From Chiloscyllium plagiosum (Eukaryota), in NCBI RefSeq assembly GCF_004010195.1, contig NC_057718.1:63202225-63266224 (forward strand): a stretch of 64,000 nt of DNA, written 5' to 3'. The translations under genes and the position numbers were made by a program. Each line of letters opens with the position of its first letter. The stretch's first letter is position 1. This document shows positions 1 to 64,000 of this stretch, in pieces. Under the pieces are notes generated by a model. It made no database searches and had not been told where the DNA came from. It worked only from the letters and a program-made list of their open reading frames with translations.

Positions 1-2310
1 AAACAAAAACTAGGAGTCAGTATTTATTAACAATAATGGATGTGTCCACTAGACTTTCAGAGGTTATTCCATTACACAATATCATAGCTAAAAGGATTTT
101 ACAGGAGTTAGTCAAGTGCTTCACTAAATAAGGACTACCCACAGGGATATAATCAGATCAATGGTTAAACTTTATATCAAAATTATTCAAGGAAGTTATG
201 GACAGCTCAGGAATAAAACAATTCAAATCTACTGCATACCATCCAGAATCGCAGGGAGCGCTAGGAGGTGGCATCAGACATTAAAGACCATGTTGAGGGC
301 TTATAGTCAAGACTATCCATTTGATTGGGATAAAGGAATTCCATTTGTACTTTTTTGCGATCAGAGATGCACCAAATGAATCGACTAAATTGAGTCCATT
401 TAAATTAGGTTTTGGGCATGAAGTGAGAGGACATTTAAAATTGATTAAGGAGAAATTGGTAAGTTATAATTCAGAGACCACATATTTGGATTGTGTGTCA
501 GATTTAAGGGCGTGATTAAATAGAGCTGGGGAGGGTGTTAGCTACACAGCATTTAAAAGTACCACAGTATACAATGAAATGGGAAGCAGACAGGAATTAA
601 AAACTCACAATTTTGCTATTAGAGATAAGATGTTAGTGTTACTTCCAGTGGTAGGTGAACCTTTAAAAGCAAGGTTTAGTGGACCTTACCAAGTCGAAAG
701 GAGATTGAGTGAAGTGAACTATTTGATAAGGACTCAAGACATAAAGAAACCTCACAGGGTATGTCATGTGAATATGCTTAAAAGGTATTTTTACAGGGAA
801 GGAAAGCCAAAGGAGACTGTGTTATTGGTTACAACACAGAGTGAAAACCAAGTTTATAAGATTCTGAATTGGACATTCCTCAAATTAAGTTGGGCAATGA
901 GGAGCTTGTCAAAAATTGGCATACATTTTTGAGTTACCTTCCAGAGGAGAATCAAAATAACCTGAAAGAGTTATTGCTCACACAGGGAGATATGTGGAAA
1001 TAAGCTGGGTAGTACTAACCTAATTATGCATGATGTAGATATAGGAAATGCTGTTCCAATTAAACAACTTTAGAAGGCATAACCTTCTAAAGTTGGCACA
1101 GGTTGAAAAGGAGTTTGAACGCATGCTCCAAGGCGACATAATTGAAGTGAGTTACAGTGACTAGAGCTCACCTATAGTAATGGTGCTAAAGCCACATGGT
1201 ACCTAGTGGTTATGTGTGGACTATTGCAAAGTCAATGCAGTTACAAAAACTGATGCATATCCAATTCTACATTTGGAAGACTGTGTTGAAAAGGTGGGAA
1301 AGCAACTTACATTTCTAAATTGGACTTGCTCAGAGGATATTGACAGGTACCTTTGTCCAAAAGAGCAAAGACTATTTCAGTTTTCGTAACACTAAACGGA
1401 ATATATCATTTTAAAGTCATGCCGTTTGGTATGAAAAATGCACCAGCCGCATTTCAAAGACTAACCGATAAGGTAATTTCCGGGTTACCCAATTGTGTCA
1501 CGTGTATAGATGACCAATGATTTTTAGTCTAATGTAGAAGGAACATTTGCAAGTTTATCAGAATTATTTGATGGACTTCAGGAGGCAGGCTTGGTGATAA
1601 ACCTGGTTAAAAGTAAATTTGCAATGCCCAAGTCACCTTCCTGGGCCATGTTATTGGACATGGAGAAACAACCCCATGGAATGCAAAAACAATGGTAATC
1701 GGGGAATTTCCCATGCCATCGACAAAAAGAGCAGTACTATGATTCCTGTGATTGACTGGATTTTATTGGATATTCATACTAAATTTTAGCATTGTGGCTG
1801 CTCCACTCACTGAATTACTAAAGAAAGGCAAGAAGTTTCAGTGGATAGCAGACTGTCAGAAGGCATTTGACAGTCTGAAAGCTGTTCTAATCACTGCACC
1901 AATGTTAGCCACACCTAATTACACAAAGCCATTCAAGATGGCTATCGATGCGAGTGATGTGGGTGTCGGTGCTGTGCTCTTACAGGAAGATAATGGGAAG
2001 ATAGGAAGACTTATTGGGTATTTCTCCAGGAAACTGAACATTCATCAGCAGAAATATTCAACAGTTGAGAAAGAAACTTTAAGCTTGGTGTTGGCGTTAC
2101 ATGATTTCAATGTCTATATTACCAATAATGTATCTGAGACAATCATATAAACTGATCATAACCTATTGAAATTTGTGGAGAGATTTAAGGGCACAAATTC
2201 CAGACTGTTTAGTTGGAGCTTGTTGTTACAGCCATTCAATTTGAAAATTGTATGTGTGGCAGGACAAGAAAACGTGATTGCCAATGCATTGTCGAGACTT
2301 GGATGAGAAA
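1..2310 (+). mobile_element. Decayed Ty3/gypsy (Gmr1-like) LTR retrotransposon pol, order integrase-RT-RNase H
   Basis: Integrase core (YLLTIMDVSTR..., YHPESQGAL.RWHQTLKTML) and GPY/F motif (ARFSGPYQV...HVNMLKRY) at 1-830. RT (CVDY.KVNAVT, KLDLLRGY, MPFGMKNAP, CIDD) at about 1100-1700. RNase H (IDASDVGVGAVLLQ, YFSRKL, YSTVEKE) at 1750-2300. Many stops and frameshifts. Confidence 0.92.
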
Positions 2311-2479
2311 TGGAGGTGTTCGATGGCAGAAGTAAATGAACTGGAACAGAATGCAGCAGTGCATGTTTGCAAGTTTATAGTCAATGTAATGTATATGAAT
2401 GTTGTAGTGTACTAACAGGAAAAGATTAATGGGTTTTAAAATGAAGCTATCTTTGGATATTGATGTTTCAATTTTTTTT

Positions 2480-2780
2480 AAAGGGGGGTGCAGGTGTGAC
2501 AATGCTGCTCCTTTAACAAGGTGTTATTTTCAGAGGGGTCAAAAAGTCATGGTTCTGAGATGTCTGTATTTATCTACTTGAAGAAGCTTTTAAGTCTTAA
2601 AAAAAAACTCCTACAATGTGACCAGTTCTCACAACTCAGTTTTCCTCTGGATTGGTTGGTTTTAGCACTCAGTGTATGTCCTGCCCTGGTTTGGCTTACT
2701 AAAGTGCAACACTGTTCTGGTTCTGCTAGTCAGTTCATCTTTAAAGTAGGCTGCTCCTCTTAGGGAGAAACTGCTTTGAG
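2480..2780 (+). mobile_element. Polypurine tract and start of the 3' LTR of the gypsy element
   Basis: AAAGGGGGGTGCAGG is followed by TGTGAC at 2495, just after pol. The start resembles the solo LTR at about 40605 (minus strand). The end point is uncertain. Confidence 0.6.
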
Positions 2781-3359
2781 TGATATTGCTAGAATTAAAT
2801 AAATGAAAACTAAATACCAGTGGAAAGGGAGAGAAATGGTTCCAGAATGTTTGATGCACCACTAGATCAATTAAAGTGGACAAGAGGAGAAATCTCAGGA
2901 GGTGAAGATTTATTGATCTAGCATCAATTGCTATTTGCCAGAGTGATCCAAACTTCTATTAGCCATTGAGTAAAGAGATATTTCTTAATTGTCCTCCTGA
3001 ACAGTCTGGTTCTTGTTTTTCCTAGATCACCGACTGCAAAAATACTTTCTCTCTTCTTCATCTGTTCCCCTTAATCTCTTGAAAACTTTAAACAAATAAC
3101 CTCTTAAACTCCTAATTTCCAGGGAATAAATTCTAGATGGCATTCCATCTTCTCATAACTTAAGAATCCAGGCAAACCATGTTACCTCTTAATTTGCATG
3201 ATGTAACAGGCAACCAGTGGGAACTGTGCTGCTGGCTGCACACTCAAACAGGCTGTAATAGTATACAAGGCTAGCGCCAGCTCTTAAAAGCAGTCCAAGC
3301 CTCTTAAAAGGGAGCTGCGCTAACAGAAAGAACGTACTGTAATTAGCTGCAACTGAAAA

Positions 3360-3580
3360 CATGGAAAATGGAGCTGATGGCAGAGAGAGGATACCCAAGT
3401 TCACAGATGTGGTGCTTTGTCATGGAGGTCAGCTGATGGAGATAAGCCATATTTTATGACAGAAGAGAGTTTATGTCAATAAGAGAAGGCTTTCTGAGGG
3501 GAAGAAAAGCTGGTACCACTGACAATGAAAGAATTCTAGGAACAAGGTCTTGCCACCATTCTGTAAAAAGTTCAATGTTC
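3360..3580 (+). mobile_element. Possible decayed PIF/Harbinger Myb/SANT-like ORF fragment
   Basis: Translates as ...RERIPKFTD... and later CKKFN, resembling the R.PRFSD...CRKKFND pattern of Harbinger DNA-binding ORFs. Heavily degraded. Confidence 0.35.
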
Positions 3581-3624
3581 TCATGTGGCATTGTGGGTTC
3601 ACCAAGTGGACTGCAGCATTCATG

Positions 3625-3722
3625 AAAGAAGCTCACCACTACCTTCTCAAGGGCAATTAGGGACAGACAATAAATGCTAGCCAGCTAACAAAACCCACAT
3701 CTCATCAATGAATACAAAAAAA
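3625..3722 (+). mobile_element. CR1-type LINE 3' tail
   Basis: GCTCACCACTACCTTCTCAAGGGCAATTAGGGACAGACAATAAATGCT matches the LINE end at 50040-50130. Confidence 0.7.
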
Positions 3723-3727
3723 TAAAG

Positions 3728-4661
3728 TTGTGACACCTAAGGCAAGAGGAGTGCTCTGTCATTCTAATCCCACAACTCCAAGAGTAAAATCATAAGGCAA
3801 AAATAATTTTCCAGTTACTATGATGACCAGTTATATACATCATTTATATCTGAAATTAAACAAAATGATCTGTCAATCAGGTATCATAATAATCACAATT
3901 ATGGGTCTTTTATCAAAACAAAATACATTCAATAGAAAGGTAATAATTGAGTAACATAAAGTCAGTAACATCTAAGTATAAATGTTTATCCCTATATGTA
4001 TCCACAAAACATGTGCAATTACAAACATATACACATGCATACATAAACACTTCCAAGGAAAAAGGAAAAACAAAATCTCTGTAAAGTCTGACTTTCGAAA
4101 AAAAAACTTTGGCCAATCAGTTATTCTTGAAGGGAAAAGGATAAAGTGCAGGATGTTCTGGAGTTTGTTGCTCTATTGCTCTGGCACACTTGTGCAAGGC
4201 ACTGATCAGCCATAGTTGTCTCTGAAGTCTTGCAGATAAGAAATATGTTCTTTCAGTCAAGTTTTCAAAGGGATAAATAACTTCCTGAACAGATGCAGAT
4301 TTTTTTCAGAAATGGCAAGCTGGGCAGCTTGTTCATAGTAAACTTTCCTCCAGCACAACTTGTTGTTGGTAGATAATAGCCTCGGCAGGGTATGCAAGAA
4401 AGCAAGTAGTTATCACCAGTCATATGATTTCTAGGAAGGCTTGTTCAAAAAGGAAATCACCAATATTCACACTGAACTTTCAATGATCTCTTCTAAAGAA
4501 ATCACTCCAAGTATGCTTATAAAACTTAAAATAAATTCCCTTTTCCACAATGTTCCAAAATTTAAGTCTTTCAAGCAATACTAGATATAATGCATCTTTG
4601 TAACAACGGTGATTGCATCTTCAGAGGACATTTTTTTCCACGATACCATAAACATCTCACA
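3728..4661 (-). mobile_element. Probable solo LTR (decayed)
   Basis: Minus strand begins TGTGAGA and ends ...GTGTCACAAC. Non-coding, with LTR-like composition. Confidence 0.35.
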
Positions 4662-4710
4662 CTGCTCAATCCATTACACTCCCATCAATTACTTATCAAT
4701 AATACATAGC

Positions 4711-4911
4711 AGGAGAAAGTGAGGACTGCAGATACTGGAGATTAGAGTCGAAAATGTGGTGCTGGAAAAGTACAGCAGGTCAGGCAACATCCGAGGAGCA
4801 AGAAAATCAACATTTTGAGATTCCTGATGAAGGGCTTTTGCTCGAAATGTCGATTTTCCTCCTCCTCGGATGCTGCCCGACCTGCTGTGCTTTTCCAGCA
4901 CCGCACTCTCG
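4711..4911. mobile_element. Palindromic Penelope-derived short element with hammerhead-like core
   Basis: Inverted arms (GCTGGAAAAG.ACAGCAGGTCAGGCA.CATCCGAGGAG and its reverse complement) flank CTGATGA-AGGGCTTTTGCTC-GAAATGTC at 4824-4851. Confidence 0.75.
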
Positions 4912-5494
4912 GCAATAATCAATAGCAATCAGGACTCAGGCCTAGTATTCAGATCGCCCATCTAATCTTCACACACCCTCTTATGATGACAGCCTCATAC
5001 CCAGCTCTTGCTGCCTTGACATACATCTAGTAATTAATATCTCAGTTTCTAACCTGCACATGCTATGGCCGCCCAGTTTTGTAGTCAAAACTTAGATGGA
5101 GATCCACACAGGTTCAGATTGCTACCACCATTATTGCAGATCTCAGTGTTCACTGGGACTTGCACATACTCAAGGTAGTCCAGCAAACTACCATCCAGAG
5201 GCTACTATGATGGGTGAGATGCACCATGTGGCAGTGGCATTATGGCACACAAACCTGCTGTCCTCTTTCAGAATGACAGCATTTGTGATCCTAGAGCTGC
5301 TGTTCCACTAGTGACCTTGCTGTTATCTTTCAGCTAGCCCAGAATGCTGGTGGTGTTGAGAAGGTGGATCCAGGCCCTGAAGGCTCAGAATTTGATTGAC
5401 CTGTTAGACTATCTGCAAACATCCCAAGTGAAAGTCAAGAGCCACTGGGTAGCATTTTGTAGCAATGCTTGGGGTGGGGAACATTAACTCTGGG

Positions 5495-5838
5495 GAAATG
5501 GTGCAGTAGTTGTTATAATCCAGAAGCCCAGGCTAATACTCTGGAGACACGGTTTCAAATTCCACTATGGCGCTGATGAAATTTAAATTTGACTAACAAA
5601 ATCTCGAATATAAAGCAATTCTCAATAATAGTGACCATGGCATCTATCATGACCCTTTTGATTTAGTCATGCACTTTATGCAATGAAATCTGTTATCTTG
5701 ACTGGTATAACTGACATGTGGCTCCAGGCCTGGTATTGTGGTTGACTCTTAAGTGCCACCTGGAAAGACCGAGAAAACCACTCAATTCAAGTGTTTAGGG
5801 ATAGGGAATAAATGCTGTCCTTTGCCAGTGATGCCCTG
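5495..5838 (+). mobile_element. LF-SINE-like tRNA-derived SINE (old)
   Basis: A/B-box-like head, TGTGGTTGACTCTTAA core, and a GGGAATAAATGCTG tail shared with the CR1-type LINE. Confidence 0.55.
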
Positions 5839-5917
5839 ATATGTTTTGGAGACCTGAAGGTAGCAGAAATGGCAGACAACTTGAGAATGGAGGCATTATA
5901 TTAGAATAAAACATGGG

Positions 5918-6160
5918 GCACTGGAAAAGCACAGCAGGTCGGGCAGCATCCGAGGAACAGAACATTCAACATTTTCGGCACAAGCCCTTCAGAGTGGATA
6001 GGTGGGAATGAAGATGGACAGTTAGGACAATTCGAGAAGGTGGTGGAGGGTTGGATCTAGGGTCAAGTGGGGGTAAGGGAGATAGAGAAACTTGTGAAAT
6101 CGACATTGATACCATATGGTTGGAGGGTCCCTAGGTGGAAGATGAGGTGTTCTTCCTCCC
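5918..6160 (-). mobile_element. Penelope-like element 3' fragment
   Basis: Same terminal arm as 4711, plus sequence antisense to the EEHLIFHLGTLQP.GINVDF-type C-terminus seen at 34140-34200. Confidence 0.7.
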
Positions 6161-6502
6161 ACCAGCGCAAACAATCTCTCTCCTATCTGATCTATTCCCT
6201 TCAAAATTTTAGATTTTTCTATAAGATCCTCTCTCATTCTTCTAAATTTCAATGAATATAGTCCCAATCCACTCATTGTCTCCTCGTAAGTCAACCCCCT
6301 CAACTCTGAAATCAACCTATGAACCTCCCCTGCCCCTCTCTAGTGCCAGTACATTCTTTCTCAAGTAAGGAGACCAAAACTGTACACAGTAGTCCAGATG
6401 TGGCCTCACCAGCACCCCACACAGCTGCAGTATAACATCCCTATTTTTAAACTCCATTTCTCTAGCAATGAAGGACAATATTCTATTTCCTTTCTTAATC
6501 AT
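6161..6502 (-). mobile_element. CR1 LINE ORF2 C-terminal fragment
   Basis: LVRPHLDYCVQFWSPYLRK; LGLYSLKFRRMREDLIE. Confidence 0.9.
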
Positions 6503-9008
6503 GAAAAAGCATTATACAAATGAATGTCTTTTTTTGGATACAGTTACAGATTGTGTACTAGTAGAGATTGGATATGTCACTTGATCCCAGCTAAAATGGT
6601 CGGTTGTGTAGATGTTTAATTGTGACCTTCATGAGCACTAGCAGCCCCTTTTGACCTGGTATTGTTGAAGGAAATGATATGGTTCAGTGACCTTGGTCAT
6701 CTCCTTGGTGAATCTGATTTGCATCGGGTATTGATTCTTCAGAAGTTGGAAGTGTAAGAAGCACCTTCAAACTAATCTTTGGTGGATAGGACCTTATGTG
6801 AAGAGCAGGTCTTTTTCCCATCTCTGTGACCTCTGCCTCATTTCTCTTGTGTTATACATTAAAAGTCATTGCAACTGCAGCCTCCGTACTTCTTGCAGAA
6901 CTGGTTGGACAAATTCTTTGCCTTGCCTAATTGGTTAGCAGCTCATTCACAAACTTTGAAAGATGAACTATACTTCCACAAACTACCACAGCAGAAATAT
7001 GTCAAATTATCTCACATACAAGTTGGATGGCAAGCACTCTAAATGTGGGTGATTTTTGGGGAGTTGGTGTCCTTATACAGATTAATACAGGTTCACTTGT
7101 GCGTGATTAACACTTATGTTCAGTTGGCTTGCGTAGTCCAAGTTTGGAAGACATGCATTGATTAGTCCAACAGAAATTAATGCATCCCTTTCCAGAGTTT
7201 CTTGACAAAAACATGCTTCAGAAGGAGATAAGCACACAGTTTCTTCCCTTTGAAAACCTTCTCAAGGATGCGGAGACTTCAGTGTAAACAAAGGATCTGA
7301 CACACAGGTTCCTTCTCACCACCAGCCAAGTTATGAATTGATTCTTGGTCTGAAAGTTCTGGCGATGAGGCATTCTGCCAAATGTAAACCCTGTTTGAAC
7401 TGATTCAAGTTAGTTTTAAAATGATTTAGGATGAAACTTCAGAATCATCTTAGCATAAGAATTGCCCTTCTTTAATAGCATGGCCTGTTGAGGGATGAAT
7501 TGAAATGAACAAATTCTGATTAGGGACTTGAATCCTCAACTTAATTCAGCCCTCAAAATCATGTGAAGAAAGGTATTTAAAAATTTCGGGATGCACTTCT
7601 CAAACTTTAAAATCCAAGTCTTTATATTTGCCAAGGATGGTTTTTTTTTACACCACTTGAACTTTGAAACAAATTCTATCATTGAAAAGTGATTGAGAAT
7701 TTGGACAATACACACTTGTACACATATTTGACATTTTCGCAAATACTGCAGTGTTGCTTGGCAACATACCTCCACAAACATATAAAGTAAAGAAAAGACA
7801 AATAGTCCATTTTTCAAAGCTTGATTAATTTACGAGGCATCTGGCCTGGTAGTCTAACTCTTTGCGGAACAGTTTTTTGGGAGAGTATCAGGACAACCAT
7901 GATGAGAACCGGAAAGATTCTAACTCTCAGGCCTCAATCACATTTGCACGATTGAATTTTCTTCCTAATTACTGTCAGGTGGGTAGTCTAATATTAGGAT
8001 GACAGGAAACTACTTTTGGGCCTGCAGGAACATCCTCAGAAGAGATTATGTCCACTGAGGTGGCTGTGAGAAAAGATAGGAAACTAAAGCAAAGTGGTCC
8101 AAGGTTTCTTTGCGTGACCCAGGTGAGCACTCAACAAAGGCCTACTCTGTTCAGGTTTTCTTGATGTGTGCCCTTTCCAGTGACCACCCAAAAGTTAAAA
8201 GTTCATGAGACGCAAGAGAAACATTCATGGCATTCCTGACGTCTATTGCCAAATTGAATCAATTCTGACCTCCCAGAATTTACCCAAGGTAAACAACCAA
8301 TGAAGTGAGAAGTCCAGAATTCATTATGTGAACTGGGCAAACTGCTTAGATTTGAGTATCAATGGAATATTAACATCATTGACAAAAGGAGAGATCATTT
8401 GACTGTCTATTCCACTGAATTTCTAATTTGAGTCCAGCTTTGGGAAGGCAGCAGACAAAGGTAAGTTACCTTCTCACATACATAAATGGAAATCAGACAG
8501 TTTGTCTCCAGTAGATCATATTGGCGCACATCTTTTTATAGGAGTCCAACTGCAGAATTAGCAATGGCCAGAAAATGTTCTCTTTCTTCCAAAAAGGTGT
8601 TGAAGGGATATATGGCCCAAAGGAAATCGCCAACAAAATCAAAGTAGGAAAGGGAAGAAGGATGTATACCCTCACTGCACTATACCATAGAAAGGGCTCT
8701 TGTGGCACAGTAGTAGTACCACCACTCCATTGGTCTGTTGTAACATCTCTGATTAGGTCAAAAATATCAAAGATTCACAATACATTTCTCTATTTTTTTC
8801 TATTAATGAAGTCCATAAAATAGTTTTGGGGCCCTTTGGGTAGAGTTTCAGAAGCTAAGGAAAAATTAATAAACAGAACCGCAAAAGGAGTAGTATCAAA
8901 CTTACCTAGCAAATCGCTAGTGAATATAGAAACAGGAATATGCTGCAGGTAATTGTGTTTTTAAAAAATTAATTGTTTGTTGAGAAGTTGGTCAGAAACA
9001 AGGGTTTC

Positions 9009-9278
9009 AGATTTACATTACATTGTGGAAACAGGCCCTTCGGCCCAACAAGTCCACGCCGAACTGCCGCCCACCCATACCCATTCCCCTACACCTAACA
9101 CTACAGGCAATTTAGCATGGCCAATTCACCTAACCTGCACATTTTTTTGGGACCGTGGGAGGAAACCCACGCAGACACAGGGAGAATGTGCAAACTCCAC
9201 ACAGTCAGTTGCCTGAGGCGGGAATTGAATCCGGGTCTCTGGCGCTGTGAGACAGCAGTGCTAACCACTGTGCCGCCC
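9009..9278 (-). mobile_element. HE1-type V-SINE
   Basis: Reverse complement of the 58037 copy, with tRNA-like head, V-domain and LINE-derived tail. Confidence 0.9.
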
Positions 9279-9619
9279 AGATTTGTGGAGCATTTTGAGC
9301 ATGAGCTTGGATCATGAGGTGTGGGTGGAGGAGGGATGGAGTGCAGGAGTCAGGTTTCAAATCCTAATAGTTAACAGAACCATCGGGACAAAATCCTAGA
9401 GAACTGAGGTGGACATCCTGTACCTACCTCCACTTTGAAACCTGCACTACTAAGAGTACTTTTTCTGTGCCATGCTTGGAAATCTCCTGACCTTGAGCTA
9501 CTCAGCTCAGGAGGGAAAGCCTGGCCCTTTCACTTTGTTTCTGCATTCATAAATGCAGAATGACTTGCTAAGTACTTCCAATATTTTCTATATTATGGAA
9601 GAAACCAATATAGACTCTG

Positions 9620-11545
9620 TTTCTAGGCAACGAAATAGGGAATGTGTAATGTGATTCGACAGTAAATCAACTGACAATGACAATAACATAGTTCTCAGTG
9701 CAGGAATCTCCTGTGGCCATTCCCCTGAAAAACAGATATACAACTTTAGAAACTGAGGGGAATGGCCTCCCAGGGCAGTAACATCCAGATTTATGGCATC
9801 ATGGTTGGCTCTGCCAAGAAGAGAAAGAAGTGTGGAAATGCAATTACTGATGGAGGATTCTATTGTAAATGGAATAGATAGGTGTTTCTGTGGCTGCAAA
9901 CAGGATCGTATATTGCCTCCCTGGTGCTAGGATCAAGGATGTCTTAGACCGGTTTCAGGATACCCTGGAGGATGAGGGTGAATGGCCAGTGGTTGTGATA
10001 CGCATTGGTATCAATGGCATGGATTAAAAAAGGGATAAGGCCCTAAAAACAGAATATAGGAAGTTAGGAAGCAAACTGAAACATAGGGCCTCAATGATTT
10101 TAGAATCACTGCCATGTGCTAATCAAAATAGACACAGCAAGATATATTGGATGAGCACATGGCTAAAGAAATTGATTAAGGTGAAGAGTTTCAAATTCCT
10201 CAAGTATTGGGACTGGTTTTGGGGAAGGTAGGGCCATACAAACTGAATGGGTTATACTTGGGCAAGACCAGAACTGACGCCCTTCAGTGAGTATCTGCTA
10301 GAGTGGTTGCCGACTGTTTAAATTAAAGTTGTCAGGGTAAATGGGACCCTATGTAAAGAGTCAGAGGAAGGGGAATTAAGGAAAGAACAAAAGACATTAC
10401 GAAGAATAAAGGAAGTGATAGAGGAATCAAAGGTGAGAATCAAAAAAGGTCACAGTAAAAAAAAGCGAGAATGGGACAAGGAACATTAAGAAGACAAGGC
10501 TTAAGGCTTTGTGTCTGAACGTACAGAAAATTCAAAATGAAGTGGAAAAATTAATCACGTAACAGATATAAATTGGTATGATAAATTAGTACTGCAGAGA
10601 CATGGCTGCAGGGTGACGGGATGGGTACTAAACATCTAGGGGTATTCAGTATTTAGTAAGGACAGTCAAAAAGGAAAAGATTGTGGAATTGTATTACTGG
10701 TTAGATTGGACAAATCAAAATAGTCACAATACCGCAGAGGAGGAATTCTGAGAGTGTATACGGTTTTCTGGACCAATGGATTGAGGATCCAACTAGGGAA
10801 CAGGCCATCTTAGATTAGATATTATGCAATGAGAGGAATAATTGGTATTGTAGTTGAGAGAGACCCTTTGGGGATGAGCAACCATAACATGACAGAATTC
10901 TTCATCAAGATGGTGAGTGAGGCAATTGACTCTGAGACTAGGACCCTGAGTCTTAAGAAGAGAAGCTACAATGGTATGAGGTATTAGTTGCCTACAATGG
11001 ATTAGAAATATTACTGAAAAGAATGACACTGGATAGATAATGGCAAACATTTAAAGAGCAAATGAATGAGCTACAAAAATTGTTTATTCCTGTCTAGCGC
11101 AAGAGTACAAAGAAATGGGTGGCATGGTGGCACAGTGGTTAGCACTACTGCCTTACAGCGCCAGAGACCCGGGTTCAATTCCTGACTCATTCGACTGACT
11201 GTGTGGAGTTTGCACATTCTCCCCGTGTCTGCTTCGGTTTCCTTTGGGTGCTCTGGTTTCCTCCCACCGTCCAAAGATGTGCAGGTCAGGTGAATTGACC
11301 ATGCTAAATTGCCTGTAGTTTTAGATAAAGGGGTATGGGTGGGTTGTGCTTCGGTGAGTCGGTGTGGACTTGTTGGGCCGAAGGGCCTGTTTCCACACTG
11401 TAAGTAATCTAATCTAAAACAGTGGCCAAATCATGGCTTATGAAGATTAGAGAGGTTCGGTGCAGGAAGGATATTCATGATGGTGGGTTTGTCCAGAACC
11501 AGGGGTCATAGTTTAAGGATGAGGTGTAAACTTTTTAGGACTGAG
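9620..11545 (+). mobile_element. Decayed CR1 LINE: ORF1 esterase region, ORF2 endonuclease and 3' pieces
   Basis: CLPGARIKDV...VVIRIGING (SGNH-esterase-like), ETWLQG, REQAILD, LGMSNHNM. Interrupted by a SINE at 11117. Confidence 0.8.
11117..11416 (+). mobile_element. HE1-type V-SINE
   Basis: TGGCACAGTGG A-box, GGTTCAATTCC B-box, TGTGTGGAGTTTGCACATTCTCCCCGTG V-domain, (TAATC)n tail. Confidence 0.92.
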
Positions 11546-11944
11546 ATGTGAAGTTGAGGTCCACTTGCCTGTCCAAGGCAGCTTTGCTGGCATTGGCCAG
11601 TGCGGTTGTCTCACTTGGGCAGGCTTGTTGACCTCCTCAGGCTTCATTACTCACACTAAAATATATAACAACAAGCCTCAAGACTGAGACTTCTTATGAG
11701 TTGCTTGACCCAGTCAAGCTTCACCCATTCCACTGTAGGTATTTGCACAAATAAACACTTTGGTTATGAAGGAGCCAAATCATTGAAAATGTTTACACTT
11801 CTCAGAGCTTGGAAGAAGTCTACCCTGCCAGGCACAAGCCTCAATACATCTTAAGTTTGTTAACACATGCCTTTTCCATTTTTGTCTAACAAGATTGTGC
11901 CAGTGTCATTGCACTGGACTGGATCATTCATGAGTATACATGAC

Positions 11945-13297
11945 ATAAGAACAACGATCAAAGAAACTTTACAGCCCAGGAACTGGCCATTCGGCCCTCC
12001 AAGCCTGAGCCAATCCAAATCCACTGTCTAAACTTGTCGCCCAATTCCTAAGCATCTATATCCCTCTGCTACCCACCTACTTATGCATCTGTCCAGACGC
12101 ATCTTAAATGAATCTACCATGCCTGCCTTTACTACCTCTGCTGGCAACGCGTTCCAGGCACCTACCACCCTCTGTGTAAAGTACTTGCCACTTGTATCCC
12201 CCTTAAACCTCTCACCTTGAAAGCATGATCTCTCGTTATTGAATCTTTCACCCTGGGAAAAAGCTTATCTCTATCTACCCTGTCCAAACCCTTCATGATT
12301 TTATAGACCTTAATCAGGTCCCCCCTCAATCTCCTTTCTTCGAATGAAAACAAACCTAACCTAATCAACCTCTCTTCATAGCTAGTACCTTCCATACCAG
12401 GCAACATAAACCTTGTTCTCTGGACCCTCTCCAAAGCGTTCACATCCTTTTGGTAATGTGGTGACCAGAACTGTACACAGTATTCTAAATGCGGTTGAAC
12501 CAATATCATGTACAATTTTAACATGACCTACCAACTCTTATACTCAAAACTCTGATAAAGGCAAGTATACCATATGCCTTCTTGATCACTCTATCCACCT
12601 GTGCAGCAATCTTCAGGGTACAATGGACCTGAGCTCCCAGATCTCTCTACTCATCAACTTTTCCCAAGGCTCTTCCGATTACTGTATAATTTGCTCTAGA
12701 ATTAGACTTCCCAAAATGCATCACCTCACATTTGCCTAGATTGAACTCCATCTGCCAGTTCTCTGCCCATCTCTCCAGTCAATCTATATTCTCCTGTATT
12801 CTTTGACAATCCCTATGCTTTCTGCTACTCCACCAATCTTCGTGTCATCTGCAAACTTGCTGATCATACCAACAGTGCTTTCTTCCAGATCATTTATGTA
12901 TATCACAAACAACAGTGACCCAAGCACTGATCCCTGTTGAACACAACTGGTCACCTTTCTCATTTTCAAGAAACTTCCTTCAACTACTACTGTCTGTCTC
13001 CTGTTGCTCAACCAGTTCTTTATCCACCTAGCTAGAATACCCTGCACACCATGTGACTTCACTTTCTCTATTAGTTTACCATAGGGAACCTTATCAAACA
13101 TCTTACTAAAGTCCATGTATATGAAATCTACAGCCCTTCCTTCATTTATCAACTTGGTCACTTCCTCAAAGAACTCTATTAGGTAGGTAAGGCACGATCT
13201 GTCACACACAAAACCATATTGCCTATAACTGATAAGCCCATTCTTTTCCAAATATAAATCGATTTTATCCCTCAGTATCCCTCCAGCAACTTTTCCA
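11945..13297 (-). mobile_element. CR1 LINE, RT domain to 3' end
   Basis: QYGF...SCLTYL, YMDFSK.FDKVP, QQGSVLG, KFADDTK, PHLEYCVQFWSP, RRLRGDLI. Confidence 0.95.
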
Positions 13298-13439
13298 TGC
13301 TAACGAATACAAAAAACGGACCAAAACTGACCCATCTGAAAGGTTCTGAGTAGGTAACAGCAAAACTTTAAACTACTGTTAGAAAACTGAATTTTTCCCT
13401 CTGCCCAATTAAGTTCCCCTGTTTGCCCTTTTGAAAACT

Positions 13440-13620
13440 CTTGGGGAAGGAAATTCACCGCCCTGCTTGATCTGGCTGACCTGTGACTCCAGACCCACAG
13501 CAATGAAGATGACTATTATTAACACTTTATCTCCTAGCAAGTCATTCAGTTCAGGAACAATTTAGAGATGAGCAACAAATGCTGGCATTACCAATGACAT
13601 CCACATTCCATGACATAATG
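13440..13620 (+). mobile_element. LF-SINE-like 3' half
   Basis: GTGACTCCAGACCCACAGCAATG core and CAACAAATGCTGGC...CCACATTCCATGA tail. Confidence 0.55.
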
Positions 13621-13879
13621 TTTTAAAAAGTCATGAAGAATAGGAGAAATAATGCACAATGTTGTTGTCATAGAATTGTTTCAGCACAATAGGAGGGTAT
13701 TTGACCATCTTGTCTACATGATTTCTCCAAGTTAGCAGTTCACTGTAACTGTGCAGATTATTCTTTTCAGATAACCATCTATTTCCCTACTGAATGTTTT
13801 TGCTTATTCTGCCTCAGGCAGTGTACACCTTGACAACTTACTGCTAGAAAAGATTTTCCTCATATTGCTTTTACATTTT

Positions 13880-14455
13880 CTTATTGCCCAGTCCTAACTG
13901 CCCTTGAGAGGGTGGTATTGAGCAGCCTTCCTGAACTGCTGCAGTTCATTCAGTGTATGAAAACCCACAATGCTGTTAGGGAAGAAGTTCCAGGAGTTTG
14001 ACCCAATGACAATGAAGGAAAGCCAATATATTTCCCAAAAGAGTGATGAGAGACTTGGAGAAGAACTTGTAGGTAGTGCTGCTCCCATGTACCTGCTGGT
14101 TGTGATTTGCAAGGTAATGTCAAGGAGTCGTGGTGAGTTTCTGCAGTCCATGTTGTCGGTAGTACATACTTCAGTTGCTGGACCTCGGTGGTGGACGGTA
14201 TAGATGCTTGTGGCCAGTTTGGAGTATTCCATCACTTGTGCCTTGATGATGTACAAGCTTTGGACGTCAGAAGGTACATTACTTGCAGCAGGAATTCGAG
14301 TATTGACCTGCTCTTGTAGCCACATTATTTATATGGCTAATTTAGTTCAATTTCTGTTCAATGATAACCCATTGTATGTTGTTAGTCGGGGAGATGGGTG
14401 GGAATGCCTTTGAATGCTAAGAGTCAATGGTTAGATTCTTTTTTGGAGATAGTCA
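13880..14455 (-). mobile_element. CR1-type LINE 3' fragment
   Basis: YIIKAQVMEYS...SWNFFPNSIVG...QFRKAAQYHPLKG, homologous to 49600-50070. Confidence 0.8.
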
Positions 14456-14479
14456 GTCAGTCATTGTCTGAAATCTTCG

Positions 14480-14609
14480 AGGAGAAAGTGAGGTCTGCAG
14501 ATGCTGGAGATCAAAGTTGAAACTTTATTGCTGGAACAGCACAGCAGGTCAGGCAGCATCCAGGGAACAGGAGATTCGACGTTTCGGGCACAGGCCCTTC
14601 TTCAGGAAT
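14480..14609 (-). mobile_element. Penelope-derived short element with intact minimal hammerhead motif
   Basis: Minus strand reads ATTC-CTGAAGA-A-GGGC-CTGT-GCCC-GAAAC-GTC-GAAT. Confidence 0.75.
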
Positions 14610-14828
14610 TGTTGGGGAAATACCCATCTGACTCACTAACATCCTTTAGAGAAGGAAACTGTCCTACTTGCACTAACATCCTTTAGAGAAGGAAACTGTC
14701 CTACTTGCCTGCACTGGCCTACATGTGCCTCCTGACCCACAGCAATGTAATTGACTCTTAACTGCCTGTTGGGCAATAAATGCTGCCCTAGCCAACAACA
14801 CCCTTATCCTATTAAATAATAAAAAAAA
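14610..14828 (+). mobile_element. LF-SINE-like fragment containing a 37-bp tandem duplication
   Basis: CACTAACATCCTTTAGAGAAGGAAACTGTCCTACTTG occurs at 14634-14670 and 14671-14707, followed by a LINE-type tail. Confidence 0.65.
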
Positions 14829-15714
14829 CATGGAATTTTCTTATGGTGAACAAGACAGTGATAATTCCATTACCATTACCAACACCATTAAAACACAGGG
14901 CTCTATTTTCCTTTGTTTAATAATTCTAACAAAAGATAGACATGAACAAATGATAGAAAGCATTCATGTATTGTACATTAGTACTTGAAGCAAAATATTG
15001 CGGATTCTAGAAATCTCAGATAAAAACACATAATGCTAAAAATATTCAGCAGGTGAGGCAACATCTGTAGAGAATGTTAGTGTGTTGGATTTTCTGGAAA
15101 ATGGCAATCCCATGTAGATTGCCACTCCACCTTCCCTTTTAGCGAAAGGAGGGAGCTCTGCATTTCTGACTGGAGAATCCAATTCGGGCTTCCTGAAAAA
15201 TAGGGAAGGGGATAGGGTACTAACTGAGTAGAGTGCAAAATGGCAATTGGGTCAGGTAAGTGAAGCAATGCTTAGGGTAGGCCAGGTTGAAAGATTAAGT
15301 AACAAGATACTTAATTATGTAAAAGGCAAAGAAAGTGTTAATGGGTTTAGTAAAGAGGCAAAGGTTGTGTCTTAGTTACATTAAACGATGGCTGCAATTA
15401 GAGAAAAAAAATTAATTCACTGACCCATTGCTTCTTTTTGTAATATTACATGTAACTATCTTAAGTTAGTCTGGACCTACTGTTCTAATACCATGGCATT
15501 TTGGAAAATCAAAAAGACATCCAAATCAATGCCCAGTTTTATTCCCACCAGTAATTCTTTATTTCAAACCATGCTACTCTTTTTATGGCATATTTGCAGC
15601 CATTGAATTCAATTCATACATAACTATATTTGTGCAAATTGCCTTATTTTCTCGAATACAAGTATTGAGCTTACTTTTTTGCTTTCATATTTTATCTAAC
15701 ATTTTAATCTGTTT

Positions 15715-15962
15715 TTTAAATGTTCGAAACAGTTTCTACCCTACTGTTGTTAGAATACCGAATGGACTCACAAACTCTTGATATTCATCTGTACCTGTGT
15801 TTTTGTTTTTGCCTCTGTTTACCTATTAGTTATTTATCTATGCTACTTAACTATGTGATCTGCCTGTATTGCTCACAAGACAAAGCTTTTCACTGTTCCT
15901 CAGTACACGTGACTTGACGTAAGGTGATGTGACGTGACGTGACGTGACAATCCAATCCAACC
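15715..15962 (+). mobile_element. LINE 3' end (L2/Rex-like) with (GTGAC)n/(CAATC)n microsatellite tail
   Basis: AAAGCTTTTCACTGTTCCTCAGTACACGTGAC followed by short tandem repeats. Confidence 0.55.
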
Positions 15963-17134
15963 CATTCCATTAACCATTGTTCTTAGCTCTGATATAAAAC
16001 TAAACTCAAGGCACTTATCAGGTATATTTCAGACAGTTCTTCAAAATTAATTCTATTATCACTAATGATAAGATAATATTTGAATAAAATATAGGAGTCA
16101 CTGGACTTTGAATTGTGGAGAAGTATTTGAATATGTGTTAGACCATTTGCTCATAATGGCAGCTCTTGGCTTTTGCACAGAGCTAATATTTACTGTGATC
16201 TCTAAACTGTTGGTAATGGCAGATAAAAGCCAGAAATCCGTTAGTCTGCTGTTTGATGGATGACCTTCATAATCTATATAGTCATGTTTGCCATTCAAAA
16301 GCCAATAAAAGACTAGTTATATGAGGATGATCCTGCAGTGAACTTTAGAGATGTAGGTCATATATTACCTTTGTGAGGCTGTGATCTAGAAATCCTGCTT
16401 TATAACTGACAAAGACCATAAAATGTCTTTTTCTCTCAAACTTTTACAACCTGTTGGTAAAGTGATGAAATTGCTGACTTGGTGTAGCAAAGTATTTTTA
16501 CAAGCACCTAATAAAGCAGACAATAAAGTAGAGCTACATAACTAAGGCAAACATTCAGACATGTACGAGGGAAGAACATTCCACTGAAAGTCTGAGGGAA
16601 CTGATTGTAAAGCTGAGGTGACTTTATTTTTCATTAAATCCATTGGCCAACAAGATTCAAAAGCTTTCAAACAAACTACTCAGTTTCCATGCCAACATTA
16701 AAGTAACCTTAAAACCAGACAAACAACATTCATAGTTACCTCTTAACGTAAGTATTGTGAACAGTTGACTATTGTGGCACTGCCATTTACAATAGTATTT
16801 CACTAAAGTGTAATTGTATATCCATGAAAAGTGTGGTGCAAATGAAAAGAAATGAAAATGAATTAAATAACTTGTTTGTACTAATAAAAGGCTGTGAGAA
16901 ACAAAGATAAATTTAAAAGTATGCTAACAATACCAGAGACAGGAAAATAGAGATTAAAGGATTTTTAAAGGGTAATGGCATCAGGTTACCTTTAACCCAC
17001 TTAACTAAACTCCTTGATTAGAACTCATTGTCCCTAATTTTAAACAGAAAGAACATGTATGCACACTTGGCCTGTTTCACCACAACAAAATAGATGGCAG
17101 CCATTCTCGGTTTCATTTCTCTGGGCAAAGTATT

Positions 17135-17242
17135 TTCTAATTAACCTGTTCAGAGATATTATTACACATCTCAGAACAGGTGAAATTGAACCTGGTCCTT
17201 CTGGCTCAGAGTAGGGACATTACTACTGCACCACAAGAGCCT
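17135..17242 (-). mobile_element. Short tRNA-derived SINE head (related fragment at 8693-8767, plus strand)
   Basis: Minus strand reads GGCTCTTGTGGTGCAGTAGTAATG...CCAGGTTCAATTTC, A/B-box-like. Confidence 0.5.
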
Positions 17243-17324
17243 CAGAGTATGCCTTGATCAATTTGTCAACTCACATGCTTTAAAATTTCACCAAAGCTTG
17301 ACAGTTAACTTTCAGTTATCATTA

Positions 17325-18880
17325 AGACCATAAGAAATAGAAGCAGGTATTGGGCATTTGGCCCCTTGAGCCTGCTCCACCATCCAATAGAATCATGACT
17401 GATCCAATATTTCTTGGGTCCAATGTCCTGTCTTTTCCTCGTAGCCCTTGCTTCTCCTATTGTTCAAGAATCTGTCTATCTCAGCCTTAAATATACACAA
17501 GGAGTGCTCCCACAGCTCTCTGTGGCAGGGAGTTCTAGTGTTCCTGAGAGAAAATATTTTTTACTTTAGTCATAAATTGTGGCTACTTTATTGTGAGACT
17601 TTGCCCTATGGTCCTAGACTTTCATGAAGGGAAATATTCTCTATTTACATGTCAAGCCCCTTAAGAATCCAATATATTTCAATGCAATCCCTTCTCATTC
17701 TTCTAAACTCCAATGAGTAGAGCCTCAACGTGTTTAGCCGTTGCTTGTAAGACAATCCCTCCATACAGGGGATCATCCTAGTGAACTTTCTGTGAACTGC
17801 CTCCAACAAAATAATGTCTTTCCTTAAATAAGGGAACCAACACTGCTTACGGTATTCAAGATGTGGTCCTCCCAGCACCTTGTACAGTTGCAGTACAGTT
17901 CTACCTGGAAATGAGGGCCAACATTCCATTAGCCTTCCTGATTACCTGCTTTCTGTGCTTTGTGCACAGGTACCCCCAAGTTCCTGTGTGTTGCAGCTTC
18001 CTGCAGTTTTTCTTCATTTAAATTGTTCTTTTGCTCTCCTTTCCAAAATGACAACTTCACATTTCCCTCATTATACTCACTTTATCAACTTCTTGCCCAC
18101 TCACTTAACCTATCAATATCTCTCTGTAAACTATTTGCATCCTTCTTGCAACTTGCTTTTCCATCTATTTTGTGTTGTCTATGAATTTGTCTACAGTACA
18201 TTCACTTCTTTCCTCCAAAGTCATTAATATACATTGTAACTAATAGTGGTCCCAGCACTGATCACTGTGGGATCCCATTCGTCACAGGTCACCAACATGA
18301 AAAAGAACCCTTTATTTCATTTGATGTTACCTGCCCATTAGCCAATTCTCTACCTGCATTAATATACTACCTCCAGTACCATGGGTTGTTATCTTATAAA
18401 TTAACCTTTTATGAGATACTTTTGTCAAATGCCTTCTGGAAGTCCAAATACAACACATCTACTGGTTCCCCTCTATTAAGTCTGGTGGAAACATCCTCAA
18501 AAATCTCTAATAAATTAGTCAGACATGCTTTCCCTTTCATGAAGCCATGGTGACTCTGCTTCACTAGATTACAATTTCCAAAATGTGCTGCTATTAGTTC
18601 TTTAAAAATTGAATCCAACTTTTTCCGAATTATAGATGTCAAGTTAATTCGCCTACATTTGCCTGCTTTTTGCCTCCCTCCCTTTTTGAATACAGGTGAT
18701 ACCTTAGCAGTTTTCCAATCCTCCGAGACTTCTCCAAAATTCAAGAAGTTCTGGAAACTTACAGCCAATGCATCCACTAAATCAGTAGCTACTTCTTCTT
18801 GGTTCCTTGGAAGCAAAGCATCAAGGATGGAGTATCTAAATGCCTTTAGACCCTACTAAAACTGCTTTTCCAGTGATGAT
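17325..18880 (-). mobile_element. CR1 LINE, RT to 3' end (decayed)
   Basis: EDWKTAKVSPVFKKG, HHGFMKGKACLTNL, YLDFQKAFDK, PHLEY, LYSLEFRRMR. Confidence 0.92.
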
Positions 18881-19063
18881 GGTGGTGCTTAAATTCTCCC
18901 CTGTATTCTCATTCTCATTAACTGGTGCATTCTCTATAGCAACATGCCCACCAATCAGAGCTCACTCACAAACCAATCAGCACTCCCTTTACTTTACTTT
19001 GGGAATTCAGACAAATTATTCTGATGACAGCAAGATGAAAAGCTTCAATATAATATGTCTTCT

Positions 19064-19365
19064 ATATCAATGATTTACTTGGGGGAGCAAAGATATGATA
19101 GCTAAATTTGCAGATGACCAAAAGATAGGTGGGAAAGTATATTGTGAAGAGGACAGAAGGAGGATGAAGATAAACATTAATAGGTTGCTTGAGTTGGCAA
19201 AAGAAAACTGGCAGGTGGAGCATAATGTGGGCAAACATGAAGTTGTTCACTTTGCCAGTAAGAATAAAATAGGAAAACATTATGTAAATAGAGAACTACT
19301 ATAGAATTCCAAGGTGTAGGGCATCTGAGTGTTCTAGTACATGAGTTGTGAAAAGTTAGTATGAG
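19064..19365 (+). mobile_element. CR1 RT fragment
   Basis: INDL...IAKFADDQKIGG...WQVEHNVGKHEVVHF. Confidence 0.85.
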
Positions 19366-19699
19366 CACTACTCTTCAATTCCTAACCTTCACTCTAGATA
19401 ATGAATATTTCAACTGCAAGCTACAGGTCTGCAAAAATATCACAAATGACTGAATTTTAACTTTATAAATATCTTCTGTCCTTATCTGCATTTAAACCTT
19501 GTACATATTTAGTTAGTAACTTTATTGCTATTTCTTATAGAACTTTTACAGCACTGTTTTGTAATAAACTTTATCTTGGTTAAGACTAAAGCTTTGCTCC
19601 TGGTTATTTTTAAATTGAATCATTCACAAATTAAAAGGGGCCATACACACACAAACATTTAGCTCATGAACCACTTTGAGGAAATCTTGCCAACTCGAA

Positions 19700-20000
19700 A
19701 CTTATAATTTGCAAGATATTACAATGCCTGCTCTCTTTTTCCCGTTAAAAAAATCCTCTATCCATGCCAATACATTGCCCCCCCATGCCTCAAGTTCTTA
19801 TCTTGTGTAGTAAATTTTGATGCTTCATTCAGATCTCTTTCATCCATGTTTCTTACTTCCTCAAAGGATCCTAACAAATTAGTCAAACACCATTTCTCTT
19901 TCACAAAATCATGCTGACTCTGCCTGATAGCCTTGATATTTTCAAGGGTCCTGTTATAAAATCTTTAGTAATACATTCCAGCATTTACCTTTGACTGACG
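19700..20000 (-). mobile_element. CR1 RT fragment
   Basis: Antisense QHDFVK.KWCLTNL...FEEV motif. Confidence 0.65.
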
Positions 20001-20270
20001 TCATATGAATTTAAGAAGAGCATCTCACTGTACAGTGCAAAGTTCCACAGAAGTCACCTCACACTTTCCCAACTTCATTCACTTTTGCTGCTTTGTTGCA
20101 AGGTTGGCAGACATAGATCAAAATCTTTTCACCTTGTTCCTTGCCAGAGTGATTGAATCATTTTCAGGTTTGGAATCTGACTCCGAACAGCATGTCTGGC
20201 TTTTGATCTTTACCAGAGCAAACCAATTTGAACCTCTTTCAGACCCACTGACCAAGGGAGGGAGGATGGG

Positions 20271-20381
20271 TCTTTTCTGTCTAAGGCTTATGCCCGAAAC
20301 GTCGATTCTCCTGTTCCTTGGATGCTGCCTGACCTGCTGCGCTTTTCCAGCAACTCATTTTCAGCTCTTTTCTGTCTAAGG
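20271..20381 (+). mobile_element. Penelope-derived short insert with 16-bp direct repeat
   Basis: TCTTTTCTGTCTAAGG at 20271-20286 and 20366-20381 flanks CTTATGCCCGAAACGTCGATTCTCC... Confidence 0.8.
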
Positions 20382-22156
20382 AATGATTTCTAATTGAAGG
20401 GTTACTGCTTAGGTTATAAGGGATCACCAGCTCTTGAATATTTGAAGATTCAGCAACCACAGGAAAGTGGGGGAGACCTGGACACTGCTCCCTGTGTCTC
20501 TCACTCTTACGTGGCAATCCTCTGTTGGCTTTGAGTGGCAGCAGTGTGGCACACTTGTCGAAGATAGTTGACCTGAGGTTATAATAGCTCTGCCCGCAAA
20601 TATATTTTTTCCTGAAGAAACTAGTCAGTTTGTTTTTAGTTAGTTCTACTATCTACTGCAATGTAGCATAAACCTAGTACCTATTATTTAGGAGGTAACA
20701 GTGTTCCTTATCTCGTGTTAATGTGGTTAATCAGTCTTAAGATAATGTAATTTTTTTCTTATTATTATGTAATAAACTTTTTTTTTACTTGAGTATATGC
20801 TTCTTCTGTTAAAGACTTATCTATCGTTGTAACCCTTCATCCCATAATACTAGTGAACATCATTGACCAATATTACAAAAGGGTTAATGGCAATAAATTT
20901 ACCCAAAGAAGATTCTATCACAACAAATTGGACATCTCTTACAGGTTCTTTGAAGAACAAGAAGAAAAGGATGAATGCTTCATTCAAGCAGCTGTGGCTA
21001 GAAGTGGTTTAAGAATTCAGCTTGGGAGTGTGCTCCCTTCAACTTGGAGCCAGTGCACTTTGAAGCTCCTGCACCTCAAGTCTGTATGACAAGTGAATGG
21101 AATCATACTCCAGATGCCAAATCCCACATTCTGAATTGTCCAACATTCTCCTACACAGCACTCCTAAAGTCAACACACTTTGCAGTTCCACTCACTCTTA
21201 TTCTTGCAGGTACCTAACAACTCATTCAGCAAACAATCACCTTCATGCTCAGCGTATTGCATTCTTGTACACACTCCACACAATCACCCTCAAGTAATTA
21301 TATCTTTTACCCCTCATCTCCTCTTCACAGAAGCCATAATGAATACTCATATCCTTCTGTACTTCCTGCTGAAGAATAAAAGTGCATAACTCGGTGAGAG
21401 GTAGAAACACATTGGAGAGGTGTTGTTCTCCCATGACTTTATTAGCCATGGATAATGTATACCTATCATCTTCACTTGGAAGGCAGTCTTGTTTGAGGAT
21501 GATGCAAATATAAGCAGTTACCTGGGGTGAAAACTTGAGCTTCCCGAGGCACTGATATTCCGGTATGTTAAGAGATCCCTAATCCTCTACTTTCAATTAC
21601 CTTGATGGCACTTGCAAGTTGCTGACGAGTCAGGAAGCAGGCTCCCACATTAGGAAATCCAGGATTTAATAAGTTCATATTGACTTCTGAATAACCTTTG
21701 TAAGTGTTTGCCCAATATATTGAAAGTTGTTCCCTACTCTCCCTCCATACAGCCACGGGGAAAGCCAGAAGAGGATAGAATAATGATGGGAGCTCATCTT
21801 GACATCAACCTCAGGTTGCTTCCCACCGCACATGCATCAGAACCCAGCTCCACTTATTCTGTCTATTTGTTTGTCAGTCATTTGAATTCATGAAAATTCA
21901 GTTGTATATACTATGTTTCGAAATATACTGTCAAATCCAAATGGTAAAAATCCAATGACTGTTGTGATAATGTCATCCTAAAAATCTGTCTAATGTTGTG
22001 TAGGCCTATCTAGCACCAGCTTGCTCTCTACAGTTCTATCTAACCTGACACAGCTTCTGTGTCTGGCTGGTAATGGATCAGCAGCAGTGCACTCACCCAC
22101 ATTGTCAAAAGGATTATATTTTAAACCCCACTTCAGGACCTGAAGACAAAATTTTC

Positions 22157-22345
22157 AGATGTGCAGATCAGGTGGATTGGCCATACGAAATTGCCCAGAG
22201 TCCAGGGATGTGCAGGCTAGGTGGGATTAGGGAATGCAGAGCTACAGGGGTGGGGTAGGGGGCAGGGTCTGGGTGGGATGCTTTTCGGAGGGTCGGTGTG
22301 GACTCAAATGGCCTGCTTCCACACTATCGGGATTCTAGGATTCCA
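22157..22345 (+). mobile_element. V-SINE 3' half (older subfamily)
   Basis: AGATGTGCAG.TCAGGTGGATTGGCCAT...TCGGTGTGGACTC...GGCCTGCTTCCACACT. Confidence 0.7.
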
Positions 22346-22469
22346 TGTTGGACTTTAAAAATCCCAAGACAGCATTACATGGAATACTCAATCGTCCTGG
22401 TTAACATTTGCTCCTCAACATCAGTTTAAGGATGTTTGAGGACATTGTCTTGCATTTGGTGGGATCTTT

Positions 22470-23630
22470 ACCGCACACCGCTACGTTAACAATGCCTATA
22501 CTGGAGTTAAAAGAACCATATTAATTGTGATGTGCTTTGCAGTGTTGCCTGTCTGTCCCATTAGGGTTGAACTTGCTGTGCGTCTGTGCTGTGTGGGATG
22601 TCTCTGAGTTATGCAGATCCTCCGTCTTCCACAGCTCAGTCCTGGCCCTGCATAACAACGGCTGGCACGGCATTCAGGCATTTCTGGACGCAAGGGAACT
22701 AACCCTAGCTTCCCTTGTTGGCTTTCCAACTCATAGGACAAACTAAACAAGCCAAGGCAATGTCTTATCGAAGGATCGAAGGCTGTCAACAGAGAACGTA
22801 ACCGCTCCGCACGGATGGCATTTGTCGGAAAATAACAGGTAGGAGGAAACGGAAAGGGACAACCTCAATGTGCTTTTAGAACTTGTATTGGTGTGTGGAA
22901 TGGGGATCTCATGCAAACACCTGGAGATACGTTAACAACTGCTTATTTAATTTTGAGTCAAAACATGGTGCCAAATAACGCTAAAAATAATAATTTAGCT
23001 CATCTTCAAAATAAATCAGTGAATGCAGTCGAAGACCAATTGTAACTCATATCCTTTAATTATTCTTTCTAAATGCTTTGATCCTTATAAATAACTCCTC
23101 AATAGGTCGAGCCGAGCTTAGATTACGCTGCCAATAATTTTCGTTTGAAAAAAAATTTTGAATATCATTCCAGCAAATAAAGTAAGATTCCGTCTCGTCT
23201 CTTGTCTAGAAATGATGATACATAACGATCAGTGTCAATCCACCTTCAGTCTATAATTGACATTGGATTCAAGCAGCTGTTTTCAGACAAGCAAACAAAA
23301 ACACCGTACACAAAATATCAAAGGGAGATGGAGACACTCAGAACTCGGAATCTCTGAAGCATTGCAATAAAAACGAATTCATTTTTGCCCGATTTACTGA
23401 TCTTCCCGAATCATACACCCGTTCATAGCAACGGCCTTGTTAACTCCATTTTCCTATCCAATTCTTTAAAAAACTGAGCGCCTAAGCACTGAATTCAAGA
23501 GATTCTCAAGTCTCTTTTTCAGGAAGCCAAGTAAGAGTTAACAGCGCTAACAGTCCCACTCTGGGTGTCCACAAACTTCACGAACTCTGTAAAAATGTTC
23601 AATGAACAAGAACACAACTAGTACGGAACA
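22470..23630. promoter_or_regulatory. CpG-retaining island, candidate promoter or first exon
   Basis: Visibly more CpG than the CpG-depleted flanks, in apparently non-repeat sequence. Donor-like CAG|GTAGGA at 22838/22839. Confidence 0.45.
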
Positions 23631-23859
23631 GGAACAAGTACAGAAATTGTTGGAAAAACTCAGCAGGTTTGGCAGCATCCATGGAGAGAAAGCAGAGTTA
23701 ATGCTTGGGGTCCAGTGACCTTTCTTGAGAACTGATTTAACTTGGAAAAGGTAGGTGTACGTATTGAAGCTGGGGTGGGGAGGGGATAAACACTTGGAGG
23801 GGATGAAGCCCCAAAAGAAAGAACAGCATTTAGGCAGACAAAGAAATGGATAAGTGTCA

Positions 23860-24160
23860 GTATCATTTGCTTATTATGCTGTTTAATAGTTCCATTGTAG
23901 GTTCATCATGTTGGCACCTCACTTTTAGATATGCCTGTGGCTACTCCTGCCATGCCCTTCTGCACTTTCATTGAACCAGGGTTGATCCTTGGCCTAAAAA
24001 TGTGTTGCTGGAAAAGCGCAGCAGGTCAGGCAGCATCAAAGGAGCAGGAGAATCGACGTTTCGGGCATAAGCCCTTCTTCAGGAATCCTTGGCCTGATGG
24101 TAATGGTAGAGTGTGGAGCATGCTGGGCCATGAACTGCATATGGTGTTAGGATACAACTG
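23860..24160 (-). mobile_element. CR1-type LINE fragment interrupted by a Penelope-derived insert
   Basis: Antisense homology to 48130-48270. The insert at 23996-24084 has an 11-bp TSD. Confidence 0.65.
23985..24095 (-). mobile_element. Penelope-derived short insert with hammerhead motif and 11-bp TSD
   Basis: ATCCTTGGCCT at 23985-23995 and 24085-24095. Minus strand reads CTGAAGA-A-GGGC-TTAT-GCCC-GAAAC-GTC. Confidence 0.85.
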
Positions 24161-24380
24161 GACTGCTTTCTTTTTCAAAGGTTTATGTCCATTTGGTCCT
24201 ATACAGCCTTTAAAATTGTACCATTTATGTTGTCTCTCCGTATTCCCTCTATCAAAATGTGTCATTTTATACTTCTCTACATAAAACCTCATCTACAAGG
24301 CACCTAGTGTTTTGCCAAACTGTCCTTCCACAGTCTATCCATGATACTTTAGTGATCTGTGCACTTAGAGCCCATGTTGC

Positions 24381-24723
24381 AGGGGTGGTATCGTGGCTGA
24401 GTGGTTAGCACTGTTGCCTCACAGCACCAGGAAACTGGGTTTGATTCCAGCCTTAGGTCATTGTCTGTGTGGAGTTTGTTTGTTCTCCCCTTGTGTGTGT
24501 GGAATTCTTCCAGATGCTTTGGTTTCCTCCTATACTCCAAAGATGTGCGAGTTAACTGGATTGGCAATGCTAAATTGACTATAGTGTCTGGTGATATGCA
24601 AGCTAGGTAGATTAACCATGGCCACTGCAGAGGACTAGGTCTGGGTTGGATGCTCTTTGGAGGGTTGGTGCAGACTCAACGGGCTTAATGGCCTCTTCCT
24701 GCACGGTAACGATTCTATTCTAT
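24381..24723 (+). mobile_element. V-SINE (HE1-related, older)
   Basis: tRNA-like head, TGTGTGGAGTTTG V-domain, (ATTCT)n tail. Confidence 0.85.
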
Positions 24724-24859
24724 GTTCTCTTTGCTTACTACATTTTTGAGTTTGGTATTGTTTGCAAATGTTTGTATTCTGCCCCACGTACTCATGTCTA
24801 GGTCATTTCTATCAGGAGCAGCAGTGTGACACATTGTAAGTAGTGTAATTGAAAGAGTA

Positions 24860-25325
24860 AAATTACAATGCGCTGTTAATAAATCAAGTGACTGGACAAA
24901 GCTATGACAAATGAATTTCAGTATGGGCAAATTTGAAGTCATCCACTTTGGATCCAAAAAAGACAGAACAGAGTGCTTTCAGTACGGTAAAAGGCTACAA
25001 ACAATAAAAGATCCAATGAAACTTGGGGTCCATGTGTATAAATCGTTAAAATGTCATAGTCAGGTGCAAAAAGAATTAAATCTTGGTCTTTATATCTGGG
25101 GATTAGAACATAAGGAGTTTGAAGTTGTACTTCAGCTATACAAAGTCCTGAATACACCTCATCTGGAATATTATAAGCATCTTTGAGCTTCACACCTTCT
25201 GAAGGATATACTGGCCTAAGAGGAAGGGCAGCGCAGATTTACCAAAATTATATCTGGACTGCAAGAGTCTCACAATGGGAGATTACACAAGTCAGGGTTT
25301 TCCACTGAAATTTAAAAGGTGAAAG
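24860..25325 (+). mobile_element. CR1 ORF2 C-terminal fragment
   Basis: MNFSMGKFEVIHFG...LQLYKVLNTPHLEY. Confidence 0.85.
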
Positions 25326-27072
25326 AATAGTTTTTATTTAATGTTATGTATCATTATATTGTCTGTAAAGAGTTATGAACTAATTGTCAAGAACTAACTG
25401 TATGTGTTAGTATACCTGGGGCCACACTTATAGCTGCCCTGGCTATATGTACAAGGACATTGGTCTAAGGTAGTCTGCTAACTAGGCAGTATAATAAATT
25501 GTATATAAAAAAACTCTTAACCTTTCCAGACCTGAAGTGTGATAATTTGTACCATCCAGGGAGCCAAAAGACAACCAGAAAGGTTTCAAGACATTAAGAG
25601 GGAATGGTATGAAAATAGAGAGAAGCTATTTCTTAGAATGGTATGTTTATATTTCAAAGGAAGACTATTTACTCCATTGTATCTAAGTCAGCTGTCTGTG
25701 ACAATAACTTAGCTATACTTCTCTGCCCTTCATAAACCTGCAAATTTTCACATGATCACATTTCATTTTGAAAGACATAATTGAATATATCTCCAGAATG
25801 CTCCCAGGCAGTGCATTCCAGAATGTAACCACTCACTATGTAAGAATTTTCTATTTCACTTTTTTATGGTTCTTTTGCCACCTACTTTAAATTGACATAT
25901 TTTAGCTCTTGTCCCTTCTGTCAATGGGAACAAATTTTCCAAAATTAATGCTGGCCTAACCGCTCATAGCTTTAAAAAAAACTGTATGAAACCTCCACTT
26001 AACCTTCTTGAAGGAGAACAACCTCAGGCAAGTTTATGAAGTAACAGCAAAGATGAATGAGAATGTCACTGAATAATTGAATGGGTCAAGGGGTTAAATA
26101 GCCTGTTCCTGTTACTATTCTTCTATGTACAGTTACATTTCGTATTACCTTTTTTATTCAGTATCCAGTTTTGTTTTATTATTAGGACAAAGTGACAAAA
26201 TTTTAAAGCATTCCTTTAGTGTATCTTTGAAAAATGCAAAATGCTAACTGCAAACTTAAATATACGGGACAAAGCTCAACTTATTAAAGTGAATGAGGTG
26301 ATGCAAGGGAAGTGGAAACTTCGTTCTGAGTGGAGTATCTTCAGAATATAAATATGGTTTCAACAAGGAAGTATTTAAATGAGAGTAGACATTTCACTCT
26401 TCTTTGGTTTAACAGGGAAACTGTAGTTTACCTTACATTTTAATTATTAATATGAACAAGTCTTCTTAATGTGGAGAGAAATAAAGGCAGGAATGTAATT
26501 GAGGTGAAGTGGAGGCATTACTTGATGTTTATTACATTACGTTGCTGCTTATTTCTAATCAAACCATGCAGCGAGAAATAATTCCAGTTTTCATTAATCA
26601 ACTACTCCAATATATATTTGATTTTTTTTACTTACTGAAGCTTTTCTATTGCCCATCATAAAGGTTTTTTATATCTATTTATATACTCCCTGGGAATACC
26701 TTCATTTGCTTGATATGGTGCCTTATGCAGTGGTACAGGATTTAAAGTGGAAATAGCAATAAGTGCTTGGCTATGAGACTTGATTGGAATCAAAGACGTA
26801 CAAGAAAGGAAAGCTTCCAGGTTCAGTAATATGAAGGTACCCTTGGAAGCAGAAAGCAGGTGGGCACAACGTTTTTGTACCAAGGGGAAGAGACAATCTT
26901 ATGCCACAGAAAGAGCAGAGTGGAGGGAGGTAGTAGTGTAACTGTGTGTCTGCTGTTTATTTTATTTGACTCCTGACCTGACATGTACTTTTTTCAATCA
27001 GATAAATTGGCCTTATGTTCCCAGATTTTGAAAATGAATTTTCAAATAAAATGACAACTAATATTGCATTTT

Positions 27073-27293
27073 TCAGTACGGAATGCCCCCAGTTTATGAA
27101 TGTCTGACTTGCGAACACTCAAATGTACAAACATGATCCCACAATGGGATGTAATTTTGAATATCTGACTTTTGAACATTTCTTGTACTTATGAATGGCT
27201 GCTTTTGTCCTGTACTGTATTGTGATTTGCATACAAATTGACATGTAAATAGACTCAGGAATAGAACCCGTTCACAACCCAGGGACTGACTGT
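27073..27293. mobile_element. Tc1/mariner (Tigger-like) MITE, decayed
   Basis: Imperfect terminal inverted repeats CCCCAGTTTATGAA / TTCACAACCCAGGGACTGACTG. Confidence 0.45.
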
Positions 27294-28034
27294 TTAAATA
27301 TCATAGCAGGCCAATGAACATTGTACATATTAACAATCATTATTTGCTACAAGAGCAGCTACTGACTACCCTGCACAATTTACTAGATTAATTATATAAC
27401 TACTATTTTCTCTTGTCCTTGAGAAGCTAAGTATGATTGCATGGATGCCCAGTTAACACCACACCTACTCCAGTGTCTCCTCGCTGTCTAGTAGAAGCAT
27501 GGACAGTGAATTTCATTAAAGCTATTTAATCAGAGGGAGGACTTAACCACAATCCATGCTATTCAAGTTCGTACATTTTGTGACAGAAGACACTGCTCAT
27601 TGGATAATGGTTTGAATCAGGAAACTTAGATGATTTCTCAACTCTCTATTCCAGAAGTGGTAATTCCACTGTTATGTGCCTATCACTGCCATAGCTAAAG
27701 TAAGCTAACTCAGGACACATTGAATACCAAACTAGGAGTTTTCTTAGTATACTTGACAACAGTATATTTATCATGTGAGCCATAAAAGGAGTTTCAACGT
27801 TGTGATCTTGAATTGTTTAATTGTTTCATTAGCAACAAATCACATGTTAAAAATGTAAGCAATGTTATGTCTGTAATGAATACATGATGAATGGATGGGG
27901 AATGCATCTACTCCTTCATTCTTAGCTTTGTCTCTCAAAAGAGATCTTTCTGAGGTTGATGTCAAGCCATCCAGTTGAGATCCACAGTGAATGAATGAAA
28001 TTACAAACTGCATGAAAATGCAACATGAAAGTGA

Positions 28035-29807
28035 CTGCACGATTATATGTTGCCTCCTTGGTCCAAGAGTCAAGGAAGTCTCAGAGTGGCCACAGGACAT
28101 ACTGGAGGAGGTGGCTAAACAGCCAGGTGTTGTGGTACATATTGCTATCAATGACATACACAAAAACGGCAGTAAAAGCTGAATATAGAGAATTAGGAAG
28201 CAAGTGCCAGTCAGAGTAGAAATAGCAGGATATATCAATTGAATACATGATTGAAAAGATGATAGAAAGAGGAGAATTTCTGATTCCTGGGAGATTGTGA
28301 CCAGACTATGGGGGACATGGGACCTGTACAAACTGAATGGTTATACATGGACATCGTCGAGACTGATGTCCGAGGGCAAGTATTGGTAGTGTGATTGGGG
28401 CAGATTTAAACTAGAAAGACAGGGGGTAGGAACCAAGGCTGTGTGACAAGGGAATGAGAAATGAGAACAGTAATGAAAGAAAGAACAGTGAAATACAAGA
28501 ATGGTAGACAATGTAATCAAGGGCAAGAGGCAAATAAAAGCTAGGATGATTTAAAAAAGGCCAGCCTAAAGCATTAAAAATAATGATGTGGAAGTGCCGG
28601 TGTTGGACTGGGTTGGACAAGGTCAAAAATCATACAACACCAGGTTGTAATCCAACAAGTTTAACAGAAAATGTAAGCTTTTGGAGCCTCACACCTTTAG
28701 GTGCGAGTGAGAGAAGAGACATCCAACACAGAATTCATAAGTAAAAGGTTAAAGGATCATACAACTGATGCAAATGCTTAGGTTTGTTCAATATATTCAC
28801 ATCATTTGTGTTATCCTTTGATCTTTTACTTATAAATTCTGTGTTGGATGCCACATCTCTCACTAGCACCTGAAGAAAACACTCCAAAAGGTTGTGTTTT
28901 TAAATAAACCTGCTGGACTATAACCTGGTGTCATTTGATTTTTGGCCTCAATCAAAATTAGATAGACAAACTGATGGCACATATAAAGCTGAATCGTTAT
29001 GAACTTGTAGCCATTACTGGAACACAATTTCAAGGAGGTGAGGACTGGGAACTAAACATTCAGGGATATTTGACTTTTCAGAAAGACAGGAGGGCTGGAA
29101 AAGGTGGTGGGAAAACACTGTTAATAAGAGATGGAATGAGGACAGTTGTGAGATGATCTAGCTTGGATGATTTGGTGTTCATTTGGGTGGAGCTCAGAGC
29201 ATAAAGAAGGCATTGGTAGGAGTAGTGTATAGACTCCCAAACAGTGCAACATTGTAGGAAAGGGTATAAAAACAACAAATAATAGGAGCATGTAAAAAGA
29301 ATAGAGCAATAGTTATGGGTAACTTTAATCATCATATATTGATTGGATCAATCAAGTTAGAAAGGGGAGCTATGACAACGAATTCATAGTGCTTTAGAGA
29401 CAGTTGCCGAGAGCAATATGTTATGGAGATGACCAGAAGTCTATCCTGCATCTGGTAGTAGGTAATGAGGTAAGGTTAATAAATGACCTCTAAGTAAAAG
29501 ATCCCTAGGAAGTAATGATCTTAACATGGTTAAGCTAATGTTCAGTTTGAGACTGATAAACTTCGGAAATGAGAGTAGAATTAACTAAGGTGGCCTGGGC
29601 TGATGGATTAGCAGCAAAGACAATAAGCAAGCAGAGACAAACATTTAAGGAGGTATTTCATGACTCTCAGCAAAAATATATCCCATTAAGGAGGAAAGAT
29701 TCTAAGAGAGGGATGAACAAACCATGGCTAACCAAGGAAGTTAGGGAGAGTACAAACTTGAAAGAAAAGGCATATAAGGAGACAAAAGTCAGTGATAGCC
29801 CCAAAGA
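28035..29807 (+). mobile_element. Decayed CR1 LINE, ORF1 esterase plus ORF2 endonuclease
   Basis: CCLLGPRVKEV...VVVHIAINDI; ELVAITGT...LNIQGY..FQKDRRAGKGGG; PWLTKEV. Interrupted at 28585-28947. Confidence 0.85.
28585..28947. mobile_element. Long palindromic Penelope-derived element
   Basis: 28620-28770 is the imperfect reverse complement of 28800-28947 (e.g. CATCCAACACAGAATT / AATTCTGTGTTGGATG). Confidence 0.65.
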
Positions 29808-30320
29808 TTTTGGAAAGGCAAATCAGGGCAGGACTTATACGCTTAATGGTAAGATCCTGGGGATATTGCTGAACAAAGAGACCTTGGAGTGCAGGTTCAT
29901 AGCTCCTTGAAAGTGAAGTCTCAGGTAGATAGGATAGTGAAGAAAACATTTAGTATGCTTTTCTTTATTGGTCAGAGCACTGAGTATAGGAGTTGGGAGA
30001 TCATTGGCTGGGCCAGGTTTGGAATATTGTGTGCAATTATGGTCTCCCTCCTATCAGGAGGATGTTGTGAAACTTGAAAGTGTTCAGAAAAGATTTACAA
30101 GGATGTTGCCAGGGTTGGAGGTTTTGAGTTGTAGGTAGAGGCTGAATGGGCTGGGGCTGTTTTCCCTGCAGTTTCGGAGGCTGAGGGATGATCTCATAGA
30201 GGTTTATAAAATTATGAGGGGCATGGATAGGATAAATAGGCTAGATTTTTTTCCCTGGCACGCCAGAACTAGAGGTCATAGGTTTAAGGTGAGAGGGGAA
30301 AGATTTAAAAGGGACCTAAG
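29808..30320 (+). mobile_element. CR1/HER1-type LINE 3' fragment
   Basis: FGKANQGRTYTLNGK...; highly similar to 42825-43360. Confidence 0.9.
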
Positions 30321-30329
30321 TGTCTAAAC

Positions 30330-31807
30330 TGCAGTTGTCTCATGGGTTGGGGAGAATGGATTTCCCAGATATTAGAAGATACCAATTAAGTTCTCATCTA
30401 TTGTTTGTTAGTGATTGGGCCTGTAAAGACCCGGCATCAATGTGGCTAGATATTAAAGCCTTTTATTCTTAGATAAAATGAAGATGGTCATGAAATATTG
30501 CCATAATCCGATTGTTATTAATACTGGTAAGGCATGGAGGATAATGCGGCAGAGAGAAGGTAATATGTCCAAAATAGCATTTCTTACCCCGATGGTGGAT
30601 GTGCCAGGTTTTTAACTGGGACCCCGCATTTAAGCTCTAGGCCGCCAGGGGAATCTCCTGTTTGGGTGATTTATTTGAATGTGAAATAGAGATGTCCTTT
30701 GACCAAATAATTCGTTAATATGGTCTAGTTAGCACCTTTTCTGCTTTTTTCAGGTCAGGGATTTTATTCAGAAAGGGACTATGCTCTTGACCAACCCCTA
30801 TAGATCTACTTTGGAGAAGAGGGTACTTTATGCTAAAAGTACTCTCACTATTACTAAGGATTATTATATGCTGGGGGTGATTCTTCAGAAGATGTTGAGT
30901 GGCTTTGCAGGGTTTGGGAGAGGGAATTAGGGGTTGAAATTTCTATGGAGGCATGGGGGGACATTTGCGAGAATGCGAGGAAGATTTCGATTTGTGATAG
31001 GACCCATGCCATACAGCTAAAAATTTTGCATAGGGTCCATCTGGCCCCAGACTGTCTCTCAAAGTTTAAGGTGGGAGCATTCCCCTTTTGTCCTAAGTGT
31101 AAGGTAAACATCGGTACTGTCACTCATTGTTTATAGTCTTGCCACAGGCTCCATACATGTTGGAGTTCTGTGGCAGGGGTTATAGAAAGGGTCTTGAAGG
31201 CCGAGGTTAAGATGAGGACCCTATCGCTCTCTCCTCCTGGCCCTACCCAATATATCCTCTTTGGATGCTCATGGGAAAAAAAATTATAAATATCCTCACT
31301 TGCAGCGCTAGGAAAATATTTTAATGTGTTGGGTTTCTGAAACCCCCCTCCCTGGGTCTGCTGGGTTGATATAGGCTTAAAATGGAACATATTCCTCTGG
31401 ACTTTTTCATGAATATGGTGCACTGGAAAATAGAAAATTTTTAAAGGATATGGCAGCCCTTTCTGGACTACTTGGATGTAGATTTATCTGCCATTTTAAC
31501 TAGGGCTTTTGTGTAGCCATGGTGTTCTGATTTTGTGTACTTGATGTCCTTGAAGGAAGAATTCCAAATATTTTATGTGCAATAATTAGTGCTGTCAGGT
31601 TGAAAGCTAATGTTTTGTTGTGCTGAGCTGTTTTGTTGTTTATTTATTCATTAACTACCTTTATTGACATGTCTGTTTTGCGCGTGTTGTGGGGTTTTTT
31701 TTGTTGTTATATGCATATAGAATATTGTTTGCTGGTGTTGTAATTTATCTTCCTTTTATATGGTTTTGTAAAGAAAGACAAGTTTAATAAAAATATCTAT
31801 TAAAAAA
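30330..31807 (+). mobile_element. L1-clade LINE 3' end (ORF2 zinc-knuckle region, 3' UTR, poly-A)
   Basis: WGDICENARKISIC...IQLKILHRVHL...CPKCK...THCL..C (zf-RVT-like), T-rich UTR, AATAAA at about 31786 followed by an A-run. Confidence 0.85.
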
Positions 31808-32552
31808 GGGACCCTTAGAACTGAATCTTTGAAGACAGTTACGGAGAACAAGAAAATAGCAGAGGTGTTAAACATATTTTGCATCAGTCTTTGTAATGGT
31901 AGATACGTCAAGTATCCCATTAATACTAAAGAATTCAGGGGAGGCATTAAGTAGTGTTACCATCACTAGAACAGGAGTATTAGACAAACTAAACGGGCTA
32001 AAGGCAGATAAATCTCCTGGTCCTGATGGCCTGCATCCTAGGATTCTAAAACAGGTGGCTATGGAGATAATGGATACAATGGTAGTTATTTTCCAAAACA
32101 CCTTGGATACTGGAGAAGTGCCAGAGCATTGGAAAGCTGCCAATGTGACACCCCTATTCAAAATGCGAGGCAGGCGAAAAGCAGGTTACTGTCGGCTAAT
32201 TAGCTTAGCATTTATTATTGGAAAAATGTTGGAATGAAGTTTTAAGGAAGTATTAGCAGCACATTTGGAAAATCATAACCTAATCAGCCTTAGACAGCCA
32301 TGTCTGACAAAGGAAGTCAGGAAATCTATCAAAGAAAAAGAGAGAGCCTATAAAGTGGCCAAAAGCACTGGGAAATCAGAAGATTGGGAAGGCTACAAAA
32401 ACAAACAGAGGAATGAACTTCCTGAGAAAAGGGAGGATGTGGGTACAATTATAAGGTTTAAAAGACATTTGGATAAGTACTTGAGTGGGAAAGGGTTGGA
32501 GCGCTATAGGCCAGGAGCAGGCAGGTGGAACTAGTTTAGTTTGGGATAATGT
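31808..32552 (+). mobile_element. CR1 LINE fragments (RT N-terminus and 3' UTR, rearranged)
   Basis: KSPGPDGLHPRILK, WKAANVTPLFK, PCLTKEVR, FKRHLDKYL. Confidence 0.9.
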
Positions 32553-33063
32553 NNNNNNNNNNNNNNNNNNNNNNNNNNNNNNNNNNNNNNNNNNNNNNNN
32601 NNNNNNNNNNNNNNNNNNNNNNNNNNNNNNNNNNNNNNNNNNNNNNNNNNNNNNNNNNNNNNNNNNNNNNNNNNNNNNNNNNNNNNNNNNNNNNNNNNNN
32701 NNNNNNNNNNNNNNNNNNNNNNNNNNNNNNNNNNNNNNNNNNNNNNNNNNNNNNNNNNNNNNNNNNNNNNNNNNNNNNNNNNNNNNNNNNNNNNNNNNNN
32801 NNNNNNNNNNNNNNNNNNNNNNNNNNNNNNNNNNNNNNNNNNNNNNNNNNNNNNNNNNNNNNNNNNNNNNNNNNNNNNNNNNNNNNNNNNNNNNNNNNNN
32901 NNNNNNNNNNNNNNNNNNNNNNNNNNNNNNNNNNNNNNNNNNNNNNNNNNNNNNNNNNNNNNNNNNNNNNNNNNNNNNNNNNNNNNNNNNNNNNNNNNNN
33001 NNNNNNNNNNNNNNNNNNNNNNNNNNNNNNNNNNNNNNNNNNNNNNNNNNNNNNNNNNNNNNN
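32553..33063. other. Assembly gap (511 N)
   Basis: Run of N. Confidence 1.
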
Positions 33064-33211
33064 GATGATACAAAGTTAGGTGGACAGGCAGGTAGTACTG
33101 AGGAAGTGGGGAGGCTGCAGAAGGATCTAGACAGTTTGGAGGAGTGGTCCAGGAAATAGTTGATGGAATTCAATGTGAGCAAATGTGAGGTCTTGCAATT
33201 TGGGAAAAAGA
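33064..33211 (+). mobile_element. CR1 RT fragment between gaps
   Basis: DDTKLGG...LQKDLDSL..W...MEFNVSKCEVLQFG. Confidence 0.9.
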
Positions 33212-33711
33212 NNNNNNNNNNNNNNNNNNNNNNNNNNNNNNNNNNNNNNNNNNNNNNNNNNNNNNNNNNNNNNNNNNNNNNNNNNNNNNNNNNNNNNNNN
33301 NNNNNNNNNNNNNNNNNNNNNNNNNNNNNNNNNNNNNNNNNNNNNNNNNNNNNNNNNNNNNNNNNNNNNNNNNNNNNNNNNNNNNNNNNNNNNNNNNNNN
33401 NNNNNNNNNNNNNNNNNNNNNNNNNNNNNNNNNNNNNNNNNNNNNNNNNNNNNNNNNNNNNNNNNNNNNNNNNNNNNNNNNNNNNNNNNNNNNNNNNNNN
33501 NNNNNNNNNNNNNNNNNNNNNNNNNNNNNNNNNNNNNNNNNNNNNNNNNNNNNNNNNNNNNNNNNNNNNNNNNNNNNNNNNNNNNNNNNNNNNNNNNNNN
33601 NNNNNNNNNNNNNNNNNNNNNNNNNNNNNNNNNNNNNNNNNNNNNNNNNNNNNNNNNNNNNNNNNNNNNNNNNNNNNNNNNNNNNNNNNNNNNNNNNNNN
33701 NNNNNNNNNNN
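33212..33711. other. Assembly gap (500 N)
   Basis: Run of N. Confidence 1.
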
Positions 33712-33937
33712 TACACAGATTCTGTTCAGATGAGTAAGAATGAGACGGACACCTGAGGTGTTGAAGGACACCCTCAACTCATTGATTGCCGGTTTGGGCG
33801 TGCCACAGCGAGAAACTGTAATGACCTCCTCAGGAGGCAGACATGGGATACGACCAAAAGGATATTCTTTGTTGTCCAGTGCTTCCTGGGAGTGGAGAAA
33901 CTACACCATGTTCTTTTTGGCCTGCATCATATTATCG

Positions 33938-34309
33938 TTTATTGTATCCGTTGCTCCCGATGCGGTCTCCTCTGCACTGGGGGACTGGACGCCTCCTAGC
34001 AGAGCGCCTTAGGGAACATCTCCAGGACACCCGCACCAATCAACCACTGGCCCAACATTTCAACTCCCCCTCCCACTCTGCTGAGGATATGGAGGTCCTG
34101 GGCCTCCTTCATCGCCGCTCCCTCACCTCCAGACGCCTGGAGGAAGAACGCCTCATCTTCCGCCTCGGAACACTTCAACCCCAGGGCATCAATGTGGACT
34201 TCAACAGCTTCCTCATTTCCCCTTCCCCCACCTCACCCCAGTTCCAGATTTTACTGTTCCTCGGATGCTGCCTGAACTGCTGTGCTCTTCCAGCACCACT
34301 AATCCAGAA
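33938..34309 (+). mobile_element. Nested Penelope-like fragment of a second family, with 15-bp TSD
   Basis: YCIRCSRCGLLCTGGTGRLLAERLREHL...LEEERLIFRLGTLQPQGINVDF. TGCATCATATTATCG at 33923-33937 and 34310-34324. Confidence 0.88.
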
Positions 34310-34859
34310 TGCATCATATTATCGATGAGGATCACCTCACCAAGATCTTCTCTACTCCTCCACTTCTTGCCTTTAAACAACTGCCAAACCTTAGACAGGC
34401 TATTGTTCACAGCAAACTGCCCAGCCTTCAGGACAACATCGACCACAACACCGTACAACCCTGTCATAGCAGCCACTGCAAGACATGTCAGATTGATGAC
34501 ATTGATACTACCATCACATGTTGGGACACCACTCACCACATTGGGTACACATGTGACTTGGCCAACGTTGTCTATCTCATACACTGCAGGCAAGGATGCC
34601 CCGAGACATGGTACATTGGCGAGACCAAGCAGGCGCTACGACAATGGATGAATGGACACTGTAACAATCGCCAAACAGGGATGTCGGGGAGCACTTCAGC
34701 AGTCAAGGACATTCGGCCTTGGATCTTCAGGTGATCACCTTCCAAGGTGGCCTTCTGGATATGCAACAACGCAGAGTGGCCGAGCAGAGGCTGATAGTTA
34801 TGAGAATGGCTTCAACCAGAATCTTGGGTTCATGTCACACTGCAGGTGACCCCACTACA

Positions 34860-35150
34860 CTATGCACTCTCACACAATCACTCATGCACAAGTACACATA
34901 CACACACACTCTTACACACTCACACAGACCCTCTCTCATACACACGCGCTCTCTCTGACACACACACTCATACTTGTGTGCACACCCTCTCACAGGCATA
35001 TACTCTGTCACACTCACATGCACACTCTTACCAAGCACGCACATACAACACACATACACACACACACACTCTCCCTCTCTCTCACACACATCCACACTCT
35101 CTCACTCTCCATCTCCCTCATAAGCACGCATGCATGCACACGCACATATA
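34860..35150. repeat. Degenerate (CA)n/(CT)n microsatellite region
   Basis: Direct inspection. Confidence 0.9.
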
Positions 35151-35861
35151 AATCTGTGGTGAATTTGCATTTGCAAATACATTCTATTTTGTTCAAAAAG
35201 CACACGATCTATAGGCAGTCAGCCCATGTGACATTTTCTTACTTTGGAAATAGAACTCAACGCTGGAATACAGGCAGACTCTAACCTCATATCTTTAATG
35301 CATTGTCTGAGCTGAGATGTCACTTTTTAAAATATAAAACCTTAAGTTATCTCGGGAATGTCACTTGAAAGAAGTTCTGGGATTTACATATGAATGAATC
35401 AAAACCTGCAATTCATTCAAATTGATTAAAGACTTAACAGCAGTCCAGCAATTTGCTTAATACATTGCATCAGTTGCATGACACTGCTCATGTCATTCAA
35501 GATGTTGGGCCCTGGTGCAGCTATTGCTGCAGGACTAAGCCTCAGCAGGTTAGACTTCAAGACCAGGGACTGCAGACTTTGGACAGGGGCAAAGTGCATT
35601 GTGAATAGAGCAACAGGATTTGTAAGGGGGGAATTTGGAAAGGGAGTAATGCTGAGCGTGTGGGCATCCACAGTCAGGAGCACCCTGTTTTTGGGGTGAG
35701 GGACTGAATGACTGTACCTGGCATGATCACCTCATACGCTAGATTCTGGTTAGGAAGGGTACGCAGATGTAGATGCATATAGACAGTTTGGGTGGGATTT
35801 GAGAAAGTGTGAAACCTGTGCTGTTAAAGGGAAGAGAATATAGTTGTCTGGGCACATTTTT

Positions 35862-36195
35862 GGGTGGCATGGTAGCTCAGTGGTTAGCACTGCTACCTCA
35901 TAGTGTCAGGGACCTGGGTCCAATTCCACCCTCGAGTATCTGTGTGTGTGGAGGTTGCACTTCTCCCCATGTCTTTGTGGGTTTCTTCCAGGTGCTCTAC
36001 TTTCCTTCCAGTCCAGAGATGTGCAGGTTAGAGGATAGTGTCTAGGGATATGCAGGCCAAGCCTGGGAAGGTCTGGCTAGCCATGGGAAATGCAATGCAA
36101 AGGGTAGGGGTGAGTTTGAGTGGGATGCTCGTTGGAGGATCAGTCTGTACTCCTGGGGTTGAATGGCCTGCTTCAATGTTGTAGGGATTATATGA
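35862..36195 (+). mobile_element. V-SINE (older)
   Basis: TAGCTCAGTGGTTAGCACTGCT head, V-domain, GAATGGCCTGCTTC tail. Confidence 0.8.
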
Positions 36196-37660
36196 CTCAG
36201 ACTGAGGCTAGCAGGCTGAAGCAGAGGAGCACTCACTGTCACCTTCCATTGCATGGAAATTGAAAGTGCACAATAGGGAAGAAAATGGTTGTGGCCACAT
36301 TTGGAGTGAGCAGAGCGATTCACAAACATAGAGTTGTTTTTCACCTGTGCCACCAAAAAGGGTGCAGGAAATGCCAGTGTTTCAGCTGGTATCCTCTAAC
36401 TAAAAAGTTGCCATGGGATCACATATCAGACATGAGAAATTCCAAAAAGGCAGGGTAGGTAAGTAATGAGGCAAGTTTGATAAATATGGTAAGGAATTTC
36501 ACTGGACATCACAGCAAAAAACCATCCAAAGAACACAATGCAACTCCAATATTTTTTCTGCCTTTTAGGACATGGGCTATCAGCTCTCGGGAATGTGTCA
36601 TTCTTTTGTCCCTGTCTTGTGTTTTGGTTCCCATAGCACACTTTGGAAAATACTCGCACTTTATTGAATTATTCCTTGCTTTCTCCAAGAGGATAGTAGA
36701 CTTATGGAATGTTACTTAGCACACGACTGCAGTGCAGCAGTGAATGTGGAACCATATCTCAATTAGTTCCTAATTCTTGATGAATAACATAATATTCCTT
36801 TTTCTTTCAATATGTACTGCTTCTATATCTATATTACGTTCCAATCATTAACTCAGTGCAGGAAATTGACAATCAACTTTGTTGACTAAATAAATCAAGC
36901 ACTGTTTATCAGAGTAAAAGATCATTTAGGTGGTAGCATGTTATGCCTCCATCTCATGAATTTGACATTCATCGTTGGACATACTGCACCGGTATTGTGT
37001 CTATTATTTTTTTGGTGTTGCATGCATCTATGATCAGGCAAGCATGTATCTTTAAGAGAGTTCAGTGATGATATTTGTGAGACAGCATGTCATGTGATAT
37101 TCTTGTATAAAAGGTAGTAGCATCACTCTGAATAACTGTTACTGTACTTTGTAATCTATAGTCAATCAGTCAGTAAAGTGATAGACATCAGAATATGTTG
37201 ATGCCCATAATGGAGTCGTAATGTCTATAGTTGCATTGTGAATAAATATTCGGATAGTTGTTCACAGTAAGAACCCTGTCTCAGTGTTCATGTTACAAAA
37301 TGTAATATATTAACAGATAACACATCATGATATGCTGTAAAAATGAAGAATATTTTATACGACTGCTCAGTAGCTAATGCTTCAAAAACTCTCTAGTTTA
37401 CTCTAGAAGACAATCATCATTGTGTCCATAAAGTCTGAACAGACACAACTCATCATTGAGGCAGTTACATCAAAGAGTCAGGCCAGACGTCTACAAGAGT
37501 GCAACAATCAGAATAGATGGGGTTATCATATTCTGCAGCTCAGTGACTTCCTATGTGATATGTTTAGCCAGATGCACCATGTAGAATATGACTTCCCTGA
37601 TTGGGGCCGTTAATCTGGTCCAGTCAGGTAGCCCTGGCTGACAGAGACAAACAGGAATGT

Positions 37661-37907
37661 TGCACTTTTGTATGTAACAGTACTGTGTAATGTACAACTG
37701 TCATTGCTGTTGTCTCTTTATATCTTTATGTGAAACTGGGATTTGAGGTTTGTCCTCATGTCCCTGTAAACTGTTTGAACGGTAGGGTTTGGGGCCTGGC
37801 TTTGCTGCTCCCCTCCCTTGTAAAATTGCTGTCTCTTGTATGCAGCTGTAAATGTAACTGTTTGTTTGTTGTAAACTGTTTTTGTAATTTGTTTAATAAA
37901 ATAATAC
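37661..37907 (+). mobile_element. Insert A: 3' end of unidentified A-tailed retroelement (family B)
   Basis: Homologous to 39500-39744. Ends TTTAATAAAATAAT. Bounded by AAACAGGAATGT on both sides. Confidence 0.7.
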
Positions 37908-37919
37908 AAACAGGAATGT

Positions 37920-38052
37920 TTCACACACCATGGGTGCTGGGGAAAAATAAGCACTACTGCAGTTAGGCGGTAGTTTGGGGGTTAAATTTAAAAAATAAAA
38001 AAAAATAAAAATAAACAGGAGTGTTTTAGTCCCTACCCTCCAAAAAAAAATT
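37920..38052 (+). mobile_element. Inserts B and C: very short A-tailed Tx1 3'-UTR pieces
   Basis: CACACACCATGGGTGC... and TTTAGTCCCTACCCTCC match the Tx1 3' UTR in D/E. Each is followed by an A-run and the target motif (38013-38024, 38053-38064). Confidence 0.7.
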
Positions 38053-38064
38053 AAACAGGATTGT

Positions 38065-39196
38065 CAGAGGTGGGCACTGCAGGGAGTGGAGTGCATTATT
38101 TCTCTCTCCAACTCTATTTTGATTTAGTCCCTACCCTCCCCTTCACTGTTTTGATCACACAGCACTGCCCTTTGATGTGAAGGGCAGTGCTTGTCACTGG
38201 CCACCTGGGTGTTTTCCTATCTTCCTGATGGTGGAAATTGAATAAAGATTTGTACACCTTGTGTCTCTCACTGTGTCTCACACCTGCACACACACACAAC
38301 ATGGGTGCAAAAAAAAAGAAAAAAAAAACACACAGGAATGTTCAGAGGAGGGAGGGCAGGTCTGAAGACCTCCCCGTGGCCATAAACAGGTCCAGGCAGC
38401 GGGCCGTGGAGGGAGCCGTTAGGGCCGACTGCCTGCCCCTCTTCCGCGGTTACGTTAGAGCCCTTGGAGAAGGAGCACGCGGTGTCCACCAACACCCTGG
38501 AGTTGTTCAGGGGGAGGTGGGTGCTGCAGGGAGTGGAGTGCATTATTTCTCCTGCCAGCTCTATTTTGATTTAGTCCCTGCCCTCCCCTTCACTGTTTGA
38601 TCACACAGCATTGCCCTTTGATGTGAAGGGCACTGCTTCTCACAGGCCACTCGAGTGTTTCCTTTCTACCTGGTGGTGGAAATTGAATAAAGATTTGCAC
38701 ACCTTGTGTCCCTCAGTGTGTCTCACACCTGCGCGCACACACACAACGTGTGTGCAAAAAAAATAAGAAAAAAAACACACAGGAATGTTCAGAGGAGGGA
38801 GGGCAGGTCTGAAGACCTCCCCGTGGGTCTGCTCCTGGGTTGGCCAAACTGGCCATAAACAGGTCCAGGCAGAGGGCCGTGGAAGATGCCATTAGGCCCA
38901 ATTGACTTCCCCTTTTCAGTGGTTACGCTCGAGCCTGGGTGTCTCTGGAGAAGGAGCACGCGGTGTCCAACAACACTCTTGAGCTGTTCAGGGAGAGGTG
39001 GGCGCTGCAGGGAGTGGACTGTATTATATCCCCGTCCAACTCTATTTTGATTTAATCCCTGTCCTCCCCTCCACTGTTTGATCATGCAGCTTTGCCCTCT
39101 AAGAAGGGCACTGCTTGTCACTGGTCACTTGGGTGTTTCCTTTCTTCCTGGTGGTGGAATATAAATAAACACTTACACACTTGTTTAAAAAAAAAT
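38065..39196 (+). mobile_element. Inserts D, E, F: 5'-truncated Tx1-clade LINE 3' ends in tandem
   Basis: ORF2 C-terminus LLLGLAKLAINRSRQRAVE...LEKEHAVSNNTLELFRERWALQGVDCII...SILI*, then AATAAA and poly-A. Separated by ACACAGGAATGT at 38330-38341 and 38777-38788. Confidence 0.85.
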
Positions 39197-39208
39197 AAAC
39201 AGGAGTGT

Positions 39209-39744
39209 CAAGCGAGCCAGGGAGGGTCAGTCAGTACACAGGGCAGCCAGAGACTGGAAGGCCAACAACCAGCTCGTAGGAAAGCGGCCCGGAGTAGTCC
39301 AGTTAGTATGCAGGATGACTAGGAGCTGAGTGGTCGATGATCAGCCTGGAGGAAAGCAGGCTGGGTGATGGTCGATCAGTACGTTGGGTGGCCGGAGACC
39401 AAAGGTCGACGACTGTCCTGCAGGAAGGCTAGCCAAGGACGGTCTGATCAGTATGTGGTGTGGACTGGCGTCATGTGTCTTTTTTTAAAGCTATATTGGA
39501 TAAATGTTCTATGCACTGTATCTCATTTAATTGCACTGTCTTGTCTGTTTGTTACTGTTATCTTTGTGATGACTGACAGTGGGACGTGAGGTTTGTCCTT
39601 ATTTCCCTGAAAACTGGTTGAATGGTGGAGTTTGGGATTTGGATTGCTGTCCTTTCCCCTGCATATGGTGGTTTTTTTTCTGTGAACTGCTGATTTCTGT
39701 TTATTGTTAATTGTATTTTGTACTGTTTAATAAAATTAAAAAAA
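39209..39744 (+). mobile_element. Insert G: longer copy of unidentified family B
   Basis: GC-rich 5' part with repeated GGTCGA(T/C)(G)ATCAG-like motifs, T-rich 3' part homologous to insert A, AATAAA plus poly-A. Bounded by AAACAGGAGTGT. Confidence 0.7.
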
Positions 39745-39996
39745 AAACAGGAGTGTCAGAGGTTCTGAGGAAGACTGACCAATGTCAAGTACTATGCACA
39801 TGTAAATTAAGGGTGATTTGATGACGAGGTACCAGCCTCTGTGGAGTTATTGCACCAGGAGTATTCTCAGTGCTCTTCAGTATTCTCCTCTGATGAATCA
39901 TTACTTTATTCCACCATCTTAATTTTCAGGAAGAGGTGCAAAACATGAGGAAAACATGTCAGGTTCCATTTTGTTTCCTACTTTTGGCATGAATGG

Positions 39997-40606
39997 TGAC
40001 AGTCTTGAATCCCTTAATCTGGACTGGACCAAACCCCCTCAAAATAGACAGCCTAAATCCTAACTTTTTCTTGTTTTAAGGGTAACTGTAAGGCTTTGTG
40101 TTCCAGATGCAATTTGATTGATCAAACTACTTGATGTTAAGCAAAACATACTTTATTTTCACACTCCAGTTAAAATATAGATCAAATTAAAAGAATTAGC
40201 TTAATTGTCACTCTAGTCAAATGCTTAACAAAATAATAAATATATTAACTGCTACTAATTAATTTCCAGAATAGTAACATCCCATAAACACACTGTTGGC
40301 AAAAGCAAATTCAGTAAAACAGATGGTCTCACATGTAATTCTGGCAGCAGAAAGAAATCCCAGTTTTTAGATGTAACAGAGAGGCATAAGAACTTTCACA
40401 TGTAGCTTCAATATCCCAGCAACTGCTACTGAAGGGCAAGACTTAAAAAAAATCCTGTTTCTGTGGGAGCTTGACCCCACCCATTCAGGCTGCATCTATT
40501 GTTCCAACTTAAAAAAAACCCAAGGCCTCGCAAGCTGAGTTGCTTTATTGGCTTTCTTCATTAAAAGAAAGATGAAATACACCTCTTAAAGCCATAGTAC
40601 TGTCAC
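39997..40606 (-). mobile_element. Solo LTR, gypsy-type
   Basis: Minus-strand start TGACAGTACTATGGCTTTAAGAGGTGTATT resembles the LTR start at 2495. Has an AATAAA poly-A signal (plus-strand TTTATT at about 40152). Confidence 0.55.
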
Positions 40607-40643
40607 TCCCTTTGAAATCAATTTGACTGCGACCTACAGCATT

Positions 40644-40935
40644 GGGGTGGTACAGTGGCTCAGTGGTTAGCACTGCTGCCTCACAGTGCCAGGGACCCGG
40701 GTTCGATTCCAGCCTCGGGTGACTGTGTGGGTTTCCTCCGCGTGCTGTGGTTTCCTCCCACAATTCAAAGATGTGCAGGCCAGGTGAATTGGCCATGCTA
40801 AACTGGCCATAGTGCTAGGTACATTAATTAAGGGTAAGTGTGGGGAATGGGTCTGTGTGGGTTACACTTCGGAGGGCTGGTGTGGAATTGTTGGGCTTGA
40901 AGGGCCTGGTTACGTATTGTAGGGAATCTAATCTA
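40644..40935 (+). mobile_element. HE1-type V-SINE
   Basis: A/B boxes (GGTTCGATTCC), internal deletion, AATCTAATCTA tail. Confidence 0.88.
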
Positions 40936-41029
40936 TAGCCAGTTGTAGTCACTGATTTGCACAATTCAATAAAAGAGATGGTTTTTTTTGGAGCAGCTGT
41001 GATGAGAGTGCACTGGGCAACAGGCAATT

Positions 41030-42425
41030 CTGGATTTGTTGATGTGTAATGAGGCAGACTTGATTAGAGAGCTGAAAGTGAAGAAAACCTTAGGGTGCCA
41101 GTATCCATAATAAGATAGAATTCACCCTGTAGTTTGAGAGGAAGAACCTTGAATCAGATGTAACAGGTTTACAATTGAGTGAAGGTAACTACAAAGATAT
41201 GAGAGAGAAGCTGGCCAGAGTTAATTGGAAAGGAAGCTTAGCAGGGAAAACAGTGGAGCAGCAATGATGGGGTTTCTGGTGATAATTCAGGAGACACAGC
41301 AGAAATGCATCCCAAGGAAGAAGACACATACTAACAGGAGAATGAAGCAACCATGGCTGACAAGGGAAGTCAGGGATAGCATAAAAGCAAAAGAAAAAAC
41401 ATTCAATGTGGTGAAGATTGGGAAACCAGAGGATTGGGAAGCCTTTAAAACCAGCAAAAGACAACTAAAAAATACATAAATGGGGAAACATGAAATATTA
41501 GGGTAAACTAGCTAGTAAAATAAAAGAACACTTTTTTTTAGATATGTAAAAGGTAAGAGAAAGGTAACATTGGAGAGCTGAAAAATGAGACTGAGTAAGT
41601 AGTAATGGGGAACAAAGAAATAGCAAATGATCAGAATTGTTACTTTGCATCAGTCTTCACGATGGAAGACATCAGCTGCATACCAGAACCTCAAGAGAGT
41701 CGGGCGGGGTGGGGGGCAGTATTGTCCATCACTGAGGAGAAAAAGCTGGTAATCTGAAAGTTCTGAAGGTGGATAAATGATCTGGACCAGATGGACTACA
41801 CCATAGGATTAGATTACAGTGTGGAAACAGGCCCTTCGGCCCAACAAGTTCACACCGACCCGCCGAAGTGCAACCCACCCATGCCCCTACATTTACCCCT
41901 TACCTAACACTACGGGGAATTTAGCATGGCCAATTCGCCTGACCTGCACATCTTTGTGACTGTGGGCTGTGAGGCAGCAGTGCTAACCACTGTGCCACCG
42001 TGCCGCCGTATCTCAAATGGAGATATTTGAGAAGAATGTGGAGGCAGTGGTGGTGCTTTTTCAGGAATCACTGGAGTCAAAGAGGGTTCCAGAGGACTGG
42101 AATATGGCTAATGTAATATGCCAGTTTAAGGTGGAGGGATGCAAAATGTAGGAAATAAGAGACTGGTTAGCCTGACCTCGTCATTGATAAGATTTTAGAG
42201 TCAATTATTAAGAATGAGATTGCAGAGTATTTGAAAGTGCATGGCAAGTAGGACTGAGACAGCATGAATTTGTCAAAGGGATGTCACGCCTGACAAATCT
42301 GTTAGAATTGTTTGAGGAGGTAATGAGCAAATTAGACAAGGGAGAACCAATTGGAATGATCTATTTGAATTTCCAGAAGGCCTTTAACAAGGTGCCACAT
42401 AGGAGGTTGGTAAATAAGATAGATT
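41030..42425 (+). mobile_element. CR1 LINE ORF2 fragment
   Basis: QPWLTREVRDSIK, SGPDGLHHRI, EDWNMANV, YLNFQKAFNKVPHRRL. Interrupted by a SINE. Confidence 0.9.
41807..42007 (-). mobile_element. HE1-type V-SINE with internal deletion
   Basis: Head and tail match 60451-60772, but the central V-domain is missing. Confidence 0.88.
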
Positions 42426-42552
42426 AGAAAAGAATAGCAATTTATTGTCACTTGTATTTATGAAAATACAGTGAGATGTGTATAAGGTACCACAATTCAA
42501 TGTAATTTACAGAAATTATAAAAAATTGAGACAAAGTTAGGACAAAGTTTAC

Positions 42553-42684
42553 CTTTGTTCCCTCCATGGGCCCTGGGTTTCTGGAATGGCTATGGGATGC
42601 CATTGTCAAAACAGCCTCTGAAGCTGCCAAATCAAGGATTTCTGGACCGAATCCACAAAATTGCCGTGTTGAATCCATCACCAC
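42553..42684 (-). other. Candidate orphan exon
   Basis: 132-nt open frame (VVMDSTRQFCGFGPEILDLAASEAVLTMASHSHSRNPGPMEGTK) ending AAG|GTAAAC. The acceptor is weak. Confidence 0.25.
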
Positions 42685-42824
42685 CTCAGTTGACAAATAT
42701 AATCTTCCTCCATCAAATTGTATTGATAAGCAATAAATATATAAAATTCAATTAAAATTAAATAAAAATGAATCCTGGGCAAGCCCCAAAGTTTTCTCAT
42801 GACTTAATTGGGAAGAGTGTATCA

Positions 42825-43600
42825 ATAAAGTGTGAGGTGCTGCATTTTGGAAAGGCAAATCAGGGCAGGACTGAAATACTTAATGGTAAGGTATTGGGGA
42901 ATGTTGCTGAACAAAGAGACTGTGGAGTGCAGGTTCATCGTTCCTTGAAAGTGGAATTGCAGGTAGATAGGATAGTGAAGAAGACATTTGGTATGCTTTG
43001 CTTTATTGGTCAGAGCATTGAGTAAAGAAGTTGGAAAGTCATGTGGCTGTACAGGACATTGATTAAGCCAATTTTGGAATATTGTCAGCAATTCTGGTCT
43101 CCCTCCTATAGGAAGGATGTTGTGTAACTTGAAAGGGTTCAGAAAAGATTTACAAGGATGTTGCCAGTGTTGGAGGGTTTGAGCTATAGGAGTGGATGAA
43201 TGGGCTGCGCAGAGGCTGAGGGGTGACCATATAGAGATTTATAAAATCTTGAGGGGCATGGATAGGATAAATAAACAAGATCTTTTCTCTGGGGTGGGGA
43301 AGTCCAGAACTGGAGAGCATAGGTTTAGGGTGAGAAGGGGAAAGATTTAAAAGGGACCTAAAGGGCAACTTTTTCATGCAGACGGTGGTGCATGTATGGA
43401 ATTGCTGCCAGAGGAAGTGGTGGAGGCTGGTACAATTACAATATTTAAAAGGCATCTGGGTGGGTATATGAGTAGGAAGGGATTAGAGAGATATGGGCTG
43501 GATGCTGGCAAATGGGACTAGCTTAGGTTAGTATATCTGGTTGGCATGGACGAGTTGGACTGAAGGGTCTGTTTCTGTGCTGTACATCTCTGTGACTCTA
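42825..43600 (+). mobile_element. CR1/HER1-type LINE complete 3' end
   Basis: KCEVLHFGKANQGR...FKRHL; 3' tail GTTGGACTGAAGGGTCTGTTTCTGTGCTGTA. Confidence 0.93.
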
Positions 43601-43891
43601 ATTGTGCGCACTGTTCCACAACTGCCACCAAATACATAAATGTATAAAATTCAAAAATTATAGCAGTTACTCTTTCCAAATTGTGTTAACAATCATTTGT
43701 TTCAACAAAAGCAGACATTTGATGGAAGAAAGAAAAATTTGCGTTATGTGGCACTTACATGGTTACTTTAATGTTATTTACATCCAATTAAGTTGTTTTA
43801 GAAGTGTAGTCACTCTTGTAATGTCGAAAACAGAATGGACAATTTTGAATACAGCAAGCTATTGCAAAAAGCACTGTGATAATTACCATAA

Positions 43892-44125
43892 AATCATAGA
43901 ATCAAATAGTGCAGAAGAGGCCTTTTGGCCCATCCAGTATTCACTGACAAAATCTACTCTAAATTTATACTGGTCCCACTTTTCAGCACTTGGCCCCATA
44001 ACTTTGAACTTTATGGTATTTCAAGTGCCAGAGTGAGTACTTTGTAAAGGTTGTGAAGCTGCTCATCATAACTGCCCATCGAGGCAGTGCATTCGAGATT
44101 ATCACCACCCTCTTGGTGAAACTGT
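43892..44125 (-). mobile_element. CR1 3' tail fragment (old)
   Basis: ATCATAGAATC...GAGGCCTTTTGGCCCATC antisense tail. Confidence 0.6.
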
Positions 44126-45993
44126 TTTTAAAAGTATTTGTTTCAATGGTATTGACTGAGGCACAAATATTTGCCACTTGGGTTAACCTCCCTTTTTTTT
44201 CAACAAAATGGTGCTTTTTGACCTTTTATGTCTCATCTGAAAGAGAGCACCTCCACCAATGAAACACTACTCAATATTTCAGTCTTGATTTTTGTGTGCT
44301 CAAGTCCAGAAGTCGAACCTCTGAGTCAGGGACAGGAATTGTACCAACTGAGTCGCAACTGACATGTGTTACATTCCCAGATGAGATCACCAAATTATTT
44401 TTTGACTTAGAAGACAAAAGGTGAGATCCAAAAGACCAACTAAGTTACAAGATTCCATGGCTTTGAACAAACAACAATGCTATACAATTTCAAACAATAA
44501 TACAAATTATAATTCATGTACAACTTTTTTCTAATACACAGAATTAACGTGCTAAAAATTGGTAATGTACTGTGATCGGACATTCGACAGTGCATAACAA
44601 ATGGCAAATGTTATTAGGACAGATCCTATTGATCTCTCAATAATTCTCTCTCAACAATAATGACACAATGATCATCAAATCTGATTAAACTTCACAAAGA
44701 TTACAGATTTTCACTTTTGCCAGTCTGGTCTTGAAATACCCTCTCAAGAACCATTCCATCATGGATGGCCTGAAGTACTGCTCTGTTTTGGTCGATCACC
44801 CTCCTTTCCTGTGTCTACACGCTCTGTTACTCTGAAACTGTCCCAGTACTTACTAATTAGAACAACTCCAGCTTTTTGCCAACAGAAAGCTTCATTAAGC
44901 TAGCTATGTCCCTGGCTTTTCACGGACCTTCAAACTTGCTCAGTTGTGCAAGCCAACTATTGTCAATGGATTTTCAACACCTTCTACACTGAAGTATTAA
45001 TGCCCGCAGACTTCTGCTGAGTTCTTCACAATTTTCCCCAACATAAAGCTAGCAATTTTCCCACTTTCTTAGCTACCTCGGATTTCTTCTGAGTCCTGAC
45101 TTCAAAACTTAGCTGCTTACTAATTCTCAGAACTTCTTTGAGTTTATTTTAACAACATTCAACTGCTCTTGACTCCTCTGAAGGACAGATAAAAATCAAC
45201 ACACTTAACTTGGAGTGTGCCACTTTCTCTACCTCTTTCTCCAACTAATCTGTGTCCCTAAGAATAGTTTTTCAGTGGATCCTGAGCTTCCTTGAGTGAT
45301 CTATTGTAATTGTTGCAATAAGCTTTAATCCTATAATAGAGCAGAATTGAATATTGCCACCTAGGAATTCTGGAACTCCTTCGGGCCCAGAATATTACAA
45401 AATTGACATTTTCACAGTATGCTGGCTTTCAGCTAAAGAATGCTTACAAAAAGGATGCATCACAAACAAAAACTATTTTACAAGCAATAGTTTAGCAACT
45501 GTTAAATGTTGATAGCATGTCATATATGGTTAAATTAGAGGGAAAATGGAGGGAAACAAAAATATAGCTGTTTATCTTATTCTTGATTACCCTTGCATTG
45601 AAGTTAAATTTTATGTTCCCAAGGATAATTTTTCTTAGTTCTTATTGTAGCTGTTGAAAAGACAAATTACAGGAATGTTCACACAAATTTTGAACGAAAA
45701 CATATGATTGATTATTACAAGTTCATTGTCATTTGAAAATACCATTTCTAAACAAACTAGCTGAATGGAATTTAAATTCTGAACACAATTATTCAGAAAG
45801 AATAATTGTGATTTTACAATTTCATCATTATTGCTCCTTGCTGTAACTTTCTTGTAGATCAAATCTTTCCAAGCTGATTTAATATTTCATGGATATACCA
45901 AATGTTTTAAGTAGATGCAAATCTTTTCTTATGGATCTGATACAATCAAACTTCAAAATATTCTTTAAATTCAAAACATGCAATATAGCTTAC

Positions 45994-46060
45994 CATTGAT
46001 ATTTGCTTCTTCAATCTGGAGAATACTTTCTAAGGTAACATCATCAATTCCAACTTCAAC
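45994..46060 (-). other. Candidate orphan coding exon
   Basis: TTTTAAAG| VEVGIDDVTLESILQIEEANIN G|GTAAGC. Only one frame is open and the composition is protein-like. Confidence 0.4.
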
Positions 46061-46649
46061 CTTTAAAACCAGAGTTAATCAAACCAGCAATTGGTTGTCC
46101 ACCATTTTCAGTCTAGCTGGCAACAGATTCAGATAGTTATGGCCTGGAGTTTTTGTGTAGCTATTTATTTTCTCTACCTTTCACAGAATTCTCAAGTGGA
46201 GAACAATCTAATTTAATCCAAATTTTTGACTGTTCTTTTAAAAAACTATTCATTATGGAATTAGGGTTTGCAGATAATGATCATTTATTGCACATCTCAT
46301 GTGGCGGACTTCCTTCTTGAAATACTACATTATATCTTTTGAGAACAATCAGAAAGTCATCGCCTGTGTGAATTAGTGAACAGTGTTTGACAAAACATAA
46401 TTGAACAAAATTTCAGAATTTTCAACGCAGTGAAAATTTGGATACATGAAAATGTGTCTTTGAGGGGCTCAGAAGTTTATGTTACCTTTATAAAGGATCT
46501 TCTTCAGGTTTTCAGAAGGAGAATTTAAAACAGAATTGCGGATAGTTTAGCAAAAGATATGATTAAAATCATTAAAAGAAAAAGAAGAAACAGGTCCTTG
46601 AGGCTTCAAGAGGCCTTTGCACACATTATAGGGTCTAATTCACATTTCA

Positions 46650-47715
46650 GGTATAATCATATGACCCAGGTATACTGCTTAAATGCCATTTTTCTCAACA
46701 TATAAGGATCACAAAAAAAAGGATGAATTTCATTTGTTTTGACTGAATGGAGCAGATTTTGGAAGGTTAGGCAGAATGAGTTTAAAAAAACAAAATTTAT
46801 TTTGAGGTGATAAATGAAAGTTTGAAGGTAGGACATAATTACAGTTCTGTCAGTGCACTTTTCATGTGCATTTTGTGAAGATCACAATCTTTTATTTTAC
46901 TTTATTTTTGATTGTGGTCTGAATTATTACAAAGGACTAGGAAGGAATTGCTGCACTCTTTAAAAAACAAATTATTAATATTCATAGTCAGTTGTGTTTA
47001 CATTGGTTCTTTGCAACTGGGGAGGCGGGGAAGGGAGAAGGTATAAATAGATGGCATGGCACTGGAGCATTTGTCCAAAGTGAGATTCAGCCAGTAACAG
47101 GTAGAAGATTGGTTTGTGCAGTTGTAACTACTCTGGATGCCAAAGGTAATCAGCCTGATGACAATTCTCTGGTTCCTGGGTAGCTGAACAGCTTGTGGGT
47201 GTGAATGATACAGTGAGAAGATCTTGGGTTTCTAGAATGGGAGGTGGTGACTTGCTTTCTCTCTCACCAGAGTAATGCCAAAGTAATGCTCTCTATGCCA
47301 AAGTAATACTTTTTAAAAACTGAAGGACTTGGGAAACAAAATGAAGCCTCCGTTGAATCCTCAGAACTGTTGCCATTGAATTGTTTTCCTATATTTTTCT
47401 TCCCTCCATCAATAACATCTATTCTTTTTGTCTATCTAGGAGGATTTAGGTTTAGGAGGATTTTAGAAGGTAGTTAGCGTTTTAACTCGTTAAGAGCTAT
47501 ACGTCGATAGTTCATAGTTGTTTACCTTTGATTAGAATCTATTTATTTCTAATAAATAGTAATTCCACTTAATCAATGTTTTGTGTTAACCTGAGGGTAT
47601 TTGACAGGCAAACTAGGGACTTTGTATACTTTGATATAACTTTTGAACTTTTGTGATGACTGTGGGAATAATGAGCTTTGAATTCCAACATGCTACCCCA
47701 GGGGTTCATAACAAA
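46650..47715 (+). mobile_element. Probable LTR (decayed), upstream of gag
   Basis: AATAAA followed by an end ...GGGGTTCATAACA. Lies 5' of the gag remnant at 50150. Boundaries uncertain. Confidence 0.35.
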
Positions 47716-48039
47716 GTTAGGAAGCTGTTGTTGGGATTGCTTTTGAAATACAGACAATGAGGATTTTGGTCTGGTATTTGTAAATCACAAAAGGTGAAGA
47801 AAATACTAGGTCCTGTCCTGTGAATAAAGAACATTAGAAATTGTCAAGGATTTCCTGCAGGTGGCAGAGTTGTCCCTGATAATTTGAAGTGAACTTTCAA
47901 AACCCATGCCACATAAACTGTAGTTCACATTGCCGAGCACAGCTAAGCAGGCAAAAATAATTGAGCACTGGCACAAGAGACAAAGTCATGTCTTCACACT
48001 GAGAGTACCCTCTATCATGTTTGTGAGGTACTTTCACCA

Positions 48040-50130
48040 TGCTAAATGGGACAGACTTTGAGCAGATCTAGCAACTCAAAACTGGAAATCTATGAGGCTC
48101 TGTGGGCCGTCAACAACAGTCGAATTGTACAGCACAATCTGAAACTTGATGGCCGAGCATATCCCCCATTCAATCATTACAATCAAGCCAGGGAATCAAT
48201 GGAGATTGCAGGAGGGAATGCTGGGAGCAGCATCAGGCATACCTAAAACTGAGGTTTCAACCTTGGTGAAGGCACCAAACAGTAATATTTGCATGCCAAA
48301 CAACATAAGCAGCAAGTGATGGACAGAGCAAAGGGAGCCCACAACCAAAGGATCAGATCTAAGCTCTGCAGTCCTGTTACATTCAGTTGTGAATGATGGT
48401 GGACAATTGAACAACTCACTGGAGGGGGAGGCTCCACAAGTATCTCCTTTCTTAATGATGGAAGAGCCCAACACATCAGTGCAAAACCAAAGGCTGAAGG
48501 TTTTGCAACAATCTTTAACAGAAGTACCAAATGGATGACCCATCTTGATCTCCTCCAGGGGTCCCCAGCATCACAGTTATCAGTCTTCAGCCAATTCGAT
48601 TCACTCCGTGTGATATTAAGAAATGGTTGGAGGCACTGGACACTGCAAAGGCTAGGGGTTCTGACATTATTCCAGCAATAATACTGAAGACTTATGTTCC
48701 AGAACTTGCTGTTCCCCTAGCCAAGCTGTTCCAGTACAGTTACAATACTGGCATCTGCCTGACAATGTGTAAAATTGCCCAAGCATGTTCAGTAGATAAA
48801 ATATGGGCCAATTACTGCTACATCAGTCTACTCTTGATCATCAAAAAAGTGCTGGAAGGTGTCATAAACTGTGCTATCAAGCAGCACCTTCTCAGCAATA
48901 ACTTGCTAATTATTCAGTGATGCCCAGTTTGGGTTCCGCCAGGGCCCTCAGCTCCTGGTTTCATTCCAGCCTTGGTTCAAACATGGATAAAAGAGTTGAA
49001 TACCAGAGGTGAGGTGAGAGTGACAGCCTTTGACATCAAGGCTGCATTTGACCACATCTGGCATCAAGGAACAAAATGGGAGTCAATGGGTATTGGAGGC
49101 AAATGGCCTACTCATTGCAGATGATTGTGGTTGTTGGAGGTCAGTCATCTCAGTTCTAATATATATCTGCAGGCCTTGCTCAGGTTAGTTCGTTAGGCCC
49201 AACCATCTTCAGCTGCTTCTTCGATGAGCATCACTCCATCATCATGTTAGAAGTGGGGATGTTCACTGATGGTTGCACACAATGTTCAACACAATTTGTG
49301 ACTCCTTAGATACTGTTCAAATGCAACAAGATCTGGACAATACCCAAGCTTGGGCTGACAAGTGACAAGTAATATTCATGTCACAGAAATGCCAGGCCAT
49401 GACCATCGCCAAAAAGAGACAGTCCAACCACCGCCTTTTGACATTCAATGGTTTACCATCACTGAATACGCCACTGTCAATATCCCATTCACCAAAAACT
49501 CAACTGGACACATCTCATAAACACAGTGGCTAGAAGAGCAGGTCAGAGGCTACGAATACTGTGGTGAGTAACTCACTTCCTGACTCCCCAAAGCCTGTCC
49601 ACAAGGCATAAGTCAGGAGTGTGATGGAATATTCCCATTGCCTGGATGAGTGCTGCTCCAACACCACTCAAGAAGCTTTACACCATCCGTGTCAAAGCAG
49701 CCCACTTGATTGGCACTACATCCACAAACATTCACTCCCTCCACCAGCAACACTCAGTAGCAGCAGTGTGTACAATCTACAAGATACACTACAGAAAGTC
49801 ACCAAAGATCCTCAGACAGTGCCTTCCAAACCCATGACCATTTCTATCTGGAAGGATAAGGGCAGCAGATACATGGGAATACCACCAATCTGCAATTTAT
49901 CCTCCACACTACTCACCATCCTGACATAGAAGTTCATTGCTGTTTCACCCAGTGTTGCTGGGTCAAAATCCTGGAATTCTCTCCCTAACGGCATTATGAG
50001 ACAACCCACAGCAGGTGGACAGCAGCAGTTCAAGAAAGCAATTCACCACCACCCTCTCAAGGGCAAGTTGTGACAGGCAATAAATACTGGCTGAGCCAGT
50101 AATGCCCACATCACACAAATGAATAAAGTA
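48040..50130 (+). mobile_element. CR1-type LINE (second family), RT to 3' end
   Basis: ALDTAKARGSDIIPAIILK, QFGFRQG, AFDIKAAFD, LGPTIFSCF, VMEYS; tail GGCAATAAATACTGGC...GAATAAAG. Confidence 0.92.
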
Positions 50131-50149
50131 AGTAATATTTGGGTGTAAT

Positions 50150-51350
50150 AGAAATACAAGAGAGACCAGACCTGGGTATTGACATATTTGAGTCAGGTAA
50201 TATTCAGTTTTGGCGAAAGCAGCTTGAACATGAGGACAAAATAAAGAAACTAGAGATGCCAAAGAGAGAGATAAGGAAAGGGTGTTAGAATTAAAAAGAT
50301 AGGCAATGGAAATGAGAACACGAGAATTAAAATTGCAAAGAGAAAGAGAGATAAAGAGAGAGAACATGAATATCAGCTTCAAGGGATGAATGTGAAAAAA
50401 GACATCAGATGCTGATGCAGGTTATGATAACAGACTTGAAGTCACAATATTTAAGTTTGTGTGGGCCTTTTCCAAATTTGAGAAAGCGGATGTGCTGGCA
50501 CTCACGTTGTTTGAGAAAATTGCAAGGCCAATGAATTGCAGGAAATCACCCATGCAGAGCAGGTTGGTGAGTGAAGCTCAGGAAATTTATGCTTCACTAT
50601 CAGATGGGGTTTCCAGGGAGTACGATGCTGTTAAACAAGAAGCTGTGTTGGCTGCATATGAGTGAGGCTTATCGGCAGAGGTTCTGGAATTTAAGCAACC
50701 AGTCTGAGCAAACCTACATTGGATCTGAAAAGCTTAAGGAAAGTAATTTTGAGAAGTGGATGCAAACATTAGAAGGTTAAATCATGTATGAAGCTCATAG
50801 AGAAATTATTTTCTTAGAGGAATTTTAAAACTCACTACCTTTTGCAATAAGAATCCATGTTGAGGACTTTAGAGTTCCAACTGTTATTCAGGTAGCAATA
50901 ATGGCGATTATGAGCTGATCCATAAAACTAAATCTTTTTTTGCTGACATCTCATAAATTTAAAGAATAGGAAGTGGGAGGGTAAAAGCAAGATTAAAAAG
51001 GCAGGGTAAAGAGCTGGGAACAAGCTAAGATTTCCTTCTCAGATCTGGAAGGAAAGTGCTCAGGGCAGAGGTGAAAATTGATGATGCAGTTCTTCTATTG
51101 TAACAAAATGAATCACATTTACTTAGAATGCCTGAAGATGCAAGGGGAACCCATGGGACTAGTTGCAGTTTGTAAGAATTAATCTGAAAATGGAAATCAA
51201 AACAAAAATGCCATGGATTCGATTGTTACTGTAACTATAAGTAAGCAAGTGGAAATAAATGTTGCTGTGAATGCAGAAGAGGTACGTAGGGTAGCCAGAC
51301 CCACAACTGTACAGAAGAATACAGAGCTACTTGAACACTTGCTGGAGAAG
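50150..51350 (+). mobile_element. Decayed Gmr1-like gypsy gag
   Basis: FEKIA...QSRL..EAQEIYASLS...EYDAVK..VL.AYE..AYRQRF.NL; REIIFLEEF; degenerate zinc knuckle FYCNKMNHIYLEC at about 51090-51130. Confidence 0.8.
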
Positions 51351-51399
51351 GATTTAGATCCAGTGCAACCTCTGTATCCAAAAGATCATAAGCCATCAT

Positions 51400-52225
51400 T
51401 TTGTCACCCCCAGTGGGATGCCAGCATCAGTCACATATTCCCCTCCCCTCCTTGTCAGCATTTCACAGTTCCATTCCCTCTGGGTCACCCTGGTCCACTG
51501 CTCCTCCACTTCCAACACACCCCTGTACTCCTATGGCTCCTTCCGATGCAATCTCAGGAGATGCAGTACAGGAGATGTCCATTTACCTCCTCCCTCCTCA
51601 TGATCCAAGGACCCAGACGCACCTTTCAGGTTAAAACCTGCACTTTATTCAATCTAGTTTACTGTAATCGCTTCTTGGAATGCGATCTTCTGTACACTGG
51701 GGAGACTGAAGGCAGACTGGGTGACCGTTTTGCCAAATACCTAGGCTCTTGTGACTGAGTTTCTGGTTACTGCCTCGGAAAAACATGCAACCATGCTCGC
51801 TGGCCAACATTTCTGTCTCAGGTCTGTTGCAGTGCTCCACTGAGGCTCAATGAGAGCTGAAGGAACAACGCCCTATCTTCCACCTTACAACTTTCAGGAC
51901 TCAACATTGAGTTTAACAATTTCAGAATATAAACACCCTCTCCATTGTTCATTCTCTTCCCCTACACTCCGACAGGCAATGTATAGGTTGCTCGAAGCCC
52001 AGACAAACCATTTTCAAAGATTTATACTTTCATTAACACCCTAGCTAGCTATTATCTCCTTCTCTCTCACTTTCACTCTCTCTGTCTCTCTTTCGCTGGG
52101 TACTGTGTCCATGTACTCTATTATTTCTCCCTCCCCCACTCCATCATCAGCATACACTCCACCAACTATCTTCACTTCTGATGAAGGGTCACTGGACTTG
52201 AAACATTAACTCTGTTTTCTCTCTA
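51400..52225 (+). mobile_element. Penelope-like element 3' part (GIY-YIG) ending in a degenerate hammerhead
   Basis: NLVYCNRFLECDLLYTGETEGRLGDRF; CTGATGA-AGGGTCACTGGACTT-GAAAC at 52178-52204. Confidence 0.85.
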
Positions 52226-53163
52226 AAGATATTCAATAGTAGAATAGTTGCAGTAGAAGGGAGCTGGATCCAGCAGACAATGGCAGACCGTAAAATAGTA
52301 TTTGATCAACATCTGATGCAAAACTCAGCCTCTATTAGTTTTGTTTGTCTTTGCTTTTGGTGTCTGTAAATAAAGCTTATGTCTGGAATTGATTGTTTGC
52401 CTGTGTGTAATGTTCTTCTCTTGAACAATAACAAGCTGTGGAATAGCTGTGGGCATTAGAGACAGGCTAGCATTAACATAGAGGATGTTCAGATGAAATG
52501 TATCTAAGGACAGGTAAAGTGTGTGATGCAATGCTAAAACAATGACTAGGGTGAGAGAATGGGATTGTATGTATGAGGAAGTATTAGATATGCCAGCTTT
52601 GTGGTGTGGACAATGTGTCTTTGTGGTTGATATGCCACTGAGGCAATGCTGAATTGCCAATGCTTGTCTAAGTGCACAACAGATTTTCAAAGATGGCACT
52701 GATGCAAGGGATGGCAGTCTTTTTGTGGATATCTGCTCAGTGATAAGTTGTTCTGGAAAGAGAGGGTGGTAAGAGGAGGCTAGAATTGGAGGTGAAGGAC
52801 ATGGTATTGGATGCGGTAGGATTTATTTTAGTAACATCCATAAGACGACTCACTGGACCGCATGACAAATAACCCTTCAAAAAATTCAACATAACTTGGG
52901 TGTAGCCAAGCAAATTAAGATCGAACTCAATATTAAACCCTCCATAATGAGCAAGAGAAACTCAGAGAGCTTAAATGGTTAAATATGTGGATCAAAGCTC
53001 AAACTGCCTATGCCAGTATACCATCCTTCTGATGGTTTTCATTCCCAGCTGCCAGCCAGGTTGTCAATATCATCCACTAGATCCAAAAACACTGACAACA
53101 AGGTCCTGCTGTTAGGTTTGACAGCATTGTCACATGCAGCTTTGTCAGGTTCTTCTGGCTTAC

Positions 53164-53257
53164 CCCTACATCTTCTCATCTCTCCAAAAGTATTTAGGAT
53201 TCTTCTGTTTTTTTTCTGCTTTTCTGATGCTGCCTGGATTTTCCATTTACCACTGCA
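53164..53257 (-). other. Candidate orphan exon
   Basis: Good acceptor TTCTCCTTTAACTTTGCACAG|, open frame CSGKWKIQAASEKQKKNRRILNTFGEMRRCR, donor G|GTAAGC. Confidence 0.25.
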
Positions 53258-53894
53258 CTGTGCAAAGTTAAAGGAGAAACTGCATGATATCCCGTAATCA
53301 TTGATTACCGACATGTTTATTATATATTAAATATTTCTGAGATTAGCACTGGGTTCCATTGAATGGCATAATGGTTATGAAGGACTTTAATTGTCTCCTC
53401 ACGCAGATTACCAGACTCCTGCTATAGGTAGTACTAAGTAAAGACACATATCTTAATAATCAGTCACCAATTTATATGCATATTGAGACCACGTAACTGC
53501 AAAATCGGGAAACTAATTTTGAAGGTTTAAACTTGCAATGCAAAGAAAATAATTTTAATTATCCTGTCATTGTGTATCCATAGCTCTGACTGTATTTAAT
53601 GTGAAACAAATAGAAAAGACTCTGAATTATTTTGCCTACATTTTTAAAACTGTATTTTCAAGTATGTACCATTGCACTACAGGTATGAGCCACATAACAG
53701 CGCATCAGTTCATGTGACACATGCAAGAAATATACTCAATAAAGCTCCAGACGTTTGAGTGTAAAGTGCCATTGTTTCTAACTAGAACCAGACAACATGA
53801 TGTAAGGAATTTAAAAATACAGTGGCCAGTTCTTTGTGATGGCTTATTTGCCCTCCCAGTGAAGCCTGAAATCTACAATAATTGAATCTTAGCT

Positions 53895-54957
53895 ATCAAA
53901 ACATACAGCATGGAAACAGACCCTGTGGTCCAACTCGCCCAACCAAGTAATCTCAATTAATCTAGTCACATTTGCCAGCATTTGGCCCATATCCCTCTAA
54001 ACCCTTCCTAATCATGTACTTGTCCAGATGCCTTTTAAATGTTGTTATTGTACCAGCCTCCACCATTTCCTCTGGCAGTTCATTCCATACATGCATCACC
54101 CTCTGCGTGAAAAGGTTGCCCTTAGGTCTATTTTAAATCTTTCCCCTTTCACCCTAAAGTTATGCCCTCTAGTTTTAGACTCCCCCACCATGGAGAAAAG
54201 ATCTTGGCTATTCACTGTATCCATGCCCCTCATGACAATAGCCCCAGCCTATTCAGTCTTTCCCTATAGCTCAAACGCTCCAATGCCAGCAACATCCTTG
54301 TAAATCTTTTCTGCATCCTCTCAAGTTCAACAACGTCTTTCCTATAACAGGGAGACCAGAATTGAATGCAGTATTCTAAAAGTAGCCTAATCAATGTCCT
54401 GTACAGCGGTAACATGATATCCCAACTCCTAAACTCAAGGCACTGACTAACAAAGGCAAGTGTACTGAATGCCTTCTTCACTACCTTGTCTACCTGTGAC
54501 TCCACCTTACAGGAATTATGAACCTCCACCACAAGGTCTCTTTGTTCAGCAACACTCCCCAGGACCCTACCATTAAACGTATGGGTCCTGCCTTGATTTG
54601 CCTTACCAAAATGCAAACCTCACGTTTATTAAAAAATTAAACTCCATCTGCCAATCCTCAGACTATTGGCCCATCTGATCAAGGTTCTGTTGTACTCTGA
54701 GATAACCTTCTTCACTATCCAATAAACCATCAATTTTGGTGTCATCTGCAAACTTACTAACCATTACTCCTATTCAAATCCTGTCACATCCAAATCATTT
54801 ATATATACGACAAAAAGCAGTGTACCCAGCACCAATCCTTGTGGCACACCGCTGGTCACAGGCGTCCGGTCTGAAAAGCAACCCTCTACCCACACCTTCT
54901 GTCTCCTACCTTCAAACCAATTTTATATCCAAATGTCTATATCTCCCTGGATTCCAT
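53895..54957 (-). mobile_element. CR1/HER1-type LINE, RT to 3' end
   Basis: SKFADDTK, FGKANQGR, LLEYCIQFWSPCYRKD. Confidence 0.93.
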
Positions 54958-55060
54958 ATGATGTATTATTTGAAATTGTTTCATAACAGTTTTACTATAA
55001 TCATTTATATAGGGCTCACAAATACAGACTTACCTTTGTCCTACATGTGTTGGTTCACAG

Positions 55061-55550
55061 AGAAAAGTCTCAGGAATTCATTACCTGAATCAGAAGAATC
55101 TAAAGATCACCATAATTAGCAGGTGATTTTACCTCACTTGGAAGAAGATAACAGACAGCTCTGACAATTGTCACAACTGATACAAACTTGGCAAAATGTA
55201 AAGCAGCTGGCAATTACTTAAAAAACCTTTGATCCAACAACAGCATTGGACCAAGATCAGTCAGTACTTCAAGAGAAAGTAATATAGAAAAACAATGTAA
55301 ATTGCACAAGATGAATGAATTTGAATTTTTGTCTCCAAAGTCACCTATGGATACAAATCCTATTGAAATTCCAGTCTGTCCAAACTAGATAAAAGGAAAA
55401 TTATGTGATGAGTTAGATAAGTTCATGCTACAGTCAAGAAGTGACAAAGACTCATTAAAGTGGAGAATTCTGGAATGAGAAAGTGAACTGAGGTTATAAA
55501 AAGATGAAACTAAAAAACTGGCACCTGCTGCAGGAGAAGCAGCTGGAATA
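55061..55550 (+). pseudogene. Possible decayed coiled-coil coding exon
   Basis: Acceptor TTCACAG|, then E/K/Q/L-rich translation with stops (EKSLRNSLPESEESKD...KLCDELDKFMLQSRSDKDSLKWRILE*ESELRL*KDETKK). No family recognised. Confidence 0.25.
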
Positions 55551-57007
55551 AAATTGATTCCATATCCTTTTCACTGAGTATTGCCTTGCTATGTTTCTCA
55601 TCACCTTGTTTTCTTCCTTTTTCTGCCTCTTTCAATGGAAGGAGGTGGCTGTTCCTGAATATAGTTCAATGATGACAGCATACCTTTGTTATGTCAGGGT
55701 TTTACGAAATATGTTTGTGGGCTGTAATATAGAAAGCCTGCTTCCCATGCATGTCACAATGTAAATTGTAAATGTTCAGAGAAAGGAATGGTTCAGCCTT
55801 TTCTGATTTCAAACCTTTTTAGACTCCTTTGCTATAGCAGTACAACAACAACTTGATTCATTTAGCACCTCCAAACTGATGGAATAAGATGGAGACTGAA
55901 CCCAGAAAGAGATACTAGACAGGATAGCAAAAGAATACTTCTTAAAGAGAATCCTAAGGGACCAGAAGGATGTCCAAAGGAATGTTCAGAGGCACAATGG
56001 TTCAGGAATATAATTACAGAGCAAGAGTTTTATAGTTAAACACTTGATTGCCAATTATGGGATGAAGGGAAGAAAGAATGGGCGATTGGACCGAAGGGTC
56101 TGTTTCCATGCCGTAAATCGCTATGACTCTATGACTCTATATGCCAATGTCATAGCAGTTCTCAGTTTCCTGCAAGGTTTGGGAAAGTTGTGTTGCACTA
56201 CGATTGCTAAGGGGAGGAAAAGCTATTGACGAATTTAAACAAAAAGTTAAAAGGAGCAGTGAGAGAGAGAGGGAGCCAATCTTTGACTTACATACAAAAT
56301 AGCTGCAAAGTCAATGAAAGGGCTGTGCTGCTTGTGAGATGCTATTCATTTTCTTCATATGGGAGCACCTACAGAAGGAAGTAGCAAATACTTTCAGAAG
56401 ACACTCAAATATAGCCTGAAACTGAGAGCAGATGTAAAGGTGCTTCACCAATATTACACTATCTAGTTCCAGCACAAAGAGAGTCTGGATGCAGTAGTTC
56501 TTCAGGAAATGGTTCGTTTTATGTTAAATTTAATGTATAATTTTTTCCTTTCACAAGCTTGATGCTTCAATCAGTTGTGAGATACATGTGCTGAGAAAAA
56601 TTTGAATATATGTTTTTGTCCATTTCTAAACATTCTTTTCCCACCACTTTGTTCACTAGATTCTCACTATTTTCATTAAAGGCTTCACCTGTCTATTCTC
56701 AATATCAAAACTTCCTTAAGCTTCCCTGACCATTCCCTTGTTCATCATTGATTCCTAGTGCTCTGGAAAAATTTCTTACCCCTTTAAAAACACCATATAA
56801 CTGCCTCAGAAAATGTACCTTCAACTTCTGTGACCTTTCCAACTGCTGCTCATTTTTCAAACTTTCTTTTCTCTCCTTGGTTTTCAGATGAGTCATGGCC
56901 GAAATTTGTGCTCAGTTTCTCCTGTCCCCTGTTAAAATTGGTCCTGGTTTCTTTGTAGTCCAACTGCAAATTCCATTCCCAGGCTTAACAAAACTATTTG
57001 CAGTTTT

Positions 57008-57913
57008 GGTGTCAACTCTCAGCTCCTGACGCAACCCAACTACTCCTCAATCCAACCTACCCCCTCAGCCTCAACCCCATCCTGTACAATCTGTTATGAT
57101 ATAATGTGATAGTTCCATTCCTGTGCAATCCTGCGTTATAAGAAAATTGTGTAATACCAGCACCATTTAAACCAATGAAGCTGAATTTTAAGTTGTATAT
57201 CTCCAAGCCCCCATACTTCTATTTCTGCAACATTGCCACTTTCACCCCTATCTCACATTCTCTATCAATGAATCTGCTTTTGTTTCCTCCAGACCTGATT
57301 ATTGTACTGGGGAAAGTCTTCTGCTCTCAGTCAAAACACCAATTTTTGGTCCAGGTCAGGCAAAATATTACCCATTTACTTTCCTACAGTTTTCAAGCCT
57401 GACTTCTATGCAGTGGACACAGTGCAGCAATCCTTGCAAAGAACAGGGTTGAGAATCTACATGGATGCCACACCCCATTTTTACAGCGTCATTTGACATA
57501 TTCCAATAGGTAAAGACAGATGAAGGGTCTCAAAGTCTCTTTGAGAAGCTATGGTGAGAATTACATTTGCAAGGTAAGTGGGTGAAGTGTAGGGTAGCAA
57601 GTGAGTGAAGCAGTGAATACATTCGATTCTGCTATAACACACGTTTTTTCAACGCAAATTCGTTATAATGTGATTGAGAAATTTAGATCAATATTTGTAG
57701 TACATGAACGTTACTTACCTGCATTGGCAAGAATGTGATTTTGATCGCATGGGTTTAAATGGCGCTGCTATTACACAATTTTCTTATAACATGGGATTGC
57801 ACAGCAATAGAACTATCACTTTATATCAGAACAGGCTGTATGGGATAGGGTTGAGGCTGAGGGAATAGGCTGGATATGAGGAGTAGGTGGGTTGTGTCAG
57901 GAGTTGAGACACC
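57008..57913. repeat. Inverted duplication of about 170 bp (57008-57178 vs 57748-57913)
   Basis: e.g. CCTCAGCCTCAACCC / GGGTTGAGGCTGAGG and TTATAAGAAAATTGTGTAATA / TATTACACAATTTTCTTATAA. Confidence 0.85.
57618..57840. mobile_element. Tigger-like MITE
   Basis: TA-flanked imperfect TIRs TACATTCGATTCTGCTATAAC / TTATATCAGAACAGGCTGTA. Confidence 0.65.
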
Positions 57914-57959
57914 TGAGGAGGTATCTAGGTGGGTTGGGGTTGGGGGAGCCTTGAGTGTT

Positions 57960-59052
57960 TTGATCTGATTTGATTTTATTTCTTTATTGTCACATGTATC
58001 TTGTTACAAAGCACAGTGAAAAGTTCTGCATATATTGGGCGGCACGGTGGCACAGTGGTTAGCACTGCTGCCTCACAGCGCCAGAGACCCGGGTTCAATT
58101 CCCGCCTCCGGCGACTGACTGTGTGGAGTTTGCACATTCTCCCCGTGTCTGCGTGGGTTTCCTCCGGGTGCTCCGGTTTCCTCCCACAGTCACAAAGATG
58201 TGCAGGCCAGGTGAATTGGCCATGCTAAATTGCCCGTAGTGTTAGGTAAGGGGTAAACGTAGGAGTATGGGTGGGTTGCGCTTCGGCGGGGCGGTGTGGA
58301 CTTGTTGGGCTGAAGGGCCTGTTTCCACACTGTAAGTAATCTAATCTATTTGCCACTCTCCAGCGCCATCTTAAAACACAGAAAAATAAAGCAAAACAAA
58401 GAATATAAAGGCAGAAGAATGAAGAAATAAAGAACAAGTGACAACTTTACAGCTCCTCTTATGATGTGCTCCGCCATGGGTTTGGTGGTCAGGTCCGCTT
58501 TGCTGAGTCACTGCAGCTGGAACAAAAATCGCCACCTGCCTTCACTGATGCCCTCACCACTATGTGACCTCACTAGACCTTGCCAATGCAGACACCACCA
58601 ATGCTGCCGGGTACCACACGGAATCAAACTTGACTCCGCCGCTGCCATGAGTCCACTCGCTGACGCAGCCAATGCTGCCAGATTTCATACTGGGCCCAAA
58701 CTCGCTTCCGCCACCACCTCTATGAATCTGCATCAGACGCCGACGCTACGGAGAACCTAAACGTGCCTCTGCTGCAGCAGCCATTAGTTGGTGCCAGGAC
58801 CACCTTGTTGATGCAGGAGCCATCGCAAACCCAAATTTGTCTCCGATGCCGCTGCCACAAGTTTACGCTACTGGGCCCAGTCGTCGCTGCTAATGCTGTT
58901 GCTGCAACCAAGCTCTTCACCAAGAGGTAAGTAGAACAAAATAACAGAGAGAAAAGAAACGAGAGAAGAGAGAAAAAAAGAAAATAAATGAAAAGAAAAT
59001 CAGATGGAGTAGATGAACCTTGAGCCCAGGAGCTTTACTCCACTGCCATCTC
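57960..59052 (-). mobile_element. Unclassified non-autonomous retroelement with LINE-like 3' tail and GC-rich repetitive body
   Basis: Minus-strand tail TTTTCACTGTG...ACATGTGACAATAAA resembles the LINE end at 15890. Body has repeated CCAATGCTGCC/CGCCGC motifs. Interrupted by a SINE. Confidence 0.45.
58037..58348 (+). mobile_element. Young full-length HE1-type V-SINE
   Basis: Intact A/B boxes, V-domain, CpGs retained, LINE-derived tail with (TAATC)n. Confidence 0.95.
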
Positions 59053-59404
59053 ACTAGATGGATTGGGGGGGGGTAGTGGAGAGTGGGGAGGGTGAATGGT
59101 GTTGGTGATGAGCTCAGTAGCCCAGTGAACTAGCAGTTAGAACTTCCTTAAATTCCTTCTTAAATTTCTTTCCTGGCTAACGATCCAAGTAAATAAGACA
59201 GTATCCTCCAAAATCTCTGCCTCTTACCCATAGTTGGAGTGTTTTACAGAGGTTTCCAGGCATTGGATTTTTGCCTATTAGAAGAATAAATTTCCCAGGC
59301 AGTTCACTCAGTCATTGTGTTGGGACTTCCAAGGTGTTCCACATACATCTTTTGGGATAGGATGGTGTCCAAATATCCAGAGACAGAAGACCCGCACCAA
59401 TATT

Positions 59405-59935
59405 TTACATAACTTAGCGAGTTTTGAGAAGATTTGTAGCTCAGGTTGAGGTTCTGGATGTAGGTTTGCTCGCTGAGCTGAAAGGTTCATTTCCAGACGT
59501 TTCATCACCCTACTAGGTAATATCTTCAGTGGAGCAGGGAAATTGACATTTCGGGCAAAAGCCCTTCATCAGGCTTTTGCCCGAATCGTTGATTTTCCTG
59601 CTCCTTGGATGCTGCCTGACTGCTGTGCTTTTCCACTCTGATCTAAACTCTGGTTTGCCTAATATCTTCAGTGGGCCTCAGGTGAAGTACTGCTGATAAT
59701 TCCTGCTTTCTATTTATATGTTTGGGTTTCTTTGGGTTGGTGATGTCATTGCCTGTGGTGAAGTCACTTCCTGCTCTTTTTCTCAGGGGGTGGTAGGTGG
59801 GGTCTAACTCGATGTGTTTGTTGATAGAATTCCGATTAGAATGCCATGCTTCTCGGAATTCTCTTTGTTTGGCTTGTCCTAGGATGGATGTTTTGTCCTA
59901 GTCGAAATGGTGTCCTTCCTTATCTGTATGTAACT
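59405..59935 (-). mobile_element. Penelope-like element terminal region (third family) with hammerhead motif
   Basis: Antisense D.EGHHFD.D...LGQAKQR...AWHSNRNSINKHIELDP.Y; CCA-CTGAAGA-TATTACCTAGTAGGGTGAT-GAAAC-GTC-TGG. Confidence 0.8.
59533..59659. mobile_element. Nested palindromic Penelope-derived insert with 15-bp TSD
   Basis: TAATATCTTCAGTGG at 59518-59532 and 59660-59674. Confidence 0.85.
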
Positions 59936-60307
59936 CTTTCCTATGCTAGCTAAACTCAGAAACTGTTGATCATTTCTTGTCTACCTATTATACCTATACC
60001 TATTAGCTCCATCGAATTCAATCCAAATTGTCAACCTTATCTATGAAGGTTGCGTTTGCTATGAATGCAACTGCAGAGAGCACACGCTCAGGGGTAACAT
60101 TATTGGCACTGGCTTCCTATTCCAGCGCAGTGGCAGTAAAGTCGGATGGTACGGGCTTTGAATGATTGTGGCAAATTTCAGCACAGATTCTCTATTTCTG
60201 ATGTATTTTGGTTTTGTTTTACTTCTATTCTGTGATCTTTATGATTAGAGAAACAGGTTTTGTAAAAGCAAAATTAACAACAACAGAACAGTTTGGTTGG
60301 GTAGTGA

Positions 60308-60929
60308 TTGTAATGAGGTCAGCCAAGTGGACACATGGAATATGAGTTCCCTGATTGGGGCTGTTAACCTGGTCCTATCGGGGAGCCCTGGCTGACAACT
60401 GGACCAGAGTCAAGTAGTCTGCAGATGTAAATAAAGGGTGACATGGTGACAGATTAGATTTAGATTAGATTACATTACAGTGTGGAAACAGGCCCTTCGG
60501 CCCAACAAGTCCACACCGACCCGCCGAAGCGCAACCCACCCATACCCCTACATTTACCCCTTACCTAACACTACGGGCAATTTAGCATGGCCAATTCACC
60601 TGACCTGCACATCTTTGGACTGTGGGAGGAAACCGGAGCACCCGGAGGAAACCCACGCAGACACGGGGAGAACGTGCAAACTCCACACAGTCAGTCACCT
60701 GAGGCGGGAATTGAACCCGGGTCTCTGGCGTTGTGAGGCAGCAGTACTAGCCACTGTGTCACCGTGCAGCCCACATTTTTTATAAGTGTCACTGTATTCT
60801 GTCTACTCCCTCACACTCACTGTATACCTGTTATAGCACCTACCCCCGAACAAGGCTCAAGCTCTATTTATTTAGATTAGATTAGATTAGATTACATTAC
60901 TGGATACTGGCCTCTGTGGAGTTATTTCA
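60308..60929 (+). mobile_element. Solo LTR (same family as 37553-39854), interrupted by a SINE
   Basis: TGTAATGAGG...AAATAAAGGGTGAC (60308-60450) resumes at 60901 with TGGATACTGGCCTCTGTGGAGTTATTTCA. TG...CA termini. Confidence 0.85.
60451..60772 (-). mobile_element. Young full-length HE1-type V-SINE
   Basis: Near-exact reverse complement of 58037-58348. Confidence 0.95.
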
Positions 60930-61164
60930 GGACGTATTCATATAAAATAAGAATGGTCTTTTTAAGAACAGCTAAACCTACAGAATCTCTCTTGCCTTTG
61001 TCATTAATTTTCTGCCACTGTTATTGAAACCTCTCAAACACTCAATATAGTTCCTGAAACAGATCATGGGAGATGGAAAACTAACAACTCTTATTAAATC
61101 TAGTAATTCGAAATATTTCAGCTGCCTGCTGCAGATGGACTCTAAGAAAATGAAATAAAGCAAG

Positions 61165-61263
61165 GAATTGCAAATGCTGGAAATCTGAAACAAAGGCAGA
61201 AAGTGCTGGAGAAACTCAGCAGGTCTGGCAGTGTCTGTGGAGAGAAAACAGAGCTAATGTTTC
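61165..61263 (-). mobile_element. Penelope-derived terminal fragment (related pieces at 14990-15075 and 23640-23840)
   Basis: GCAAATGCTGGAAATCTG...GCTGGAGAAACTCAGCAGGTCTGGCAG. Confidence 0.6.
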
Positions 61264-62745
61264 TTTCCCAAAAAAGGTGCAGTGCCATTTCGCTTCTCTT
61301 ACTTGAAGAGGCAGGCAACCTCAACAGATTGCCCCTTCAATGTAAAAAGGTGTAAAGTTGTTCTGAAGGGGAACCATAAACAGCACTGTAAAATAATTGA
61401 TTCCCTCTGGGTTGGAATACACTGAATAGTGTGTAGCTTCGTAAAGGTCCAACAGGGAACCCATGTCTGCTTACAGCTGGATTAAAGAATAAAATAGTGA
61501 TAGTATATCTGCAGCAGTTTTAAAACTGATTATGGAAGCTGGGAAAGACAGAATGAGGAGTTATCCCACCCATCCAATTGGAATTTGGACATTATAGTAC
61601 AACAGGAACTATAGCTCTTCCATATTTTGGCCTGAGTTGCAGTGTCCCAATGAGAAACCAAAACAGTAGGGACTGGAATTTCCCTCAGGGCAGAAAACAG
61701 ACTTGGGACGGTTTCTGAATACGGAACCTGTCCTGGAAAACTAAACATCATTCACTGGGATGTTTACAGGGTGTCCCTGCACCCCCACCAAAACAAATGG
61801 AAAGATGTTTGTTGTCCAATGGTTAGTATAAAAGAGAATGCTCCCTTTTCAACTTCTTCCCTGTTTCAAGATTAAGAAATAGATTCAATAGATAGGCCAC
61901 CAGCATGGTGATGGGACAGGGATGGAGATTGGGAAGGGATGGGGGTGTTGGTATTGCCCCACAACCCTGTGGTGGCTCTGCCTGGCATGCTGGAACCCAG
62001 GCCTGCCACACCCTGCCTGACCCCAGGCATCTAAATTGATCCCTACTAGCACAGGAAACTGGAGCTGACAGGAACATTTCAATTAGCCTTTATTCAGCCT
62101 CCAAATGGGGTCTTAATGAACCTTGTTTACTACTTGTATGGGCCTGTAGCTCTGCTTATGCTAGTGCTATCTCTGTGAAAGTGGCCTGGAAACATGGGGA
62201 ACCAGTATGCCAGCTGGCTGTGCTAATTTTGCTCATACCCACCTCCAATACTAAGTCCAGCAAACTCTAGATGTTTGTGATTTAAATCTTTTTGTGACGT
62301 TGCATTTGAAACCTTAACATTTTCAAGTTTAATTAAGCTATTTAGATAAACCAAAAGACACAAATGATGAATTAAACTGATTTTCTTTAAGAGGCAAGTT
62401 TTGGTCAGAAAATCAAGTAAACTCCCCACTCTTTAGTTTAATATCTCACCAAAAGAAGGCAACTTTGTTTTTTCAACATTGACGTTTAATGCAGTTGTGA
62501 GGTAAATTAGATTATAGATGCAAAAAGGAATGATCATTGGGCAAGTTGGCCCTGGAAAGGTACTTGAGTCCTTTTCAACATCTCACCAATTAAGAGCTGG
62601 TAGGAAGGTCCATTTTGGAATTTTCCTGAGTCACGAGCAACTAAGGCCCTTAAGTCATTATTTAATGGCCACTTAAGGCCCTCAACTCGCTTCGTCCACC
62701 ATCACCTACTTTCTAAAACAGAAGCAAAAGAGGGTAGCTTCCCAA

Positions 62746-62966
62746 CTGAATAACCAGGGTGGAGAAAGTGAGGACTGCAGATGCTGGAGATCAGAGCTGA
62801 AAATGTGTTGCTGGAAAAGCGCAGCAGGTCAGGTAGCATCCAAGGAACAGGAGAATCGAAGCTTATGCCCGAAACGTCGATTCTCCTGTTCCTTCTGTTC
62901 CTTGGATGCTGCCTGACCTGCTGCGCTTTTCCAGCAACACATTTTCAGCTCTGAATAACCAGGGTG
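62746..62966. mobile_element. Palindromic Penelope-derived insert with 16-bp TSD
   Basis: CTGAATAACCAGGGTG at 62746-62761 and 62951-62966; long, near-perfect inverted arms. Confidence 0.88.
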
Positions 62967-63496
62967 ACCTGCCTGCTGGATTGGAGTCAGAGCGGTTTCC
63001 ATTTTCCTCAGTCTGGGGTCAATGAGGTCACGGATGTGGAGCATGAACATGGCCTCTGGAATTCATTCCCCTAACTTGACCTTTGATCCCCCTGAGTGGG
63101 GTCTCCCTTTATCCCCCACCCCATGGGAAATAAAAATAAAGGATTTAGTTTCTTGTCATTGGATCTGCTGAAGGGTGTGTCTTAACTGGTAGTTTTCAGC
63201 AGCCAGAAGCCACTGGCTGGTTGGCCAGCAGGTCCTAGTGAGCTGGGATACCACTGTTCAGAATCGACAATAAGCGAGAAGCTCACCAGTCAGCTCTTAA
63301 CAAGCTGATTGGCATGTGATCCAATGAGCTTTCTGGGAATGGAGTCAGTGAGTTAGTTGACACAACACACTTGCCCTCAAATTTAAACAGAAAAGGGGAA
63401 AATCTCAGCCAAAGGATGCTCAGGTGTGTGGTGGAATCCCGTCTACGCTCACCCCTGCCTGGACAGAATTTCACATTGGCCCCAAGGTCCCATTAG

Positions 63497-64000
63497 GTGT
63501 GGGCGCTTGCACTCCCTTTTTGATTTTTTTAAAACCTTCTTCTCTGTTTCTGGTTGCACTTCAGTCCCATGTTCCTGATCTTCGGGCACCCGGTATGGAG
63601 GGGGGGGAGGGCAGGTCAGAGGACCTCCTCATGAGTCTGCTCCTGGTCCTGGCCAAATTGGACACAAGCAGATCCAGGCAATGGGTCGTGGAGGGGGTCA
63701 TTAGGGCAGATTGCCTTCCCCTCTTCCACTGTTACTTCAGAGCCCGGGTGTCTTTGGAGAAGGAGCATGCGGTCTCCATCAACATCCTTGAGCTGTTCAG
63801 GGAAAGGTGTGCACCACAGGGAGTGGAGTGCATTATTTCCCCCTCCAACTCTATTTTGATTTAATCCCTGCCCTGCCCTTCACTGTTTGATCACGCAGCA
63901 TTGCCCTCCAAGAAGGGCACTGCTGTCACTGGCCACTTGGGTGATTCCTTTCTTCCTGGTGGTGGAAATTGAATAAAGATTTGTACATTTTGTGTTTTTC
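63497..64000 (+). mobile_element. Tx1-clade LINE 3' end (same family as inserts D-F), running off the window
   Basis: CGRLHSLFDF...FWLHFSPMFLIFGHP...LLLVLAKL...LEKEHAVSINILELFRER...SNSILI*, then AATAAA. Confidence 0.88.

What the first reader, a model, noticed from the sequence alone, without database searches (positions are those of the whole stretch)
37649..39756. Seven retro-inserts stacked at one 12-bp site inside an LTR: candidate LTR-targeting, sequence-specific Tx1 system
Seen: the motif A(A/C)ACAGGA(A/G/T)TGT occurs eight times (37649, 37908, 38013, 38053, 38330, 38777, 39197, 39745). Between successive copies lie seven same-orientation inserts of about 28-540 bp, each ending in an A-rich tail right before the next motif. 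Removing them rejoins a solo LTR that aligns with the copy at 60308-60929. Five inserts are 3' ends of a Tx1-clade LINE. Established: target-primed reverse transcription leaves TSD-insert-polyA-TSD, and several Tx1 families are sequence-specific (Xenopus Tx1L/Tx2L into DNA transposons, Keno into U2 snRNA genes, others into microsatellites). Inference: the motif is a repeatedly regenerated target-site duplication, and this lineage uses an LTR as its target. I do not know of this target being described, but I cannot verify novelty.
Basis: partly seen in the sequence, partly recalled or inferred. Interest (0 to 1): 0.9.

Follow-up and report, generated by a model that had tools for sequence, protein, structure and literature searches.

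The report
Tx1 LINE stack inside an LTR
A Tx1-type jumping gene has landed again and again at one 12-base spot beside the TATA box of a short LTR, a real case of a habit already described for some Tx1 relatives in crocodilians.

Summary
The motif occurs 8 times at the stated places (0.07 expected). Each insert ends in an A-rich tail, and the two outer flanks are the arms of one ~235-bp LTR.

Inserts 2-6 are 3' ends of a LINE. Its ORF2 matches Xenopus Tx1 ORF2 best: 43% over the C-terminal 509 aa and 57% over an RT stretch. Inserts 1 and 7 are a second poly(A) family with the same target.

The habit is genome-wide. The motif follows the tail at 21 of 49 and 7 of 20 3' junctions, against 3 of 109 controls. 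Same-orientation LTR arms flank 14 of 29 and 16 of 19 loci. Of 30 LTR copies sampled, 5 carry Tx1 at this site and 19 are empty.

The target repeat is a true LTR: TG..CA ends, a polypurine tract and a decayed integrase upstream.

Two corrections. Inserts 4-6 look like two insertions plus one unequal crossover. LTR-targeting Tx1 families and TSD-sandwiched tandem insertions are already in print (Kojima 2015). So this is a new member of a known kind.

New here: full-length copies carry a 5' leader copied from the LTR just downstream of the target. The scan noted this system before on other DNA of this genome (e1-7789243).

The parts
37552..37648 (+). Left arm of the target LTR (U3-like part with ATTGG/CCAAT-type boxes). 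BLAST support starts at 37564; the first ~12 bases are diverged.
37649..37660 (+). Motif copy 1 (AAACAGGAATGT), preceded by LTR sequence: the original target site.
37661..37907 (+). Insert 1: 247-bp 3' end of poly(A) family B.
   Evidence: D8; 70% to 39535-39744
37908..37919 (+). Motif copy 2.
37920..38012 (+). Insert 2: the extreme 3' end of Tx1 family A (canonical tail region) plus an A-rich tail.
   Evidence: same 3' end in genome-wide copies
38013..38024 (+). Motif copy 3.
38025..38052 (+). Insert 3: 28 bp, a 17-nt internal piece of the Tx1-A 3' UTR plus an A run.
   Evidence: D9
38053..38064 (+). Motif copy 4. CAGAGG at 38065-38070 may belong to a longer 18-bp TSD or be microhomology.
38065..38329 (+). 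Insert 4: Tx1-A 3' UTR, 5'-truncated, poly(A) added after ...catgggtgc.
38330..38341 (+). Motif copy 5 (ACACAGGAATGT).
38342..38776 (+). Insert 5: Tx1-A, end of ORF2 plus 3' UTR. Probably a hybrid made by unequal crossover between insert 4 and the ancestor of insert 6.
38777..38788 (+). Motif copy 6 (ACACAGGAATGT), inside the 56-nt run identical to the junction at 38330.
38789..39196 (+). Insert 6: Tx1-A variant (78.5% to insert 5), polyadenylated early, about 17 nt after its AATAAA.
39197..39208 (+). Motif copy 7.
39209..39744 (+). Insert 7: 536-bp 3' end of family B, with internal ~70-140-bp repeats.
39745..39756 (+). Motif copy 8, followed by LTR sequence.
39757..39854 (+). Right arm of the target LTR (AATAAA-bearing part, ends ...TTGCA). 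Lacks ~22 bp of the family sequence after CAGAGG.
60301..60929 (+). Second copy of the same LTR family. LTR positions ~100-152 (target included) are deleted, and a SINE-like insert lies at about 60452-60895.
63395..64000 (+). Third Tx1-A copy (ORF2 end plus 3' UTR) running off the window. Its 5' junction follows ...AAATTTAAACAG in a different ATTGG/CCAAT-bearing repeat.

Best explanation
A Tx1-clade LINE (tail family A) and a second poly(A) retroposon with the same target (family B) integrate by target-primed reverse transcription at one site of a ~235-bp LTR family. They always lie in the LTR's own orientation.

The site is ...AGATATAAA/CAGGAGTGT/CAGAGG..., at LTR position ~103-118. It lies directly after the LTR's TATA-like box and before an initiator-like TTCACTC. 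These promoter labels are my reading from recalled consensus sequences.

Inferred steps: the element's endonuclease nicks the bottom strand opposite the A run, and the poly(A) RNA is copied from there. The top strand is cut mostly 9-12 nt further on, after TGT. So (AAA)CAGGAGTGT is duplicated on both sides of the insert.

Because the duplicated copy is again a target, later insertions stack head to tail with the motif between them. The stacks are further reshaped by unequal crossover between neighbouring homologous inserts; in the window this produced insert 5.

Shown: the anatomy, the genome-wide site preference, the Tx1 kinship and the LTR nature of the target. Inferred: the nick positions, and that the specificity lies in the protein.
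For: Motif array: 8 copies against 0.07 expected, with tails and arms as described.

Site preference from the element side:
- An A run followed by CAGGAGTGT (up to 2 mismatches) occurs after 21 of 49 family-A and 7 of 20 family-B 3' junctions.
- The same test is positive for 3 of 109 other A-rich runs in the window and 217 of 6900 shuffles.
- The stricter 14-mer gives 14 of 49 and 8 of 20, against 112 and 159 of 5000 random windows.
- Read by eye, roughly 35 of 49 and 15 of 20 junctions show the motif, a variant of it, or LTR sequence directly after the tail.
- Same-orientation LTR arms flank 14 of 29 family-A loci and 16 of 19 family-B loci, with arm hits starting at LTR position ~95-112. Only 1 of the 48 loci has an opposite-orientation LTR alone.

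Site preference from the LTR side:
- Of 30 LTR copies in 29 loci, 19 are empty, 5 carry Tx1-A at exactly this site with (A)AACAGGAGTGT on both sides, 2 carry another element, and 4 show the right arm only.
- Exact 21-mers genome-wide: 670 of the empty-site type against 157 of the A8-joined type. Reversed-pattern controls give 0.

Two families with unrelated 3' UTRs share the target. This points to the protein, not RNA-target pairing, as the source of specificity.

Tx1 kinship:
- The C-terminal 509 aa of ORF2 best hits Xenopus Tx1 ORF2 (E 8e-116, 43% identity, 96% coverage).
- L024 matches Tx1 ORF2 aa 279-667 at 57% and scores RVT_1 at E 1e-23.

LTR nature:
- 13 natural copies of 218-237 bp have TG..CA ends.
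- A polypurine run lies directly upstream in 5 of 17 aligned copies.
- A decayed integrase lies upstream of it: rve E 2.8e-6 and Integrase_H2C2 E 7e-4, plus integrase-core clusters in the Atlas.

Precedent: Kojima 2015.
Against: - The endonuclease and most of the RT of the one long copy fetched read N (withheld). The APE domain was therefore not seen and no RT tree was made.
- Tx1 placement rests on best hits, not on a phylogeny.
- The zf-RVT, rve and Integrase_H2C2 hits are all below Pfam's curated cut-offs.
- By the objective motif test, 28 of 49 family-A junctions and 13 of 20 family-B junctions do not show the motif. Some of these lie in variant LTR families or next to the following insert; a few have unrelated TSDs (L069, L072, L020, L024), so the specificity is not absolute.
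- The loci are the best-scoring matches of capped searches, not a random sample. L037, L039 and L040 are duplicates of one place.
- No read or contig spans the window's array.
- No paired LTRs, PBS or LTR-flanking TSD were shown for the target family.
Confidence: 0.85

Rival explanations
1. The array is mainly a tandem duplication. One or two insertions with their TSD were amplified by unequal crossover or replication slippage, not by repeated integration.
For: Units 38067-38513 and 38514-38994 are 87.2% alike. They share a 56-nt identical junction that includes derived letters (ACAC, AAT, an extra T, CCCCGTGG), where 0.024 such runs are expected. Repeated identical junctions also occur within L003, L008 and L025.
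Against: Inserts 1, 2, 3, 4 and 7 differ in family, in 5' truncation point and in tail. Single clean insertions with TSDs exist at the same site elsewhere: L043, L056, L057. So this explains part of the array (insert 5) but not the whole.
Confidence: 0.08
2. The motif belongs to the retroposon itself, as a 3'-terminal sequence after an internal A run. The 'target' would then be carried along, not duplicated.
For: The motif always follows the tail. Full-length copies do carry LTR-like sequence at their 5' end.
Against: The motif sits in uninterrupted LTR copies: 19 of 30 sampled and 670 exact empty-site 21-mers. The leftmost copy in the window follows LTR sequence, not a tail. LTR sequence continues beyond the motif at 13 of 29 and 16 of 19 loci.
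Confidence: 0.02
3. There is no sequence-specific enzyme. An ordinary L1-like TTTT/A preference, plus an accessible AT-rich TATA region in an abundant repeat, gives a hot spot.
For: The nick lies at an A/T run, which fits the generic APE preference (recalled). Some copies sit at unrelated sites.
Against: The 9-14 nt downstream of the A run recur at 28 of 69 junctions against 3 of 109 controls. All five occupied LTRs in the sample are hit at the same nucleotide positions and none elsewhere in the 235 bp. Orientation is constant.
Confidence: 0.04
4. The array is an assembly artefact: repeats collapsed or mis-joined.
For: No contig of four short-read runs spans the array. Many false joints appear in repeats.
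Against: A 100-nt contig from an independent sample covers 38717-38816 without differences. Unique parts of insert 7 and both flanks are present in two samples of the same organism label. They are also present at 92-99% in a second organism label, while the best other family-B copies in the window's own genome are 85% or less alike to insert 7. Similar stacks occur at many loci.
Confidence: 0.03

Closest known systems
Tx1-8_Crp and Tx1-4_AMi, crocodilian Tx1 families (Kojima 2015, PMC4494074; passages read)
   Same: [quoted passage not shown]
   Different: The host is a different vertebrate. The paper's main text gives no site within the LTR, and its supplements could not be read here. Here the site is mapped to the bases right after a TATA-like box, and two tail families share it.
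SINEU-3 / Tx1-Mar in Mariner-N4_AMi (same paper)
   Same: Site preference for another transposon, a ~16-bp TSD, and tandem copies sandwiching a TSD that were read as sequential insertions. Some Tx1-Mar families have acquired 5' heads (U1/U2-derived).
   Different: The target there is a DNA transposon. Here the acquired 5' leader comes from the target LTR itself.
Tx1L in Tx1D, Xenopus laevis (as summarised in Kojima 2015; endonuclease work recalled, not read)
   Same: It is the type element of the clade and the nearest named protein relative (43-57% identity). It inserts at one site of another mobile element.
   Different: Its target is a piggyBac-type non-autonomous DNA transposon, not an LTR.
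R1/R2 and other rDNA-specific LINEs (as cited in Kojima 2015)
   Same: The closest model for how it works: a regenerated or conserved target, and possible reliance on target transcription and target-derived 5' sequence.
   Different: These belong to different clades (R2 uses a restriction-like endonuclease). Their target is a host gene, not a mobile element.

Membership tests
Tx1 clade of non-LTR retrotransposons | The RT domain groups with Tx1 in an RT phylogeny (RTclass1-type test). | tested here: inconclusive
   No tree was made. By best hit, L024:17-1186 is 57% identical to Xenopus Tx1 ORF2 aa 279-667 and scores RVT_1 at E 1e-23. The C-terminal 509 aa best hits the same protein at 43% identity and E 8e-116.
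Tx1 clade of non-LTR retrotransposons | An N-terminal APE-type endonuclease in ORF2. | not testable with these tools
   Only about the first 16 residues of ORF2 are readable in L064 before a withheld N stretch. The homologues found carry PF03372 together with PF00078.
Tx1 clade of non-LTR retrotransposons | A C-terminal Cys/His zinc-knuckle region after the RT. | tested here: met
   A C-x2-C...H...C stretch is visible in the translations. It aligns with the Tx1 C-terminus. The zf-RVT score of 23.4-23.9 bits is below the 27.5 cut-off.
Target-specific (site-specific) LINE | Independent copies lie at the same nucleotide site of the same target, in one orientation, with TSDs, and empty sites exist. 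| tested here: met
   By Kojima's 20%-of-flanks criterion, both families qualify: 14 of 29 and 16 of 19 loci.
LTR of an LTR retrotransposon or endogenous retrovirus (the target) | Short repeat with TG...CA termini, and promoter and poly(A) signals. | tested here: met
   13 natural copies of 218-237 bp start with TGT and end with TCA/GCA. The TATA-like, CCAAT-like and AATAAA strings were read by eye.
LTR of an LTR retrotransposon or endogenous retrovirus (the target) | A polypurine tract and pol (integrase) directly upstream of 3' copies. | tested here: met
   A purine run abuts the LTR start in 5 of 17 aligned copies (L034, L041, L045, L048, L050). In L050, rve scores E 2.8e-6 and Integrase_H2C2 E 7e-4, both below the curated cut-offs. 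The Atlas returns integrase-core clusters.
LTR of an LTR retrotransposon or endogenous retrovirus (the target) | Two LTRs flanking one internal region, a PBS after the 5' LTR, and a 4-6-bp TSD. | not tested
No shared PBS-like flank was seen. The superfamily (Gypsy-like or retrovirus-like) is left open.

The most novel reading that the evidence does not exclude
The LINE and its target share one promoter architecture. The element integrates between the LTR's TATA-like box and its initiator-like TTCACTC. Full-length copies carry, as their 5' leader, a copy of the LTR segment that normally follows the target (...GAGAGCTGGATCAGTGT, a (GT)n run, then CAAGGACTCTCC). An insertion could thus rebuild a TATA-initiator unit that drives the LINE from the LTR's U3. 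The target homology could also guide 5' joining, as target-derived 5' sequence is thought to do for rDNA-specific LINEs.

Shown: the leader homology. It is present in 4 of 4 fetched 5' regions and in 11 pattern hits against 0 in the control. Six of the 11 run without a break from the motif through LTR ~118-165 into the leader.

Against: none of the 11 has the exact LTR TATA context upstream, and at least 3 follow a poly(A) tail. Among sites in general, the TATA context outnumbers the poly(A) context 670 to 157. Five of the 11 carry a Tx1 3'-UTR piece upstream of the leader, so some transcripts start further upstream. No RNA data were available.
Probability: 0.15. Interest if true: 0.65.

Novelty: new member of a known kind. 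Interest (0 to 1): 0.4.

Why it matters
This is a clean, quantifiable case of one mobile element using another as its landing pad. By the two proxies used here, roughly one LTR copy in five is hit. Each hit separates the LTR's TATA-like box from its downstream region, so the LINE may have helped to silence that LTR family.

It extends LTR-targeting by Tx1 elements, reported for crocodilians, to another vertebrate genome, and it gives the site to the nucleotide. That makes the endonuclease's specificity directly testable with a short oligo.

The LTR-derived 5' leader raises the question of how such LINEs are transcribed. For annotation, these stacks should be recognised as nested TPRT events plus unequal crossover, not as a satellite or a new composite repeat.

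Tried and rejected
I worked with searches and stretches instead.
- Full-length ORF2: the long 'open frames' are N runs. In L064, bases 2567-5026 are withheld. I did not pursue the EN/RT core, so there is no EN analysis and no RT tree.
- L061-L063 turned out to be 5'-truncated and decayed.
- ORF1-like frame L064:1601-2416: no Pfam family.
One locus (L067) places a Tx1-like ORF2 fragment just upstream of the B repeats, but its 5' boundary shows no motif. Whether B is a LINE 3' end or a non-autonomous partner stays open.
- Promoter-rebuilding idea: the exact-context patterns spoke against its simple form.
- Sequencing runs: no RNA holder was listed. The four runs laid are short contigs that break in the repeats, so none spans the array.
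- Supplements of Kojima 2015, which should name the crocodilian LTR targets, could not be read.
- Literature searches found no paper on a Tx1 target at an LTR TATA box or on cartilaginous-fish Tx1 targets. The library lacks most subscription journals and Repbase Reports, so this is weak evidence of absence.
- Considered and rejected: the motif as part of the element, a generic AT-rich hot spot, and mis-assembly (see the rival explanations).
- Not used: structure prediction, complex prediction and RNA-family tools. No question here needed them.
Full report
OBSERVATION

The motif AMACAGGADTGT occurs 8 times in the 64-kb window, all on the + strand and at the coordinates given. Shuffles give a mean of 0.07, and 0 of 100 reach 8.

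The sequence shows seven inserts between the copies, of 247, 93, 28, 265, 435, 408 and 536 bp. Each ends in an A-rich tail that abuts the next motif copy.

The outer flanks are the two arms of one short repeat. 37564-37660 matches positions ~21-117 of 13 natural copies from elsewhere in the genome, and 39756-39854 matches positions ~134/142-237. This copy lacks about 22 bp of the family sequence right after CAGAGG.

The copy at 60301-60929 belongs to the same family. It lacks positions ~100-152, target included, and holds a SINE-like insert of about 440 bp.

WHAT THE INSERTS ARE

Inserts 2-6 match one family, which I call Tx1-A. It has at least 3162 first-look candidates in the 3.56-Gb assembly.

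Upstream of the shared 3' UTR, genomic copies continue into an ORF that ends in a Cys/His knuckle. The readable C-terminal 509 aa of one long copy (L064) finds 5 proteins. The best is the Xenopus laevis Tx1 ORF2 ('Transposon TX1 uncharacterized 149 kDa protein'), at E 8e-116, 43% identity and 96% of the query. The hits have PF03372 plus PF00078 architecture.

A decayed RT stretch that had come with locus L024 is 57% identical to Tx1 ORF2 aa 279-667. It scores RVT_1 at E 1e-23 when read with X at its two stops.

The EN and most of the RT of L064 read N (withheld). I left that alone, so there is no EN analysis and no RT tree. Clade placement rests on best hits.

The canonical 3' end of Tx1-A lies about 45 nt beyond the point where inserts 4 and 5 were polyadenylated. 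Insert 2 is that extreme 3' end. Insert 6 was polyadenylated early, about 17 nt after an AATAAA.

Inserts 1 and 7 belong to a second poly(A) family, B, with at least 1428 candidates. It has an unrelated 3' UTR preceded by ~70-140-bp tandem repeats. In one of 19 loci a Tx1-like ORF2 fragment lies just upstream of those repeats. What mobilises B is otherwise open.

IS THE SITE PREFERENCE GENOME-WIDE?

From the element side, I took every 3' junction in the loci returned: 49 for family A in 29 loci and 20 for family B in 19 loci.
- An A run followed by CAGGAGTGT (up to 2 mismatches) is present after 21 of 49 and 7 of 20 junctions.
- The same test is positive for 3 of 109 other A-rich runs in the window and 217 of 6900 shuffles.
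- A stricter 14-mer gives 14 of 49 and 8 of 20, against 112 and 159 of 5000 random windows of the same loci.
- By eye, roughly 35 of 49 and 15 of 20 junctions show the motif, a variant of it (for example CAGGAGATTCAGAA in a related LTR family), or LTR sequence directly after the tail. Several of the remaining junctions abut the next insert of a stack. A few have unrelated TSDs (L069, L072, L020, L024).
- LTR arms of the one family used as a library flank 14 of 29 family-A loci and 16 of 19 family-B loci, in the same orientation as the element. Right-arm hits begin at LTR position ~95-112. One locus of the 48 has only an opposite-orientation LTR.

From the LTR side, I looked at the 30 LTR copies in the 29 loci returned for the right arm.
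- 19 are empty.
- 5 carry Tx1-A at exactly this site, with (A)AACAGGAGTGT on both sides (L035, L043, L056, L057, L060).
- 2 carry a different palindromic element.
- 4 show only the right arm.
- L037, L039 and L040 are duplicates of one place.

Genome-wide, the exact empty-site 21-mer occurs 670 times and the A8-joined form 157 times, with 0 for the reversed controls. Both proxies put occupancy near one in five.

These loci are the best-scoring matches of capped searches, not a random sample.

THE TARGET IS AN LTR

The repeat is 218-237 bp long, starts with TGT and ends with TCA.

In 5 of 17 aligned copies a purine run abuts its start, and the upstream flanks are homologous to each other. In L050 those flanks encode a decayed integrase: rve at E 2.8e-6 and Integrase_H2C2 at E 7e-4, both under Pfam's cut-offs. 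The Atlas returns integrase-core clusters.

Paired LTRs, a PBS and the superfamily were not established.

The target (LTR ~103-118) directly follows an ATATAAA string, which is preceded by ATTGG/CCAAT strings. A TTCACTC string follows 30 nt after the TATA-like box. Calling these a TATA box, CCAAT box and initiator is my reading from recalled consensus sequences.

MECHANISM

The anatomy is that of target-primed reverse transcription. A bottom-strand nick opposite the A run primes on the poly(A). A top-strand cut falls mostly after TGT, giving a TSD of 9-12 nt. The A's cannot be assigned to tail or target.

Some 5' junctions use microhomology a few bases on, as in insert 4 and L025. Some lose target bases, as in L035.

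Two families with unrelated 3' UTRs share the site, which points to the protein as the source of specificity. That is an inference.

The duplicated motif is again a target, so stacks arise. L003, L008, L022, L025, L035 and L060 show them too.

NOT ALL SEVEN INSERTS ARE INDEPENDENT

Units 38067-38513 and 38514-38994 align at 87.2% (414 of 475 columns). They share a 56-nt identical run across the tail end, ACACAGGAATGT, an extra T and the first 37 nt of the next insert. That run includes letters that differ from the family norm. Only 0.024 such runs are expected.

The simplest history is two insertions (insert 4 and the ancestor of insert 6) followed by one unequal crossover that created insert 5. 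Repeated identical junctions within L003, L008 and L025 suggest the same process elsewhere.

AN UNEXPECTED EXTRA

All 4 fetched 5' regions of full-length Tx1-A carry a leader that copies the LTR segment lying downstream of the target. It is marked by a (GT)n run that ordinary LTR copies lack.

A pattern joining the motif to this leader within 100 nt has 11 exact matches and 0 in the reversed control.
- In 6 of them, LTR-like sequence runs unbroken from the motif into the leader.
- In 5 of them, a 5'-truncated piece of Tx1 3' UTR ending at ...cctatctt precedes the leader.

This suggested that the insertion rebuilds a TATA-initiator unit. However, 0 of the 11 have the exact LTR TATA context upstream, and at least 3 follow a poly(A) tail. 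The context of the other 8 was not determined. I keep this as the novel reading, at low probability.

ASSEMBLY AND AGE

No contig of four short-read runs spans the array.

A 100-nt contig of an independent sample covers 38717-38816 without differences. Unique parts of insert 7 and both flanks are present in two samples of the same organism label. They are also present at about 92-99% identity in a second organism label. The best other family-B copies in this genome are 85% or less alike to insert 7. So at least that insert is probably shared by descent and old. This is a hint, not proof.

Best genomic matches are 90% (insert 5), 85% (insert 7) and 85-89% (LTR arm). The families are not young.

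WHAT IS KNOWN

Kojima 2015 (PMC4494074; passages read) makes four relevant points:
- Many Tx1 families are target-specific.
- Tandem SINEU-3 copies sandwiching a TSD arise by sequential insertion.
- Some Tx1-Mar families have acquired U1/U2 heads.

The paper also discusses transcription from flanking target sequence, with R2 as the model. Its supplements could not be read.

Four library searches found nothing on a Tx1 target at an LTR TATA box or in cartilaginous fishes. The library lacks Repbase Reports and most subscription journals.

Both are addressed here.

VERDICT

The novelty is modest: a new member of a known kind, with a precisely mapped site and an LTR-derived leader as the new details.

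Noticed in passing
window 63395-64000: A third Tx1-A copy (ORF2 end plus 3' UTR) runs off the window's end. Its 5' junction follows ...AAATTTAAACAG in a different repeat that also has ATTGG and CCAAT strings upstream. It may be a related LTR family hit at the homologous place.
   Followed up: partly
window 60301-60929: The second LTR copy has lost LTR positions ~100-152, exactly the region holding the target. It carries a ~440-bp SINE-like insert flanked by GATTAGATTA-type repeats.
   Followed up: partly
L085-L088 (5' regions of full-length Tx1-A) and the 11 places listed: Full-length Tx1-A copies begin with an LTR-derived leader (LTR ~145-180 with a (GT)n insertion), followed by GA-rich and ~230-bp monomer repeats. 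Five of the 11 pattern hits have a Tx1 3'-UTR piece ending at ...cctatctt fused to the leader, as if a read-through or template-switched dimer had been copied.
   Followed up: partly
L051 (about 1594-1848, minus strand), L052, L071, L074, L082; window about 62900-62955: A palindromic, MITE-like element recurs. In L051 it sits in the same zone of the LTR as the Tx1 target, with a ~14-bp duplication and no poly(A).
   Followed up: no
L057 (about 1178-1501): A Tx1-A insert at the LTR target carries about 100 nt of a tRNA-like SINE sequence at its 5' end. This fits template switching during reverse transcription.
   Followed up: no
L066-L084, upstream of the family-B tail: The family-B 3' region is preceded by long arrays of ~70-140-bp tandem repeats. 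In L067 a Tx1-like ORF2 fragment (aa ~79-235 of the 509-aa query) lies directly upstream of them.
   Followed up: partly
L037, L039, L040: Three loci on different contigs (C26, C6, C3) have identical LTR copies and identical flanks. They are segmental duplicates or redundant assembly pieces.
   Followed up: no
L064:2567-5026 and shorter N runs in 14 other loci: N stretches cover the EN/RT core of the long Tx1 copy. The ~1300-aa 'open frames' are artefacts of such runs.
   Followed up: no
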